Source: a virus. From it: 64,000 nt of DNA. The notes below the pieces were generated by a model that was not told the origin of the DNA, searched no databases, and saw nothing but the letters and a program-made list of their open reading frames with translations. Positions 1-64,000 of this stretch are shown piece by piece (within the stretch, counting starts at the first letter, position 1; every line of letters starts with the position of its first letter). The position numbers and the translations under genes were made by a program. The stretch is from IMG/VR virus record IMGVR_UViG_3300024981_000252, one strand, 5' to 3'.

Positions 1-7232: not shown

Positions 7233-7346
7233 GGGTCCTTCCCCCCGGGTCGCCGGTGTGGGTAATTTGCGCACGTTGGAAATCCCGTCACGGGATCGAA
7301 TAAGGGTAGCCACCGGGTCTCCCGGTAGCCAGTTGGATAGATAGCC
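7233..7346 (+). other. Putative cos packaging site
   Basis: GGGTCCT (lambda cosQ sequence) at 7233-7239; palindrome ATCCCG-TCA-CGGGAT 7282-7296; repeats GGTAGCCA/GGTAGCCA/GATAGCCA just upstream of terS. Confidence 0.65.
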
Positions 7347-7931
7347 ATGGCGTTGATGGGCATTCGAGAGTACGCGCGACACCGTGGCGTGCGGCATCGT
7401 GCTGTCCAGAAGGCGATCGAGTCGGGTCGCATTCGCTCGGTCGACGGCGAGGACGGTCGCCCGAAGATCGATCCCGTGCAGGCCGATCGCGATTGGGAGC
7501 TCAACACGGACGAGACGCGCGTCGCGTTCACGGCGAATGGTGGCAGGCTCCTCGATGACGGCGCGGCCATGCCTGCGGACGACGATCTGGATGACGACGT
7601 CGACGACGTGCCGTTGAGCGGCGCCGACGATCACGCAAAAGCCTATCGCCACGCTCGCGCGATTCGCGAACGAGCGTCCGCCGAGCTGCGGCAGATCGAG
7701 GTCGAGAAAGCCCGTGGCAAGGTGATCGATGTCGAAGAGGCGCGGCGGATTGCTTACACGGCGTTCCGCCGCCTACGCGATTCCGCGATGTCGGTGGCGC
7801 CGCGCCTGAAGGATTTGTGCGCGGCGGAGTCCGATCCGTTGGTGATCGAGACCATGATCGAGAACGAGATCATGGCGGCATTTGGGCAGATCGATGTGGC
7901 AGCGCTCTTGACTGATCGGGAGGAGGACTGA
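7347..7931 (+). CDS. terS: Terminase small subunit (Nu1-like)
   Basis: N-terminal wHTH MGIREYARHRGVRHRAVQKAIESGRI; precedes TerL. Confidence 0.85.
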   Translation: MALMGIREYARHRGVRHRAVQKAIESGRIRSVDGEDGRPKIDPVQADRDWELNTDETRVAFTANGGRLLDDGAAMPADDDLDDDVDDVPLSGADDHAKAYRHARAIRERASAELRQIEVEKARGKVIDVEEARRIAYTAFRRLRDSAMSVAPRLKDLCAAESDPLVIETMIENEIMAAFGQIDVAALLTDREED

Positions 7932-9925
7932 TGGGTGCCGTCGACGCCTTCATCCGCTCGATCCAGGACGCGATACGTCCGGACGATCGTGGATCGATCT
8001 CGGAGTGGGCCGCCAAGTATCGCATCTTGCCACCCGATACCCCGGAGCCGGGCCCATGGAGGAACGAGCGTACGCCGTGCCTGGTCGAGATCATGGACAC
8101 GCTGTCACCCGCCAGCGGGTACACCGAGGTCTGGCTCAAGAAGGGCCACCAGCTCGGCGGTTCGGCCTTGGGTGAGAACTTCATCGGCCACGCCATCACC
8201 AGCGCGGCCGGCAACATCCTCGGGGTGTTCGCGACGATCGATGACGCGAACAAATGGAACCTGTCACGTTTCGAGCCCATGCGGACCGCGACGCCGGCCT
8301 TGCGCCGCGCGGTCAAGGATCGCGATGTCAAGGGCAGCGACAACACGCAGCGGCGCAAGAAGTTTCCGGGCGGGATGCTGCAGCTGGTCGGCTCGAACCG
8401 CGCCGGGGGGCTGAAGTCGTCCACGATCCGCTATGTTCTGCTGGAGGAGGTCGACGAGTACCCACGCGACGTGGCCAAGCAGGGCGCCGTCCCCGAGCTT
8501 GCGCGCAACCGCACATCCAATTTTGGGAGCAAGGCGCGGATCTTCGGCAACAGCACGCCCACCATCGAGGGCGCGAGCGAGATCGACGGTCAGTTCAATC
8601 GTGGCGACCAGCGGTATTACATGCCGCCGTGTCCTGCGTGTGGCCACCGCCAACGGCTGCTGTGGGAAAACTTCCGATGGGTGGATTCCGACCCCACGAC
8701 TGTAGGTTGCGCGTGTGTTGGCTGTGGCATCGTCTCGAAAGAGCATGAGTGGAAGCGGCTCTTTACCCCGGATATGTGGGTAAAGACCGCGAAAGGGCAG
8801 CCGGGCGTGGCGAGTTTCCACATGCCGAGTCTTCTGGCGCCTCTCGGTTGGCGGTCATGGGTTGACCTGGTCGTGGACTGGCTGGAGGCACAAGGCAATC
8901 CGATCAAGCTGAAACGGTTCATCAACAACGAACTGGCCGAGTGTTGGCAGGAGCAGACGGACCGGGTGCAGTGGGAGGTGTTGAAAGAGCGCGCCGAGCC
9001 GTATGCACTGCGCGCGGTGCCGCGTGGGTATTACGTACTCACCCTCGGCGTGGACACGCAGGACACATGGTTGGCCGCTCAACTTGTCGCCTGGGGCCGA
9101 GGTGAGCGGGCGTTGGTGCTGGACTACTTCGAAATCCACGGCGACCTGACGCTCGATCCGTCGAATCCGGACAGTCCCTGGTTCAAGTTGGATGCGTACC
9201 GTCACCAGGCATTCCGCAACGAATTCGGCATCGACCTGCGGGTCAGCATGACGGCGGTCGATACGGGTGGCCTGCATACGCATACGGTCTACAACTATTG
9301 CCGCGCCCGCCGGCATGACAGCGTGATTGCGATCAAGGGGGATCGCCCTGGCAAACCCATTCTGGGACGGTCCAGCCGACAAGATGTCAAGAACGGCAAG
9401 GGCGACATCATGAAGAACGGTGTGCAGCTTTGGTTCGTGGGCGGCGATACGGCGAAGTCGTCCTTGTTCGCACGAATGGACGCGGACGAAGAAGCGGGGC
9501 GGGTCGGCGCCGATCGCCTCTTGCGCTTTAGCACGCAGTTGCCCGACATCTATTTCAAGGGGTTGACCGCGGAGGTATACAAGGTCGAGCTGGGCCGGTG
9601 GGAAAAGTTGGCCGGGCGCCGCAACGAGTCGCTGGACACGCTGGTCTATGCCTATGCCGCGGCCTGCCATCCGACCGTGCGTATCCATACGGCACGCGTG
9701 GCCGAGTGGGACGAGCTCGAGCGGCTGCTGGAGCCGCGCCACCGCGATCTATTCGGTGGGGTGCCGCCGGCGGCTGAAGTAGCTCCTGCGGCGGCGCCGG
9801 TGGTACCTGTGTCACCCGCTCCTGTCACCAGTCCCGTGCAGACGTCTGCACGAGACGAGGAGCTGGAAACCGTCACGGCCGGCGACGATGGCTGGCTTTC
9901 GAACACCGACAACTGGCTGAACTGA
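7931..9925 (+). CDS. terL: Terminase large subunit (lambda GpA family)
   Basis: KKGHQLGGS Walker A-like motif, LLEEVDEY Walker B, STPT, CPACGH, LGVDTQ nuclease, NESLD. Confidence 0.96.
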   Translation: MGAVDAFIRSIQDAIRPDDRGSISEWAAKYRILPPDTPEPGPWRNERTPCLVEIMDTLSPASGYTEVWLKKGHQLGGSALGENFIGHAITSAAGNILGVFATIDDANKWNLSRFEPMRTATPALRRAVKDRDVKGSDNTQRRKKFPGGMLQLVGSNRAGGLKSSTIRYVLLEEVDEYPRDVAKQGAVPELARNRTSNFGSKARIFGNSTPTIEGASEIDGQFNRGDQRYYMPPCPACGHRQRLLWENFRWVDSDPTTVGCACVGCGIVSKEHEWKRLFTPDMWVKTAKGQPGVASFHMPSLLAPLGWRSWVDLVVDWLEAQGNPIKLKRFINNELAECWQEQTDRVQWEVLKERAEPYALRAVPRGYYVLTLGVDTQDTWLAAQLVAWGRGERALVLDYFEIHGDLTLDPSNPDSPWFKLDAYRHQAFRNEFGIDLRVSMTAVDTGGLHTHTVYNYCRARRHDSVIAIKGDRPGKPILGRSSRQDVKNGKGDIMKNGVQLWFVGGDTAKSSLFARMDADEEAGRVGADRLLRFSTQLPDIYFKGLTAEVYKVELGRWEKLAGRRNESLDTLVYAYAAACHPTVRIHTARVAEWDELERLLEPRHRDLFGGVPPAAEVAPAAAPVVPVSPAPVTSPVQTSARDEELETVTAGDDGWLSNTDNWLN

Positions 9926-9927
9926 AC

Positions 9928-10140
9928 ATGGCATTCACAAACACACAATTGGCCGCGCTCGAACGCGCGATCGCCTCGGGCAGCCTAACGGTTGCCTATG
10001 ACGGCAAGACGGTGACGTACCGGAACATGGACGATCTGATCCGGGCCTACAACTTCGTGAAGGGTCAGCTCGATGTGGCGGGCGGTTCCGTCGTCACGAA
10101 CCGCGGGCCGGCCCATCTGGCTGTGTTCGACAGGGGGTAA
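9928..10140 (+). CDS. Head-tail joining protein (gpW-like)
   Basis: LAALERAIASGSLTVAYDGKTVTYRNMDDL. Confidence 0.88.
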   Translation: MAFTNTQLAALERAIASGSLTVAYDGKTVTYRNMDDLIRAYNFVKGQLDVAGGSVVTNRGPAHLAVFDRG

Positions 10141-10141
10141 C

Positions 10142-11602
10142 GTGAACTGGCTCGACAGCATGATCGGGTATCTCAGCCCGGCCACCGGCGCCCGTCGCAT
10201 CCATGCTCGCATCGCGATGGACATGGCGCGCTCGTACGACGCCGGACGGCGCGGCCGACGCACGGCGAACTGGCGCGCCGGCGGAGGCAGCGCCAATGCC
10301 GAGATTCTTCCGGACTTGCAGACTGTCCGGAACCGGTGTCGCGACATGGTCCGGAACAACGAGTATGCAGCCAAGGCGCTCGACACAATGGTCGGCGATC
10401 TGGTCGGTACCGGCATCGTGGCAAGGGCCGCCGATCAACAGGTTTGGATGGACTGGTGTGACTACTGCGATGCGGACGAGCAGCTCGATTTCAATGGGTT
10501 GATCGAGCTGCTGGTGCGGGGCCGCAAGGAGGTCGGTGAGGGCCTGGTACGGTTCCGGCCTCGGCGCCCAGAGGACGGTCTGGCCGTGCCTCTGCAGGTG
10601 CAGGTGCTGGAGGCGGATCACCTCGACAGCTACAAGACGGGTCCCTTGTCCAATGGGAATTTCGTGATCGCCGGCGTAGAGTTCGATCAACTCGGCCGCC
10701 GGCGGGCGTATTGGCTCTATCCGGTTCATCCTGGCGAGGTCGCCAGCTATCGGGTGAGATCCCTCGAGAGCAAGCGGGTTCCTGCGGAAGATGTCATCCA
10801 CTACTACCGCAAGCGGCGCGCCTCTCAGGTGCGGGGTATGGCGGAGATGGCGGTGGCGCTCATGCGCTTGCGCGACCTGGCGGACTACGAGCAGGCGGAA
10901 CTCGTTCGAAAGAAAATCGAGGCTTGCTTCGTGGCGTTCGTTCGGACGGATGACTCAAGCCAGACGCTCGGCGGCAATGTGGACCTCGGCGACAAGCGCC
11001 GCAAGCCTGGGGAGGAGAAAGTCTCGCCCGGGATGATCAAGTATTTGAGTGGCGCCGATGGCGTGGAGTTTGGCTCGCCGGCGTCCTCGGGCGGATATGG
11101 GGAGTACACCCGCTCGCAGCTCTACGCGGTTTCGGCGGGCACCGGCGTCATGTACTCGTCCATGACGGGGGACCACTCGCAAGCCAACTACTCGAGCATG
11201 CGGTCGGCCAACATGGACTATCGCAAGTTGATCGCCCAGGAACAATGGTTGGCACTCGTGCCAATGGTGCTCAATCGTGTGGCTGCCCGGGTCCAGGCCG
11301 CCGCAGTGCTGGCCGGCGTGCAGAAAGCGCGGCCGCAGCGCTATGAATGGGCCATGCCGAAGGTGGACCTAGTGGATCCGCTGAAAGACATCATGGCGAC
11401 GAAAGAGGGGTTGCGCGGCGGTCTGCAGTCGCTCTCCGCGGCGATCCGCGAGCGTGGCGACGATCCCGGTGCGGTATTCCGGGAGATCGCTGACGAGCGG
11501 GCCCGCCTCAAGGAACTCGGCATTCTGTCGGACGCCGATCCTGCGGTCAGCGACAAGCTGATCCCCCCGGAAGTGGTGGCCGAGCTGCTCGGCGCCAAGT
11601 AG
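10142..11602 (+). CDS. Portal protein, lambda family
   Basis: RNRCRDMVRNN, LEADHLD, GVEFDQLGRRRAYW, QVRG, NYSSMR; GTG start at 10142. Confidence 0.95.
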   Translation: MNWLDSMIGYLSPATGARRIHARIAMDMARSYDAGRRGRRTANWRAGGGSANAEILPDLQTVRNRCRDMVRNNEYAAKALDTMVGDLVGTGIVARAADQQVWMDWCDYCDADEQLDFNGLIELLVRGRKEVGEGLVRFRPRRPEDGLAVPLQVQVLEADHLDSYKTGPLSNGNFVIAGVEFDQLGRRRAYWLYPVHPGEVASYRVRSLESKRVPAEDVIHYYRKRRASQVRGMAEMAVALMRLRDLADYEQAELVRKKIEACFVAFVRTDDSSQTLGGNVDLGDKRRKPGEEKVSPGMIKYLSGADGVEFGSPASSGGYGEYTRSQLYAVSAGTGVMYSSMTGDHSQANYSSMRSANMDYRKLIAQEQWLALVPMVLNRVAARVQAAAVLAGVQKARPQRYEWAMPKVDLVDPLKDIMATKEGLRGGLQSLSAAIRERGDDPGAVFREIADERARLKELGILSDADPAVSDKLIPPEVVAELLGAK

Positions 11603-11624
11603 GCCCGAACATTCCTTCAACACT

Positions 11625-11650
11625 GCCCCGCCGCCGCGGGGCTTTTTTTT
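11625..11650 (+). terminator. Intrinsic terminator between portal and capsid genes
   Basis: GCCCCGC-CGCC-GCGGGGC followed by T8. Confidence 0.75.
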
Positions 11651-11659
11651 GAGGTTCCC

Positions 11660-13768
11660 ATGCCCCAGAACACGATAACTCCGGCGGCCCAGCGCCGCGA
11701 AACCCAGCAGCTGCCGCTGGGTGCTGTTCCCGGCGTCGAAATACGCGATTTGCCTTTGCAGACGCGCGTGCAGCCCATCGGCGAGGTCAATGCGGAAACC
11801 CGCAGCGCCGAGATGACGTGGACCACCGGGGCTGCGGTGCAGCGATACGACTGGTGGAACGAGCGGGGCTATCTCGAGGAACTCAGCCTCGATCCCGCAC
11901 ATGTCCGAATGGACCGCTTGCTTTCCGGTCGTGCGCCAATGCTGAACACTCATTCACGCTGGCGCCTAAACGATGTTCTGGGCGTTGTCGACGTCGCTGC
12001 GCTTGAGCCGGAGCCCACTTGCACGGTTCGCTTCAGCAAGCGGGAGGACGTCGAGCCCATCTATCAGGACGTCCTCGACCGCATCATCGCCAACGTTTCC
12101 GTCGGGTACGCCGTCTACCAGTATGAGCGGATCCCCCCGACGAAAGAGGGCGAGATGTGGCGATATCGCGCCATTGACTGGGAGCCGTTCGAGGTGTCCC
12201 TCGTTCCCGTGGGAGCTGAAGTCAATAGCGCGGTGCGCGCTGCGGATGGTGCGGATTCCGCACCCGAGCAGCAACTGCGCACATATCCCTGCCAGTTTAT
12301 CGATGTAGTCCGTTCAACGCCGGCAGCCGCTGGCAATTCAACCCAAGAGGAAAGAGCAATGCCTCCCGAAGACAACACGCAGCAACCGGCGGCCAACACC
12401 GGCGCCGCAACCCAGCAGAACGCGGACGCCCAACAGCGGGCCCTCGAGCAAGCCCGAGTGGAGGGCGGCCGCGCCGAGGCGGAACGGCAGACCGGCATCC
12501 GGGAGGCTGTCCGCATGGGCGGCCTCGAGCCTGCCTTCGCGGACGAGCTGATCGGCCGCGAAGGTATGACCGCCCAAGACGCCGGCCTGGCTGTTCTGCG
12601 CGAAATCGCCAAACGCGGCGAAGCCAGTTCGACCCGCTCGGCGGCGGACATCCAGACCATCCTGGACGAAACCGATCGTCGCCGGGAAGCGATCGGCGAT
12701 GCCATCGTCCTGCGGGCCAATCCCCGGGCCGTGACGGACGCACCGCGCCTGGCGGCGGCGCGGCAGTACCGAGGCATGACTCTGATCGACATGGCACGCG
12801 AGGCGATCGAGCTCGCGGGCGGTCGCGCCCGGGGTCTCAGCCGGCGTGAGATTGCCACCGCCTCGCTCAACCTGGATTCCGATCTGAGGGTGCGGGCCGG
12901 CATGCAAAGCACGTCGGATTTCCCGAACATCTTGGCCAACACCGTGCGCCGGACGCTGCGCCAGGCCTACCAGCTGCAGCCGCGGACCTTCGTGCCGTGG
13001 ACGCGGATGGCGACCGCCCCCGATTTCAAGGAGGTTGCGCGCACGCAGTTGTCCGAGTCGACCGTGTTCCAAAAGGTGAAAGAGGGCGGTGAGTACAAGG
13101 CGATCACCTTCGGCGATTCGGCTGAGAAATACGCGCTGGGCAAGTACGGCGGCATCGTCACGTTGACCTGGGAAACGCTGGTCAACGATGACCTCGGCGC
13201 GTTCGATCGCATTCCGTTCGCTCTGGCGGCGGAGGCGGCTGCGCTCGAGGGCGATCTGGTGTACGGCATTCTGACCAGCAATCCCGCCATGGCCGATGGA
13301 ACGGCGCTCTTCCACGCCAATCACGGCAACCTGGCCGCCTCCGGTTCCGCCATCAGCGATACCGCGCTGACGGCCGGCCGCAGTGCCATGCGCAAGCAAA
13401 CCGGGATGAAGGGGCGGGTCTTGAACCTGACTCCCAGTTATCTCGTCGTGGGCCCGGACAAGGAAGGGGAGGCCAACAAATATACGTCGACGCAATTCGT
13501 GGCGGCGAAGTCGGTGGACATCAACCCCGCCTACAACACCTCGTTGGAGGTCGTCGTCGATCCTCGGATCCCCGGCAATGCCTGGCACCTGATTGCGGAG
13601 CCGGCGATGGTCGACACGATCGAATATTCCTATCTCGAAGGCGAGGACGGTCTCTACACGGAGCAGCGGACCGGATTCGAGGTCGATGGCGTACAGGTCA
13701 AGGCCCGCCACGTGTTCGCTGCCAAGGCGATCGACTGGCGCGGCCTTTACAAGAACGGCGGCGCCTGA
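11660..13768 (+). CDS. Prohead protease-major capsid fusion protein (702 aa)
   Basis: N-terminal HK97-type protease (LNTH, VSVGY, EVSLVPVGA); C-terminal capsid (STSDFPNILAN, DDLGAF, KARHVFAAKAIDWRG). Confidence 0.92.
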   Translation: MPQNTITPAAQRRETQQLPLGAVPGVEIRDLPLQTRVQPIGEVNAETRSAEMTWTTGAAVQRYDWWNERGYLEELSLDPAHVRMDRLLSGRAPMLNTHSRWRLNDVLGVVDVAALEPEPTCTVRFSKREDVEPIYQDVLDRIIANVSVGYAVYQYERIPPTKEGEMWRYRAIDWEPFEVSLVPVGAEVNSAVRAADGADSAPEQQLRTYPCQFIDVVRSTPAAAGNSTQEERAMPPEDNTQQPAANTGAATQQNADAQQRALEQARVEGGRAEAERQTGIREAVRMGGLEPAFADELIGREGMTAQDAGLAVLREIAKRGEASSTRSAADIQTILDETDRRREAIGDAIVLRANPRAVTDAPRLAAARQYRGMTLIDMAREAIELAGGRARGLSRREIATASLNLDSDLRVRAGMQSTSDFPNILANTVRRTLRQAYQLQPRTFVPWTRMATAPDFKEVARTQLSESTVFQKVKEGGEYKAITFGDSAEKYALGKYGGIVTLTWETLVNDDLGAFDRIPFALAAEAAALEGDLVYGILTSNPAMADGTALFHANHGNLAASGSAISDTALTAGRSAMRKQTGMKGRVLNLTPSYLVVGPDKEGEANKYTSTQFVAAKSVDINPAYNTSLEVVVDPRIPGNAWHLIAEPAMVDTIEYSYLEGEDGLYTEQRTGFEVDGVQVKARHVFAAKAIDWRGLYKNGGA

Positions 13769-13785
13769 CCCTGATTCTGAACCCC

Positions 13786-13809
13786 GGCGCCGGCAACTCG
13801 GCCGGCGCC
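13786..13809 (+). other. GC-rich hairpin after the capsid gene
   Basis: GGCGCCGGC-AACTCG-GCCGGCGCC, perfect 9-bp stem. Confidence 0.6.
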
Positions 13810-13828
13810 TTCAATCAAAGGAAATTTC

Positions 13829-14161
13829 ATGCAGAACTTCGTGCAATCGGGCCGGACGCTCACGCTGCCGGCGCCCTACGATGTCGCCTCCGGCGGCGCC
13901 GTTCTGGTGGGCAAGATTTTCGGTATCGCGGTGACCGACGTGGCGAGCGGCGCGCAAGGCGAGTTCGATACCGAAGGCGTTTTCACCCTGCCGGTTCTCG
14001 GTACCGACACCGCGGCCGTAGGCGCAGTCGCGTACTGGGACGCCACCAACAAGCGTCTCACGACCACGGCGACCGACAACACGCGGGTAGGCGTCTTCGT
14101 CGCCGCGAAGGCCTCCGCCGTGGCGGTGGGGCAGATCAAGGTCGACGCGGTCATCGCGTAA
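13829..14161 (+). CDS. DUF2190-family capsid cement/decoration protein
   Basis: MQNFVQSGRTLTLPAPYDVASGGAVLVG...GVFTLP. Confidence 0.85.
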   Translation: MQNFVQSGRTLTLPAPYDVASGGAVLVGKIFGIAVTDVASGAQGEFDTEGVFTLPVLGTDTAAVGAVAYWDATNKRLTTTATDNTRVGVFVAAKASAVAVGQIKVDAVIA

Positions 14162-14469
14162 TGGGCTGGGATCCGTCCGTCTTCAAGGATGAGTTCGTCG
14201 CGGCGGGCATTTGGGTGCCTGCCGTGGTGACGATCGGCTCGGTTGTGCACGATCCGGTCTATGTCGGCTACACGGAGCCGCGCGAGCTGATCCTGGGGGG
14301 CGCCGTCATGGCGGCCGGCTACTCGATCGAGTTCGAGGCGGGTGACCTGCCCGGCCTCGCGCTGCACGACCAGGTCGTGGTGGCGGGGAAGATATTCCGG
14401 CTGAGCCAACCTCCTCGGGCGCGGGGCGAGGGGTTCTTCTCGGTCGCGGAGCTGGAACTGGTGGCATGA
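14161..14469 (+). CDS. Head-tail joining protein (gpFII-like)
   Basis: Position and size; beta-rich sequence. Confidence 0.6.
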   Translation: MGWDPSVFKDEFVAAGIWVPAVVTIGSVVHDPVYVGYTEPRELILGGAVMAAGYSIEFEAGDLPGLALHDQVVVAGKIFRLSQPPRARGEGFFSVAELELVA

Positions 14470-14906
14470 GCACCGTCACAGAGGAAATTTATCAGGCATG
14501 CGTGAGTCGATGGCAGGCGCTCGCGCTGCCCGGTGGCGCGCGGGTGTTCGATCGAACGCGGGTCGCGGCTTTCCTGCGCGACAACATGCCGTGCGTGCGG
14601 GTCCGGGAAGGTGCGGACCTGCGCGTGGGGCCGCAGAGCGACGACGTGGACGAGCGGGAGCTCACGCTCATGGCGGAGGTGTTCCTCCACGGCGAGACGC
14701 AGGACGCGCTGGCGGATCCGATTCGTCAGGCGCTTGCGCGTGCGTTGTGGGAGGAGCCGATGCTCGGAGGCCTGTGTCACTGGATCTCCACCGCGGACCG
14801 GCCGGCACCGCTCAGCGCGGAAGCGGATGGATTGCAGCAGCAAATCGTGCAGCACTTCCGGGTGCGCTATCTCGTCAAGGATTCCGACCTTTCCAGGCCG
14901 GATTAA
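14466..14906 (+). CDS. Tail terminator-like protein
   Basis: Position; DALADPIRQALARALWEEPMLGGLC. Confidence 0.6.
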   Translation: MSTVTEEIYQACVSRWQALALPGGARVFDRTRVAAFLRDNMPCVRVREGADLRVGPQSDDVDERELTLMAEVFLHGETQDALADPIRQALARALWEEPMLGGLCHWISTADRPAPLSAEADGLQQQIVQHFRVRYLVKDSDLSRPD

Positions 14907-14921
14907 CTACAAGGAATTATC

Positions 14922-15656
14922 ATGCGTCAAAAGGCACAGTGGAGTTTCGGCGCCGGGTCGCTCTATTACAGAAAGGCCGGTGTGACGCCTATCAGGGTGG
15001 CAACGTTGCAGGGCGTGGACATCGACATCTCGTTCTCCACGAAAGACCTGGTGGGCGAACGGACGTTCGCCGAGGCGACCGCCAGGGCGGCGGCAACGAT
15101 TACCGGGAAGGTGGCGAGCGGTCGCTTCGACGGCAGGGCGGTCGGGCAACTGTTCTTCAACGAAGAGCCGACGGAGGGCCGTATCGAACTGGTGTCCGAG
15201 AAGCGGCTGGCGGTACCGGCGACGACGCCATTTACGGTGAACGTCATCGGGGTCGGAGAGACGTTCGACAGTGATCTCGGCGTGGTGGACGGCGCGACCG
15301 GGGGTTTCTTCGATCGGGTGGACGATGCTGGGGACCTGGTGCCTGGCAAGTACTTGGTGTCGGGCGGCACGTACACCTTCGACGAGGACGATGCCGGAAA
15401 GACGGTGCTCGTCAGTTTCATGCGGGGCGTCTCCGGCGGCTCGACCACCCTCATCACCAACCAGATGATGGACATCGCGCCGACGTTCGAACTGGTCAGT
15501 GCCGACAGCAAGGGGATGATGATCCAGCTCTACGCCTGCACGTTCAGCAAACTGACCCTGCAGCGCAAGAACGACGATTTCCTCATCCCGAACATGGAGT
15601 TCGGCGCGTATGCCGACGACATCCGAGGTGTCGGCCGCCTGTCAGGAGTGGTGTGA
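14922..15656 (+). CDS. Major tail (tube) protein
   Basis: FGAGSLY...LQGVDIDISFSTKDLVGE...KNDDFLIPNMEF; strong RBS. Confidence 0.75.
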   Translation: MRQKAQWSFGAGSLYYRKAGVTPIRVATLQGVDIDISFSTKDLVGERTFAEATARAAATITGKVASGRFDGRAVGQLFFNEEPTEGRIELVSEKRLAVPATTPFTVNVIGVGETFDSDLGVVDGATGGFFDRVDDAGDLVPGKYLVSGGTYTFDEDDAGKTVLVSFMRGVSGGSTTLITNQMMDIAPTFELVSADSKGMMIQLYACTFSKLTLQRKNDDFLIPNMEFGAYADDIRGVGRLSGVV

Positions 15657-15657
15657 C

Positions 15658-16014
15658 ATGCGAATCGTCATTCAGTACGAAGGCAAGTCGGTCGAGCTGG
15701 AATCGATTGCCACGCCATTGCCCGGGCCCGAGCACATACTGGGAGACGTAAGGCTGGCGATCCCGGCGGCCTTGTACGTCGACATCCTCGCCTACAACGA
15801 GCAAGTCGAGGCCTTGAGTGCGGGATCGCTGGCCGCCTCGGCGTTCGGGCGGGCTCGGATCCAGCTCATCTACCGCACGCTGCTGCGCAACTGGCCTGAG
15901 CTGCCGGAGGGCTGGGTGCGCGCGCACCTGGACATCGAGAACATCGACACGCTACAGGCCGCGGTCCTGCGGCAAGGGGTATCGCCGGGGGAGGGGGCGG
16001 CGGAGAGCGCCTGA
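15658..16014 (+). CDS. Tail assembly chaperone (gpG-like)
   Basis: Between tube and tape measure genes; ends in a GGGGGAG slippery run. Confidence 0.7.
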   Translation: MRIVIQYEGKSVELESIATPLPGPEHILGDVRLAIPAALYVDILAYNEQVEALSAGSLAASAFGRARIQLIYRTLLRNWPELPEGWVRAHLDIENIDTLQAAVLRQGVSPGEGAAESA

Positions 16015-16037
16015 CCCGAGGGCGCTACCACGAGCTC

Positions 16038-16277
16038 GTGGCGTATCTCTGCATGTCGTTCGGCTGGTCCTGGGAGTTTGTCGAGGGGCGGCTCGACCAG
16101 GATTGGCTGGGCGACATGAATCGGTCTCTCCGCCGACATCCGCCGGTCCATCTCCTGGTCCGCTCGCTCTTCCAGGTCGAGGAAGGGGAGGACGAGCCGG
16201 ATGCCCCCGAGGATGACGACGCCCGCCGTTCACAGTTCATCGAGGCATTCCGAGGCCTCGGCGGCACTCTTCACTGA
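16038..16277 (+). CDS. Tail assembly chaperone gpT-like part (probably a -1 frameshift product)
   Basis: This frame is open back through 15987-15993 and lacks a good RBS. Confidence 0.65.
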   Translation: MAYLCMSFGWSWEFVEGRLDQDWLGDMNRSLRRHPPVHLLVRSLFQVEEGEDEPDAPEDDDARRSQFIEAFRGLGGTLH

Positions 16278-16285
16278 TCGAGATC

Positions 16286-19096
16286 ATGGTTGATAAACAG
16301 GTCAATTTCGAGATCACCGCCGGTGACTCGAGCTTTCGCGCGACCATGGCGCGCGACCAGGCTGCGCTATCGGCAGTTGGCAACTCGGCCGCCGGCGTCA
16401 ACGCGGCGCTGGGTAAGCTGAGCGCCGGCGCGCGCAACAGCACCCAGACTTGGGCCGCGCACCGCAGCGAGATCAACGCTGTCTATGCGGCGATGGGTAA
16501 GACCCCGTCCAAGGAAGTGGTGGCCCAGCTCGACCAGATCGAGCGGAAGTTCAATAGCCTGGCCAGCACTGCGCAGAGTGGTAACCGTGTCGCCCAGACC
16601 GCCCTCCGTGGGTTGCTGGCCGAGTCCCGCAAAGCTGCGACCGCGGACGCCATGCCCGTACCGAAGGAGGACGGCGGCGGCGTCATGAGCCTGATACGCG
16701 GCCGGGCTGGCGCAGCTGCGGCTGCGCTCGGTGTGGTCAGCGTCGCGGCGGCTGGGATGATGATCGCATCCCGTACCCGCGAGCAGCTCGATTATGCGGA
16801 TGCGCTCGACGACATGGCGCAGCAGGCCGGCGTGGCAGCGAAAGATCTTTCGACGTTGACGTACGCCAGCCGCCTCGAGGGCATCGAGAACGAGGCGCTG
16901 ACGGCATCGCTGGGCAAGTTGTCGAGCCGAATGTTGGATGCCAGCACAGGGGGGAAGGAATCGGCCGCCGTTTTCAAGGCCTTAGGTATTGCGGTCAAAG
17001 ACCAGGACGGCAACCTGCGTAGTACGACAGATGTCCTCCTCGACATGTCCGATCGATTCGCAGCGATGCCGGATGGGCCCGAGAAAAGCGCGATGGCCAT
17101 GGAGGCATTCGGCAAGGCCGGGCAGGGTCTGATCCCCTTTCTGAATCACGGTCGCGAGGGTATCGAGGCCATGCGGGAGGAGGCCCGCAAGCTGGGTATG
17201 GAGTTGGACGATGAGACGGCCGCCGCCGCTGGCAACTTCAATGACAACCTGTTTCGCTTGCAGAGCGCGACCGATGGCGTTTTCAGGCGCCTGGCTGTGG
17301 GTCTCTTGCCCACGCTGAACATCGTCACGGACGCGATGGTCGAGAACGCGAAGGAGGGCGGAGCGCTCTCGTACGTGTTCAGCGGACTCGAGGCGGTATT
17401 CAGGGGCGTGGTCATCGTGGGCGGCGCGCTGTGGAACTCCATGAAGATCGTGGGGATTTCTGTGGTCGGTACCTCCCAGGCGATTGCGGCCGCTATCACG
17501 GGAAACTTCAGCAAGGCCCGCCAGGAGCTGCAGGAAACCGCGGAGCAAATCACCAAGACGCAGGAATCGTATGCAGAGTTCGCCCGCCGGGTGATCTCTG
17601 GGGAGCCGGCGTCATCGTCCTCGGCACCCGCGGGGGTGCGGCCGACTTTCACTCCCGACGTGGGCGCGCTCGGGGCGACCAAGGCCCAGAGCCGCGTGTC
17701 GCAGTGGGATGGGGAGCTGGATCAACTCAAGGTTGCCCACGAACGGCAGAACGCCGAGAACGGCACCTTCATCCAGTTCAGCTTGGAGGCCGAGCGTGAC
17801 TTCTGGTCGAAGAAACTCAACACCGTCAAGATGAGCGCGGAGGAGCGGCTCGCGGTCGAGAAGAAATACCTGGCCGCGTTGACGGGGCTCAACAAGGCGG
17901 CGTACGAAGCGCAGCAGGCTGACCAGAAGCGCCAGCTTGACGCCCTTGGCAAGAACTATGAGGCGCAACTGGTCCTGGCGCGCGAAATGGCGGAGAAGAC
18001 CAAGGCGCGGTTTGGGGGGGATTCCAAGGAATACCAGCAGTCCCGCCAGCAGATAGAGCAAATCGAGCGGTCGCACCAGGACCAGCTCGATCAGTTGCGG
18101 ATGCTCGGCTATGCGTCCGAGCGCGCTGCCGCAGATGCGGCGCTCAAGTCGGAAGAGCAGGACGCGCAGCTTTCGTATCAACTGGGCGCGATCAACAAAG
18201 AGCAGCTGCTGGCGCTGGAGATGGAATTTCTAGCGCGCCGCCACGAGCTCGATCGCCAGGCCTTGGAGCAGGGGCTGGCACTCGTCGATCCCGAGCGCGA
18301 CCCCGTTGCGTACAAGCAGCAGCTCGAGAAGCTACTCGAGTTGGACCGGAAGTTCGCACTAGAGAAAAAGGGCTTGCAAGGGCAACTTGCTGTTGAGCAG
18401 AACAACCCGTTGGCGAATGTCTTCGGCGCCGCTGGTCAGCAGTTCAACCAGGTGGCGAACGGAATTCTGAGCCGGGCTCAGACCTTGCGGCAGGGGCTGG
18501 CCTCGATCTATGGCGGCATCTATCAGAGTTTCATGTCGGAGATGGTGACCAAGCCTCTGGCGGGCGCTGCAATGCGGTATGCGCGTGAAACAGCGCTCTA
18601 TCAGGCCATCTTCGGGGTGCAGACCGCGAAACAGGTGGCTGCGTCTGCCGTCGTTACGAGCACCAAGGCCGCAGAGGCCGCAGTGGTGGTAAATGCGAAC
18701 GCGGCGGAGGCGGCTACCGGTGCAGCAGCCTCGCAAGCGGCCATCCCGGTAATCGGTCCAGGCTTGGCAGTGGGTGCTGCGGCCGCAATGCTGGCATTGG
18801 TGTTGGGTATGGGAGCAATCGCGTCGGCAGCCGGCGGATACGACATCCCGAGCGGTGTCAATCCGCTGGTCCAGGCTCACGCGAAGGAAATGATCTTGCC
18901 CGCGCGTTATGCCGACACCATCCGCGGCCTAGGGGACATGCCGGCCATCCTGCAGCAGGTTCTCGCGGCTCGAACCGGTGGCGATATCTACCACATCAGC
19001 GCCATGGACGGCCGCGACGTGGAGAGGGTCCTCAGGAAGAATGCTGGCGCGGTCGCGGGCGCGGTGAAGTTGCACAAGCGGAGGAACGGAGCATGA
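16286..19096 (+). CDS. Tail tape measure protein (936 aa)
   Basis: Long Ala-rich helical protein; C-terminal GGYDIPSGVNPLVQAHAKEMILPA. Confidence 0.92.
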   Translation: MVDKQVNFEITAGDSSFRATMARDQAALSAVGNSAAGVNAALGKLSAGARNSTQTWAAHRSEINAVYAAMGKTPSKEVVAQLDQIERKFNSLASTAQSGNRVAQTALRGLLAESRKAATADAMPVPKEDGGGVMSLIRGRAGAAAAALGVVSVAAAGMMIASRTREQLDYADALDDMAQQAGVAAKDLSTLTYASRLEGIENEALTASLGKLSSRMLDASTGGKESAAVFKALGIAVKDQDGNLRSTTDVLLDMSDRFAAMPDGPEKSAMAMEAFGKAGQGLIPFLNHGREGIEAMREEARKLGMELDDETAAAAGNFNDNLFRLQSATDGVFRRLAVGLLPTLNIVTDAMVENAKEGGALSYVFSGLEAVFRGVVIVGGALWNSMKIVGISVVGTSQAIAAAITGNFSKARQELQETAEQITKTQESYAEFARRVISGEPASSSSAPAGVRPTFTPDVGALGATKAQSRVSQWDGELDQLKVAHERQNAENGTFIQFSLEAERDFWSKKLNTVKMSAEERLAVEKKYLAALTGLNKAAYEAQQADQKRQLDALGKNYEAQLVLAREMAEKTKARFGGDSKEYQQSRQQIEQIERSHQDQLDQLRMLGYASERAAADAALKSEEQDAQLSYQLGAINKEQLLALEMEFLARRHELDRQALEQGLALVDPERDPVAYKQQLEKLLELDRKFALEKKGLQGQLAVEQNNPLANVFGAAGQQFNQVANGILSRAQTLRQGLASIYGGIYQSFMSEMVTKPLAGAAMRYARETALYQAIFGVQTAKQVAASAVVTSTKAAEAAVVVNANAAEAATGAAASQAAIPVIGPGLAVGAAAAMLALVLGMGAIASAAGGYDIPSGVNPLVQAHAKEMILPARYADTIRGLGDMPAILQQVLAARTGGDIYHISAMDGRDVERVLRKNAGAVAGAVKLHKRRNGA

Positions 19097-19734
19097 CGGC
19101 CCCGTATCTGCCGCAGCGGCACTACCTCACGAGCCCGGACCGGGCGGGCGTCGATGGCGTTCTGCCGGTATTCGCGGGCCAGAAGTTCCTCGCGAGGAAG
19201 GCGCCAGTGTGGAGCACCGAGGTTTTCACCAGCCGATCGGGACGCCGTTGGGCCTCCTCGAATTGGCTGTATCCGATATGGCGGTGGGCGATCCCATACG
19301 AGTTCCTGCGGCGGCTGCCGGCGCGCAATGAGCTCGGGCGCCTGTATGCCTTCTTCAATCAACGGTATGGGCGCGCGGCGGAATTCCTGTACCTCGATCC
19401 GGACGATAACGCGGTCGTGGATGAACCGATCGGGCTAGGCGACGGCGCCACCACGGTCTTCCAGCTGACGCGCAGCCTGGAAGGGTGGGTGGAGCCGGTT
19501 ACAGCGTTGAACGGCGTGCCGGTCATCTTGGTCGACGGTGTGCAGACGTCTGCAGTGACGGTCAGCGACCACGGCGTGGTCACGTTTGCCGTCCCGCCGT
19601 CTGCCGGCGCCCGGGTTTCCTGGACGGGAGGATACCTATTTCGCTGCGTGTTCACGGCCGATTCCATCGAGCCTGCGCAGGCGTTTCGCAGCGTGTGGAC
19701 GCTGTCCCAGCTTGAGTTCGAGACCTTCAAATGA
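19093..19734 (+). CDS. Distal tail protein, DUF2460 family
   Basis: KAPVWST...SGR...FLYLDPDD...IGLGDGATTVFQL. Confidence 0.85.
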   Translation: MTAPYLPQRHYLTSPDRAGVDGVLPVFAGQKFLARKAPVWSTEVFTSRSGRRWASSNWLYPIWRWAIPYEFLRRLPARNELGRLYAFFNQRYGRAAEFLYLDPDDNAVVDEPIGLGDGATTVFQLTRSLEGWVEPVTALNGVPVILVDGVQTSAVTVSDHGVVTFAVPPSAGARVSWTGGYLFRCVFTADSIEPAQAFRSVWTLSQLEFETFK

Positions 19735-20588
19735 TCGAGCTATCTCCCGAGCTCCGGGCCTTCCTGAGGTCCAGCCGGAGCTTTCGTATGGCGGATCTCT
19801 ACACCTTTACGCTGACGGATGGGTCCGGGCTCCAGTGGACGGATTCCGATCGCACCATCCGTGTCGGAGACCGGGTGTTCCTGGCAAATGGGGCGCTGAT
19901 CGAGCGTACCGGTATCAAGCTGACCCGTGGCATCGAAACCCGGACGCTCAGCGTAACGCTGACGCCGACCGCCGACGTCACGGTTGCCGGGCGCGCCCTG
20001 GCGCCGTTCGTCGTTCGCGGTGGCTTCGATGGTGCCGACGTGTTGCTCGAGCGGGCGTTCCTGACGCTGGCGGGCGACCTGGTGGGGACGGTGGTGCGCT
20101 TCCGCGGCCGGGTGGGGCCGATCGATGACGCGACAGCCGACGAAATTCCGCTGACGGTGGTCAGCCGCACGCACGTCCTGGATACCGCCATGCCGGCGGA
20201 CCTGTACCAGCGGGGATGCCTCAACACCCTGTTCGATCACGCATGCGGGCTGAACCGAGCCGACTTTGCGGTCGACGGTGTGGTGATGGGAACGCCCACC
20301 GATCGGGCGTTCGGCACGGACCTGGCCGCAGGGGCGGGCTATTTCACCCTGGGCCGGATCCTGATCGGCGGCGTGCTGCGCAGCATTCGGACGCACGAGG
20401 CGGGCGGCCACCTGACTCTGTCGCTACCCCTGCCGGCGGTGCCGTCCGCTGGTACGCCGTTCATTGCCTGGCCGGGCTGCGATGGGCAGCAGGCCACGTG
20501 CGAGAACAAGTTCAACAACAACCGGGGATCCGGGCGCAATCGCTTTCGCGGTCAGCCCTACATCCCTGTCGTGGAGACCGCTGTATGA
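19731..20588 (+). CDS. Baseplate hub-like protein (DUF2163/BR0599)
   Basis: ADLYTFTLTDG...WTDSD; GCLNTLFDHACG; PGCDG...C.NKFNN...FRGQPYIP. Confidence 0.88.
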   Translation: MIELSPELRAFLRSSRSFRMADLYTFTLTDGSGLQWTDSDRTIRVGDRVFLANGALIERTGIKLTRGIETRTLSVTLTPTADVTVAGRALAPFVVRGGFDGADVLLERAFLTLAGDLVGTVVRFRGRVGPIDDATADEIPLTVVSRTHVLDTAMPADLYQRGCLNTLFDHACGLNRADFAVDGVVMGTPTDRAFGTDLAAGAGYFTLGRILIGGVLRSIRTHEAGGHLTLSLPLPAVPSAGTPFIAWPGCDGQQATCENKFNNNRGSGRNRFRGQPYIPVVETAV

Positions 20589-21049
20589 ACGCGATCGCCT
20601 ACCTGGCCGAACACGCGTCGGAGGCCGAGGTGCGCGCCGCCATCGTGGCCGAGGCCCACCTGTGGCTGCGAACCCCGTATCACCATCGCGGCCGCGTACG
20701 GGGTGTCGGGGTGGACTGCGCGATGTTGCTGGCCGAGGTGTACGAGCGTGTCGGCCTCGTCCCGCACATCGATGCGGAGTATGTGCCGGACTGGCACATG
20801 CACCGGGATCGGGAGCGGTATCTCGAGTTCCTCGAGCGGTACGCCGACGAAGTGCCCGTGCCAGCGCCGGGCGACGCGGCGGTCTGGCGGTTCGGGCGGA
20901 CGTTCTCCCATGGCGCGATCGTGATCGACGGCCACCAGGTCATCCATGCCCATCGCGGTCGGCCCGTGGAGATCGCGAGCATGGAGGAGACGTATCTGGC
21001 TTCGCGTCCCGTGCGGTTCTTCTCGCTCTGGAGCCGCCATGGGTGGTAG
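20585..21049 (+). CDS. NlpC/P60 tail-associated peptidase
   Basis: WLRTPYHHRGRVRGVGVDCAML...SHGAIV...IHA. Confidence 0.9.
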   Translation: MNAIAYLAEHASEAEVRAAIVAEAHLWLRTPYHHRGRVRGVGVDCAMLLAEVYERVGLVPHIDAEYVPDWHMHRDRERYLEFLERYADEVPVPAPGDAAVWRFGRTFSHGAIVIDGHQVIHAHRGRPVEIASMEETYLASRPVRFFSLWSRHGW

Positions 21050-23552
21050 CTCGACCATCTCGACCGTCGATCCGAAGATCGGCGGATTCGCGATCCAGAA
21101 ATCCGCCCTGGGTATTGCGATCGCGCGGTGCTGGGGGACCGTGCGTTTCGGCGGGAACCTGCTGTCCTATCTGAATTTCCAGGCCATCGAGAACAAGACG
21201 GAGCAATCCGCCGGCGGCAAGGGTGGGGACGTTACCCAGACGAACATCGCCTGGACGTACCGTGCCGCCGTCATGATCGGCCTGTGTGCGGGCCCGATCG
21301 CGGGGATTCGGGCGGTCTATCGCGACAAAGCGGTGTTCAACGATAGCGAGGCCGAGGGCTCCGCATTGGCCCAAGCGGGGCTGAGCCTGGCGATCGGCCA
21401 TCTTGGGCAGGCGCCATGGGGCTATCTCGTCACGAACTACCTGGACCAGGCGATCGGCTATTCGGGGCTGGCCTACGCCTATGCTGCCGACTATCAGCTC
21501 AACAGCAATGCAGGCCTGCAGAATCACACGTTCGAGGTTCAGAGCCTGATCCGGGTCGAAGGAAAGGACGATGCGAATCCCGCCGACATCGTCGACGACT
21601 TTCTAAACCATCCGGTCGCCGGCGTCCCCGGGTGGGGTGCGGACTGGCTGGAGGACCTGACGGACTACCGGACGTACTGCCTGGCCGCCGGGCTGCTGCT
21701 GTCTCCCGTTCTGACCGAGCAACGCTCTGGCGCGGAATTCCTCTCGGAGATCGCTTCGGCGTCCAACTCGGAAATCGTCGAGAGCGCGGGGCGCCTGCGG
21801 TTCGTGCCCTACGGGGATGCGGCCTTGTCGGGAAATGGCGCCACGTGGGCACCCGACATGACGCCCCTTTACGACCTGGGGGCGGACGATTTCGAGTCTC
21901 GTTTGAGACTGTCTCGCAAGGATCCGGCCGATGTCTACAACTGTACCCAGGTCGAATTCTGGAACCGGCAGAACCAATACAACCCGGAGACCATGCCGGC
22001 GCCCGATGCTGCGCACATCGAACAGTACGGGCTACGGAAAGAGGATCCGGTCGCGTTGCATTGCATCTGCGATCCCGCGGTGGCCAGGCTGGTGGCGCAG
22101 CTTCGGCTTCAACGCAATTTGACCGGGCAGAACACCTATGTTGGGGTGCTGCCCTGGAACTACGTCGACCTCGAACCGATGGACCTGGTCACGCTGACCG
22201 AGGAGGAACTCGGTCTCGACCGCCAGCTCGCGCGGGTGATCGAGGTCGACGAGGACGGCGATGGGCTCCTGCAGGTCACATTCGAGGAGCTCGACGTCGG
22301 AGCGGCCAGTGCGGCGCTGTATCCGTCCCAGGGTGGGGCCGGTGGTTCGGTGAACTGGCAGGCGGCGCCCGGCAGCATATCGATTCCGGCGCTCTTCAAT
22401 CCGCCCGAGTCGCTGCTGGGCGGGACGCTGCAGGTGTGGGCGGCTGTGGCAGGCCTCTCGCCGAACTGGGGCGGCTGCGATGTATGGGCGAGCGCGGACG
22501 GAGATACGTACAAACGGATCGGCACGATCAACGGGCGGGCCCGGTACGGCGTAACCACGACATCCCTGCCGGCGGGCGCGGATCCGGACACGAGCCATAG
22601 CGTTGGCGTCGATCTATCGGCATCCGGAGGAATCCTGCAGAGTGCCACCGCGGCCGAAGCCGAGGCCGCATTGACGTTGTGCTGGGTCGGCGGCGAGCTG
22701 ATCGCCTATCGCGACGCGACGCTGACGGCGGCGAGTCGGTACACGCTGGGAGGCTACCTGCGTCGGGGGCTCTATGGGACGCCATCGACCAGCCACGCGG
22801 CTGGAACGTCGTTCGTGCGGCTGGATGCTTCTCTATTCCGGTTCGACTTCCTACCGGAGCAGGTCGGCACATCCATCTTCGTCAAATTCGCTAGCTTCAA
22901 CGTGTTCGGCAAGGCTGGACAGCCAATCGATGGGCTGCCGGCGTACGAGGTGACCCTGTCGGCGCAGAGGGCGGCACCTGGTCCCGCGCACGACCTGGCG
23001 CTGCAGGCGCCGTTCGAGGGCACGTATTTCACGGTGACGTGGGTGGCGGGGGAGCGAACCGAGCACTCGCGCGTGCGGGTGCTGGACGGCGCGACGGTGC
23101 TGCGGGAGATCCAGACGACGGCCACGGCGTTCACCTATCAGCTCGAGGACGCCGAGGCCGATGCCGTGGTCAAGCGGGACTACATCGTTCAGGTGGTGGC
23201 CAGCAACGCCGCCGGCGACGCGACGCCGGTTTCCCTGGCGGTCCACAACTCGGCACCGGCGGCGGTGACAGGAATCACGGCGACGCCCGGTACCGGGCAG
23301 GTGGTCGTCGACTGGCCGCAGAGTCCCGAGGTGGATCGCGCGGGCTACTACGTCTACTACAGCAGCACGTCGGGATTCGATCCGACCGAAGGGGAGGGCG
23401 TGCAGGCGTATGACGGGTCGGCGCTGACGGCGACGATCACTGGGTTGGCATCGGGCAACACGTACTACGGCCGCGTCGCGGCCTACGACACCTGGTCGAA
23501 AGATCCTTCCGAGCTGTATTTCAGCGCGGAGTTTTCGTTCGAACCGGATTGA
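21039..23552 (+). CDS. Central tail tip/fibre protein with C-terminal FN3 domain (837 aa)
   Basis: Phage-tail_3-like region (LEPMDLVTL); FN3-like ITATPGTGQVVVDW...YYVYYS...LASGNTYYGRVAAYD. Confidence 0.85.
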   Translation: MGGSSTISTVDPKIGGFAIQKSALGIAIARCWGTVRFGGNLLSYLNFQAIENKTEQSAGGKGGDVTQTNIAWTYRAAVMIGLCAGPIAGIRAVYRDKAVFNDSEAEGSALAQAGLSLAIGHLGQAPWGYLVTNYLDQAIGYSGLAYAYAADYQLNSNAGLQNHTFEVQSLIRVEGKDDANPADIVDDFLNHPVAGVPGWGADWLEDLTDYRTYCLAAGLLLSPVLTEQRSGAEFLSEIASASNSEIVESAGRLRFVPYGDAALSGNGATWAPDMTPLYDLGADDFESRLRLSRKDPADVYNCTQVEFWNRQNQYNPETMPAPDAAHIEQYGLRKEDPVALHCICDPAVARLVAQLRLQRNLTGQNTYVGVLPWNYVDLEPMDLVTLTEEELGLDRQLARVIEVDEDGDGLLQVTFEELDVGAASAALYPSQGGAGGSVNWQAAPGSISIPALFNPPESLLGGTLQVWAAVAGLSPNWGGCDVWASADGDTYKRIGTINGRARYGVTTTSLPAGADPDTSHSVGVDLSASGGILQSATAAEAEAALTLCWVGGELIAYRDATLTAASRYTLGGYLRRGLYGTPSTSHAAGTSFVRLDASLFRFDFLPEQVGTSIFVKFASFNVFGKAGQPIDGLPAYEVTLSAQRAAPGPAHDLALQAPFEGTYFTVTWVAGERTEHSRVRVLDGATVLREIQTTATAFTYQLEDAEADAVVKRDYIVQVVASNAAGDATPVSLAVHNSAPAAVTGITATPGTGQVVVDWPQSPEVDRAGYYVYYSSTSGFDPTEGEGVQAYDGSALTATITGLASGNTYYGRVAAYDTWSKDPSELYFSAEFSFEPD

Positions 23553-23566
23553 TTGGGGAAACGGGA

Positions 23567-25261
23567 ATGCAATATCAAGAGTTTTATGCGGTGCATGCGG
23601 ATACGGGGAAGGTTCTGCCCAACGCTACCGTGGTTATCAGGGCGTCGGGCTCGGATGCGTTTGCCTCGATTTTCGATGCTAATGGCGTCGCGATCCAAAA
23701 TCCTACTCGAGCCGATAGTGTCGGGCATGTGGGATTCATGGTGGCAGACGGCGAGTACGACATTCAGTTTCAACTCGGCCCGTACACGGCACCGCCGATC
23801 ACGAAGATTCTATTCTTCGACCCCGTCCAACTGATCGATAGCGCGACCGGGCTGGTGGCGCAAGTCTCCGGCCAGGTCGAGGCGGTTCAAGCCATCGCGA
23901 ACCAGGAAGGTGCTTTCAGGGCGTCGACGTTGGCGGCGGCCATCAGTGCGGGCGTGGGCGCAACGAATGAGGGTGACACGTTTTCGGCGACTGGCGATGA
24001 CGTCGACTACATCGGCGTCTACCGGCACGATGCGGGGCCCCTGTCCACGGAAATATATCGCGGACCGAAGGCAGAGGCTGTCAAGGCGGCCGCGAATCTT
24101 GCATTGCAGGTCAATCGCGCGACTGCGGCCAAATTCGACAATCCCAACTGGTTCACCGGGAAGCAAGTTACTGGAGAAGACCTGACGGTATGGACTTATC
24201 CTCCGCAAAGCACTGTCAGTAGAGTGGTGCACCGTGGGGAACACTGCATCCGCGTGGCGGGCGGCTCGGCATGGGTATCCATCCCACGGGCCCACTTCGA
24301 GGAATCGAAGATGGTTTCCGTTGGGATGCTGGTGAAGAAATGGTCGGGTCTCACCTCGAATTCGAACAACTCGTCATTTCGCTGTTGGCAGAAAGACAGC
24401 TCGGGGACCGTCATCGCCGGTACGGAATACATCTGGCAATTTCCCAGTGCGGATTTCGATGGAGATACGTCCCTTCCCATCGAAGGGAAGCCGTTGCATG
24501 TGAATTGTGTGAGCGTGGAGTATCGTCCACAGGCGTCGGCGAATGCCGGGACCGGCGAGATCTTGTTCGCGGCCCCGGTCGCCTGCGGTGGTCCCAGCGC
24601 TCTTTACCGAGACTCTCCCGCCACTATCCCGCCGGAGGTGCTCAAGAGGCAAGATCTGAACTTAGAGATTACGCCAAACCTGGCTAAGCCTGCCTATTTG
24701 CTGAAGGACATCTACGTTACCGACACGGGCAGCCTGAACTCCATCCCAGGATGGCGCTGCTATCGCATTCCCGTGGTTGCAGGTCAGAAGTACACCTTTG
24801 GCAATTTTTCGATCGTCGGCCTCGGCTATTACGCGTTTCGCACCGACAGCACCGTGGAGCAGAACGGCTCGTTCAATACGAGCGGCTTGCCAGTTACCGT
24901 AACGGCGCCGGCCGGGGCAATATGGTTGTATATCGACGTCGCCAGACCGAGCAACTCAGACTTGGACTGGGTGAAAACTATTATTTGTCTCGGCGACACA
25001 CTAATCCCTTATGTCCCAGGCGAGGACACCGTCAAGGGAATCGGCGGCTATCCGGTCGCGGGCGACATCGATACGACCGGGTTAGCTCGGCTCGGCGACG
25101 ACGCGAACTTCGACAAGCTGACTTCATCATCTTTCATTACGGGAACCCTGATTCTCAACCTGCCTTCGGGCAGCACGCGCCCCCCTGAGGTGGACCCGAA
25201 TGAGGCATGGCTGGACACGAGCGGTGCTGGCGATCCGTTCATCCGCGTGAGGGTTCCATGA
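23567..25261 (+). CDS. Tail fibre/receptor-binding protein (564 aa)
   Basis: N-terminal anchor (NPTRADSVGHVGFMVADGEYDI), then beta-rich, carbohydrate-binding-like lower-GC domains. Confidence 0.7.
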   Translation: MQYQEFYAVHADTGKVLPNATVVIRASGSDAFASIFDANGVAIQNPTRADSVGHVGFMVADGEYDIQFQLGPYTAPPITKILFFDPVQLIDSATGLVAQVSGQVEAVQAIANQEGAFRASTLAAAISAGVGATNEGDTFSATGDDVDYIGVYRHDAGPLSTEIYRGPKAEAVKAAANLALQVNRATAAKFDNPNWFTGKQVTGEDLTVWTYPPQSTVSRVVHRGEHCIRVAGGSAWVSIPRAHFEESKMVSVGMLVKKWSGLTSNSNNSSFRCWQKDSSGTVIAGTEYIWQFPSADFDGDTSLPIEGKPLHVNCVSVEYRPQASANAGTGEILFAAPVACGGPSALYRDSPATIPPEVLKRQDLNLEITPNLAKPAYLLKDIYVTDTGSLNSIPGWRCYRIPVVAGQKYTFGNFSIVGLGYYAFRTDSTVEQNGSFNTSGLPVTVTAPAGAIWLYIDVARPSNSDLDWVKTIICLGDTLIPYVPGEDTVKGIGGYPVAGDIDTTGLARLGDDANFDKLTSSSFITGTLILNLPSGSTRPPEVDPNEAWLDTSGAGDPFIRVRVP

Positions 25262-26781
25262 CGACAGTTATCTTGTTCCCCGCCAACAGGCTGGGCGCGA
25301 CGGTGTGCCCGATCTTCAACGGACATACGGCTATCGTCAGTTCGAACACGGACAGATTGATCGATGGCAAATATGATGCGGCGGAGCTCGCCTTATTCAG
25401 GCACAACTGTCAAGGCACGTCATTTTTGAACCCGCTCGGTGTGGACTCCGGCGAGAACGCCAACTATGGTCCGACGATCATCGCAGTCAGCGGCACGGGC
25501 AGGATTTCATTCGGTCTCTACTATCGCACGGACAGGTGGGTCAATCCGAACACCGGCAGTGCCGAGGCAATCCCCGATTACAACCTCGCTACGTGGACTA
25601 CTGCCGGTGTGGCGGCGTTCTCGGGCGCGACGCTCAGCGGCGCAAAGCCATCGCGCTATCCGAATCACGGCCAGCAGATGTTCGACATCAGCGGTGGCGC
25701 ATATGGATACGACGTGGCCACGAAGACATTTGGGGCATCGGGAGGAACCGAGACGTTCGCGCACACGCAGCGCCAGCTCGACTATTTCGAATCGATCGCT
25801 GGCATTCGGATTTCGTCAGCGTCGTATGCGAACGGCCGCAATGAAGCGGCGCGCCTGTTGATTCCCCATCTACTCGGCGTGCGCAACTCATCGTACAGCT
25901 ACAGCGGAACGGGCCTGATCAGCTATGACGGCCTGTCGCGTCTCGATCTAATGGACCGGCGCAGCACGACACGAGCCTGGGACGCTGTAAATGCCGGCGA
26001 TTTCCCGGACGTGGCCGCCTCTATGGCTTACGTGCAGAGCCAGGTCCGGGCTGCCATCGCGGCAAACGGTTGGTACACCGACTTTGTTCACTGGCACTCG
26101 GTGTATGACCGTACGCCGGCGGGCCCGATGGATGCGCGCTATTTCGACACGTTCTACGGCGCAGTTGATGAGGCCATAGACAGTGCGGACGTATGGCGAG
26201 CAGGAAACAACGAGGCGGCCGAATATTACTGGCTGCGGGGCGCTATCAACAAACTTGGGAGCTACGTCGACAACGATGGCTCGGTGCGTATCGCCGCGAG
26301 ATTCGCTGACCACAACACCGCCCATACCGATGGTATCCCGAACACGCTGCCGGCGTCGCGTATCCAGACGCCCATATCGATCCGGATCGACCTCGCTGGA
26401 ACGCCGCTTGCCGGCCAAAACATCACGTGCGAACAGGCTCAGTCCATCCGCAGTCTGGGTAGCGATCAGTGGATCGTCAACATTCGAGCTCGAGAATTCG
26501 GAAACGGTTACTACGGTGCAGTTCTGCGCCCCGGCTCTGGGAACTACTACAGCGCAGCCAGGCCGATTCTGACCGCCTCGGGCAGCACAGTCGTTGCTGA
26601 CCAGCCTTGCAAATTCGTGGTGTGGCGTAAGCCGTACGGCGGAGCAGCTTCATCTGTCGACATGGTTTCGCGAACGGTGGAGTTTGCATTCTCGGTGCAA
26701 GTTGCTGCAGTGGACGGCTACGACTACTACGTGGGAGCGATTACCCGAAGCAGAATGAGCAGCGTATTGGATCTGACGTAG
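25258..26781 (+). CDS. Tail-module protein with a putative polysaccharide deacetylase (NodB-like) barrel (507 aa)
   Basis: SASYANG (FxYPxG-like), GWYTDFVHWH, DVWRAGNNEAAEY; ATGA-coupled to the fibre gene. The canonical TFDDG motif was not seen. Confidence 0.5.
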   Translation: MTTVILFPANRLGATVCPIFNGHTAIVSSNTDRLIDGKYDAAELALFRHNCQGTSFLNPLGVDSGENANYGPTIIAVSGTGRISFGLYYRTDRWVNPNTGSAEAIPDYNLATWTTAGVAAFSGATLSGAKPSRYPNHGQQMFDISGGAYGYDVATKTFGASGGTETFAHTQRQLDYFESIAGIRISSASYANGRNEAARLLIPHLLGVRNSSYSYSGTGLISYDGLSRLDLMDRRSTTRAWDAVNAGDFPDVAASMAYVQSQVRAAIAANGWYTDFVHWHSVYDRTPAGPMDARYFDTFYGAVDEAIDSADVWRAGNNEAAEYYWLRGAINKLGSYVDNDGSVRIAARFADHNTAHTDGIPNTLPASRIQTPISIRIDLAGTPLAGQNITCEQAQSIRSLGSDQWIVNIRAREFGNGYYGAVLRPGSGNYYSAARPILTASGSTVVADQPCKFVVWRKPYGGAASSVDMVSRTVEFAFSVQVAAVDGYDYYVGAITRSRMSSVLDLT

Positions 26782-26803
26782 TTCTTGACTGCGATCTTTC
26801 CGC

Positions 26804-26827
26804 GCCCGCCTTGAGCGGGCTTTTTTT
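26804..26827 (+). terminator. Intrinsic terminator before the lysis cassette
   Basis: GCCCGC-CTTGA-GCGGGC followed by T7. Confidence 0.8.
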
Positions 26828-26845
26828 CGCCCACAGGAGGGGCAA

Positions 26846-27196
26846 ATGGCAGAGCCTACGAGTACCGCGGCCGCACTAGGAGTGGCCGCCGCCGCGACGG
26901 GATTGGCGACAGTCCTGCCTGGCGTGGATGGCAACGCATTGATAGGCGCGTTCGCCGGCGCGACCTTGGTCGCACTGCGAAGCACCGAGCCGCGCGTGCT
27001 GGCGCGACTGGCATACGCCGCCATCTCGTTTGTGGTCGGGTACATCGCCGTACCAGACATCAACCGGCTGACGCCGATCCATAGCAGCGCCGCCGCCGCG
27101 TTTCTGGCCGCCGCGACCGCCGTAGCCGTCGTTCAGATCGGCATCGAGAAATTTCGTGCCCTCGACATCGCGGCCATCTTCCGTAAGGGGGGCTGA
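26846..27196 (+). CDS. Putative holin (P2-like betaproteobacterial type)
   Basis: Three hydrophobic segments; LPGVDGNALIGAFAGA; RBS AGGAGG. Confidence 0.75.
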   Translation: MAEPTSTAAALGVAAAATGLATVLPGVDGNALIGAFAGATLVALRSTEPRVLARLAYAAISFVVGYIAVPDINRLTPIHSSAAAAFLAAATAVAVVQIGIEKFRALDIAAIFRKGG

Positions 27197-27197
27197 T

Positions 27198-27467
27198 ATG
27201 ACGTCCATCGTCGCACTGATCGTTATTGTCGCGAACGCGGCCACGGCGTTGCGGTTGCTGACGTACCAACGGGGGGAGGCCCGCTATCGGTGGTGGGCGA
27301 GTCTCGCCGCCTATGTGTTGATCGTCTGCACCGGAGGGGAGGCCCTTTCTGTCGCAGTCAACGGCACGCCCACTTCGATATGGCAGGCCGGCATGAGCGT
27401 CGTGCTGGCGTTTCTGGCCCACCGCGCCCGTGGCAACGTGGCACGCATCATCAGGGTGGCCCCATGA
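27198..27467 (+). CDS. Second holin/antiholin-like membrane protein
   Basis: Three TM segments; RLLTYQRGEARYR...ARGNVARI. Confidence 0.72.
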   Translation: MTSIVALIVIVANAATALRLLTYQRGEARYRWWASLAAYVLIVCTGGEALSVAVNGTPTSIWQAGMSVVLAFLAHRARGNVARIIRVAP

Positions 27468-27997
27468 GACCGATCGAATTCATCCGACGCGAGATCGACA
27501 AGGGGTTGTGCCTACTGCCTGACGCCATGGACTCGCGAGAGGCGGTGCTGATGCTCCTGGCGATCAGCGGGCAGGAGTCGAACTGGGAGCATCGCTGGCA
27601 GGTGGTCGACAAGAAGCAGCCAGGGCTCAAGGGGCCGGCGCGCAGTTTCTGGCAGGGAGAGAAGGGGGGCGGGATGGTGCACGGCGTGCGCACGCATCGC
27701 GCCTCCCGCGTGCTCGCTGCTGACCTGTACGCGCATTTCAGTGTGCCAGCGACCGACGAGGCGATCTGGATTGCCATCGAGACCAATGATGCACTGGCGG
27801 CCGCGCTGGCGCGCTTGCTGCTGTATACGGATCCCGCCCGACTGCCGGCGCTGGGTGACGAGGAGGACGCCTGGGAATACTACCTGCGCCTCTGGCTGCC
27901 CGGAGCGTGGACGAACGGCACGCTAGCCAAACGTGCCGAGTTGCGGCAGAAATGGGCGGGGTACTACGCCCAGGCCCTGTCCGAGGTGTCGCTATGA
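27464..27997 (+). CDS. Endolysin, lysozyme-like fold (177 aa)
   Basis: LLAISGQES...GPARSFWQGE catalytic-like pattern; follows the holins. Confidence 0.75.
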   Translation: MRPIEFIRREIDKGLCLLPDAMDSREAVLMLLAISGQESNWEHRWQVVDKKQPGLKGPARSFWQGEKGGGMVHGVRTHRASRVLAADLYAHFSVPATDEAIWIAIETNDALAAALARLLLYTDPARLPALGDEEDAWEYYLRLWLPGAWTNGTLAKRAELRQKWAGYYAQALSEVSL

Positions 27998-28374
27998 GCG
28001 CGCTATCTGCTGTTCTGCGGGGCGGGGAGGGCGGCCGTCTGTCGTTCTGGTGCCCAGGGTGCGGTGAGCCGCATGCGATCCAGGTGTGGGCCGGCCCGGG
28101 TCCGCGCTGGGGCTGGGATGGCAATGCCGAGCGCCCGACGTTCACGCCCAGCGTGCTGGTGACCACTGGACACCACGTCCAGGGGTATGCCGGCAGTGGA
28201 TGCTGGTGCGATTACAACCGCGAACATCCGCCCGAGCCCGGCGAGCGGGTGTTTACGTGCGGCGTCTGCCATTCGTTCGTACGAAACGGCCGGATCGAGT
28301 TTCTGAGCGACAGTACTCACGCTCTGGCCGGCCAGACGGTCGACCTGCCTCCGTGGCCGGAGGATCCGTCATGA
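27994..28374 (+). CDS. Cys/His-rich DUF6527-like protein (126 aa)
   Basis: FWCPGCGEPH...PTFTPSVL...CHSFVRNGRIEFLSDSTHALAG. Confidence 0.7.
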   Translation: MSALSAVLRGGEGGRLSFWCPGCGEPHAIQVWAGPGPRWGWDGNAERPTFTPSVLVTTGHHVQGYAGSGCWCDYNREHPPEPGERVFTCGVCHSFVRNGRIEFLSDSTHALAGQTVDLPPWPEDPS

Positions 28375-28889
28375 TGACGCCGACCAATCTGATCGTACCT
28401 TCGTGGCTGCGCTATGGGGCCGTGGCGGCGATTTCTGCCCTCGTGTCTGGTGCTGGAGCATGGCAGGTCCAGGAATGGCGCCTGGGGGCCAGAATCAGCG
28501 TCCAGGCCGCCGACATCGCGAAGGAACGCGAGGACCACGCAGTTGCTGCCCGCACGGCCGACGCAGATCAACGTTTAATCGAATTCAGCAGGATGGAGGT
28601 CAACGCCCATGTCACGTACCAAACCCAGCAGCGCCTGGACGCCGCAGCTGCTGCTCTGCGCGATCGCGAGTTCGCTATTGTCGGCCTGCGCAACGCCCTC
28701 GCCACCGCCGAGTCCCGTAGTCGTGCGACCAGCAGCGATCCCGCCCCCCCCACCGGTGCTGATGACCCCGCAACCCTACGAACAGTGGTCAGAGAGTGCG
28801 CAGCGGAATATTCAACGATGGTCGAAAATGCTGTCCTCGCCGGTGCCGCGGTGAGAGGCTTGCAAGAGTATACGGAGGCGATGCGCTGA
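28371..28889 (+). CDS. Inner-membrane spanin (Rz-like, 172 aa)
   Basis: N-terminal TM helix followed by a coiled coil. Confidence 0.75.
   Translation: MMTPTNLIVPSWLRYGAVAAISALVSGAGAWQVQEWRLGARISVQAADIAKEREDHAVAARTADADQRLIEFSRMEVNAHVTYQTQQRLDAAAAALRDREFAIVGLRNALATAESRSRATSSDPAPPTGADDPATLRTVVRECAAEYSTMVENAVLAGAAVRGLQEYTEAMR
28609..28854 (+). CDS. Outer-membrane spanin lipoprotein (Rz1-like), nested in Rz
   Basis: Lipobox LLSA-C; Pro-rich mature part; alternate frame fully inside the i-spanin gene. Confidence 0.8.
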   Translation: MSRTKPSSAWTPQLLLCAIASSLLSACATPSPPPSPVVVRPAAIPPPPPVLMTPQPYEQWSESAQRNIQRWSKMLSSPVPR

Positions 28890-28937
28890 CCGTCGCCCTG
28901 ACGAAGCGGCATCGCGATCATTCTTTGACTTGCCGGG

Positions 28938-30728
28938 CTATTGGAGAGGGCTTTCTTTGATTTTCTTAAGCAGGTTCAGAAATTCTATCGGAATGAGATC
29001 GACCGTATCGTGTAGGCCAATTAGTTTGTCTTCGTCGATTGGCTTGGGTCGAAAAAAAGCTTGACACTGTTCTTTGTATTCGTGGTCGTCAGTGTTGAGG
29101 AACCAATTCGGATACAGCACTTTTTTTCCATTGCAAAATTCAACTGATGTTCGTTCATCAGAAGCGGCGAGGTTGAGCTTCTCCCGCATGCTTTCCCACA
29201 TCTTATCGACAATACCCTGCAGCGACTCTTGGGCCTCGTCTCGCAACTCTGCCAGCCGTGTGGGGCGTGTCTTCACCGAAGGCACGGAAGGCGCCTTTCC
29301 TAAAAGGTAAAGATAGGCCCAAAGAAGTATCGGGTCATAGAGATAGTTCTCCATGCCGTCTCTTAGTAAATAATGAAAGCCATCTTCTGAATCGTGATCT
29401 CGTCCGTCCCGATCAAGAACTGCATGGAAGCGGCGATAGTGAGCCTTACGCAACCCACCCACAACGGTTTTCGTTGTCTCGCATCCGGCCCCATGCAAAA
29501 AAAGGATGGAAGGGGTGGGCGAAAGTGGGAGGGAGTACTTCTGAGCTCTAGATAAGCGTTCAGCAATGTTCTCGTATAGTTTCCGGTCGCTTCGACCCTC
29601 CAATAGGACGATCCTCATGTCGTCATCCACGGTAAGGAAGCCGCTGGTGAGCATCGCAATTGCGTCGCCCTTGTTCAATACTTTCTCGACCGGGGGCGAC
29701 TCTGGTGTGTGTGCAGGGGAGGCCATTACGAAGAGGGAGTCGCTTGGCGCGAGTGCGACAGTGGATGGGGAGTGGGTTGTCATTACAACCCGTATTCCAA
29801 GCTCTCCAATGAACCGTTGTTGGAGAACGTTAAGAAATGACCGCGTCAAAGACGGGTGGAGATGTGCGTCCGGTTCGTCGAGGATCAATAGGCGGCCGGG
29901 AACATCCCGTTCGGTAGAAACGTGCTCCCAAATGCTCATCGCGAATATAACTTTTTCCCCCGACGAGAAACGCTCGAAGGGAACTACAACGTTAGAGTGG
30001 ATGTGTCTAAGTTGGAGAACATAGTTTCCTTCGCGGCGCACAAAGCTATAAATTTTGACTGTAGGTGGAACTACCTCGTATGGAATGGCTGCTGCTTCTA
30101 AGACTCTGTTCAAGCTATGCCAAGGGGGTTCGCCTAGAAATTGCTCGGCTTGCAGCTCTGTCTCATGGAATCTGTGCATGCGAAAACGCTTGAGGTTCTC
30201 ATACAAAAAGTACATGAGCGGCAGGTTCTGCTTGCAAAATGTCGGTAGACAAGCCAAGACTGCAGCCGAGATGCCCTCGGGTAAGTCGTCCTCCGCGAGA
30301 TCGAAATAGGTGTCTAGGCTTATGCCATTTTGCTTGCAAAAGGCGTTGGCGAATTCCTCGAATTGAGCGCCCTGCCCATCATCTCCCCGAAGCTTAAGGT
30401 CGGCGAAAAGCATCGATAGTTGGTCGAGATCGCAAGAGGGGGCTATGACTGCCCCAGTCCAATCCGAAAGGAGATGCAAGGCGGATTGACTGTATTGACT
30501 CGGGTCGCCGCGAAACTCTATCCCAAGGCTTCGTGCATCATGATCGTTCTTGGCCGCTTGGATGCGTCCGCCTGCTTCTATTCGTACGGCGCTCGAACCG
30601 ATAGCGAAGGTCTCGAGAAGTTGGGTTTTTCCGGTGCCATTGGGGCCTGTTATCACCGTGAAAGGCGGTATGTCTTTCCACACGAATGGGGTGAGTGAGC
30701 GGTACTGGTCCGTGAGCCTTAATTCCAT
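28938..30728 (-). CDS. ABC-type ATPase fused to a TOPRIM-like nuclease domain (OLD/PARIS-like defence candidate, 596 aa)
   Basis: Walker A GPNGTGKT, signature FSSGEK, Walker B LILDEPDAHLHP, H-loop TTHSP; TOPRIM LLEGRSD and VLDRD; ~50% GC by eye; counter-oriented. Confidence 0.85.
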   Translation of the reverse strand: MELRLTDQYRSLTPFVWKDIPPFTVITGPNGTGKTQLLETFAIGSSAVRIEAGGRIQAAKNDHDARSLGIEFRGDPSQYSQSALHLLSDWTGAVIAPSCDLDQLSMLFADLKLRGDDGQGAQFEEFANAFCKQNGISLDTYFDLAEDDLPEGISAAVLACLPTFCKQNLPLMYFLYENLKRFRMHRFHETELQAEQFLGEPPWHSLNRVLEAAAIPYEVVPPTVKIYSFVRREGNYVLQLRHIHSNVVVPFERFSSGEKVIFAMSIWEHVSTERDVPGRLLILDEPDAHLHPSLTRSFLNVLQQRFIGELGIRVVMTTHSPSTVALAPSDSLFVMASPAHTPESPPVEKVLNKGDAIAMLTSGFLTVDDDMRIVLLEGRSDRKLYENIAERLSRAQKYSLPLSPTPSILFLHGAGCETTKTVVGGLRKAHYRRFHAVLDRDGRDHDSEDGFHYLLRDGMENYLYDPILLWAYLYLLGKAPSVPSVKTRPTRLAELRDEAQESLQGIVDKMWESMREKLNLAASDERTSVEFCNGKKVLYPNWFLNTDDHEYKEQCQAFFRPKPIDEDKLIGLHDTVDLIPIEFLNLLKKIKESPLQ

Positions 30729-30804
30729 GTTTGCATCCGCGTTGGGTGGGGGTGTAATTTTTATACATGAAACAATGGCAAATTAGGAGATAGGCTGAGC
30801 GTCA

Positions 30805-31026
30805 TTACCTACGCTGTTTCCTTGCCCCGTCCTGGCCAATAGTCCATTGCACGCCCGGTTCGTTACGTAAAATATCGGTTGCCCGCGCGGCGTCTTCCCG
30901 AATTTGCCGCCCGGCTTCGATCCACCGCGCGACGTATTCAAGAAAGAGGACAATGCGGTATTGCAAGGAGAACAGGCGGCCCAGCTCGGCATCCAGCCGC
31001 GTGCAGACGTCTGTACAGCGTGACTT
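30805..31026 (-). pseudogene. Start-less ORF remnant beside attP
   Basis: 73 open codons with GC3-biased usage (RLDAELGRLFSLQYRIVLFLEYVARWIEAGRQIREDAARATDILR...), no ATG or RBS. Confidence 0.35.
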
Positions 31027-31028
31027 CT

Positions 31029-31309
31029 AGCGTAGCTTTTTATTTTTGTCTAGGAAAATACTGGGAGAACACGCCGATGCATCATCGGCGTGTGACCCGC
31101 GGAGTCGGTGCCTGGTTTCGCTAGGGAATTTCTTGGGGAGGCGCGTCTTGCCTCGCTTTCCTGATGATCGTTCGTCGTTTCTTGCGGCACGTTTGGACCC
31201 AATTACACCTATCTAAATCCATCAACACTTACGCCGTTGGCGTAGGTTTTTGTCCTTGTTCTGGACAAGCTACGCTGTCAGTAATAGCATGCCGGCACAA
31301 AGTTACGCC
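31029..31309. other. attP region with arm-type repeats
   Basis: 10-bp repeats AAGCTACGCT(rc) 31029, CACTTACGCC 31226, AACCTACGCC(rc) 31239, AAGCTACGCT 31267, AAGTTACGCC 31300; AT tract; immediately upstream of int. Confidence 0.65.
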
Positions 31310-31322
31310 GACTTGGATCGAC

Positions 31323-32603
31323 ATGCAATTTGACGCGCGCGCAGCGAAGCTTTTGCAGCCAGGGCAACACATTACCATCGACGCTCACCCTGGGCTGCGA
31401 CTGAAGGCAACTGCTACAAAGCGGACCTGGATCTATCGGTACAAAAGTCCGGTCGACGAGCGCATGCGCCAGATCAAGCTGGGGCAGTGGCCAGCGATGT
31501 CGTGGCATGCTGCAGTAGCGCAGTGGGAAGTGCAGCGCGCGAGGCGCGACGCCGGTGGCGATCCGGCGCTGGAGAAGAGACAGGCGCGCCAGGCTGTCAA
31601 GCTGGCCGTGGTCGACAAAGTCGGCGCGCTGACGGTGCGGCGAGTCTGTGACCTCTACCTCGAGGGGCATATAAGCCGTCGGGCGGAGAAGGGGCGGGGC
31701 GAGGTGGCCAGGTTGTTCAATACCATGCTCGATGGCATTGAGAACATGCTGGCCGTCGACGTCACTCGTACGGTGGCGTTTGCCCACATCAAGAAATACG
31801 ACGAGTCACCGGTGATTGCGAGCAACCTGCGGCGCGAGCTCGGGGCGGCCTGGGACTATTGTTTGGACTCGGGAGATCTGCTCGAAGACACGCCCAACTG
31901 GTGGCGCTTGATTCTGCGAGGGAAGCTCAAATCCAAGGGTAGAGCCAAGCTGGGAGTCAAGGCGGGGAAAAAGAAACGCGTGCTCAGCCCGGAGGAGGCG
32001 GGCCAGGTTATCCGATGGCTCCCGAATTTCTCCAACAATGTCGACGATATGTTGACGCTATACCTGTGGACTGCTGTGCGGGGCGCCGAGATCGAGAAGA
32101 TCGAGGGGAGGGAGGTTCAGGAGGAGGCGGACGGCCTCTGGTGGACAATCCCCAAACACAAAACCAAGAACGTCAATCGAGAAGAAGCCGATGATCACCG
32201 CGTTCCTTTGGTGGGGCGGGCGGCCATCGTAGTGCGCCGGCGGAAGGAGGCCTACGGCGATGGTTATCTATTCCCCTCGGACAGCAAATTCGGCTATTTC
32301 CCGCAGAAATCGGCCTCGGGATCGGTCTACTACCACATGCCGTACTGTCGGACCATGCCCGAGAGGGAGCGGGCGCGTTTGCCGGTGGAGAACTGGGCGC
32401 CGCACGACCTGCGGCGAACGTCCAGGACATTCCTGGCGGCGCTCGGCTGCCCGCGCGACGTGGGGGAGGTCATCCTCGGGCACATGCTCGAGGGCGACGA
32501 AGGCACGTACAACCGCTATACGTTCGATAAGGAACGTCTTCATTGGCTCACGCACCTGTCTGACTATCTGGAACAACTGGCGGTTCATCGACCTTCCGCT
32601 TAG
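31323..32603 (+). CDS. int: Tyrosine integrase with N-terminal arm-binding (DUF4102-like) domain (426 aa)
   Basis: GLRL...TWIYRYKS...QIKLG arm domain; catalytic R (TAVRGAE), HDLRRT, LGH, YNRY. Confidence 0.95.
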   Translation: MQFDARAAKLLQPGQHITIDAHPGLRLKATATKRTWIYRYKSPVDERMRQIKLGQWPAMSWHAAVAQWEVQRARRDAGGDPALEKRQARQAVKLAVVDKVGALTVRRVCDLYLEGHISRRAEKGRGEVARLFNTMLDGIENMLAVDVTRTVAFAHIKKYDESPVIASNLRRELGAAWDYCLDSGDLLEDTPNWWRLILRGKLKSKGRAKLGVKAGKKKRVLSPEEAGQVIRWLPNFSNNVDDMLTLYLWTAVRGAEIEKIEGREVQEEADGLWWTIPKHKTKNVNREEADDHRVPLVGRAAIVVRRRKEAYGDGYLFPSDSKFGYFPQKSASGSVYYHMPYCRTMPERERARLPVENWAPHDLRRTSRTFLAALGCPRDVGEVILGHMLEGDEGTYNRYTFDKERLHWLTHLSDYLEQLAVHRPSA

Positions 32604-32874
32604 GCTTCTTCGCCCCGGTGTTCGGCGGGGGAGGAAGGTTCGAAACGGGACGGTTCTCGGCCCACTCGATCACCTCCCTGAGAAGGAAGCCCACTCGCCG
32701 GCCGGATAGCTCTCGGGGGGCGGGGAATTTTCCCTCGACTACGAGGTTCTGTATCGTTGCGGGGGAAAGCGTGGTCAGCGCGGCGGCGGTCTCCAGCTCC
32801 AGGTAAAGGGGGGAAACTCGATCTGCGAGTGCCGCTGTGTGGTTGCGCCGGGGCGCGGATGCGGATTCACGCAT
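32548..32874 (-). CDS. AlpA-family excisionase/regulator (108 aa)
   Basis: LSPATIQNLVVEGKFPAPRELSGRRVGFLLREVIEWAENR; convergent on int. Confidence 0.85.
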   Translation of the reverse strand: MRESASAPRRNHTAALADRVSPLYLELETAAALTTLSPATIQNLVVEGKFPAPRELSGRRVGFLLREVIEWAENRPVSNLPPPPNTGAKKPKRKVDEPPVVPDSQTGA

Positions 32875-34342
32875 GGCGGTTACCCTGCGGGGAAGGGGCA
32901 GCCGGTGCTGGGTTCCAGAACCAGATAGCCCATTCGGCGTAGGCGCGCATCTGGTCAGCATTGAACGCATCGAACACGACATATGAGCCGTTCGGTAGCT
33001 GCTTCCGCGCTCGGGTGATAGGGTCGGGAAGCATTGGCAATTGCCCGGGCGGGGGCCCGGCCTGGTAGCAGTCGCCGAAATCACGGCGAACGGACGTTGT
33101 CGCCACGGGCAGCGACGGTACAGCCGGTGCCGCCGGTACCGCGACGCTCTGCCCCATGGCCCGCGCCATGTCGTCGGCCATGGCCTGGTAGTCCGTGGTG
33201 TCCCAAACCGCACCGATGCCGCCACACAGGCTACACCCGCTACCCAGGTGACATTTCATCGTGGCACTGTAGGGACCGGTGTCGTGCCCCTCGTTCAATT
33301 CGTGGCACCCCGAGCACGAGCGCCAGGAACCGCCGCCTTCGTTCAGTGTTTCCGTCACGCCGACCAACTCCAGCGGTACCGCCGCTTCGAAGGCGGCTTG
33401 CCCGGGCTTCTGGCGCCAGGCCCGGGCCACCAGAAACGGATCACGCGCTAATTCGGCGACAGTGTGAGCGCTGGTCTGCGGTGCCGGGGCGTTCTTGATG
33501 GACTCCAGCGCCCGCACCCAAGGGCTGTTGGCACTGGAGTGTTCCCCGATGTCCACATTGAGATGCTGGGCGATGGCGTCAGCCAGCTCGTCGGCTATGT
33601 CGTGATATTCGTCGCGTTCGCGGATCGTCTGATCCCACAGTGCGTCATCGGTCGGCCTGGGATGAGGTGACTGGGCGGTGAGCATAGCCCGCAATTGACG
33701 TTGGACGGCCTTGGCTTCTTCTACGCCCGCCAAGTCGTAGTCCGTGTCGCCACTCTCGCAGGCGCGCCACACGGCGGCATGATAAGCAGCGAGCAAGACA
33801 TCCAAATCCAGCAGTTGCCCGGACGTAGCCTTCAGCTCGTCCCGCGGTGCCTGGGCGGTACCGCGTCCTACGTAGAGCGGGATCGTTGCATTCCCGGCGC
33901 GGCATGCCAGCCCCATCCCGCCTGCGGGGAATGCGTTTGACCGATGCAACGCCATTGCATCCAGTGTTTCCTGACTAACCCAGAGAGCCGGCAACTCATC
34001 TGCGGCGCTTACAGGTTGCTGCGGTGCCTGGTTATCGCAGGGCCCGTCCGCCAGGCCGGCCTCGCAGCCTGCTATGAAGGGCGGATGACCGTTGTCTTCG
34101 ACCGGGCTTTCCGCCTGCCCGCTGGGAGCGCGGCTGGTCTTGTAGTTTGCGAGCCAGGGAATGTCCGCGTGCATCCGAACAGCCACGGCGCGATTGTGTC
34201 GTTCTCGGTCGGCCTGGATGGCGGCGCGCGCGTAGTCCTGCATCTGCCCCAGCTCCCAGACATCTCCCATCTCGTCGGCGTATTCCCCAATCTGCCCATA
34301 GGGTTCAGGCAGCGGTGGCAGCTGGATATTGTCACTCGCCAT
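32867..34342 (-). CDS. Modular (Ead/Ea22-like) early protein (491 aa)
   Basis: Short conserved-looking blocks joined by Ala/Pro linkers; CxxC...CxxC block; terminal modules similar to each other. Confidence 0.7.
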   Translation of the reverse strand: MASDNIQLPPLPEPYGQIGEYADEMGDVWELGQMQDYARAAIQADRERHNRAVAVRMHADIPWLANYKTSRAPSGQAESPVEDNGHPPFIAGCEAGLADGPCDNQAPQQPVSAADELPALWVSQETLDAMALHRSNAFPAGGMGLACRAGNATIPLYVGRGTAQAPRDELKATSGQLLDLDVLLAAYHAAVWRACESGDTDYDLAGVEEAKAVQRQLRAMLTAQSPHPRPTDDALWDQTIRERDEYHDIADELADAIAQHLNVDIGEHSSANSPWVRALESIKNAPAPQTSAHTVAELARDPFLVARAWRQKPGQAAFEAAVPLELVGVTETLNEGGGSWRSCSGCHELNEGHDTGPYSATMKCHLGSGCSLCGGIGAVWDTTDYQAMADDMARAMGQSVAVPAAPAVPSLPVATTSVRRDFGDCYQAGPPPGQLPMLPDPITRARKQLPNGSYVVFDAFNADQMRAYAEWAIWFWNPAPAAPSPQGNRHA

Positions 34343-34829
34343 GGCGCGCTCCCTCGGACAGCGGTTTTATGAAGGTCAGCCAATGGGTTTTCTCCCGCTT
34401 GCCGGACTTGTGGCCAAACAGGGGCTTCTCGTCCGTCAGCGCAAGGATCTGGCTCACGGGAATCTGCACTTCGGCCCACTTGAAGATGAGCAACCCGCCC
34501 GGGCGCAGGACGCGGAAGCACTCGGCCAGCCCCTGCGCTAGGTCATGCTCCCAGTCGTCGCCCAAGATGCCGTACTTGGCGCGCAGCCAGGAATCACGGC
34601 CAGCCCGGCGCAGGTGCGGCGGATCGAACGACACGGCGTAGAAGGTGTCGTCCGGAAATGGCATGGCCCGGAAATCCATGTTCAGATCGGGCGTGATGCT
34701 GAAGGCCCGGCCATCGCACAGGGTATGGTCTTCGCTGCGGATGTCGCCGAAAAGGGCGCGCTGGTCCTGACGGTCGAACCACATCATGCGGCCGCCGCAG
34801 CAGGGGTCGAGAATCAAGGGCGCGCTCAT
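34332..34829 (-). CDS. SAM-dependent amino-(N6A/N4C) DNA methyltransferase-like protein (165 aa)
   Basis: ILDPCCGGR SAM motif; FDPPH catalytic motif; ECFRVLRPGGLLIFKW. Confidence 0.85.
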   Translation of the reverse strand: MSAPLILDPCCGGRMMWFDRQDQRALFGDIRSEDHTLCDGRAFSITPDLNMDFRAMPFPDDTFYAVSFDPPHLRRAGRDSWLRAKYGILGDDWEHDLAQGLAECFRVLRPGGLLIFKWAEVQIPVSQILALTDEKPLFGHKSGKREKTHWLTFIKPLSEGARHGE

Positions 34830-35836
34830 TCGGCACCCCCTTGCGGCGATCCCGCTCGGCGATGGTTGTCCAGGCCCTTGCTGGCGCGCCACGCGTCAAC
34901 CGAGTTGTCGCCGTCGACGGCAACGCGCGCGGCCATAACGGCGGTCTGAACCGCCTCTTTCCAGACGTTCTTTCCTGGCTCGTCCAGCAATGCCTTAATC
35001 AGCTCGCCGAACTCTTCCGCCAGGGCTAGACCCATGATGCGGTCACCAGGGAAAAGGCGGCGTGCACGCGATAGCTCCTGCTCGACGTCCGCGATAAACC
35101 GCGCGGTGTCACGCTGTGCATCCTCCGGCACCGCATCTACCACGGGAGGCGCTGGCCGAAGCGCTTCATCACGCCCGCTGATCCGCTCACCGCGCTGGTG
35201 CAGCATCATGCAGAAATTCGCCACATCCACGGGATCTCCCTTGGTGATGTGGCTACGCAGCAGGAGGGACAAATGATCCTGGCTGCACTGCGCCTTGTCA
35301 TACCACCCTCCGCGTCCCTCGGCGCGCTTCTTGGCGAGCTTGGCCTTCATGGCGGCCGCGAAGCGGTCTACCGCCTCGTCGTCTCGGCGGCCGGCCTGCT
35401 CGGATACGAATTGGCCGGTCAAGGATGCTACCTCGGCAGGGGCAGTCTTGATGGGCGGTTGTGCTTTACCCGCCAGCCAGAACACCGCGCACAGGGCGCT
35501 ATCGGCCTTCCCCCAGACGTCATGCTCTCGCGCCATCTGCTCGAATGCTGGGTCGTCGTAGGGATCGCCAACACGGATGTTTTCGGGCTGCAGAGTGACC
35601 GTGCTCGAATCGGACGTTTCGGGGGCCGAGAGCGACACTCGGGCCGCATTCCAGGCTGCAGGACGACGTTCGCTGTAGTGCCGCGAAAGTTCGTCGTATG
35701 CGGCGACGTCCTCGGGGCGTTCCAGGTAGTCGGGTTGCGCCGCGAGGCGGGCCATCCCACGCTTGATGTCCTCAAGCGCCACGAGCTCGGCCAGTGCACC
35801 ACGAATCGGGTTAGTGCTCTCGGTTGACATGATCAT
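34826..35836 (-). CDS. Modular early protein with MazG-like all-alpha module(s) (336 aa)
   Basis: LAEEFGELIKAL...KEAVQTAVMAAR (MazG-like); KGDPVDVANFCMML block; RBS AAGGAAGG. Confidence 0.7.
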   Translation of the reverse strand: MIMSTESTNPIRGALAELVALEDIKRGMARLAAQPDYLERPEDVAAYDELSRHYSERRPAAWNAARVSLSAPETSDSSTVTLQPENIRVGDPYDDPAFEQMAREHDVWGKADSALCAVFWLAGKAQPPIKTAPAEVASLTGQFVSEQAGRRDDEAVDRFAAAMKAKLAKKRAEGRGGWYDKAQCSQDHLSLLLRSHITKGDPVDVANFCMMLHQRGERISGRDEALRPAPPVVDAVPEDAQRDTARFIADVEQELSRARRLFPGDRIMGLALAEEFGELIKALLDEPGKNVWKEAVQTAVMAARVAVDGDNSVDAWRASKGLDNHRRAGSPQGGAE

Positions 35837-36857
35837 GTCCTTCCTTCGGGGATCGGGGGAATTCGTTGTGGGTGCAGCCGTCCAGCCGCCGGCCTGCGGC
35901 TTTCTTCCCGACGCGATACAGGTCTGGTTCGTCGTCGATATGTCCGTCGTCAGCGGCGAGGCTCTCCATACCGACGCTCCATTCGCTGTTGAGCCACATG
36001 GCCGTCTTAACGATGCCCGCATGACGCTCGACATTCACCCCTGGTGTCCATTCGCCCCATTGCTTGAACAGAAACGGCACGCCGGCGGCGGCACACTGAT
36101 CGCGCAGGCTCCGGGCCCAATCGGGATGCATCGGGCGTGCGCCTGGGCCGCTCTCGCCGCCGACGATGATCCAGTCGAGGGCTGGGATGTCAGGCATCGG
36201 ATTGCCATCGTCATCCGTGCATTCCGTTGTGCCGGTCAGGGGGTAGATCTCAGCCCAGCCATTGATGTCAATGCGGGTCAGGTCTACCGGCCCCAGCAGC
36301 GGCTCCATGCTCAGGAACCGCACGCGCGCCGGCACGGCCATCAACTTCGGGATGTCGCGGTCGGCCTCAATCTGGTTGGCGATGGTGGCGCCAATCCAGA
36401 CGTTCGGCCACGGATAATCCGCCCATCGCGTCAGGCCGTGCGACATGACGTCGAGCGCGGCATCCAGCATTTGGTGGGCATTGCCGATGCGTTTGGTCAG
36501 CAGCAGCCAGTCAAGGTTCGGCGTGTCCGCGATCAGCTGCAGCAGGTCAATGCGCCACTGCGGATCCACGGCATTGTCGAATACGTCGGCCAGGCTGGCG
36601 CAGAACACGCGCCGGCGGCGGCCATGCTCGGCGACGAACGCATCGTGCTCGGCGTTCCACTTGATCGGCTGCCGCCAGTTCTCGGCACTGGTGCGCCGGC
36701 GTGGTGCGCCCGGGCCCCAGTTCGGCGCCACACCGCCGCCGAAGCGCGCGTTGCGCGTCTCGGCGTAGCAGTGGTCGCAGCCCAGGCCCATTTTCTGGCA
36801 GCCTTCCCAGGGGTTGAACGTGGCGTCCGTCCATTCGATGTTGCTGCGTTCGGTCAT
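35811..36857 (-). CDS. Phage Gp37/Gp68 (DUF5131) protein
   Basis: IEWTDATFNPWEGCQKMGLGCDHCYAE; VFCASLADVF; WLLLTKR; RFLSMEPLLG; WIIVGGESG; PFLFKQWG. Confidence 0.92.
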   Translation of the reverse strand: MTERSNIEWTDATFNPWEGCQKMGLGCDHCYAETRNARFGGGVAPNWGPGAPRRRTSAENWRQPIKWNAEHDAFVAEHGRRRRVFCASLADVFDNAVDPQWRIDLLQLIADTPNLDWLLLTKRIGNAHQMLDAALDVMSHGLTRWADYPWPNVWIGATIANQIEADRDIPKLMAVPARVRFLSMEPLLGPVDLTRIDINGWAEIYPLTGTTECTDDDGNPMPDIPALDWIIVGGESGPGARPMHPDWARSLRDQCAAAGVPFLFKQWGEWTPGVNVERHAGIVKTAMWLNSEWSVGMESLAADDGHIDDEPDLYRVGKKAAGRRLDGCTHNEFPRSPKEGHDHVNREH

Positions 36858-37210
36858 GGCCGCTCCCCGTTACGGTCGACGCGGAGGCGCAGTCCTGTCC
36901 GGATCTCGCGCAGCTGGACGCACAAGCCTGGGAGCGTGCAGTTCTCGTTTGCCCTGGGCGGCCCAGCGTTGAGCTGTTTCCCTTCGCCGAACGCCTGCAG
37001 GTTGTCGAGGAACCGGGCAAAGTCAGGCATTTCGGACAGCCACTCGCGAGAGGATCGGATGAACGCCTTGTACCGATACAGGGAGTCCTCGAGCCGCTGA
37101 AAGCGCCGGGCATTCTCGATACTGCAGACGAAATAGCCCACGGCGGCGCCCACCGAGAGCGAGGCCATGATGACGAGGGCAAAGCCGAATGAGTCAGGCG
37201 TGGGATTCAT
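36854..37210 (-). CDS. Hypothetical membrane-anchored protein (118 aa)
   Basis: N-terminal TM helix; ATGA overlap with the downstream gene. Confidence 0.6.
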   Translation of the reverse strand: MNPTPDSFGFALVIMASLSVGAAVGYFVCSIENARRFQRLEDSLYRYKAFIRSSREWLSEMPDFARFLDNLQAFGEGKQLNAGPPRANENCTLPGLCVQLREIRTGLRLRVDRNGERP

Positions 37211-37817
37211 GGGAAGGAGCCTCCAGGTTGGGGGAAGTAAGGCGGGGTTGATACCGGAGCTCGGCTGCGGCCTGGGCGCGGGCGGCGCCCATCTCCCAAA
37301 TGCGGAACCACAGCTGCACGGTAGGATCGGCGTAGCGGCCAGCGGCATCGAGCTGGCGCTGGTCGTCGGAAAGAGGCACGTCGGCCTCGAAGGCGTCGTG
37401 CGTGAAGCTGTCACCCCAGGGCAGGCCTCGCCACTTTTGCAGGGCGCTGGCCAGGGTGGGATGCTCCCACGGGGATCGGCCGCTACCCGGCCGGTACGGC
37501 CGCGGCCGAAGGACGAGCCGCAGCGTGTGAAAGCGCATGGGCCGGAGCTCGACGCGCACGCACATGTCGTGGGCGGCGAACACCAGGCGCGTGAGCGTGC
37601 CTGGGTCGGTGGTGGCGAGTTCGGGCTTGTAGACCGGAACCTCGACGCCACCCTCGACGCCGAACCACTGGACCCGGGGCCAGTCCACCGTCAACTGCTC
37701 GGGCGCCGCGGCGAAGATCGCGCACAGCAATGCGACGGCGCGTTCGTGGAACTCCGAGGGGGCCAGCGTGGGCGCGACCGTGGGGAGGAAGGCTCGGATC
37801 TGTTCGATTCGGTCCAT
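37194..37817 (-). CDS. Hypothetical phage protein (207 aa)
   Basis: RBS GGAGGA; LTRLVFAAHDMCVRVEL block. Confidence 0.65.
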   Translation of the reverse strand: MDRIEQIRAFLPTVAPTLAPSEFHERAVALLCAIFAAAPEQLTVDWPRVQWFGVEGGVEVPVYKPELATTDPGTLTRLVFAAHDMCVRVELRPMRFHTLRLVLRPRPYRPGSGRSPWEHPTLASALQKWRGLPWGDSFTHDAFEADVPLSDDQRQLDAAGRYADPTVQLWFRIWEMGAARAQAAAELRYQPRLTSPNLEAPSHESHA

Positions 37818-37827
37818 GTTTCCTCCG

Positions 37828-38286
37828 CTACAGCACCAGGCCGGCCCGGCCGGCGGCAGCGGGCGCGAACGGAATGTCGTCGTCCATGTTGCCGCCGCCG
37901 TAGGGCGATGACGCGGGCCGAGCCTGCGGGCTGGGGCCGTCGTCGTCGCGGCGCAGGCCCAGCATTTGCATGTGATCGCCGATGATCTCCGTCGTGTACT
38001 TGTCGGCACCGGTCTGGCGGTCCTGCCATTTGCGGGTCTTGAGGCGTCCCTCCACGTAGACAGAGCGGCCTTTCTTCAGGTACTCCCCGGCGACCTCGGC
38101 CAGGCGGTTGTAGAGCACCACGCGATGCCACTCGGTCTCTTCGCGGCGTTCGCCCGTGCTCTTGTCCTTCCAGGCCTGCGTGGTGGCGATGGAAATGCTG
38201 GTGATGGCGGAGCCATCCGGCATGTAGCGCACGTCGGGGTCGCGGCCGAGGTTGCCGACCAAGATCACTTTGTTAACGCTGGCCAC
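37828..38286 (-). CDS. ssb: Single-stranded DNA-binding protein
   Basis: [19 protein letters not shown]...TEWHRVV...[14 protein letters not shown]; DDDIPF tail with a short extension. Confidence 0.96.
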
Positions 38287-38623
38287 GATGCGCTCCCAGC
38301 AGCTCGGGCACGACCTCGCCGGTATCGACGTAGTACCAGTCGGAGTCGGTCAAGTTGTTGATGAGGAATCGCTCGAACACCTCTGGCGGCTCGGCAGCAC
38401 GCGCGCGAGCCCATTTGGCGGTCGGGCCGCGCCAGGTGGGCTCCACGCCTCGCCGGCGTGCCGCGGCCAGGTTGTGGTGGCCGTCGATCAGGATGCGGTA
38501 CATGCGACCGCGCAGCTCAACGTCTTCCGTGTTGACGATGAACACCGTAAAGCGGGCGGCCTTGTCGGCGACCTTGGCCGGATCCAGGAAACGCTGGGAG
38601 CTGATGAGCGGAGGTGTCGTCAT
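38273..38623 (-). CDS. Small ParB/Srx-like protein (116 aa)
   Basis: [11 protein letters not shown] resembles the ParB-N DGHHR motif. Confidence 0.6.
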
Positions 38624-40770
38624 GCCGAGGCCTCCGTGGCGGGGTCAGTAGCTTCGGTATCAGCGGGAGATTCCGCCATGGTTGGCGCAGGCTCCAACTG
38701 ATCGCTCAACAGGCTGGCGTGCTTACTGCCATCGTCGAACTCGACGGCGACGTGTTGGCCGTTGACGCCGGTGATCGTGCCGATCCTGCCGCAAACCTTG
38801 AGGCGCTTCCGGTTAGGGCCGCGCGAGTCTTCCTTGACGCGAACGCGATCGTCGGTCGACCATGTAGCTCTCTCGGACGTTTCCGGAGCGGGTAATTCCG
38901 CCAGGGGCGCCGATTCACCTGCCTCGGCTGACACAATCTCGTCGGGCGCATCGGAATCAGCGGAGGCCTTGGCGCGTCGCCCTTTAGCCGGCGCCTTCGT
39001 GGGCTCGGCCTTCTTGCTGGTGGTCTTCTTGGCTGTCGGCTTCATTGCGCTGACGACCTCGCGGCGCACGGCTTTGGTATTGATTCCCAGGCTTTCCGCG
39101 ATATCGACCAGCTCGACCGAACTCGGGTTGCGATACTCGTCGATCCCCAGCGCCGGCAGAACAATCAACAGCAAGAGCAGCTCGGCTAGCTGTAGCGGAT
39201 CGAGGGCGGCGAAGCGTCTCCTGACGTCGGCGAGTTCCCAGCGGCCATAGTCTGGCTTCTTCCAGCCCAGCATGTCCGCCAACTCCTTGCACGCGCGCGG
39301 ATCGGTGCGATGGAAGAGTGATGAGGCCAGGATGACTGTATGCGTCAGGCGGATCGAGCCGTCCTCGTCGTTGGCGGGTTCGCCGGCCTGCGTGGCGGTG
39401 CGAATATCCGCGACCAGGCGCTTGCGATAGGCGATTTCCTGGCGCTGCTTTTCGCGGCGCTTCTTGTTCTCGTCCCGGGTGTCAGCGGCGGAGCGGCCGC
39501 TATCTAGGCTGTTGCTTACCCTCCAGTCATTGATGCCCTGACTCTGGAGCCCTTCCGCGGCAATCTCGGCCGGAATAGCAGTCAACGCTTCGCCGCTCTG
39601 CGGATCGATAATCGTCACGCTGTGCTTGAGGTGTTCGTCGCCCAGCAACTCCCGGTACATCGGGTGTATGTGCGTGGGGGCCTGATATTCGTCGTCGCCC
39701 CCCTCGTCCTGGGTGTCCTCGAACTCTTCGCGATCGGAATCGATATCCGCGCGGTCCGCCTCGGCAATGGGCCGAACTGGCGCGGCGTCGCAGCGGTTAT
39801 CCAACAGCACGTAGCCCTTCATGCTGAACTGCCCATAGGGCATGATCCGCTTGGCTTCGGCTCCCTCAATGATCCTCTGTCCCCTGGTCTGCGCCGCTTC
39901 GAGCAGGCGGCGGCTATGCGCCTCGACCTTTTGCGCGTGGCATTCGGGATCGGTGCAGACGTCTGCACTGCCTACGTCGGAGAACAAGTCCGGATTGGCG
40001 CCGGTACGTTTCGGGCACTCGCGACACGAACCGGCCGATGGCAATAGCGCGGCATCGGCGATGGGGAACTTGGCCTGATCCAGGCGTAGCATGTATCGGG
40101 ACTTGATATGCTCGGCGGCGCGCCTGAAGGACATCGGCTCGCCACCCCATTCCCCGCCCGTGATGGTGTTGAGGGCCTCGCTCTGCATGGTGGCATTGGG
40201 CAGGCGCGCCAGAAGTAGGGCGGTGGAAGCCGTGAGCTTGTCGGCGTAGAAGGCCTCCCGAGCCTCCGGCGTCAGGGCGCATAGCTTCATCCGGGCGTAG
40301 ATGTAGGCTTTGCTCTTGCCCAGCTTGGCCGCGACCTCTTCCACGCTGTAGCCGGTCCGGTCCGCATGCGAGCGCATGAGGGCTTCATAGCCCTCGGCCT
40401 CCTCGAGCGGATGAAGGTCCTCCCGCTGCATGTTCTCGATGACCTGCAGCTCCAGGGCCTCCAGGTCCGACACGTGTACGACGCGGGCCAGGATGAACTC
40501 GTCGTCGTTTATGCCGGTGGCGCGCCAGCGGCGTTCCCCCGCGATCAGCTCGTACTGGCCCGCCAGGTCAGGGTGGGGACGCACGACGATGGGCTGCAAC
40601 TGCCCCAGTTGCTTGAGACTCCGGGCCAACTCCGTCAGCGACTCGTCGAAGAACCGCTTCCGAGGGTTGGTCTTGGAGGAATGAACGAGTGCATGGGGTA
40701 GATAGCACGTCGTGCCGTGCTCAACGGGATGTTGCATGCCCAGGCTCTCGGCGGTGGTCATGGCGTTCAT
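38620..40770 (-). CDS. Large ParB/Spo0J-family protein (716 aa)
   Basis: NPRKRF...GQLQPIVVRP...IAGERRWRA; ENMQREDLHPLEEA; HTH; CRECPKRTG...CTDPEC block; C-terminal SH3/KOW-like segment. Confidence 0.9.
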   Translation of the reverse strand: MNAMTTAESLGMQHPVEHGTTCYLPHALVHSSKTNPRKRFFDESLTELARSLKQLGQLQPIVVRPHPDLAGQYELIAGERRWRATGINDDEFILARVVHVSDLEALELQVIENMQREDLHPLEEAEGYEALMRSHADRTGYSVEEVAAKLGKSKAYIYARMKLCALTPEAREAFYADKLTASTALLLARLPNATMQSEALNTITGGEWGGEPMSFRRAAEHIKSRYMLRLDQAKFPIADAALLPSAGSCRECPKRTGANPDLFSDVGSADVCTDPECHAQKVEAHSRRLLEAAQTRGQRIIEGAEAKRIMPYGQFSMKGYVLLDNRCDAAPVRPIAEADRADIDSDREEFEDTQDEGGDDEYQAPTHIHPMYRELLGDEHLKHSVTIIDPQSGEALTAIPAEIAAEGLQSQGINDWRVSNSLDSGRSAADTRDENKKRREKQRQEIAYRKRLVADIRTATQAGEPANDEDGSIRLTHTVILASSLFHRTDPRACKELADMLGWKKPDYGRWELADVRRRFAALDPLQLAELLLLLIVLPALGIDEYRNPSSVELVDIAESLGINTKAVRREVVSAMKPTAKKTTSKKAEPTKAPAKGRRAKASADSDAPDEIVSAEAGESAPLAELPAPETSERATWSTDDRVRVKEDSRGPNRKRLKVCGRIGTITGVNGQHVAVEFDDGSKHASLLSDQLEPAPTMAESPADTEATDPATEASA

Positions 40771-40973
40771 GTGGACTCCTTGGGGGAGAGGGTGTAGACG
40801 ACGCGGGCCAGGGCGTCGGTCGCGCGCTCGAGCTCGACCAGCCGTTGGATGGCCAGGTCGGGATCAAGCGCGGGCCGATCGCTGATGCCGGCGGTTTCGA
40901 ATACGGTCAGGACGGAACGGGCGGCGGCGATCTGGCGCTTGGCGAGGTCGCGGTCGATGGGGATGTTGCTCAC
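40767..40973 (-). CDS. Small hypothetical early protein (68 aa) spanning the repeat junction
   Basis: GTG start; stop overlaps the ParB start (ATGA). Confidence 0.55.
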   Translation of the reverse strand: MSNIPIDRDLAKRQIAAARSVLTVFETAGISDRPALDPDLAIQRLVELERATDALARVVYTLSPKEST

Positions 40974-41377
40974 GCCGTGCCCCCGCCGGCTTGGAGCATT
41001 CGGGCGACCGTGGCGCTCGGTTCGGGGTCGAAAATATTGGCGGCCGTACCGTGGTTGACGAAGATGCGCCCGTCCACCAGCACGCCGATGGACCATTCGT
41101 CATCGCTGGCGGCTGATGCGTGCGTGTCGGGGGTGGCCGGCACCGTTGCAGCAGGGATAGGCCGAGGCGTGTCCGGCGGCGTGCCGGCCGATACGGCACG
41201 GTACAGACGGAACCCATCCGCCATGCCGGCGGGCGTCACTTTGGCCCGTTGGTACAGGTTGCTCAGGGTCTTGCGGACCTTCTCGACGTCGCCGCCGAGC
41301 TGGCGGGCGATGTCGTCGGCGCTTCGGGCGGACGTGCCGAGGGCCTCCAGCACGTCGCTGGATGTCACATTGCGCAT
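40970..41377 (-). CDS. wHTH protein (copy 2)
   Basis: Identical to 183-590. Confidence 0.65.
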   Translation of the reverse strand: MRNVTSSDVLEALGTSARSADDIARQLGGDVEKVRKTLSNLYQRAKVTPAGMADGFRLYRAVSAGTPPDTPRPIPAATVPATPDTHASAASDDEWSIGVLVDGRIFVNHGTAANIFDPEPSATVARMLQAGGGTA

Positions 41378-41386
41378 GGAAAACTC

Positions 41387-41611
41387 CTAGTCGTTGTCGG
41401 TGTCGCCGGCGCGGATCTTCATGAGGTCGATCACCTGGGCGGGCCGGCGGCGCCGTGGTGTAGGGGGGCGCGGACGCGCGATCGTCTCTGCCGTCACCTG
41501 CAGCGCCAGGGCAAGGCCGGGCGTGCGCAGCGCGACATCCAGACTCACGGGGAGGCGGGACTGGCGCCAGGCCTCCTCTAGGTGCTCACGATTGACGGCG
41601 ACGCGAGCCAT
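41387..41611 (-). CDS. Hypothetical protein (copy 2)
   Basis: Identical to 600-824. Confidence 0.6.
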   Translation of the reverse strand: MARVAVNREHLEEAWRQSRLPVSLDVALRTPGLALALQVTAETIARPRPPTPRRRRPAQVIDLMKIRAGDTDND

Positions 41612-41913
41612 CACATTCCCCGGTGGACCTCGAGGGGGAACTCGAGGACCGGTTCGAGGATGGCGTCGCCATCGGGATTCCTGTACGCGCAACTGAACTC
41701 GCCCGCCAGCGGGTCGTACAGCAGCCTGGCGTGGCGACGGCATTGCGCGGACGCGGCGAGGATGGTCTGGCGGTCGGCGTCAGCAAACGTGCGGATGTCG
41801 GCGCCGCGCCAGTGCAGCGCCGCAGCGCCGCCCAGGATCATCAACGCACACACGGCGATGAAGAGGCCAGCCAGCAGCACAATGGCGCGAGGGGTGAGGG
41901 TGAGTGGGAACAT
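41611..41913 (-). CDS. Hypothetical membrane protein (copy 2)
   Basis: Identical to 824-1126. Confidence 0.65.
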   Translation of the reverse strand: MFPLTLTPRAIVLLAGLFIAVCALMILGGAAALHWRGADIRTFADADRQTILAASAQCRRHARLLYDPLAGEFSCAYRNPDGDAILEPVLEFPLEVHRGM

Positions 41914-41914
41914 G

Positions 41915-42202
41915 TCAGCCTCCTAGACGTTTGAGAATGGAGCCGCGCAGGTAGGGGCCGTAGAGAAACATGAGCTCGTTCGTCGCCCCGCGTTTGGCAA
42001 GGAGGACATCGTCGAGGGCGCCCGATCTCCGGGGTAGGGTGTTGCACGCAATGCGCTCAATGGCACTAAGAGCGCCAAGGCGTCGGTCGATGTCCGTGGC
42101 GGCGGAGCCGTTCAGGCGAGCCGAATTCGAGGATTCGCGGTAGAGCAACTGCTGGAGACGGATTTCATTGAGCAGGTGCGCAGCGATGTCGGCTGGGGTC
42201 AT
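41915..42202 (-). CDS. Hypothetical protein (copy 2)
   Basis: Identical to 1128-1415. Confidence 0.6.
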   Translation of the reverse strand: MTPADIAAHLLNEIRLQQLLYRESSNSARLNGSAATDIDRRLGALSAIERIACNTLPRRSGALDDVLLAKRGATNELMFLYGPYLRGSILKRLGG

Positions 42203-42522
42203 TGCTGGCCCCCGGTGGACTGGCCCTGCAGGTCGGCGATGCGCGCGTGCAAACGCGCCTGGATTTCCACCGCGGCGAGGTTCAGCGGGTGGAGGTGGGG
42301 GTCGAGATCCCAGTCAATGCGGAGCGCGCCGGCCAGGAAGCGAGCGACGGCGTCGACCTGGACGGCGGCGCGATCGAGGAGCGCGGCGCGTTCGGCCTTG
42401 GTGCCCTGGACAAGCGGGGCGTTGACGGCGGCTCTCTCGCAGTAGCGGAGGTAGAGGAGCCCCAGGTCCGTCCAGTGATCGACGGCGCTGGCTGGCGACA
42501 GGGGCAATTCGGTGGTGGACAT
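42199..42522 (-). CDS. Hypothetical protein (copy 2)
   Basis: Identical to 1412-1735. Confidence 0.65.
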   Translation of the reverse strand: MSTTELPLSPASAVDHWTDLGLLYLRYCERAAVNAPLVQGTKAERAALLDRAAVQVDAVARFLAGALRIDWDLDPHLHPLNLAAVEIQARLHARIADLQGQSTGGQQ

Positions 42523-42629
42523 GGCGTCTCCTAACAACAGGTGTAGCGATGTTAGGTATTGCCGTACTTTGTTGTCAAGCAATACACAACTTTTTTCTGT
42601 TATCTGTATCGAAACGTCAAGGAGCGGGA

Positions 42630-42917
42630 ATGGGCGGGATTCGGGGAGCTTTGGGGACGGTCGCCTTGCTGGCGACGTTATACGGATGTGCTGGAACGCC
42701 GTTCAACTGGAACGATGCGCGCAGAATCCAGCCAGGTATGACCGAACAGGAGGTGACGGATATTCTGGGCGCGCCTATGGTGGTTCGCAGCTCGGGCGCG
42801 GGGACCACATGGATTTGGAGTCAGGGAGATGCGCTCGGGAGGTCGAGGAGCTTCTCCGTCGTCCTCAATGAGGGGAAAGTCGTCCAGACGCCTCCGATTC
42901 CCGCGAGCTTCCAGTAG
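42630..42917 (+). CDS. SmpA/BamE-like lipoprotein (copy 2)
   Basis: Identical to 1843-2130. Confidence 0.75.
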   Translation: MGGIRGALGTVALLATLYGCAGTPFNWNDARRIQPGMTEQEVTDILGAPMVVRSSGAGTTWIWSQGDALGRSRSFSVVLNEGKVVQTPPIPASFQ

Positions 42918-42998
42918 AAGTTAGTAACGTAATAATTGTTTTGTTACTTTCTGGGTAAATTTTTTTCGCCGAAATCGACGAAGACAACATTGCCCACT

Positions 42999-43370
42999 TT
43001 ACGCCGCATCGGTTTCTCGTCCGCCCGGATGTCCTTCAGAAGGGCTTTTAGTGTCTGTTGCCCCTTCGATGAAGCTAGACACCCTGTCGTCCAATTGTTC
43101 GCGCTTTGCGCTGGATAGCTCCAGGTAGTCTTCAAACCTAGCGGAGAACGGCCACCATCCCGTAGCTCCCGAGGTGCTGCCTGTAAGCAGGTGGTCGGTG
43201 CTTGTGCGCAGCATCCGGGCTAGCTTTACGAGCCGATCAATGTCCGGCCGCGTCTCGTCGCGCTCCCAGTCGGAAACCGAAGATTTACTGATTCCGAACG
43301 CAGTGGCGACATCCTGCAACGTCAGTTGCAGGTCCTTCCGTCGTTCCTTAATTCTCTTGCCCAGCGTCAT
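42999..43370 (-). CDS. cI: CI-like repressor (copy 2)
   Basis: Identical to 2212-2583. Confidence 0.88.
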   Translation of the reverse strand: MTLGKRIKERRKDLQLTLQDVATAFGISKSSVSDWERDETRPDIDRLVKLARMLRTSTDHLLTGSTSGATGWWPFSARFEDYLELSSAKREQLDDRVSSFIEGATDTKSPSEGHPGGRETDAA

Positions 43371-43446
43371 AAGGCAAAGCCTAACATTTGCAAGTTGTGG
43401 ATTGCCTGACTTAGAATGTTGTGCAATACCTAACATTGAGGCACCT

Positions 43447-43713
43447 ATGGCGATCGTTACGGAAGCCGAGCGCAACTCGGTGAGGGGCGCAATTGAAGCG
43501 TTTGGCGGGGTTGCGAAAACCGCTCGTCATTTCGAGGTGAACCGTGTCTCGGTCTACGAGTGGATCGACAGGGGCGCAGTGCCGACGGCTCGTGCGGTCG
43601 CTATTGAGCGAGACTCTGGTGGGAAGGTGTCGCGCAAGGAAATGCGACCGAGGGATTGGGCGGAGCAATGGCCCGATCTCGCTGCGAACTCTCCTTGCTA
43701 CGAACATCAATGA
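43447..43713 (+). CDS. cro: Cro-like regulator (copy 2)
   Basis: Identical to 2660-2926. Confidence 0.85.
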   Translation: MAIVTEAERNSVRGAIEAFGGVAKTARHFEVNRVSVYEWIDRGAVPTARAVAIERDSGGKVSRKEMRPRDWAEQWPDLAANSPCYEHQ

Positions 43714-43972
43714 ACTGTCATGCCCTCTTTCAGCGCGTCCTGCTCGACGCAAAGCTGGCCGAACACGGCCAGCACCGCGGCTTCTGTCGCCTCGCCCATC
43801 ACGCGCAGCGCGATTTCCCGCGCCTGTATCAACAGTCGTTCAGTTTCAGTCATACCGATAGGTTGGTGGGTCGGCCGGGTTGCGTCCATGCGTGATTTCC
43901 GAGTCGTGGGAAGTGCGTATGGCGAATGATGGAGGAGGGGGCCTTGCTCCGCTATCTCAAATTGGAGGAAAG

Positions 43973-44194
43973 ATGACAACCGCAGAATGCAAGGCGCCGG
44001 CGGTGCTGCTACCTGGGGACAGCGTTCGTTTGCCCTCTGGGGTACGCGGCCGCTTCGTGCGGTGGTCGGTGCCGTTGGCTCGTGCAATGCAAAGCGGCCG
44101 GGAGCGCGTCGCGCTGGTTCAGCTCGAGGGCGACGTTAGCGAGACGAGTTTTAGCGCGGCTTACGCCGCCAGGTTCGAAAAGGTGACCTCATGA
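43973..44194 (+). CDS. Hypothetical protein (copy 2)
   Basis: Identical to 3186-3407. Confidence 0.6.
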   Translation: MTTAECKAPAVLLPGDSVRLPSGVRGRFVRWSVPLARAMQSGRERVALVQLEGDVSETSFSAAYAARFEKVTS

Positions 44195-44649
44195 GCGCGT
44201 TCGAGAATGCTGCCTTCAATACTGTCCACGACTATTCCCGAGGTGCGAAGGCGCTGGCTGAGATTGTGGACATTCCGTACCACGTGCTGCTGCACAAGGT
44301 GAATCCGAACAATGAGACGCACCAGCTCAGCGTGCGTCAGGCGGTCAAGATCATGCAGGCGACGGGCGATGACCGCATGCTGCACGCCATTGCCGCCGAG
44401 CTCGGCATGGTGCTTGTCATCACGCAAATGGCTGAGATCGACGACCGCCAGATGCACCAGGCGATGACGCAGGCGTTGGGGCGGTTCGGTGAGTACCTGG
44501 ATACCGTCAGCGAATCGCTAGAGGATGGTCGGATCACGGCCACCGAGCTACGGAAGATCGACGGCACGCTCGGCAAGATGATCGAGAAAGTGACGGTCAT
44601 TCGGGCGATCGCGGCACAGATGGCAGAGAGCCGGAGGGCCGGGCGATGA
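44191..44649 (+). CDS. cII: CII-family regulator (copy 2)
   Basis: Identical to 3404-3862. Confidence 0.85.
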   Translation: MSAFENAAFNTVHDYSRGAKALAEIVDIPYHVLLHKVNPNNETHQLSVRQAVKIMQATGDDRMLHAIAAELGMVLVITQMAEIDDRQMHQAMTQALGRFGEYLDTVSESLEDGRITATELRKIDGTLGKMIEKVTVIRAIAAQMAESRRAGR

Positions 44650-44813
44650 AGTTCGAGATTCGCTACAGCCGCATCCTGATGACGCCTGAGTCGGAAGAGG
44701 AAAGGGGGTTACTGCACGAGCTGCAAGCCAGGGGGCGCGTGACCGGCATGTTCCTGCATCGTTGCCGCGATCCGGATTCGACCTTGGAGTTGTTCGTGCC
44801 GCCCGGACCTGGA

Positions 44814-45041
44814 TCAGTACCGGATGAGTAGCCCCTTCAAGCCATTCAACAGTTCCTGGATGTCTTGTTCTGACAGCTTGACGGTGTAGCGATCGATGCC
44901 GCCGTCTTCTACGTTGAGAGGCCCTATGCGGAGCCAGACGTTGTCGCCGTGTGTGAGTAGTTCGGTCTGCCGCCGATCGCCGGGTTTTCCGTCTGCTGGG
45001 CTTGCAGGAAGCATCTTGTTGAATATGAAATTTGCGCCCAT
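44814..45041 (-). CDS. Counter-oriented hypothetical protein (copy 2)
   Basis: Identical to 4027-4254. Confidence 0.6.
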   Translation of the reverse strand: MGANFIFNKMLPASPADGKPGDRRQTELLTHGDNVWLRIGPLNVEDGGIDRYTVKLSEQDIQELLNGLKGLLIRY

Positions 45042-45250
45042 GTCGTGTTCCTCGGATCGATATCGTTCAAGGGCGATCGCATGTGTGCGATGCCCAATCG
45101 AATGTGGCCAGGGCGCCTATCGGTTCCAATGGTCGACCCCCTGGGGTGGTGTTGTGGGTGTTGGAGCCAGCAATCTACCACGGGTGCGGTCGACCGCCCA
45201 TATTCCTCGTCGCGCGGTAGCGGCGGGGCTCTCCATGTCGAGATCGGCCT

Positions 45251-45571
45251 ATGTCTGAGGGGTGCCTCGAGGCTGATGAGATGGACCTGCGGCGGCCACG
45301 AGGCAGGCCGCGGGGCGAGATTTCAGAGACCATCATCGAGCTGGTCTCTGAGCGGCCGATGGCGGTGCGCGAACTGGCGGCGCGGATGGCTGTTCCGGTG
45401 CGGCGGGTCGAGGTGACATGCTCTCGGCTGGTCGCCGCAGGCCACATTGCCCCCGTGCGCAAAGAGCGTATGCAAGGCGCTCGACGACCGCTGGCGGTCT
45501 ATGGGCCGGCTCGGCTTACCGATGCAATCGCGTTGCTGCGTTTCACGAGCTTGGCCGGCCTATGGCGATGA
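45251..45571 (+). CDS. wHTH protein (copy 2)
   Basis: Identical to 4464-4784. Confidence 0.65.
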   Translation: MSEGCLEADEMDLRRPRGRPRGEISETIIELVSERPMAVRELAARMAVPVRRVEVTCSRLVAAGHIAPVRKERMQGARRPLAVYGPARLTDAIALLRFTSLAGLWR

Positions 45572-45951
45572 ACCTATCCCTGTTCGAGGGTGGGCGCGCC
45601 TCGGTCAGCAGCCCGAGGCGCGCACCCGACGCGGAGCGTCCGCCGGACATCCCGCGCGGGCCCCAGCGAGGGCGCCCGCAACACTATTTCACGCACGACG
45701 GGCGGTGTTTCAGCCTGGACAGGCTTCGAGAGCTCAGCGGGTGGGAGGACGCCTGCGCGCGCTATCCGGACCACGACATCGTCATTCTTTTCGATTCGAC
45801 GGATCCCGATTCGAGGCTCGTCGGGTTGATCGCTGTACCTCGTGAGCAGCCGGCGCGCCAGGATGCTCGCGGCCGGCCGCTTCCTCCAGCTCGCCCCTTT
45901 TGGGGGCATGGTGACGTCATGCATATTCGACGCGACAAGCCGCCCCCCTGA
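45568..45951 (+). CDS. Hypothetical protein (copy 2)
   Basis: Identical to 4781-5164. Confidence 0.5.
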   Translation: MNLSLFEGGRASVSSPRRAPDAERPPDIPRGPQRGRPQHYFTHDGRCFSLDRLRELSGWEDACARYPDHDIVILFDSTDPDSRLVGLIAVPREQPARQDARGRPLPPARPFWGHGDVMHIRRDKPPP

Positions 45952-46247
45952 CGGTGCGTCGACGGTGCAGGCGAAGAGGCTAGATACGCGGTTACCTGCA
46001 ACCGGCAGTGCCACAAACCGTTCCCGAGTGGCAGCGTGGGTGCGAACGACTAGAGCGCGGGAGGGCGGCTGTACGGGCCGCGACAGTCTGGTCAATCGGA
46101 CAGGGCGTACACCTGTGTCCGGGCCCTAAGACGTACGTTGGCTCCGGTCAGCAGTCGCGGCGAATCGCACGGCGGGTAGGGGGAGCTCTGCCCGTCAACC
46201 CCGTTCCTCCTAATCTGCAGTGCCCTTACCCTGTACACAGAGGCTCT
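45952..46247 (+). ncRNA. Candidate structured element (copy 2)
   Basis: Identical to 5165-5460. Confidence 0.45.
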
Positions 46248-46796
46248 ATGAATATTCAACCGCTTTTTCCTATTGAACCTCCGGTCTCTCCTAAGAAAAA
46301 TGAAAAAGGGCCGGATTTCGCGGCGTTCTGGACGGGATATCCACGGAGGGTGGCAAAGAAGGCCGCGGCCCGGGCCTGGGCAAAGCTGTCGGCGCGGGAT
46401 CGGCAGGCAGCGCTCGACGCGCTACCGAGGCACGTCGAAGTGTGGAAGTTACGTTGCGGCGACGACAGGGAGTATGTGCCGCATGCGGCGACATGGTTGA
46501 ACGGTGCGCGATGGGAAGATGAACTTACGCCGGTGGGCAAGCGGGCTGGGCAGGCGGAGCGGCCGATCGGGCCGGGTGGCTCGGAGCGGCAATGGTGGGA
46601 GCACTGGCCCGGCATCGTCAAGAAGGGGGCGGAGCTCGGATTGACCTGGGACGAAACGGCCGAAGCCGCGCCAGGGTTCAAGGCCCGGGTATTCAGGGCG
46701 GCCGGGCCGGGGCCGTGGACGGATCGCCAGCGGGGCGGGCTCACGGTGGGGCTACCCGGCGCGCCGCTGGCCGTGGTCGTGAGGAACGTGGCATGA
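46248..46796 (+). CDS. Initiator C-terminal-domain protein (copy 2)
   Basis: Identical to 5461-6009. Confidence 0.7.
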   Translation: MNIQPLFPIEPPVSPKKNEKGPDFAAFWTGYPRRVAKKAAARAWAKLSARDRQAALDALPRHVEVWKLRCGDDREYVPHAATWLNGARWEDELTPVGKRAGQAERPIGPGGSERQWWEHWPGIVKKGAELGLTWDETAEAAPGFKARVFRAAGPGPWTDRQRGGLTVGLPGAPLAVVVRNVA

Positions 46797-47200
46797 GCGG
46801 AATGCGGCGCGATCCGCGTATCCAGGCACGGCTAGATGCGTGGGGGATGTGGCGGCAGCTCGGCGTCCAGGGCGGATCGTTCTCTGGCGGTGGCAGCACG
46901 CTGGCGGCCTTGGTGGATGTTGCGGCCGGCCGGAGGGTCTTCGGCAGCTCGGAGCCACCGCGCGCCTATGTGCCGGTCGATGCCATTGAGTGCGCGATTA
47001 CGCATGAAGCGGTCCAGACGTTGCCGGCAGAGTTGCGTGAGGCGGTGGCAGGTTGGCACTGCGCGCGCACGGGAACGATGGAGGAGGTCGCGCGGCGGTT
47101 GGGTGTGGTGAAGACCACGCTACACCGGCGTCTGTGCCAGGCCGATATCCGGATCGCGGAGTGGTTGAAAGCCCGGACGAAAGCAAAAAGAATTTCGTGA
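46793..47200 (+). CDS. Q-like antiterminator (copy 2)
   Basis: Identical to 6006-6413. Confidence 0.7.
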   Translation: MSGMRRDPRIQARLDAWGMWRQLGVQGGSFSGGGSTLAALVDVAAGRRVFGSSEPPRAYVPVDAIECAITHEAVQTLPAELREAVAGWHCARTGTMEEVARRLGVVKTTLHRRLCQADIRIAEWLKARTKAKRIS

Positions 47201-47325
47201 GGTAAACCGGAACATGGATAATCCGCTACATTCCGGCGGAGCTCACGCAGTGGTGGGCTGAACATCTCGACGCCCCGGCAGGACTCAACCTGGCGGGGCG
47301 TTTCTTTTTTGGGCGTGGGGACATC

Positions 47326-47985
47326 GTGGACAGGTTGGATCTGAGCTCCAATATCGATCGGGCCATTGCGTGGATGGGATCCCTATACGAGGATCAAATG
47401 CCGTTCGCGGTGGCGAAGGCGCTGACACTGACGGCGCGCGACGGGGCGGCGGCCGAAGCCGAGGCCATCGTCCAGGTGTTCGACAATCCCACGCCGTTCA
47501 CCCGTAGGGCGGCCGGCTACACCCCCGCGACGAAGGGCTCGCTTCGCTCGGTCATCTTCCTGAAGGACGCCCAGGCCGAGTATCTGTTTGCACAGGTGGA
47601 GGGCGGAGCCCGCGACCTGAAGCAGTTCGAACAGCGGTTCGGGGCGATCGACGGTGCGGCACTGGTTATGCCTGGCGTGAAGGCGACGCTGAATCAGTAC
47701 GGCAACATCAGCAGGGCCAAGATCCTCGCGATCGCCCGCGACCTGAACACCGGCGGCAAGGCGAAGCGCTTCTTCAAGGGCACGCCGCGTGGGCACTCCC
47801 TGCCGCCTGGCATCTGGGCGCGGGTGAACAACAACACGGCGATCGCGCCGATCATGGTGTTTGCAACGGATGCACAGTACGAGAAGCGGTTCGCGTTCTC
47901 CGCGATCGCGCAGCAGACGGTCGATGCCGTGTTCGAGCGGCACCTGCTGGCCGCGTGGGACCTCGCGGTGCGGACTGCACGATGA
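47326..47985 (+). CDS. Conserved phage protein (copy 2)
   Basis: Identical to 6539-7198. Confidence 0.6.
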   Translation: MDRLDLSSNIDRAIAWMGSLYEDQMPFAVAKALTLTARDGAAAEAEAIVQVFDNPTPFTRRAAGYTPATKGSLRSVIFLKDAQAEYLFAQVEGGARDLKQFEQRFGAIDGAALVMPGVKATLNQYGNISRAKILAIARDLNTGGKAKRFFKGTPRGHSLPPGIWARVNNNTAIAPIMVFATDAQYEKRFAFSAIAQQTVDAVFERHLLAAWDLAVRTAR

Positions 47986-48133
47986 CTTCGATAGGGTTGG
48001 TGCGCTCCTGGATTTCGGCGGGTCCTTCCCCCCGGGTCGCCGGTGTGGGTAATTTGCGCACGTTGGAAATCCCGTCACGGGATCGAATAAGGGTAGCCAC
48101 CGGGTCTCCCGGTAGCCAGTTGGATAGATAGCC

Positions 48134-48718
48134 ATGGCGTTGATGGGCATTCGAGAGTACGCGCGACACCGTGGCGTGCGGCATCGTGCTGTCCAGAAGG
48201 CGATCGAGTCGGGTCGCATTCGCTCGGTCGACGGCGAGGACGGTCGCCCGAAGATCGATCCCGTGCAGGCCGATCGCGATTGGGAGCTCAACACGGACGA
48301 GACGCGCGTCGCGTTCACGGCGAATGGTGGCAGGCTCCTCGATGACGGCGCGGCCATGCCTGCGGACGACGATCTGGATGACGACGTCGACGACGTGCCG
48401 TTGAGCGGCGCCGACGATCACGCAAAAGCCTATCGCCACGCTCGCGCGATTCGCGAACGAGCGTCCGCCGAGCTGCGGCAGATCGAGGTCGAGAAAGCCC
48501 GTGGCAAGGTGATCGATGTCGAAGAGGCGCGGCGGATTGCTTACACGGCGTTCCGCCGCCTACGCGATTCCGCGATGTCGGTGGCGCCGCGCCTGAAGGA
48601 TTTGTGCGCGGCGGAGTCCGATCCGTTGGTGATCGAGACCATGATCGAGAACGAGATCATGGCGGCATTTGGGCAGATCGATGTGGCAGCGCTCTTGACT
48701 GATCGGGAGGAGGACTGA
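48134..48718 (+). CDS. terS: Terminase small subunit (copy 2)
   Basis: Identical to 7347-7931. Confidence 0.85.
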   Translation: MALMGIREYARHRGVRHRAVQKAIESGRIRSVDGEDGRPKIDPVQADRDWELNTDETRVAFTANGGRLLDDGAAMPADDDLDDDVDDVPLSGADDHAKAYRHARAIRERASAELRQIEVEKARGKVIDVEEARRIAYTAFRRLRDSAMSVAPRLKDLCAAESDPLVIETMIENEIMAAFGQIDVAALLTDREED

Positions 48719-50712
48719 TGGGTGCCGTCGACGCCTTCATCCGCTCGATCCAGGACGCGATACGTCCGGACGATCGTGGATCGATCTCGGAGTGGGCCGC
48801 CAAGTATCGCATCTTGCCACCCGATACCCCGGAGCCGGGCCCATGGAGGAACGAGCGTACGCCGTGCCTGGTCGAGATCATGGACACGCTGTCACCCGCC
48901 AGCGGGTACACCGAGGTCTGGCTCAAGAAGGGCCACCAGCTCGGCGGTTCGGCCTTGGGTGAGAACTTCATCGGCCACGCCATCACCAGCGCGGCCGGCA
49001 ACATCCTCGGGGTGTTCGCGACGATCGATGACGCGAACAAATGGAACCTGTCACGTTTCGAGCCCATGCGGACCGCGACGCCGGCCTTGCGCCGCGCGGT
49101 CAAGGATCGCGATGTCAAGGGCAGCGACAACACGCAGCGGCGCAAGAAGTTTCCGGGCGGGATGCTGCAGCTGGTCGGCTCGAACCGCGCCGGGGGGCTG
49201 AAGTCGTCCACGATCCGCTATGTTCTGCTGGAGGAGGTCGACGAGTACCCACGCGACGTGGCCAAGCAGGGCGCCGTCCCCGAGCTTGCGCGCAACCGCA
49301 CATCCAATTTTGGGAGCAAGGCGCGGATCTTCGGCAACAGCACGCCCACCATCGAGGGCGCGAGCGAGATCGACGGTCAGTTCAATCGTGGCGACCAGCG
49401 GTATTACATGCCGCCGTGTCCTGCGTGTGGCCACCGCCAACGGCTGCTGTGGGAAAACTTCCGATGGGTGGATTCCGACCCCACGACTGTAGGTTGCGCG
49501 TGTGTTGGCTGTGGCATCGTCTCGAAAGAGCATGAGTGGAAGCGGCTCTTTACCCCGGATATGTGGGTAAAGACCGCGAAAGGGCAGCCGGGCGTGGCGA
49601 GTTTCCACATGCCGAGTCTTCTGGCGCCTCTCGGTTGGCGGTCATGGGTTGACCTGGTCGTGGACTGGCTGGAGGCACAAGGCAATCCGATCAAGCTGAA
49701 ACGGTTCATCAACAACGAACTGGCCGAGTGTTGGCAGGAGCAGACGGACCGGGTGCAGTGGGAGGTGTTGAAAGAGCGCGCCGAGCCGTATGCACTGCGC
49801 GCGGTGCCGCGTGGGTATTACGTACTCACCCTCGGCGTGGACACGCAGGACACATGGTTGGCCGCTCAACTTGTCGCCTGGGGCCGAGGTGAGCGGGCGT
49901 TGGTGCTGGACTACTTCGAAATCCACGGCGACCTGACGCTCGATCCGTCGAATCCGGACAGTCCCTGGTTCAAGTTGGATGCGTACCGTCACCAGGCATT
50001 CCGCAACGAATTCGGCATCGACCTGCGGGTCAGCATGACGGCGGTCGATACGGGTGGCCTGCATACGCATACGGTCTACAACTATTGCCGCGCCCGCCGG
50101 CATGACAGCGTGATTGCGATCAAGGGGGATCGCCCTGGCAAACCCATTCTGGGACGGTCCAGCCGACAAGATGTCAAGAACGGCAAGGGCGACATCATGA
50201 AGAACGGTGTGCAGCTTTGGTTCGTGGGCGGCGATACGGCGAAGTCGTCCTTGTTCGCACGAATGGACGCGGACGAAGAAGCGGGGCGGGTCGGCGCCGA
50301 TCGCCTCTTGCGCTTTAGCACGCAGTTGCCCGACATCTATTTCAAGGGGTTGACCGCGGAGGTATACAAGGTCGAGCTGGGCCGGTGGGAAAAGTTGGCC
50401 GGGCGCCGCAACGAGTCGCTGGACACGCTGGTCTATGCCTATGCCGCGGCCTGCCATCCGACCGTGCGTATCCATACGGCACGCGTGGCCGAGTGGGACG
50501 AGCTCGAGCGGCTGCTGGAGCCGCGCCACCGCGATCTATTCGGTGGGGTGCCGCCGGCGGCTGAAGTAGCTCCTGCGGCGGCGCCGGTGGTACCTGTGTC
50601 ACCCGCTCCTGTCACCAGTCCCGTGCAGACGTCTGCACGAGACGAGGAGCTGGAAACCGTCACGGCCGGCGACGATGGCTGGCTTTCGAACACCGACAAC
50701 TGGCTGAACTGA
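48718..50712 (+). CDS. terL: Terminase large subunit (copy 2)
   Basis: Identical to 7931-9925. Confidence 0.96.
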   Translation: MGAVDAFIRSIQDAIRPDDRGSISEWAAKYRILPPDTPEPGPWRNERTPCLVEIMDTLSPASGYTEVWLKKGHQLGGSALGENFIGHAITSAAGNILGVFATIDDANKWNLSRFEPMRTATPALRRAVKDRDVKGSDNTQRRKKFPGGMLQLVGSNRAGGLKSSTIRYVLLEEVDEYPRDVAKQGAVPELARNRTSNFGSKARIFGNSTPTIEGASEIDGQFNRGDQRYYMPPCPACGHRQRLLWENFRWVDSDPTTVGCACVGCGIVSKEHEWKRLFTPDMWVKTAKGQPGVASFHMPSLLAPLGWRSWVDLVVDWLEAQGNPIKLKRFINNELAECWQEQTDRVQWEVLKERAEPYALRAVPRGYYVLTLGVDTQDTWLAAQLVAWGRGERALVLDYFEIHGDLTLDPSNPDSPWFKLDAYRHQAFRNEFGIDLRVSMTAVDTGGLHTHTVYNYCRARRHDSVIAIKGDRPGKPILGRSSRQDVKNGKGDIMKNGVQLWFVGGDTAKSSLFARMDADEEAGRVGADRLLRFSTQLPDIYFKGLTAEVYKVELGRWEKLAGRRNESLDTLVYAYAAACHPTVRIHTARVAEWDELERLLEPRHRDLFGGVPPAAEVAPAAAPVVPVSPAPVTSPVQTSARDEELETVTAGDDGWLSNTDNWLN

Positions 50713-50714
50713 AC

Positions 50715-50927
50715 ATGGCATTCACAAACACACAATTGGCCGCGCTCGAACGCGCGATCGCCTCGGGCAGCCTAACGGTTGCCTATGACGGCAAGACGGT
50801 GACGTACCGGAACATGGACGATCTGATCCGGGCCTACAACTTCGTGAAGGGTCAGCTCGATGTGGCGGGCGGTTCCGTCGTCACGAACCGCGGGCCGGCC
50901 CATCTGGCTGTGTTCGACAGGGGGTAA
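50715..50927 (+). CDS. gpW-like head-tail joining protein (copy 2)
   Basis: Identical to 9928-10140. Confidence 0.88.
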   Translation: MAFTNTQLAALERAIASGSLTVAYDGKTVTYRNMDDLIRAYNFVKGQLDVAGGSVVTNRGPAHLAVFDRG

Positions 50928-50928
50928 C

Positions 50929-52389
50929 GTGAACTGGCTCGACAGCATGATCGGGTATCTCAGCCCGGCCACCGGCGCCCGTCGCATCCATGCTCGCATC
51001 GCGATGGACATGGCGCGCTCGTACGACGCCGGACGGCGCGGCCGACGCACGGCGAACTGGCGCGCCGGCGGAGGCAGCGCCAATGCCGAGATTCTTCCGG
51101 ACTTGCAGACTGTCCGGAACCGGTGTCGCGACATGGTCCGGAACAACGAGTATGCAGCCAAGGCGCTCGACACAATGGTCGGCGATCTGGTCGGTACCGG
51201 CATCGTGGCAAGGGCCGCCGATCAACAGGTTTGGATGGACTGGTGTGACTACTGCGATGCGGACGAGCAGCTCGATTTCAATGGGTTGATCGAGCTGCTG
51301 GTGCGGGGCCGCAAGGAGGTCGGTGAGGGCCTGGTACGGTTCCGGCCTCGGCGCCCAGAGGACGGTCTGGCCGTGCCTCTGCAGGTGCAGGTGCTGGAGG
51401 CGGATCACCTCGACAGCTACAAGACGGGTCCCTTGTCCAATGGGAATTTCGTGATCGCCGGCGTAGAGTTCGATCAACTCGGCCGCCGGCGGGCGTATTG
51501 GCTCTATCCGGTTCATCCTGGCGAGGTCGCCAGCTATCGGGTGAGATCCCTCGAGAGCAAGCGGGTTCCTGCGGAAGATGTCATCCACTACTACCGCAAG
51601 CGGCGCGCCTCTCAGGTGCGGGGTATGGCGGAGATGGCGGTGGCGCTCATGCGCTTGCGCGACCTGGCGGACTACGAGCAGGCGGAACTCGTTCGAAAGA
51701 AAATCGAGGCTTGCTTCGTGGCGTTCGTTCGGACGGATGACTCAAGCCAGACGCTCGGCGGCAATGTGGACCTCGGCGACAAGCGCCGCAAGCCTGGGGA
51801 GGAGAAAGTCTCGCCCGGGATGATCAAGTATTTGAGTGGCGCCGATGGCGTGGAGTTTGGCTCGCCGGCGTCCTCGGGCGGATATGGGGAGTACACCCGC
51901 TCGCAGCTCTACGCGGTTTCGGCGGGCACCGGCGTCATGTACTCGTCCATGACGGGGGACCACTCGCAAGCCAACTACTCGAGCATGCGGTCGGCCAACA
52001 TGGACTATCGCAAGTTGATCGCCCAGGAACAATGGTTGGCACTCGTGCCAATGGTGCTCAATCGTGTGGCTGCCCGGGTCCAGGCCGCCGCAGTGCTGGC
52101 CGGCGTGCAGAAAGCGCGGCCGCAGCGCTATGAATGGGCCATGCCGAAGGTGGACCTAGTGGATCCGCTGAAAGACATCATGGCGACGAAAGAGGGGTTG
52201 CGCGGCGGTCTGCAGTCGCTCTCCGCGGCGATCCGCGAGCGTGGCGACGATCCCGGTGCGGTATTCCGGGAGATCGCTGACGAGCGGGCCCGCCTCAAGG
52301 AACTCGGCATTCTGTCGGACGCCGATCCTGCGGTCAGCGACAAGCTGATCCCCCCGGAAGTGGTGGCCGAGCTGCTCGGCGCCAAGTAG
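50929..52389 (+). CDS. Portal protein (copy 2)
   Basis: Identical to 10142-11602. Confidence 0.95.
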   Translation: MNWLDSMIGYLSPATGARRIHARIAMDMARSYDAGRRGRRTANWRAGGGSANAEILPDLQTVRNRCRDMVRNNEYAAKALDTMVGDLVGTGIVARAADQQVWMDWCDYCDADEQLDFNGLIELLVRGRKEVGEGLVRFRPRRPEDGLAVPLQVQVLEADHLDSYKTGPLSNGNFVIAGVEFDQLGRRRAYWLYPVHPGEVASYRVRSLESKRVPAEDVIHYYRKRRASQVRGMAEMAVALMRLRDLADYEQAELVRKKIEACFVAFVRTDDSSQTLGGNVDLGDKRRKPGEEKVSPGMIKYLSGADGVEFGSPASSGGYGEYTRSQLYAVSAGTGVMYSSMTGDHSQANYSSMRSANMDYRKLIAQEQWLALVPMVLNRVAARVQAAAVLAGVQKARPQRYEWAMPKVDLVDPLKDIMATKEGLRGGLQSLSAAIRERGDDPGAVFREIADERARLKELGILSDADPAVSDKLIPPEVVAELLGAK

Positions 52390-52446
52390 GCCCGAACATT
52401 CCTTCAACACTGCCCCGCCGCCGCGGGGCTTTTTTTTGAGGTTCCC

Positions 52447-54555
52447 ATGCCCCAGAACACGATAACTCCGGCGGCCCAGCGCCGCGAAACCCAGCAGCTG
52501 CCGCTGGGTGCTGTTCCCGGCGTCGAAATACGCGATTTGCCTTTGCAGACGCGCGTGCAGCCCATCGGCGAGGTCAATGCGGAAACCCGCAGCGCCGAGA
52601 TGACGTGGACCACCGGGGCTGCGGTGCAGCGATACGACTGGTGGAACGAGCGGGGCTATCTCGAGGAACTCAGCCTCGATCCCGCACATGTCCGAATGGA
52701 CCGCTTGCTTTCCGGTCGTGCGCCAATGCTGAACACTCATTCACGCTGGCGCCTAAACGATGTTCTGGGCGTTGTCGACGTCGCTGCGCTTGAGCCGGAG
52801 CCCACTTGCACGGTTCGCTTCAGCAAGCGGGAGGACGTCGAGCCCATCTATCAGGACGTCCTCGACCGCATCATCGCCAACGTTTCCGTCGGGTACGCCG
52901 TCTACCAGTATGAGCGGATCCCCCCGACGAAAGAGGGCGAGATGTGGCGATATCGCGCCATTGACTGGGAGCCGTTCGAGGTGTCCCTCGTTCCCGTGGG
53001 AGCTGAAGTCAATAGCGCGGTGCGCGCTGCGGATGGTGCGGATTCCGCACCCGAGCAGCAACTGCGCACATATCCCTGCCAGTTTATCGATGTAGTCCGT
53101 TCAACGCCGGCAGCCGCTGGCAATTCAACCCAAGAGGAAAGAGCAATGCCTCCCGAAGACAACACGCAGCAACCGGCGGCCAACACCGGCGCCGCAACCC
53201 AGCAGAACGCGGACGCCCAACAGCGGGCCCTCGAGCAAGCCCGAGTGGAGGGCGGCCGCGCCGAGGCGGAACGGCAGACCGGCATCCGGGAGGCTGTCCG
53301 CATGGGCGGCCTCGAGCCTGCCTTCGCGGACGAGCTGATCGGCCGCGAAGGTATGACCGCCCAAGACGCCGGCCTGGCTGTTCTGCGCGAAATCGCCAAA
53401 CGCGGCGAAGCCAGTTCGACCCGCTCGGCGGCGGACATCCAGACCATCCTGGACGAAACCGATCGTCGCCGGGAAGCGATCGGCGATGCCATCGTCCTGC
53501 GGGCCAATCCCCGGGCCGTGACGGACGCACCGCGCCTGGCGGCGGCGCGGCAGTACCGAGGCATGACTCTGATCGACATGGCACGCGAGGCGATCGAGCT
53601 CGCGGGCGGTCGCGCCCGGGGTCTCAGCCGGCGTGAGATTGCCACCGCCTCGCTCAACCTGGATTCCGATCTGAGGGTGCGGGCCGGCATGCAAAGCACG
53701 TCGGATTTCCCGAACATCTTGGCCAACACCGTGCGCCGGACGCTGCGCCAGGCCTACCAGCTGCAGCCGCGGACCTTCGTGCCGTGGACGCGGATGGCGA
53801 CCGCCCCCGATTTCAAGGAGGTTGCGCGCACGCAGTTGTCCGAGTCGACCGTGTTCCAAAAGGTGAAAGAGGGCGGTGAGTACAAGGCGATCACCTTCGG
53901 CGATTCGGCTGAGAAATACGCGCTGGGCAAGTACGGCGGCATCGTCACGTTGACCTGGGAAACGCTGGTCAACGATGACCTCGGCGCGTTCGATCGCATT
54001 CCGTTCGCTCTGGCGGCGGAGGCGGCTGCGCTCGAGGGCGATCTGGTGTACGGCATTCTGACCAGCAATCCCGCCATGGCCGATGGAACGGCGCTCTTCC
54101 ACGCCAATCACGGCAACCTGGCCGCCTCCGGTTCCGCCATCAGCGATACCGCGCTGACGGCCGGCCGCAGTGCCATGCGCAAGCAAACCGGGATGAAGGG
54201 GCGGGTCTTGAACCTGACTCCCAGTTATCTCGTCGTGGGCCCGGACAAGGAAGGGGAGGCCAACAAATATACGTCGACGCAATTCGTGGCGGCGAAGTCG
54301 GTGGACATCAACCCCGCCTACAACACCTCGTTGGAGGTCGTCGTCGATCCTCGGATCCCCGGCAATGCCTGGCACCTGATTGCGGAGCCGGCGATGGTCG
54401 ACACGATCGAATATTCCTATCTCGAAGGCGAGGACGGTCTCTACACGGAGCAGCGGACCGGATTCGAGGTCGATGGCGTACAGGTCAAGGCCCGCCACGT
54501 GTTCGCTGCCAAGGCGATCGACTGGCGCGGCCTTTACAAGAACGGCGGCGCCTGA
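52447..54555 (+). CDS. Protease-major capsid fusion (copy 2)
   Basis: Identical to 11660-13768. Confidence 0.92.
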   Translation: MPQNTITPAAQRRETQQLPLGAVPGVEIRDLPLQTRVQPIGEVNAETRSAEMTWTTGAAVQRYDWWNERGYLEELSLDPAHVRMDRLLSGRAPMLNTHSRWRLNDVLGVVDVAALEPEPTCTVRFSKREDVEPIYQDVLDRIIANVSVGYAVYQYERIPPTKEGEMWRYRAIDWEPFEVSLVPVGAEVNSAVRAADGADSAPEQQLRTYPCQFIDVVRSTPAAAGNSTQEERAMPPEDNTQQPAANTGAATQQNADAQQRALEQARVEGGRAEAERQTGIREAVRMGGLEPAFADELIGREGMTAQDAGLAVLREIAKRGEASSTRSAADIQTILDETDRRREAIGDAIVLRANPRAVTDAPRLAAARQYRGMTLIDMAREAIELAGGRARGLSRREIATASLNLDSDLRVRAGMQSTSDFPNILANTVRRTLRQAYQLQPRTFVPWTRMATAPDFKEVARTQLSESTVFQKVKEGGEYKAITFGDSAEKYALGKYGGIVTLTWETLVNDDLGAFDRIPFALAAEAAALEGDLVYGILTSNPAMADGTALFHANHGNLAASGSAISDTALTAGRSAMRKQTGMKGRVLNLTPSYLVVGPDKEGEANKYTSTQFVAAKSVDINPAYNTSLEVVVDPRIPGNAWHLIAEPAMVDTIEYSYLEGEDGLYTEQRTGFEVDGVQVKARHVFAAKAIDWRGLYKNGGA

Positions 54556-54615
54556 CCCTGATTCTGAACCCCGGCGCCGGCAACTCGGCCGGCGCCTTCA
54601 ATCAAAGGAAATTTC

Positions 54616-54948
54616 ATGCAGAACTTCGTGCAATCGGGCCGGACGCTCACGCTGCCGGCGCCCTACGATGTCGCCTCCGGCGGCGCCGTTCTGGTGGGCA
54701 AGATTTTCGGTATCGCGGTGACCGACGTGGCGAGCGGCGCGCAAGGCGAGTTCGATACCGAAGGCGTTTTCACCCTGCCGGTTCTCGGTACCGACACCGC
54801 GGCCGTAGGCGCAGTCGCGTACTGGGACGCCACCAACAAGCGTCTCACGACCACGGCGACCGACAACACGCGGGTAGGCGTCTTCGTCGCCGCGAAGGCC
54901 TCCGCCGTGGCGGTGGGGCAGATCAAGGTCGACGCGGTCATCGCGTAA
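54616..54948 (+). CDS. DUF2190 protein (copy 2)
   Basis: Identical to 13829-14161. Confidence 0.85.
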   Translation: MQNFVQSGRTLTLPAPYDVASGGAVLVGKIFGIAVTDVASGAQGEFDTEGVFTLPVLGTDTAAVGAVAYWDATNKRLTTTATDNTRVGVFVAAKASAVAVGQIKVDAVIA

Positions 54949-55256
54949 TGGGCTGGGATCCGTCCGTCTTCAAGGATGAGTTCGTCGCGGCGGGCATTTG
55001 GGTGCCTGCCGTGGTGACGATCGGCTCGGTTGTGCACGATCCGGTCTATGTCGGCTACACGGAGCCGCGCGAGCTGATCCTGGGGGGCGCCGTCATGGCG
55101 GCCGGCTACTCGATCGAGTTCGAGGCGGGTGACCTGCCCGGCCTCGCGCTGCACGACCAGGTCGTGGTGGCGGGGAAGATATTCCGGCTGAGCCAACCTC
55201 CTCGGGCGCGGGGCGAGGGGTTCTTCTCGGTCGCGGAGCTGGAACTGGTGGCATGA
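54948..55256 (+). CDS. Head-tail joining protein (copy 2)
   Basis: Identical to 14161-14469. Confidence 0.6.
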   Translation: MGWDPSVFKDEFVAAGIWVPAVVTIGSVVHDPVYVGYTEPRELILGGAVMAAGYSIEFEAGDLPGLALHDQVVVAGKIFRLSQPPRARGEGFFSVAELELVA

Positions 55257-55693
55257 GCACCGTCACAGAGGAAATTTATCAGGCATGCGTGAGTCGATGG
55301 CAGGCGCTCGCGCTGCCCGGTGGCGCGCGGGTGTTCGATCGAACGCGGGTCGCGGCTTTCCTGCGCGACAACATGCCGTGCGTGCGGGTCCGGGAAGGTG
55401 CGGACCTGCGCGTGGGGCCGCAGAGCGACGACGTGGACGAGCGGGAGCTCACGCTCATGGCGGAGGTGTTCCTCCACGGCGAGACGCAGGACGCGCTGGC
55501 GGATCCGATTCGTCAGGCGCTTGCGCGTGCGTTGTGGGAGGAGCCGATGCTCGGAGGCCTGTGTCACTGGATCTCCACCGCGGACCGGCCGGCACCGCTC
55601 AGCGCGGAAGCGGATGGATTGCAGCAGCAAATCGTGCAGCACTTCCGGGTGCGCTATCTCGTCAAGGATTCCGACCTTTCCAGGCCGGATTAA
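55253..55693 (+). CDS. Tail terminator-like protein (copy 2)
   Basis: Identical to 14466-14906. Confidence 0.6.
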   Translation: MSTVTEEIYQACVSRWQALALPGGARVFDRTRVAAFLRDNMPCVRVREGADLRVGPQSDDVDERELTLMAEVFLHGETQDALADPIRQALARALWEEPMLGGLCHWISTADRPAPLSAEADGLQQQIVQHFRVRYLVKDSDLSRPD

Positions 55694-55708
55694 CTACAAG
55701 GAATTATC

Positions 55709-56443
55709 ATGCGTCAAAAGGCACAGTGGAGTTTCGGCGCCGGGTCGCTCTATTACAGAAAGGCCGGTGTGACGCCTATCAGGGTGGCAACGTTGCAGGG
55801 CGTGGACATCGACATCTCGTTCTCCACGAAAGACCTGGTGGGCGAACGGACGTTCGCCGAGGCGACCGCCAGGGCGGCGGCAACGATTACCGGGAAGGTG
55901 GCGAGCGGTCGCTTCGACGGCAGGGCGGTCGGGCAACTGTTCTTCAACGAAGAGCCGACGGAGGGCCGTATCGAACTGGTGTCCGAGAAGCGGCTGGCGG
56001 TACCGGCGACGACGCCATTTACGGTGAACGTCATCGGGGTCGGAGAGACGTTCGACAGTGATCTCGGCGTGGTGGACGGCGCGACCGGGGGTTTCTTCGA
56101 TCGGGTGGACGATGCTGGGGACCTGGTGCCTGGCAAGTACTTGGTGTCGGGCGGCACGTACACCTTCGACGAGGACGATGCCGGAAAGACGGTGCTCGTC
56201 AGTTTCATGCGGGGCGTCTCCGGCGGCTCGACCACCCTCATCACCAACCAGATGATGGACATCGCGCCGACGTTCGAACTGGTCAGTGCCGACAGCAAGG
56301 GGATGATGATCCAGCTCTACGCCTGCACGTTCAGCAAACTGACCCTGCAGCGCAAGAACGACGATTTCCTCATCCCGAACATGGAGTTCGGCGCGTATGC
56401 CGACGACATCCGAGGTGTCGGCCGCCTGTCAGGAGTGGTGTGA
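55709..56443 (+). CDS. Major tail protein (copy 2)
   Basis: Identical to 14922-15656. Confidence 0.75.
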   Translation: MRQKAQWSFGAGSLYYRKAGVTPIRVATLQGVDIDISFSTKDLVGERTFAEATARAAATITGKVASGRFDGRAVGQLFFNEEPTEGRIELVSEKRLAVPATTPFTVNVIGVGETFDSDLGVVDGATGGFFDRVDDAGDLVPGKYLVSGGTYTFDEDDAGKTVLVSFMRGVSGGSTTLITNQMMDIAPTFELVSADSKGMMIQLYACTFSKLTLQRKNDDFLIPNMEFGAYADDIRGVGRLSGVV

Positions 56444-56444
56444 C

Positions 56445-56801
56445 ATGCGAATCGTCATTCAGTACGAAGGCAAGTCGGTCGAGCTGGAATCGATTGCCAC
56501 GCCATTGCCCGGGCCCGAGCACATACTGGGAGACGTAAGGCTGGCGATCCCGGCGGCCTTGTACGTCGACATCCTCGCCTACAACGAGCAAGTCGAGGCC
56601 TTGAGTGCGGGATCGCTGGCCGCCTCGGCGTTCGGGCGGGCTCGGATCCAGCTCATCTACCGCACGCTGCTGCGCAACTGGCCTGAGCTGCCGGAGGGCT
56701 GGGTGCGCGCGCACCTGGACATCGAGAACATCGACACGCTACAGGCCGCGGTCCTGCGGCAAGGGGTATCGCCGGGGGAGGGGGCGGCGGAGAGCGCCTG
56801 A
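56445..56801 (+). CDS. Tail assembly chaperone G (copy 2)
   Basis: Identical to 15658-16014. Confidence 0.7.
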   Translation: MRIVIQYEGKSVELESIATPLPGPEHILGDVRLAIPAALYVDILAYNEQVEALSAGSLAASAFGRARIQLIYRTLLRNWPELPEGWVRAHLDIENIDTLQAAVLRQGVSPGEGAAESA

Positions 56802-56824
56802 CCCGAGGGCGCTACCACGAGCTC

Positions 56825-57064
56825 GTGGCGTATCTCTGCATGTCGTTCGGCTGGTCCTGGGAGTTTGTCGAGGGGCGGCTCGACCAGGATTGGCTGGGCG
56901 ACATGAATCGGTCTCTCCGCCGACATCCGCCGGTCCATCTCCTGGTCCGCTCGCTCTTCCAGGTCGAGGAAGGGGAGGACGAGCCGGATGCCCCCGAGGA
57001 TGACGACGCCCGCCGTTCACAGTTCATCGAGGCATTCCGAGGCCTCGGCGGCACTCTTCACTGA
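56825..57064 (+). CDS. Tail assembly chaperone T part (copy 2)
   Basis: Identical to 16038-16277. Confidence 0.65.
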   Translation: MAYLCMSFGWSWEFVEGRLDQDWLGDMNRSLRRHPPVHLLVRSLFQVEEGEDEPDAPEDDDARRSQFIEAFRGLGGTLH

Positions 57065-57072
57065 TCGAGATC

Positions 57073-59883
57073 ATGGTTGATAAACAGGTCAATTTCGAGA
57101 TCACCGCCGGTGACTCGAGCTTTCGCGCGACCATGGCGCGCGACCAGGCTGCGCTATCGGCAGTTGGCAACTCGGCCGCCGGCGTCAACGCGGCGCTGGG
57201 TAAGCTGAGCGCCGGCGCGCGCAACAGCACCCAGACTTGGGCCGCGCACCGCAGCGAGATCAACGCTGTCTATGCGGCGATGGGTAAGACCCCGTCCAAG
57301 GAAGTGGTGGCCCAGCTCGACCAGATCGAGCGGAAGTTCAATAGCCTGGCCAGCACTGCGCAGAGTGGTAACCGTGTCGCCCAGACCGCCCTCCGTGGGT
57401 TGCTGGCCGAGTCCCGCAAAGCTGCGACCGCGGACGCCATGCCCGTACCGAAGGAGGACGGCGGCGGCGTCATGAGCCTGATACGCGGCCGGGCTGGCGC
57501 AGCTGCGGCTGCGCTCGGTGTGGTCAGCGTCGCGGCGGCTGGGATGATGATCGCATCCCGTACCCGCGAGCAGCTCGATTATGCGGATGCGCTCGACGAC
57601 ATGGCGCAGCAGGCCGGCGTGGCAGCGAAAGATCTTTCGACGTTGACGTACGCCAGCCGCCTCGAGGGCATCGAGAACGAGGCGCTGACGGCATCGCTGG
57701 GCAAGTTGTCGAGCCGAATGTTGGATGCCAGCACAGGGGGGAAGGAATCGGCCGCCGTTTTCAAGGCCTTAGGTATTGCGGTCAAAGACCAGGACGGCAA
57801 CCTGCGTAGTACGACAGATGTCCTCCTCGACATGTCCGATCGATTCGCAGCGATGCCGGATGGGCCCGAGAAAAGCGCGATGGCCATGGAGGCATTCGGC
57901 AAGGCCGGGCAGGGTCTGATCCCCTTTCTGAATCACGGTCGCGAGGGTATCGAGGCCATGCGGGAGGAGGCCCGCAAGCTGGGTATGGAGTTGGACGATG
58001 AGACGGCCGCCGCCGCTGGCAACTTCAATGACAACCTGTTTCGCTTGCAGAGCGCGACCGATGGCGTTTTCAGGCGCCTGGCTGTGGGTCTCTTGCCCAC
58101 GCTGAACATCGTCACGGACGCGATGGTCGAGAACGCGAAGGAGGGCGGAGCGCTCTCGTACGTGTTCAGCGGACTCGAGGCGGTATTCAGGGGCGTGGTC
58201 ATCGTGGGCGGCGCGCTGTGGAACTCCATGAAGATCGTGGGGATTTCTGTGGTCGGTACCTCCCAGGCGATTGCGGCCGCTATCACGGGAAACTTCAGCA
58301 AGGCCCGCCAGGAGCTGCAGGAAACCGCGGAGCAAATCACCAAGACGCAGGAATCGTATGCAGAGTTCGCCCGCCGGGTGATCTCTGGGGAGCCGGCGTC
58401 ATCGTCCTCGGCACCCGCGGGGGTGCGGCCGACTTTCACTCCCGACGTGGGCGCGCTCGGGGCGACCAAGGCCCAGAGCCGCGTGTCGCAGTGGGATGGG
58501 GAGCTGGATCAACTCAAGGTTGCCCACGAACGGCAGAACGCCGAGAACGGCACCTTCATCCAGTTCAGCTTGGAGGCCGAGCGTGACTTCTGGTCGAAGA
58601 AACTCAACACCGTCAAGATGAGCGCGGAGGAGCGGCTCGCGGTCGAGAAGAAATACCTGGCCGCGTTGACGGGGCTCAACAAGGCGGCGTACGAAGCGCA
58701 GCAGGCTGACCAGAAGCGCCAGCTTGACGCCCTTGGCAAGAACTATGAGGCGCAACTGGTCCTGGCGCGCGAAATGGCGGAGAAGACCAAGGCGCGGTTT
58801 GGGGGGGATTCCAAGGAATACCAGCAGTCCCGCCAGCAGATAGAGCAAATCGAGCGGTCGCACCAGGACCAGCTCGATCAGTTGCGGATGCTCGGCTATG
58901 CGTCCGAGCGCGCTGCCGCAGATGCGGCGCTCAAGTCGGAAGAGCAGGACGCGCAGCTTTCGTATCAACTGGGCGCGATCAACAAAGAGCAGCTGCTGGC
59001 GCTGGAGATGGAATTTCTAGCGCGCCGCCACGAGCTCGATCGCCAGGCCTTGGAGCAGGGGCTGGCACTCGTCGATCCCGAGCGCGACCCCGTTGCGTAC
59101 AAGCAGCAGCTCGAGAAGCTACTCGAGTTGGACCGGAAGTTCGCACTAGAGAAAAAGGGCTTGCAAGGGCAACTTGCTGTTGAGCAGAACAACCCGTTGG
59201 CGAATGTCTTCGGCGCCGCTGGTCAGCAGTTCAACCAGGTGGCGAACGGAATTCTGAGCCGGGCTCAGACCTTGCGGCAGGGGCTGGCCTCGATCTATGG
59301 CGGCATCTATCAGAGTTTCATGTCGGAGATGGTGACCAAGCCTCTGGCGGGCGCTGCAATGCGGTATGCGCGTGAAACAGCGCTCTATCAGGCCATCTTC
59401 GGGGTGCAGACCGCGAAACAGGTGGCTGCGTCTGCCGTCGTTACGAGCACCAAGGCCGCAGAGGCCGCAGTGGTGGTAAATGCGAACGCGGCGGAGGCGG
59501 CTACCGGTGCAGCAGCCTCGCAAGCGGCCATCCCGGTAATCGGTCCAGGCTTGGCAGTGGGTGCTGCGGCCGCAATGCTGGCATTGGTGTTGGGTATGGG
59601 AGCAATCGCGTCGGCAGCCGGCGGATACGACATCCCGAGCGGTGTCAATCCGCTGGTCCAGGCTCACGCGAAGGAAATGATCTTGCCCGCGCGTTATGCC
59701 GACACCATCCGCGGCCTAGGGGACATGCCGGCCATCCTGCAGCAGGTTCTCGCGGCTCGAACCGGTGGCGATATCTACCACATCAGCGCCATGGACGGCC
59801 GCGACGTGGAGAGGGTCCTCAGGAAGAATGCTGGCGCGGTCGCGGGCGCGGTGAAGTTGCACAAGCGGAGGAACGGAGCATGA
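57073..59883 (+). CDS. Tape measure protein (copy 2)
   Basis: Identical to 16286-19096. Confidence 0.92.
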   Translation: MVDKQVNFEITAGDSSFRATMARDQAALSAVGNSAAGVNAALGKLSAGARNSTQTWAAHRSEINAVYAAMGKTPSKEVVAQLDQIERKFNSLASTAQSGNRVAQTALRGLLAESRKAATADAMPVPKEDGGGVMSLIRGRAGAAAAALGVVSVAAAGMMIASRTREQLDYADALDDMAQQAGVAAKDLSTLTYASRLEGIENEALTASLGKLSSRMLDASTGGKESAAVFKALGIAVKDQDGNLRSTTDVLLDMSDRFAAMPDGPEKSAMAMEAFGKAGQGLIPFLNHGREGIEAMREEARKLGMELDDETAAAAGNFNDNLFRLQSATDGVFRRLAVGLLPTLNIVTDAMVENAKEGGALSYVFSGLEAVFRGVVIVGGALWNSMKIVGISVVGTSQAIAAAITGNFSKARQELQETAEQITKTQESYAEFARRVISGEPASSSSAPAGVRPTFTPDVGALGATKAQSRVSQWDGELDQLKVAHERQNAENGTFIQFSLEAERDFWSKKLNTVKMSAEERLAVEKKYLAALTGLNKAAYEAQQADQKRQLDALGKNYEAQLVLAREMAEKTKARFGGDSKEYQQSRQQIEQIERSHQDQLDQLRMLGYASERAAADAALKSEEQDAQLSYQLGAINKEQLLALEMEFLARRHELDRQALEQGLALVDPERDPVAYKQQLEKLLELDRKFALEKKGLQGQLAVEQNNPLANVFGAAGQQFNQVANGILSRAQTLRQGLASIYGGIYQSFMSEMVTKPLAGAAMRYARETALYQAIFGVQTAKQVAASAVVTSTKAAEAAVVVNANAAEAATGAAASQAAIPVIGPGLAVGAAAAMLALVLGMGAIASAAGGYDIPSGVNPLVQAHAKEMILPARYADTIRGLGDMPAILQQVLAARTGGDIYHISAMDGRDVERVLRKNAGAVAGAVKLHKRRNGA

Positions 59884-60521
59884 CGGCCCCGTATCTGCCG
59901 CAGCGGCACTACCTCACGAGCCCGGACCGGGCGGGCGTCGATGGCGTTCTGCCGGTATTCGCGGGCCAGAAGTTCCTCGCGAGGAAGGCGCCAGTGTGGA
60001 GCACCGAGGTTTTCACCAGCCGATCGGGACGCCGTTGGGCCTCCTCGAATTGGCTGTATCCGATATGGCGGTGGGCGATCCCATACGAGTTCCTGCGGCG
60101 GCTGCCGGCGCGCAATGAGCTCGGGCGCCTGTATGCCTTCTTCAATCAACGGTATGGGCGCGCGGCGGAATTCCTGTACCTCGATCCGGACGATAACGCG
60201 GTCGTGGATGAACCGATCGGGCTAGGCGACGGCGCCACCACGGTCTTCCAGCTGACGCGCAGCCTGGAAGGGTGGGTGGAGCCGGTTACAGCGTTGAACG
60301 GCGTGCCGGTCATCTTGGTCGACGGTGTGCAGACGTCTGCAGTGACGGTCAGCGACCACGGCGTGGTCACGTTTGCCGTCCCGCCGTCTGCCGGCGCCCG
60401 GGTTTCCTGGACGGGAGGATACCTATTTCGCTGCGTGTTCACGGCCGATTCCATCGAGCCTGCGCAGGCGTTTCGCAGCGTGTGGACGCTGTCCCAGCTT
60501 GAGTTCGAGACCTTCAAATGA
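59880..60521 (+). CDS. DUF2460 distal tail protein (copy 2)
   Basis: Identical to 19093-19734. Confidence 0.85.
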   Translation: MTAPYLPQRHYLTSPDRAGVDGVLPVFAGQKFLARKAPVWSTEVFTSRSGRRWASSNWLYPIWRWAIPYEFLRRLPARNELGRLYAFFNQRYGRAAEFLYLDPDDNAVVDEPIGLGDGATTVFQLTRSLEGWVEPVTALNGVPVILVDGVQTSAVTVSDHGVVTFAVPPSAGARVSWTGGYLFRCVFTADSIEPAQAFRSVWTLSQLEFETFK

Positions 60522-61375
60522 TCGAGCTATCTCCCGAGCTCCGGGCCTTCCTGAGGTCCAGCCGGAGCTTTCGTATGGCGGATCTCTACACCTTTACGCT
60601 GACGGATGGGTCCGGGCTCCAGTGGACGGATTCCGATCGCACCATCCGTGTCGGAGACCGGGTGTTCCTGGCAAATGGGGCGCTGATCGAGCGTACCGGT
60701 ATCAAGCTGACCCGTGGCATCGAAACCCGGACGCTCAGCGTAACGCTGACGCCGACCGCCGACGTCACGGTTGCCGGGCGCGCCCTGGCGCCGTTCGTCG
60801 TTCGCGGTGGCTTCGATGGTGCCGACGTGTTGCTCGAGCGGGCGTTCCTGACGCTGGCGGGCGACCTGGTGGGGACGGTGGTGCGCTTCCGCGGCCGGGT
60901 GGGGCCGATCGATGACGCGACAGCCGACGAAATTCCGCTGACGGTGGTCAGCCGCACGCACGTCCTGGATACCGCCATGCCGGCGGACCTGTACCAGCGG
61001 GGATGCCTCAACACCCTGTTCGATCACGCATGCGGGCTGAACCGAGCCGACTTTGCGGTCGACGGTGTGGTGATGGGAACGCCCACCGATCGGGCGTTCG
61101 GCACGGACCTGGCCGCAGGGGCGGGCTATTTCACCCTGGGCCGGATCCTGATCGGCGGCGTGCTGCGCAGCATTCGGACGCACGAGGCGGGCGGCCACCT
61201 GACTCTGTCGCTACCCCTGCCGGCGGTGCCGTCCGCTGGTACGCCGTTCATTGCCTGGCCGGGCTGCGATGGGCAGCAGGCCACGTGCGAGAACAAGTTC
61301 AACAACAACCGGGGATCCGGGCGCAATCGCTTTCGCGGTCAGCCCTACATCCCTGTCGTGGAGACCGCTGTATGA
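60518..61375 (+). CDS. DUF2163/BR0599 hub protein (copy 2)
   Basis: Identical to 19731-20588. Confidence 0.88.
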   Translation: MIELSPELRAFLRSSRSFRMADLYTFTLTDGSGLQWTDSDRTIRVGDRVFLANGALIERTGIKLTRGIETRTLSVTLTPTADVTVAGRALAPFVVRGGFDGADVLLERAFLTLAGDLVGTVVRFRGRVGPIDDATADEIPLTVVSRTHVLDTAMPADLYQRGCLNTLFDHACGLNRADFAVDGVVMGTPTDRAFGTDLAAGAGYFTLGRILIGGVLRSIRTHEAGGHLTLSLPLPAVPSAGTPFIAWPGCDGQQATCENKFNNNRGSGRNRFRGQPYIPVVETAV

Positions 61376-61836
61376 ACGCGATCGCCTACCTGGCCGAACA
61401 CGCGTCGGAGGCCGAGGTGCGCGCCGCCATCGTGGCCGAGGCCCACCTGTGGCTGCGAACCCCGTATCACCATCGCGGCCGCGTACGGGGTGTCGGGGTG
61501 GACTGCGCGATGTTGCTGGCCGAGGTGTACGAGCGTGTCGGCCTCGTCCCGCACATCGATGCGGAGTATGTGCCGGACTGGCACATGCACCGGGATCGGG
61601 AGCGGTATCTCGAGTTCCTCGAGCGGTACGCCGACGAAGTGCCCGTGCCAGCGCCGGGCGACGCGGCGGTCTGGCGGTTCGGGCGGACGTTCTCCCATGG
61701 CGCGATCGTGATCGACGGCCACCAGGTCATCCATGCCCATCGCGGTCGGCCCGTGGAGATCGCGAGCATGGAGGAGACGTATCTGGCTTCGCGTCCCGTG
61801 CGGTTCTTCTCGCTCTGGAGCCGCCATGGGTGGTAG
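61372..61836 (+). CDS. NlpC/P60 peptidase (copy 2)
   Basis: Identical to 20585-21049. Confidence 0.9.
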   Translation: MNAIAYLAEHASEAEVRAAIVAEAHLWLRTPYHHRGRVRGVGVDCAMLLAEVYERVGLVPHIDAEYVPDWHMHRDRERYLEFLERYADEVPVPAPGDAAVWRFGRTFSHGAIVIDGHQVIHAHRGRPVEIASMEETYLASRPVRFFSLWSRHGW

Positions 61837-64000
61837 CTCGACCATCTCGACCGTCGATCCGAAGATCGGCGGATTCGCGATCCAGAAATCCGCCCTGGGT
61901 ATTGCGATCGCGCGGTGCTGGGGGACCGTGCGTTTCGGCGGGAACCTGCTGTCCTATCTGAATTTCCAGGCCATCGAGAACAAGACGGAGCAATCCGCCG
62001 GCGGCAAGGGTGGGGACGTTACCCAGACGAACATCGCCTGGACGTACCGTGCCGCCGTCATGATCGGCCTGTGTGCGGGCCCGATCGCGGGGATTCGGGC
62101 GGTCTATCGCGACAAAGCGGTGTTCAACGATAGCGAGGCCGAGGGCTCCGCATTGGCCCAAGCGGGGCTGAGCCTGGCGATCGGCCATCTTGGGCAGGCG
62201 CCATGGGGCTATCTCGTCACGAACTACCTGGACCAGGCGATCGGCTATTCGGGGCTGGCCTACGCCTATGCTGCCGACTATCAGCTCAACAGCAATGCAG
62301 GCCTGCAGAATCACACGTTCGAGGTTCAGAGCCTGATCCGGGTCGAAGGAAAGGACGATGCGAATCCCGCCGACATCGTCGACGACTTTCTAAACCATCC
62401 GGTCGCCGGCGTCCCCGGGTGGGGTGCGGACTGGCTGGAGGACCTGACGGACTACCGGACGTACTGCCTGGCCGCCGGGCTGCTGCTGTCTCCCGTTCTG
62501 ACCGAGCAACGCTCTGGCGCGGAATTCCTCTCGGAGATCGCTTCGGCGTCCAACTCGGAAATCGTCGAGAGCGCGGGGCGCCTGCGGTTCGTGCCCTACG
62601 GGGATGCGGCCTTGTCGGGAAATGGCGCCACGTGGGCACCCGACATGACGCCCCTTTACGACCTGGGGGCGGACGATTTCGAGTCTCGTTTGAGACTGTC
62701 TCGCAAGGATCCGGCCGATGTCTACAACTGTACCCAGGTCGAATTCTGGAACCGGCAGAACCAATACAACCCGGAGACCATGCCGGCGCCCGATGCTGCG
62801 CACATCGAACAGTACGGGCTACGGAAAGAGGATCCGGTCGCGTTGCATTGCATCTGCGATCCCGCGGTGGCCAGGCTGGTGGCGCAGCTTCGGCTTCAAC
62901 GCAATTTGACCGGGCAGAACACCTATGTTGGGGTGCTGCCCTGGAACTACGTCGACCTCGAACCGATGGACCTGGTCACGCTGACCGAGGAGGAACTCGG
63001 TCTCGACCGCCAGCTCGCGCGGGTGATCGAGGTCGACGAGGACGGCGATGGGCTCCTGCAGGTCACATTCGAGGAGCTCGACGTCGGAGCGGCCAGTGCG
63101 GCGCTGTATCCGTCCCAGGGTGGGGCCGGTGGTTCGGTGAACTGGCAGGCGGCGCCCGGCAGCATATCGATTCCGGCGCTCTTCAATCCGCCCGAGTCGC
63201 TGCTGGGCGGGACGCTGCAGGTGTGGGCGGCTGTGGCAGGCCTCTCGCCGAACTGGGGCGGCTGCGATGTATGGGCGAGCGCGGACGGAGATACGTACAA
63301 ACGGATCGGCACGATCAACGGGCGGGCCCGGTACGGCGTAACCACGACATCCCTGCCGGCGGGCGCGGATCCGGACACGAGCCATAGCGTTGGCGTCGAT
63401 CTATCGGCATCCGGAGGAATCCTGCAGAGTGCCACCGCGGCCGAAGCCGAGGCCGCATTGACGTTGTGCTGGGTCGGCGGCGAGCTGATCGCCTATCGCG
63501 ACGCGACGCTGACGGCGGCGAGTCGGTACACGCTGGGAGGCTACCTGCGTCGGGGGCTCTATGGGACGCCATCGACCAGCCACGCGGCTGGAACGTCGTT
63601 CGTGCGGCTGGATGCTTCTCTATTCCGGTTCGACTTCCTACCGGAGCAGGTCGGCACATCCATCTTCGTCAAATTCGCTAGCTTCAACGTGTTCGGCAAG
63701 GCTGGACAGCCAATCGATGGGCTGCCGGCGTACGAGGTGACCCTGTCGGCGCAGAGGGCGGCACCTGGTCCCGCGCACGACCTGGCGCTGCAGGCGCCGT
63801 TCGAGGGCACGTATTTCACGGTGACGTGGGTGGCGGGGGAGCGAACCGAGCACTCGCGCGTGCGGGTGCTGGACGGCGCGACGGTGCTGCGGGAGATCCA
63901 GACGACGGCCACGGCGTTCACCTATCAGCTCGAGGACGCCGAGGCCGATGCCGTGGTCAAGCGGGACTACATCGTTCAGGTGGTGGCCAGCAACGCCGCC
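61826..64000 (+). CDS. Central tail tip protein (copy 2, truncated by window end)
   Basis: Matches the 5' part of 21039-23552. Confidence 0.85.
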   Translation, partial: MGGSSTISTVDPKIGGFAIQKSALGIAIARCWGTVRFGGNLLSYLNFQAIENKTEQSAGGKGGDVTQTNIAWTYRAAVMIGLCAGPIAGIRAVYRDKAVFNDSEAEGSALAQAGLSLAIGHLGQAPWGYLVTNYLDQAIGYSGLAYAYAADYQLNSNAGLQNHTFEVQSLIRVEGKDDANPADIVDDFLNHPVAGVPGWGADWLEDLTDYRTYCLAAGLLLSPVLTEQRSGAEFLSEIASASNSEIVESAGRLRFVPYGDAALSGNGATWAPDMTPLYDLGADDFESRLRLSRKDPADVYNCTQVEFWNRQNQYNPETMPAPDAAHIEQYGLRKEDPVALHCICDPAVARLVAQLRLQRNLTGQNTYVGVLPWNYVDLEPMDLVTLTEEELGLDRQLARVIEVDEDGDGLLQVTFEELDVGAASAALYPSQGGAGGSVNWQAAPGSISIPALFNPPESLLGGTLQVWAAVAGLSPNWGGCDVWASADGDTYKRIGTINGRARYGVTTTSLPAGADPDTSHSVGVDLSASGGILQSATAAEAEAALTLCWVGGELIAYRDATLTAASRYTLGGYLRRGLYGTPSTSHAAGTSFVRLDASLFRFDFLPEQVGTSIFVKFASFNVFGKAGQPIDGLPAYEVTLSAQRAAPGPAHDLALQAPFEGTYFTVTWVAGERTEHSRVRVLDGATVLREIQTTATAFTYQLEDAEADAVVKRDYIVQVVASNAA

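Follow-up and report, generated by a model that had tools for sequence, protein, structure and literature searches.

The gene at positions 28938..30728 (- strand) of the window (the whole 64,000-nt stretch of DNA analysed) encodes a 596-aa protein, in which computational analysis shows that an ABC ATPase, intact, is joined to a two-metal TOPRIM domain of the AriB type. The gene is AriAB-like and is carried as a low-GC moron; computational evidence likewise shows that it was acquired horizontally and is the sole cargo of a variable slot of its phage. An anti-phage function in the general sense is very probable. By analogy with PARIS, the protein is, on balance, probably a prophage-borne single-chain PARIS-type abortive-infection protein of the tRNA-cutting kind. 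It works most like the single-chain 'merged' PARIS, an architecture that has already been described. The stand-alone ABC-ATPase/TOPRIM defence candidate proposed in the initial annotation is supported as a candidate, being intact, located in a variable cargo slot and devoid of a partner. That a prophage moron should encode a defence protein of the ATPase-TOPRIM type is unsurprising to specialists.

Gene and motif organization of the fused protein

The reading frame is uninterrupted and is oriented opposite to the flanking lysis genes and integrase. Its GC content is 0.514 (GC3 0.56) as compared to 0.638 ± 0.022 (minimum 0.571) for other 1791-bp windows of the phage. Both the counter-orientation and a GC of about 50%, estimated by eye in the initial annotation, are borne out. 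No sigma-70-like promoter was detected upstream of the gene on its own strand.

The ABC ATPase region (residues 1-365; 29634..30728, - strand, as are all features of the gene) has a SMC/Rad50-like head. It carries the Walker A motif GPNGTGKT (residues 28-35 with K34; 30624..30647), the ABC signature FSSGE (254-258; 29955..29969), the Walker B and D-loop LLILDEPDAHLHP (280-292 with D284 and E285; 29853..29891) and the H-loop TTHSP (317-321 with H319; 29766..29780). The TOPRIM core (371-466; 29331..29618) includes LLEGRSD (375-381) and VLDRD (437-441), and is followed by a C-terminal helical domain (467-596; 28941..29330). The key residues of Walker A (G28, N30, G31, G33 and K34), signature, Walker B, D-loop and H-loop, along with E377, D381, D439, D441, R456 and E460, show no variation among 118 homologues with about 25-36% identity to the query, and the motifs are therefore not due to chance; D465-P466 of the TOPRIM core is invariant as well. 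The TOPRIM glutamate and DxD noticed earlier are thus confirmed. The ABC motifs, previously regarded as complete, are so for the Walker A, signature, Walker B, D-loop and H-loop, but not for the Q-loop, as no conserved glutamine was found at the expected place, where the family reads x-G/S-E-W.

A helical insert of about 230 aa between Walker A and the signature had also been described. The stretch comprises 218 residues, and the secondary structure of the model restricts the helical part to residues ~101-212 (about 110 residues; 30093..30428), the remainder being mostly beta strands of the ABC core. The insert is the most variable helical part of the protein (mean conservation 0.35, as compared to 0.74 in the ATPase core), and residues ~101-212 may serve as an oligomerisation or trigger surface. 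The spacing between Walker A and Walker B is 253 aa in the query and 234-257 aa in the core family, with 167-179 and 301-311 aa in the catalogued fused groups and 195-390 aa in two-gene AriA. The size of the insert is ordinary for this class; sensing through the insert, as put forward in the initial annotation, may occur but would not be distinctive.

Pfam analysis of the query gave AAA_21 and AAA_15 with 70.2 and 42.9 bits, respectively, both over the cut-off and also over the values used for the ATPase of merged PARIS (AAA_15 ≥32 bits or AAA_21 ≥27 bits; PMC9122126). By fold, the ATPase is nearest to Septu/retron PtuA (Z about 17; 17.6), followed by SMC heads, and AriA scores Z 13.3. The ATPase half is common to many defence systems and is not diagnostic for the protein. 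Gabija GajA, retron Eco8 OLD, AbiL, MADS MAD3-MAD4 and Septu PtuA all possess an AAA_15/21 ABC ATPase and hence cross-match, but these systems need partners (a UvrD helicase, a reverse transcriptase with its RNA, or a separate nuclease). Gabija was rejected as an identity, as no UvrD-like helicase GajB partner is present in the window or the lysogen and none is conserved in 49 family loci. Retron type I-B was rejected as well, no reverse transcriptase gene being present and the flanks consisting of the lysis cassette and attP/integrase.

Affiliation of the nuclease domain and of the lineage

The full-length Foldseek search was dominated by the ATPase, and the C-domain was therefore folded separately (pLDDT 94.6). 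In a fold search of 48,161 chains, AriB (8v46_D) was the top match with a Z of 10.9 (176 aligned residues, rmsd 3.5), as compared to 7.6, 6.8 and 5.3 for Bp OLD, Ts OLD and GajA, respectively; in Foldseek, two AriB chains were the only matches at E<0.001. HHalign gave a probability of 96-98% to AriB/AriAB profiles, confined for AriB to the catalytic core of roughly 100 residues, and of 1.4% to OLD. When the C-domains of the 118 homologues were searched, 112 matched AriAB, 109 AriB and 98 DUF4435 (at E<=0.1; best 3e-10), as against a single match to OLD-like_TOPRIM (E 0.03). The query C-domain alone matches the AriAB model but not DUF4435 or AriB. The relatives score 23.8-30.2 bits on DUF4435 (PF14491), around the merged-PARIS cut-off of 27, and the query alone gives no match. 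The DUF4435 region of the family appears to be homologous but divergent.

Residues E377, D381, D439, D441 and E460 parallel the metal-site residues E26, D30, D88, E90 and E122 of AriB (PMC10802264, PMC11464382), a correspondence that is based on motif order and profile alignment rather than on superposed coordinates. Like AriB, the query has E-x-x-x-D as its first acidic motif, as compared to E-x-x-x-E in 19/19 OLD sequences sampled. The PDB sequence search with the C-domain profile returned nothing relevant, and the sampled AriB also missed E. coli AriB; because these searches did not connect to E. coli AriB, a one-to-one residue mapping is not given, and counterparts of the tRNA-holding residues K60/K64, R28 and R236 could not be placed in the query. 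The predicted C-domain homodimer had a score of 0.13 and is not counted as evidence. Sequence and modelled structure together indicate a C-terminal domain of the AriB/DUF4435 type and not of the OLD type.

Phylogenetic analysis included a tree of 43 proteins, built from the concatenated ATPase core and TOPRIM. The trees were without AbiL, MAD3-4, HEC-04 and retron effectors, and the long-branched OLD_L173, AriB_L152 and AriB_L185 were dropped from the 43-protein tree. In the latter, the family formed its own clade (100/100), which was distinct from the clades of both PADLOC models and was separated from OLD (100/100) together with the DUF4435 proteins; branching at deeper levels lacked clear support, and the branch of the query is somewhat long. 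Of the two identities offered in the initial annotation, the OLD-like one fails on sequence, fold and tree, while the fused-PARIS-like one holds, in agreement with the top fold match, the DUF4435 matches, the five-acid pattern and the tree position. Of the checks proposed earlier, the profile comparison and the structure prediction, as applied to the C-domain, both led to AriB.

It is rather unlikely that the protein, while being anti-phage, carries a TOPRIM that nicks or degrades DNA like those of Gabija GajA, V. cholerae OLD and retron Eco8 OLD, gated by ATP levels or DNA structures. Such an activity would be consistent with the fused ATPase-TOPRIM architecture, which is that of class 1-3 OLD (PMC10568477), with the second and third ranks of OLD TOPRIMs by fold, and with a score of 75 bits for the retron ATPase-Toprim_I-B model on the whole protein, near the 84 bits of AriAB. 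The conserved position 549 (K in 65 and H in 43 of the 118 homologues) could also replace the catalytic lysine of OLD, its alignment with the OLD 'GKGRF' motif and with K562 of Bp OLD being loose. The E-x-x-x-D motif, the HHalign probability to OLD and the separation of the family from OLD in the trees argue against it, and support the AriB-type assignment.

The best PADLOC model for the query was AriAB PDLC02981, which matched with 84 bits in a single stretch over both domains (233-516). The family scores 72-116 bits on this model as compared to 364-700 bits for true members, and proteins from the other fused clade reach 69-74 bits on it. The second model, PDLC02982 (true members 212-634 bits), was not among the best 25 query matches. 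Thresholds of 80 or 20 bits have been used for the fused-AriAB HMM (Rousset 2022, PMC9122126); the 84 bits of the query would just exceed the former, provided that PDLC02981 is identical with the original AAA_15+DUF4435 HMM. The PADLOC search, also proposed earlier, therefore yields AriAB as the best match, but only with a low score and through one of the two models. By tree position and HMM scores, the query lies outside both clades represented by the PADLOC AriAB models.

Single-gene ariAB fusions have been described (PMC9122126), and the two 'merged' clades of fused ariAB are said to have one origin (PMC11464382). The present family was joined to a two-gene AriB group in two trees (94/87 and 92/87); this join was missing from the ATPase-only tree and was lost once the second fused clade was added. 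The data suggest a separate fusion event for the family, but a single fusion origin was not rejected by AU tests (p 0.41 and 0.14). The 'possibly new subtype' of the initial annotation has some support in that the lineage differs from the two catalogued fused models, but not as a demonstrated separate fusion. A tentative and less probable possibility is that the family represents a third PARIS lineage with a fusion of independent origin, closest to a two-gene AriA/AriB group and barely caught by current defence HMMs. Its tethered AriB-type nuclease would then be turned on by an oligomer rearrangement unlike the activation of PARIS or OLD, and might have a separate trigger and different tRNA targets.

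In some trees, the two-gene group nearest to the query family is a group of an ATPase plus an AriB-like protein from loci L154, L155 and L157 (genomes G077, G050 and G106). The ATPases of this group have no recognisable G-x-N-G-x-G-K-S/T Walker A in the retrieved ORFs, and the AriB of L154 and L155 gave no PADLOC model match at E 1e-12.

As in merged PARIS/AriAB, an AAA_15/AAA_21 ABC ATPase is followed by a DUF4435-type TOPRIM on one polypeptide, encoded by a loner gene on mobile elements; the low model scores, the separate clade and the Walker A-B spacing of 234-257 aa are different. Two-gene PARIS AriA + AriB (E. coli B185; PDB 8V46, 8UX9) shares the C-domain fold, the five-acid pattern and an ATPase with helical inserts, whereas the query is fused with a fixed 1:1 stoichiometry, and the fold of its ATPase resembles PtuA more than AriA. 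Class 1 OLD (P2 Old, T. scotoductus OLD 6P74, V. cholerae OLD) is also a single-gene prophage moron with an ATPase-TOPRIM fusion, and provides the best model for restraining and switching on a tethered TOPRIM; the query differs in having no OLD-like_TOPRIM (PF20469) match, in its E-x-x-x-D motif, in its separate branch and in its lower fold score to OLD. HEC-04, another single-gene ABC ATPase-TOPRIM, is a validated anti-phage protein that requires both active sites (Payne 2024, 10.1101/2024.01.29.577857). The HEC-04 profile was not among the reported PADLOC matches (the best 25 of the query and those of the 118 C-domains), and HEC-04 is set apart here provisionally.

Proposed mechanism, family and alternative functions

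PARIS is activated by triggers such as Ocr-like proteins, cleaves tRNA and leads to abortive infection. AriB is a two-metal tRNase, the dimer of which is active once released from AriA (PMC11464382). In P2 OLD, which is likewise an ATPase-TOPRIM fusion, the insert holds together an autoinhibited tetramer, and this dissociates into active dimers that cut tRNA (10.64898/2026.07.10.737580). The AriA6:AriB3 'release the toxin' mechanism is not applicable as such to the query, as its domains form one chain; since a tethered nuclease is not releasable like AriB, a rearrangement or splitting of the oligomer would be required. On the model of PARIS and P2 OLD, the lysogen would express the protein, and the ATPase heads and helical insert would assemble an autoinhibited oligomer. 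An infection signal, which may be aberrant DNA or a phage protein (for instance a DNA mimic), would alter the state of the ATPase, and the oligomer would rearrange or split so that an open active site is formed by a pair of TOPRIM domains. The paired TOPRIM sites would then cut host tRNA, leading to the arrest of translation and abortion of the competing phage. A literature search yielded no experimental work on this family or on a fused PARIS of any kind. PARIS acts by release of the nuclease from its sensor, which a fused protein cannot do; merged PARIS would therefore be switched on in another way, for which the present gene, being intact, without a partner and in a natural prophage slot, offers a clean test case with a single gene.

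Full-length relatives (24-36% identity) are present in Proteobacteria, Bacteroidota, Acidobacteria, Verrucomicrobia, Cyanobacteria and Actinobacteria, on about 20 viral contigs and on a few plasmids, and the C-domain profile retrieves 384 clusters (50% identity) at E<=1e-30. The family is consistently fused and is common on prophages. Split or stand-alone forms were considered and rejected, as the short ones checked are contig-edge or frameshift fragments (P0137 and P0132 begin at contig ends). The family is sizeable, but its DUF4435 scores do not exceed or only reach the cut-off, and its members carry no label other than 'AAA family ATPase'; defence censuses therefore probably undercount it.

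No recurring partner gene was found in 49 family loci. Integrases are the commonest neighbour (9/49 loci), and some copies lie beside restriction-modification, DISARM-like, Mokosh, TIR, STAND or TIR-STAND genes, these tallies being raw counts from a crude ORF caller without background control. Genes for SRAP (SOS-response peptidase) account for 5/80 neighbours of prophage family members (viral loci L089-L127); SRAP, integrases and D12 adenine methylases near family members probably reflect shared cargo spots and not partnership. The closest plasmid homologue (L224, Caballeronia plasmid pNK84, 267-11755) is placed between two large TIR-domain genes, the first of which encodes a TIR-nSTAND1-WD40 protein, and the region looks like a defence island.

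The frequency of integrases among the neighbours and the presence of the family on plasmids, along with the behaviour of PARIS as a toxin-antitoxin pair (PMC10802264), would also agree with a protein acting mainly on other mobile elements (plasmids, satellites), or with a self-contained prophage-stabilising toxin. Such a role is improbable, as a covalent fusion would not yield post-segregational killing via differential decay, and the tested relatives of the same architecture (PARIS, OLD, Gabija and HEC-04) are anti-phage. The departures of the query from the family (L254F in the signature, which reads LSSGE in the family, F384L, and T-D-D-H in place of the R-G-K/H motif of the C-terminal domain), together with its somewhat long branch, might indicate that this copy, although from a defence family, is decaying and inactive. 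This is very improbable, as the frame is full-length with all invariant residues retained, D547 and D548 occur in 19/118 and 16/118 homologues, respectively, H549 is retained, the protein is identical across five lysogen contigs and the full-length model of the 596-aa protein has a pLDDT of 88.8. A non-defence SMC/Rad50-like ATPase-nuclease of DNA repair or replication, as the resemblance of the ATPase fold to SMC/Rad50 heads and the housekeeping roles of some OLD homologues (10.64898/2026.07.10.737580) might suggest, is the least probable of all in view of the scores below cut-off for SMC_N (28.7 vs 40 bits) and RecF (23.9 vs 172), the lack of a long coiled coil, the patchy distribution over many phyla at about 30% identity without synteny, and the low-GC cargo that is swapped for other genes in a sister phage.

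Phage, integration site and cargo slot

The window covers a circular phage genome of 40,787 bp 1.57 times, bases 1-23213 being 100% identical to 40788-64000; features in the first 23 kb therefore occur twice. The phage has no tRNA genes, and a search of 50,697 cultured phages gave no match. Lysogen contigs assembled from metagenomes also code for the 596-aa protein, and sequence evidence indicates that the phage is temperate, with mutS of a Pigmentiphaga-like host as its integration site. The MutS of this host groups with Pigmentiphaga proteins, and the adjoining host genes are those of the bin 'Bordetella sp. SCN 67-23'.

The attP (31069..31093), mapped by comparing both prophage ends in the lysogen contigs with the window by identity, has an 8-bp core TGCATCAT (31078-31085) within a perfect 10-bp inverted repeat. 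Insertion takes place in the HTPMMQQ codons at the 5' end of the host mutS, the site already known from PMC5296598, and the phage provides replacement codons. As attP contributes CAC ACG CCG ATG ATG CA, mutS of the lysogen is in frame with a new upstream region (junctions at L001 7635-7651 and L006 4756-4772), and the attB rebuilt from the flanks is likewise in frame. A host-side PhdYeFM/PIN toxin-antitoxin pair (L002 6710-7390) lies ~240 bp beyond the prophage end, immediately upstream of the displaced mutS start.

The cargo slot is bordered on the left by the last lysis-cassette gene (28374..28889, + strand), which is Rz-like by position and features, has a nested Rz1-like ORF (28609-28854) and gave no Pfam match, and on the right by a tyrosine integrase of 426 aa (31323..32603, + strand). 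Between the Rz-like gene and attP no gene other than the 596-aa ORF is present, in agreement with the lysis-attP location without a partner that had been read earlier. A sister phage (L135) shares 81.6% identity with the window over positions 27417-28848, is divergent beyond 28848, and has an HTH + IrrE/M78 peptidase pair in place of the ATPase-TOPRIM gene. This divergence and the different cargo show that the slot is variable and that the ATPase-TOPRIM gene is a moron. The pair of the sister phage (L135 2121-3060) consists of an Xre-like HTH protein and an IrrE/M78 metallopeptidase with a 78-aa ORF downstream, and is possibly a regulator-toxin or defence-control module.

Within the lysis cassette, a putative endolysin of 176 aa (27467-27997, + strand) follows two holins; it is without a Pfam match and has relatives in other prophages with 42-85% identity. 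Between this gene and the Rz-like gene lies a 126-aa gene (window 28003-28374, + strand; L001 10355-10735), which matches Pfam BubE (PF20137) and displays Cys/His motifs.
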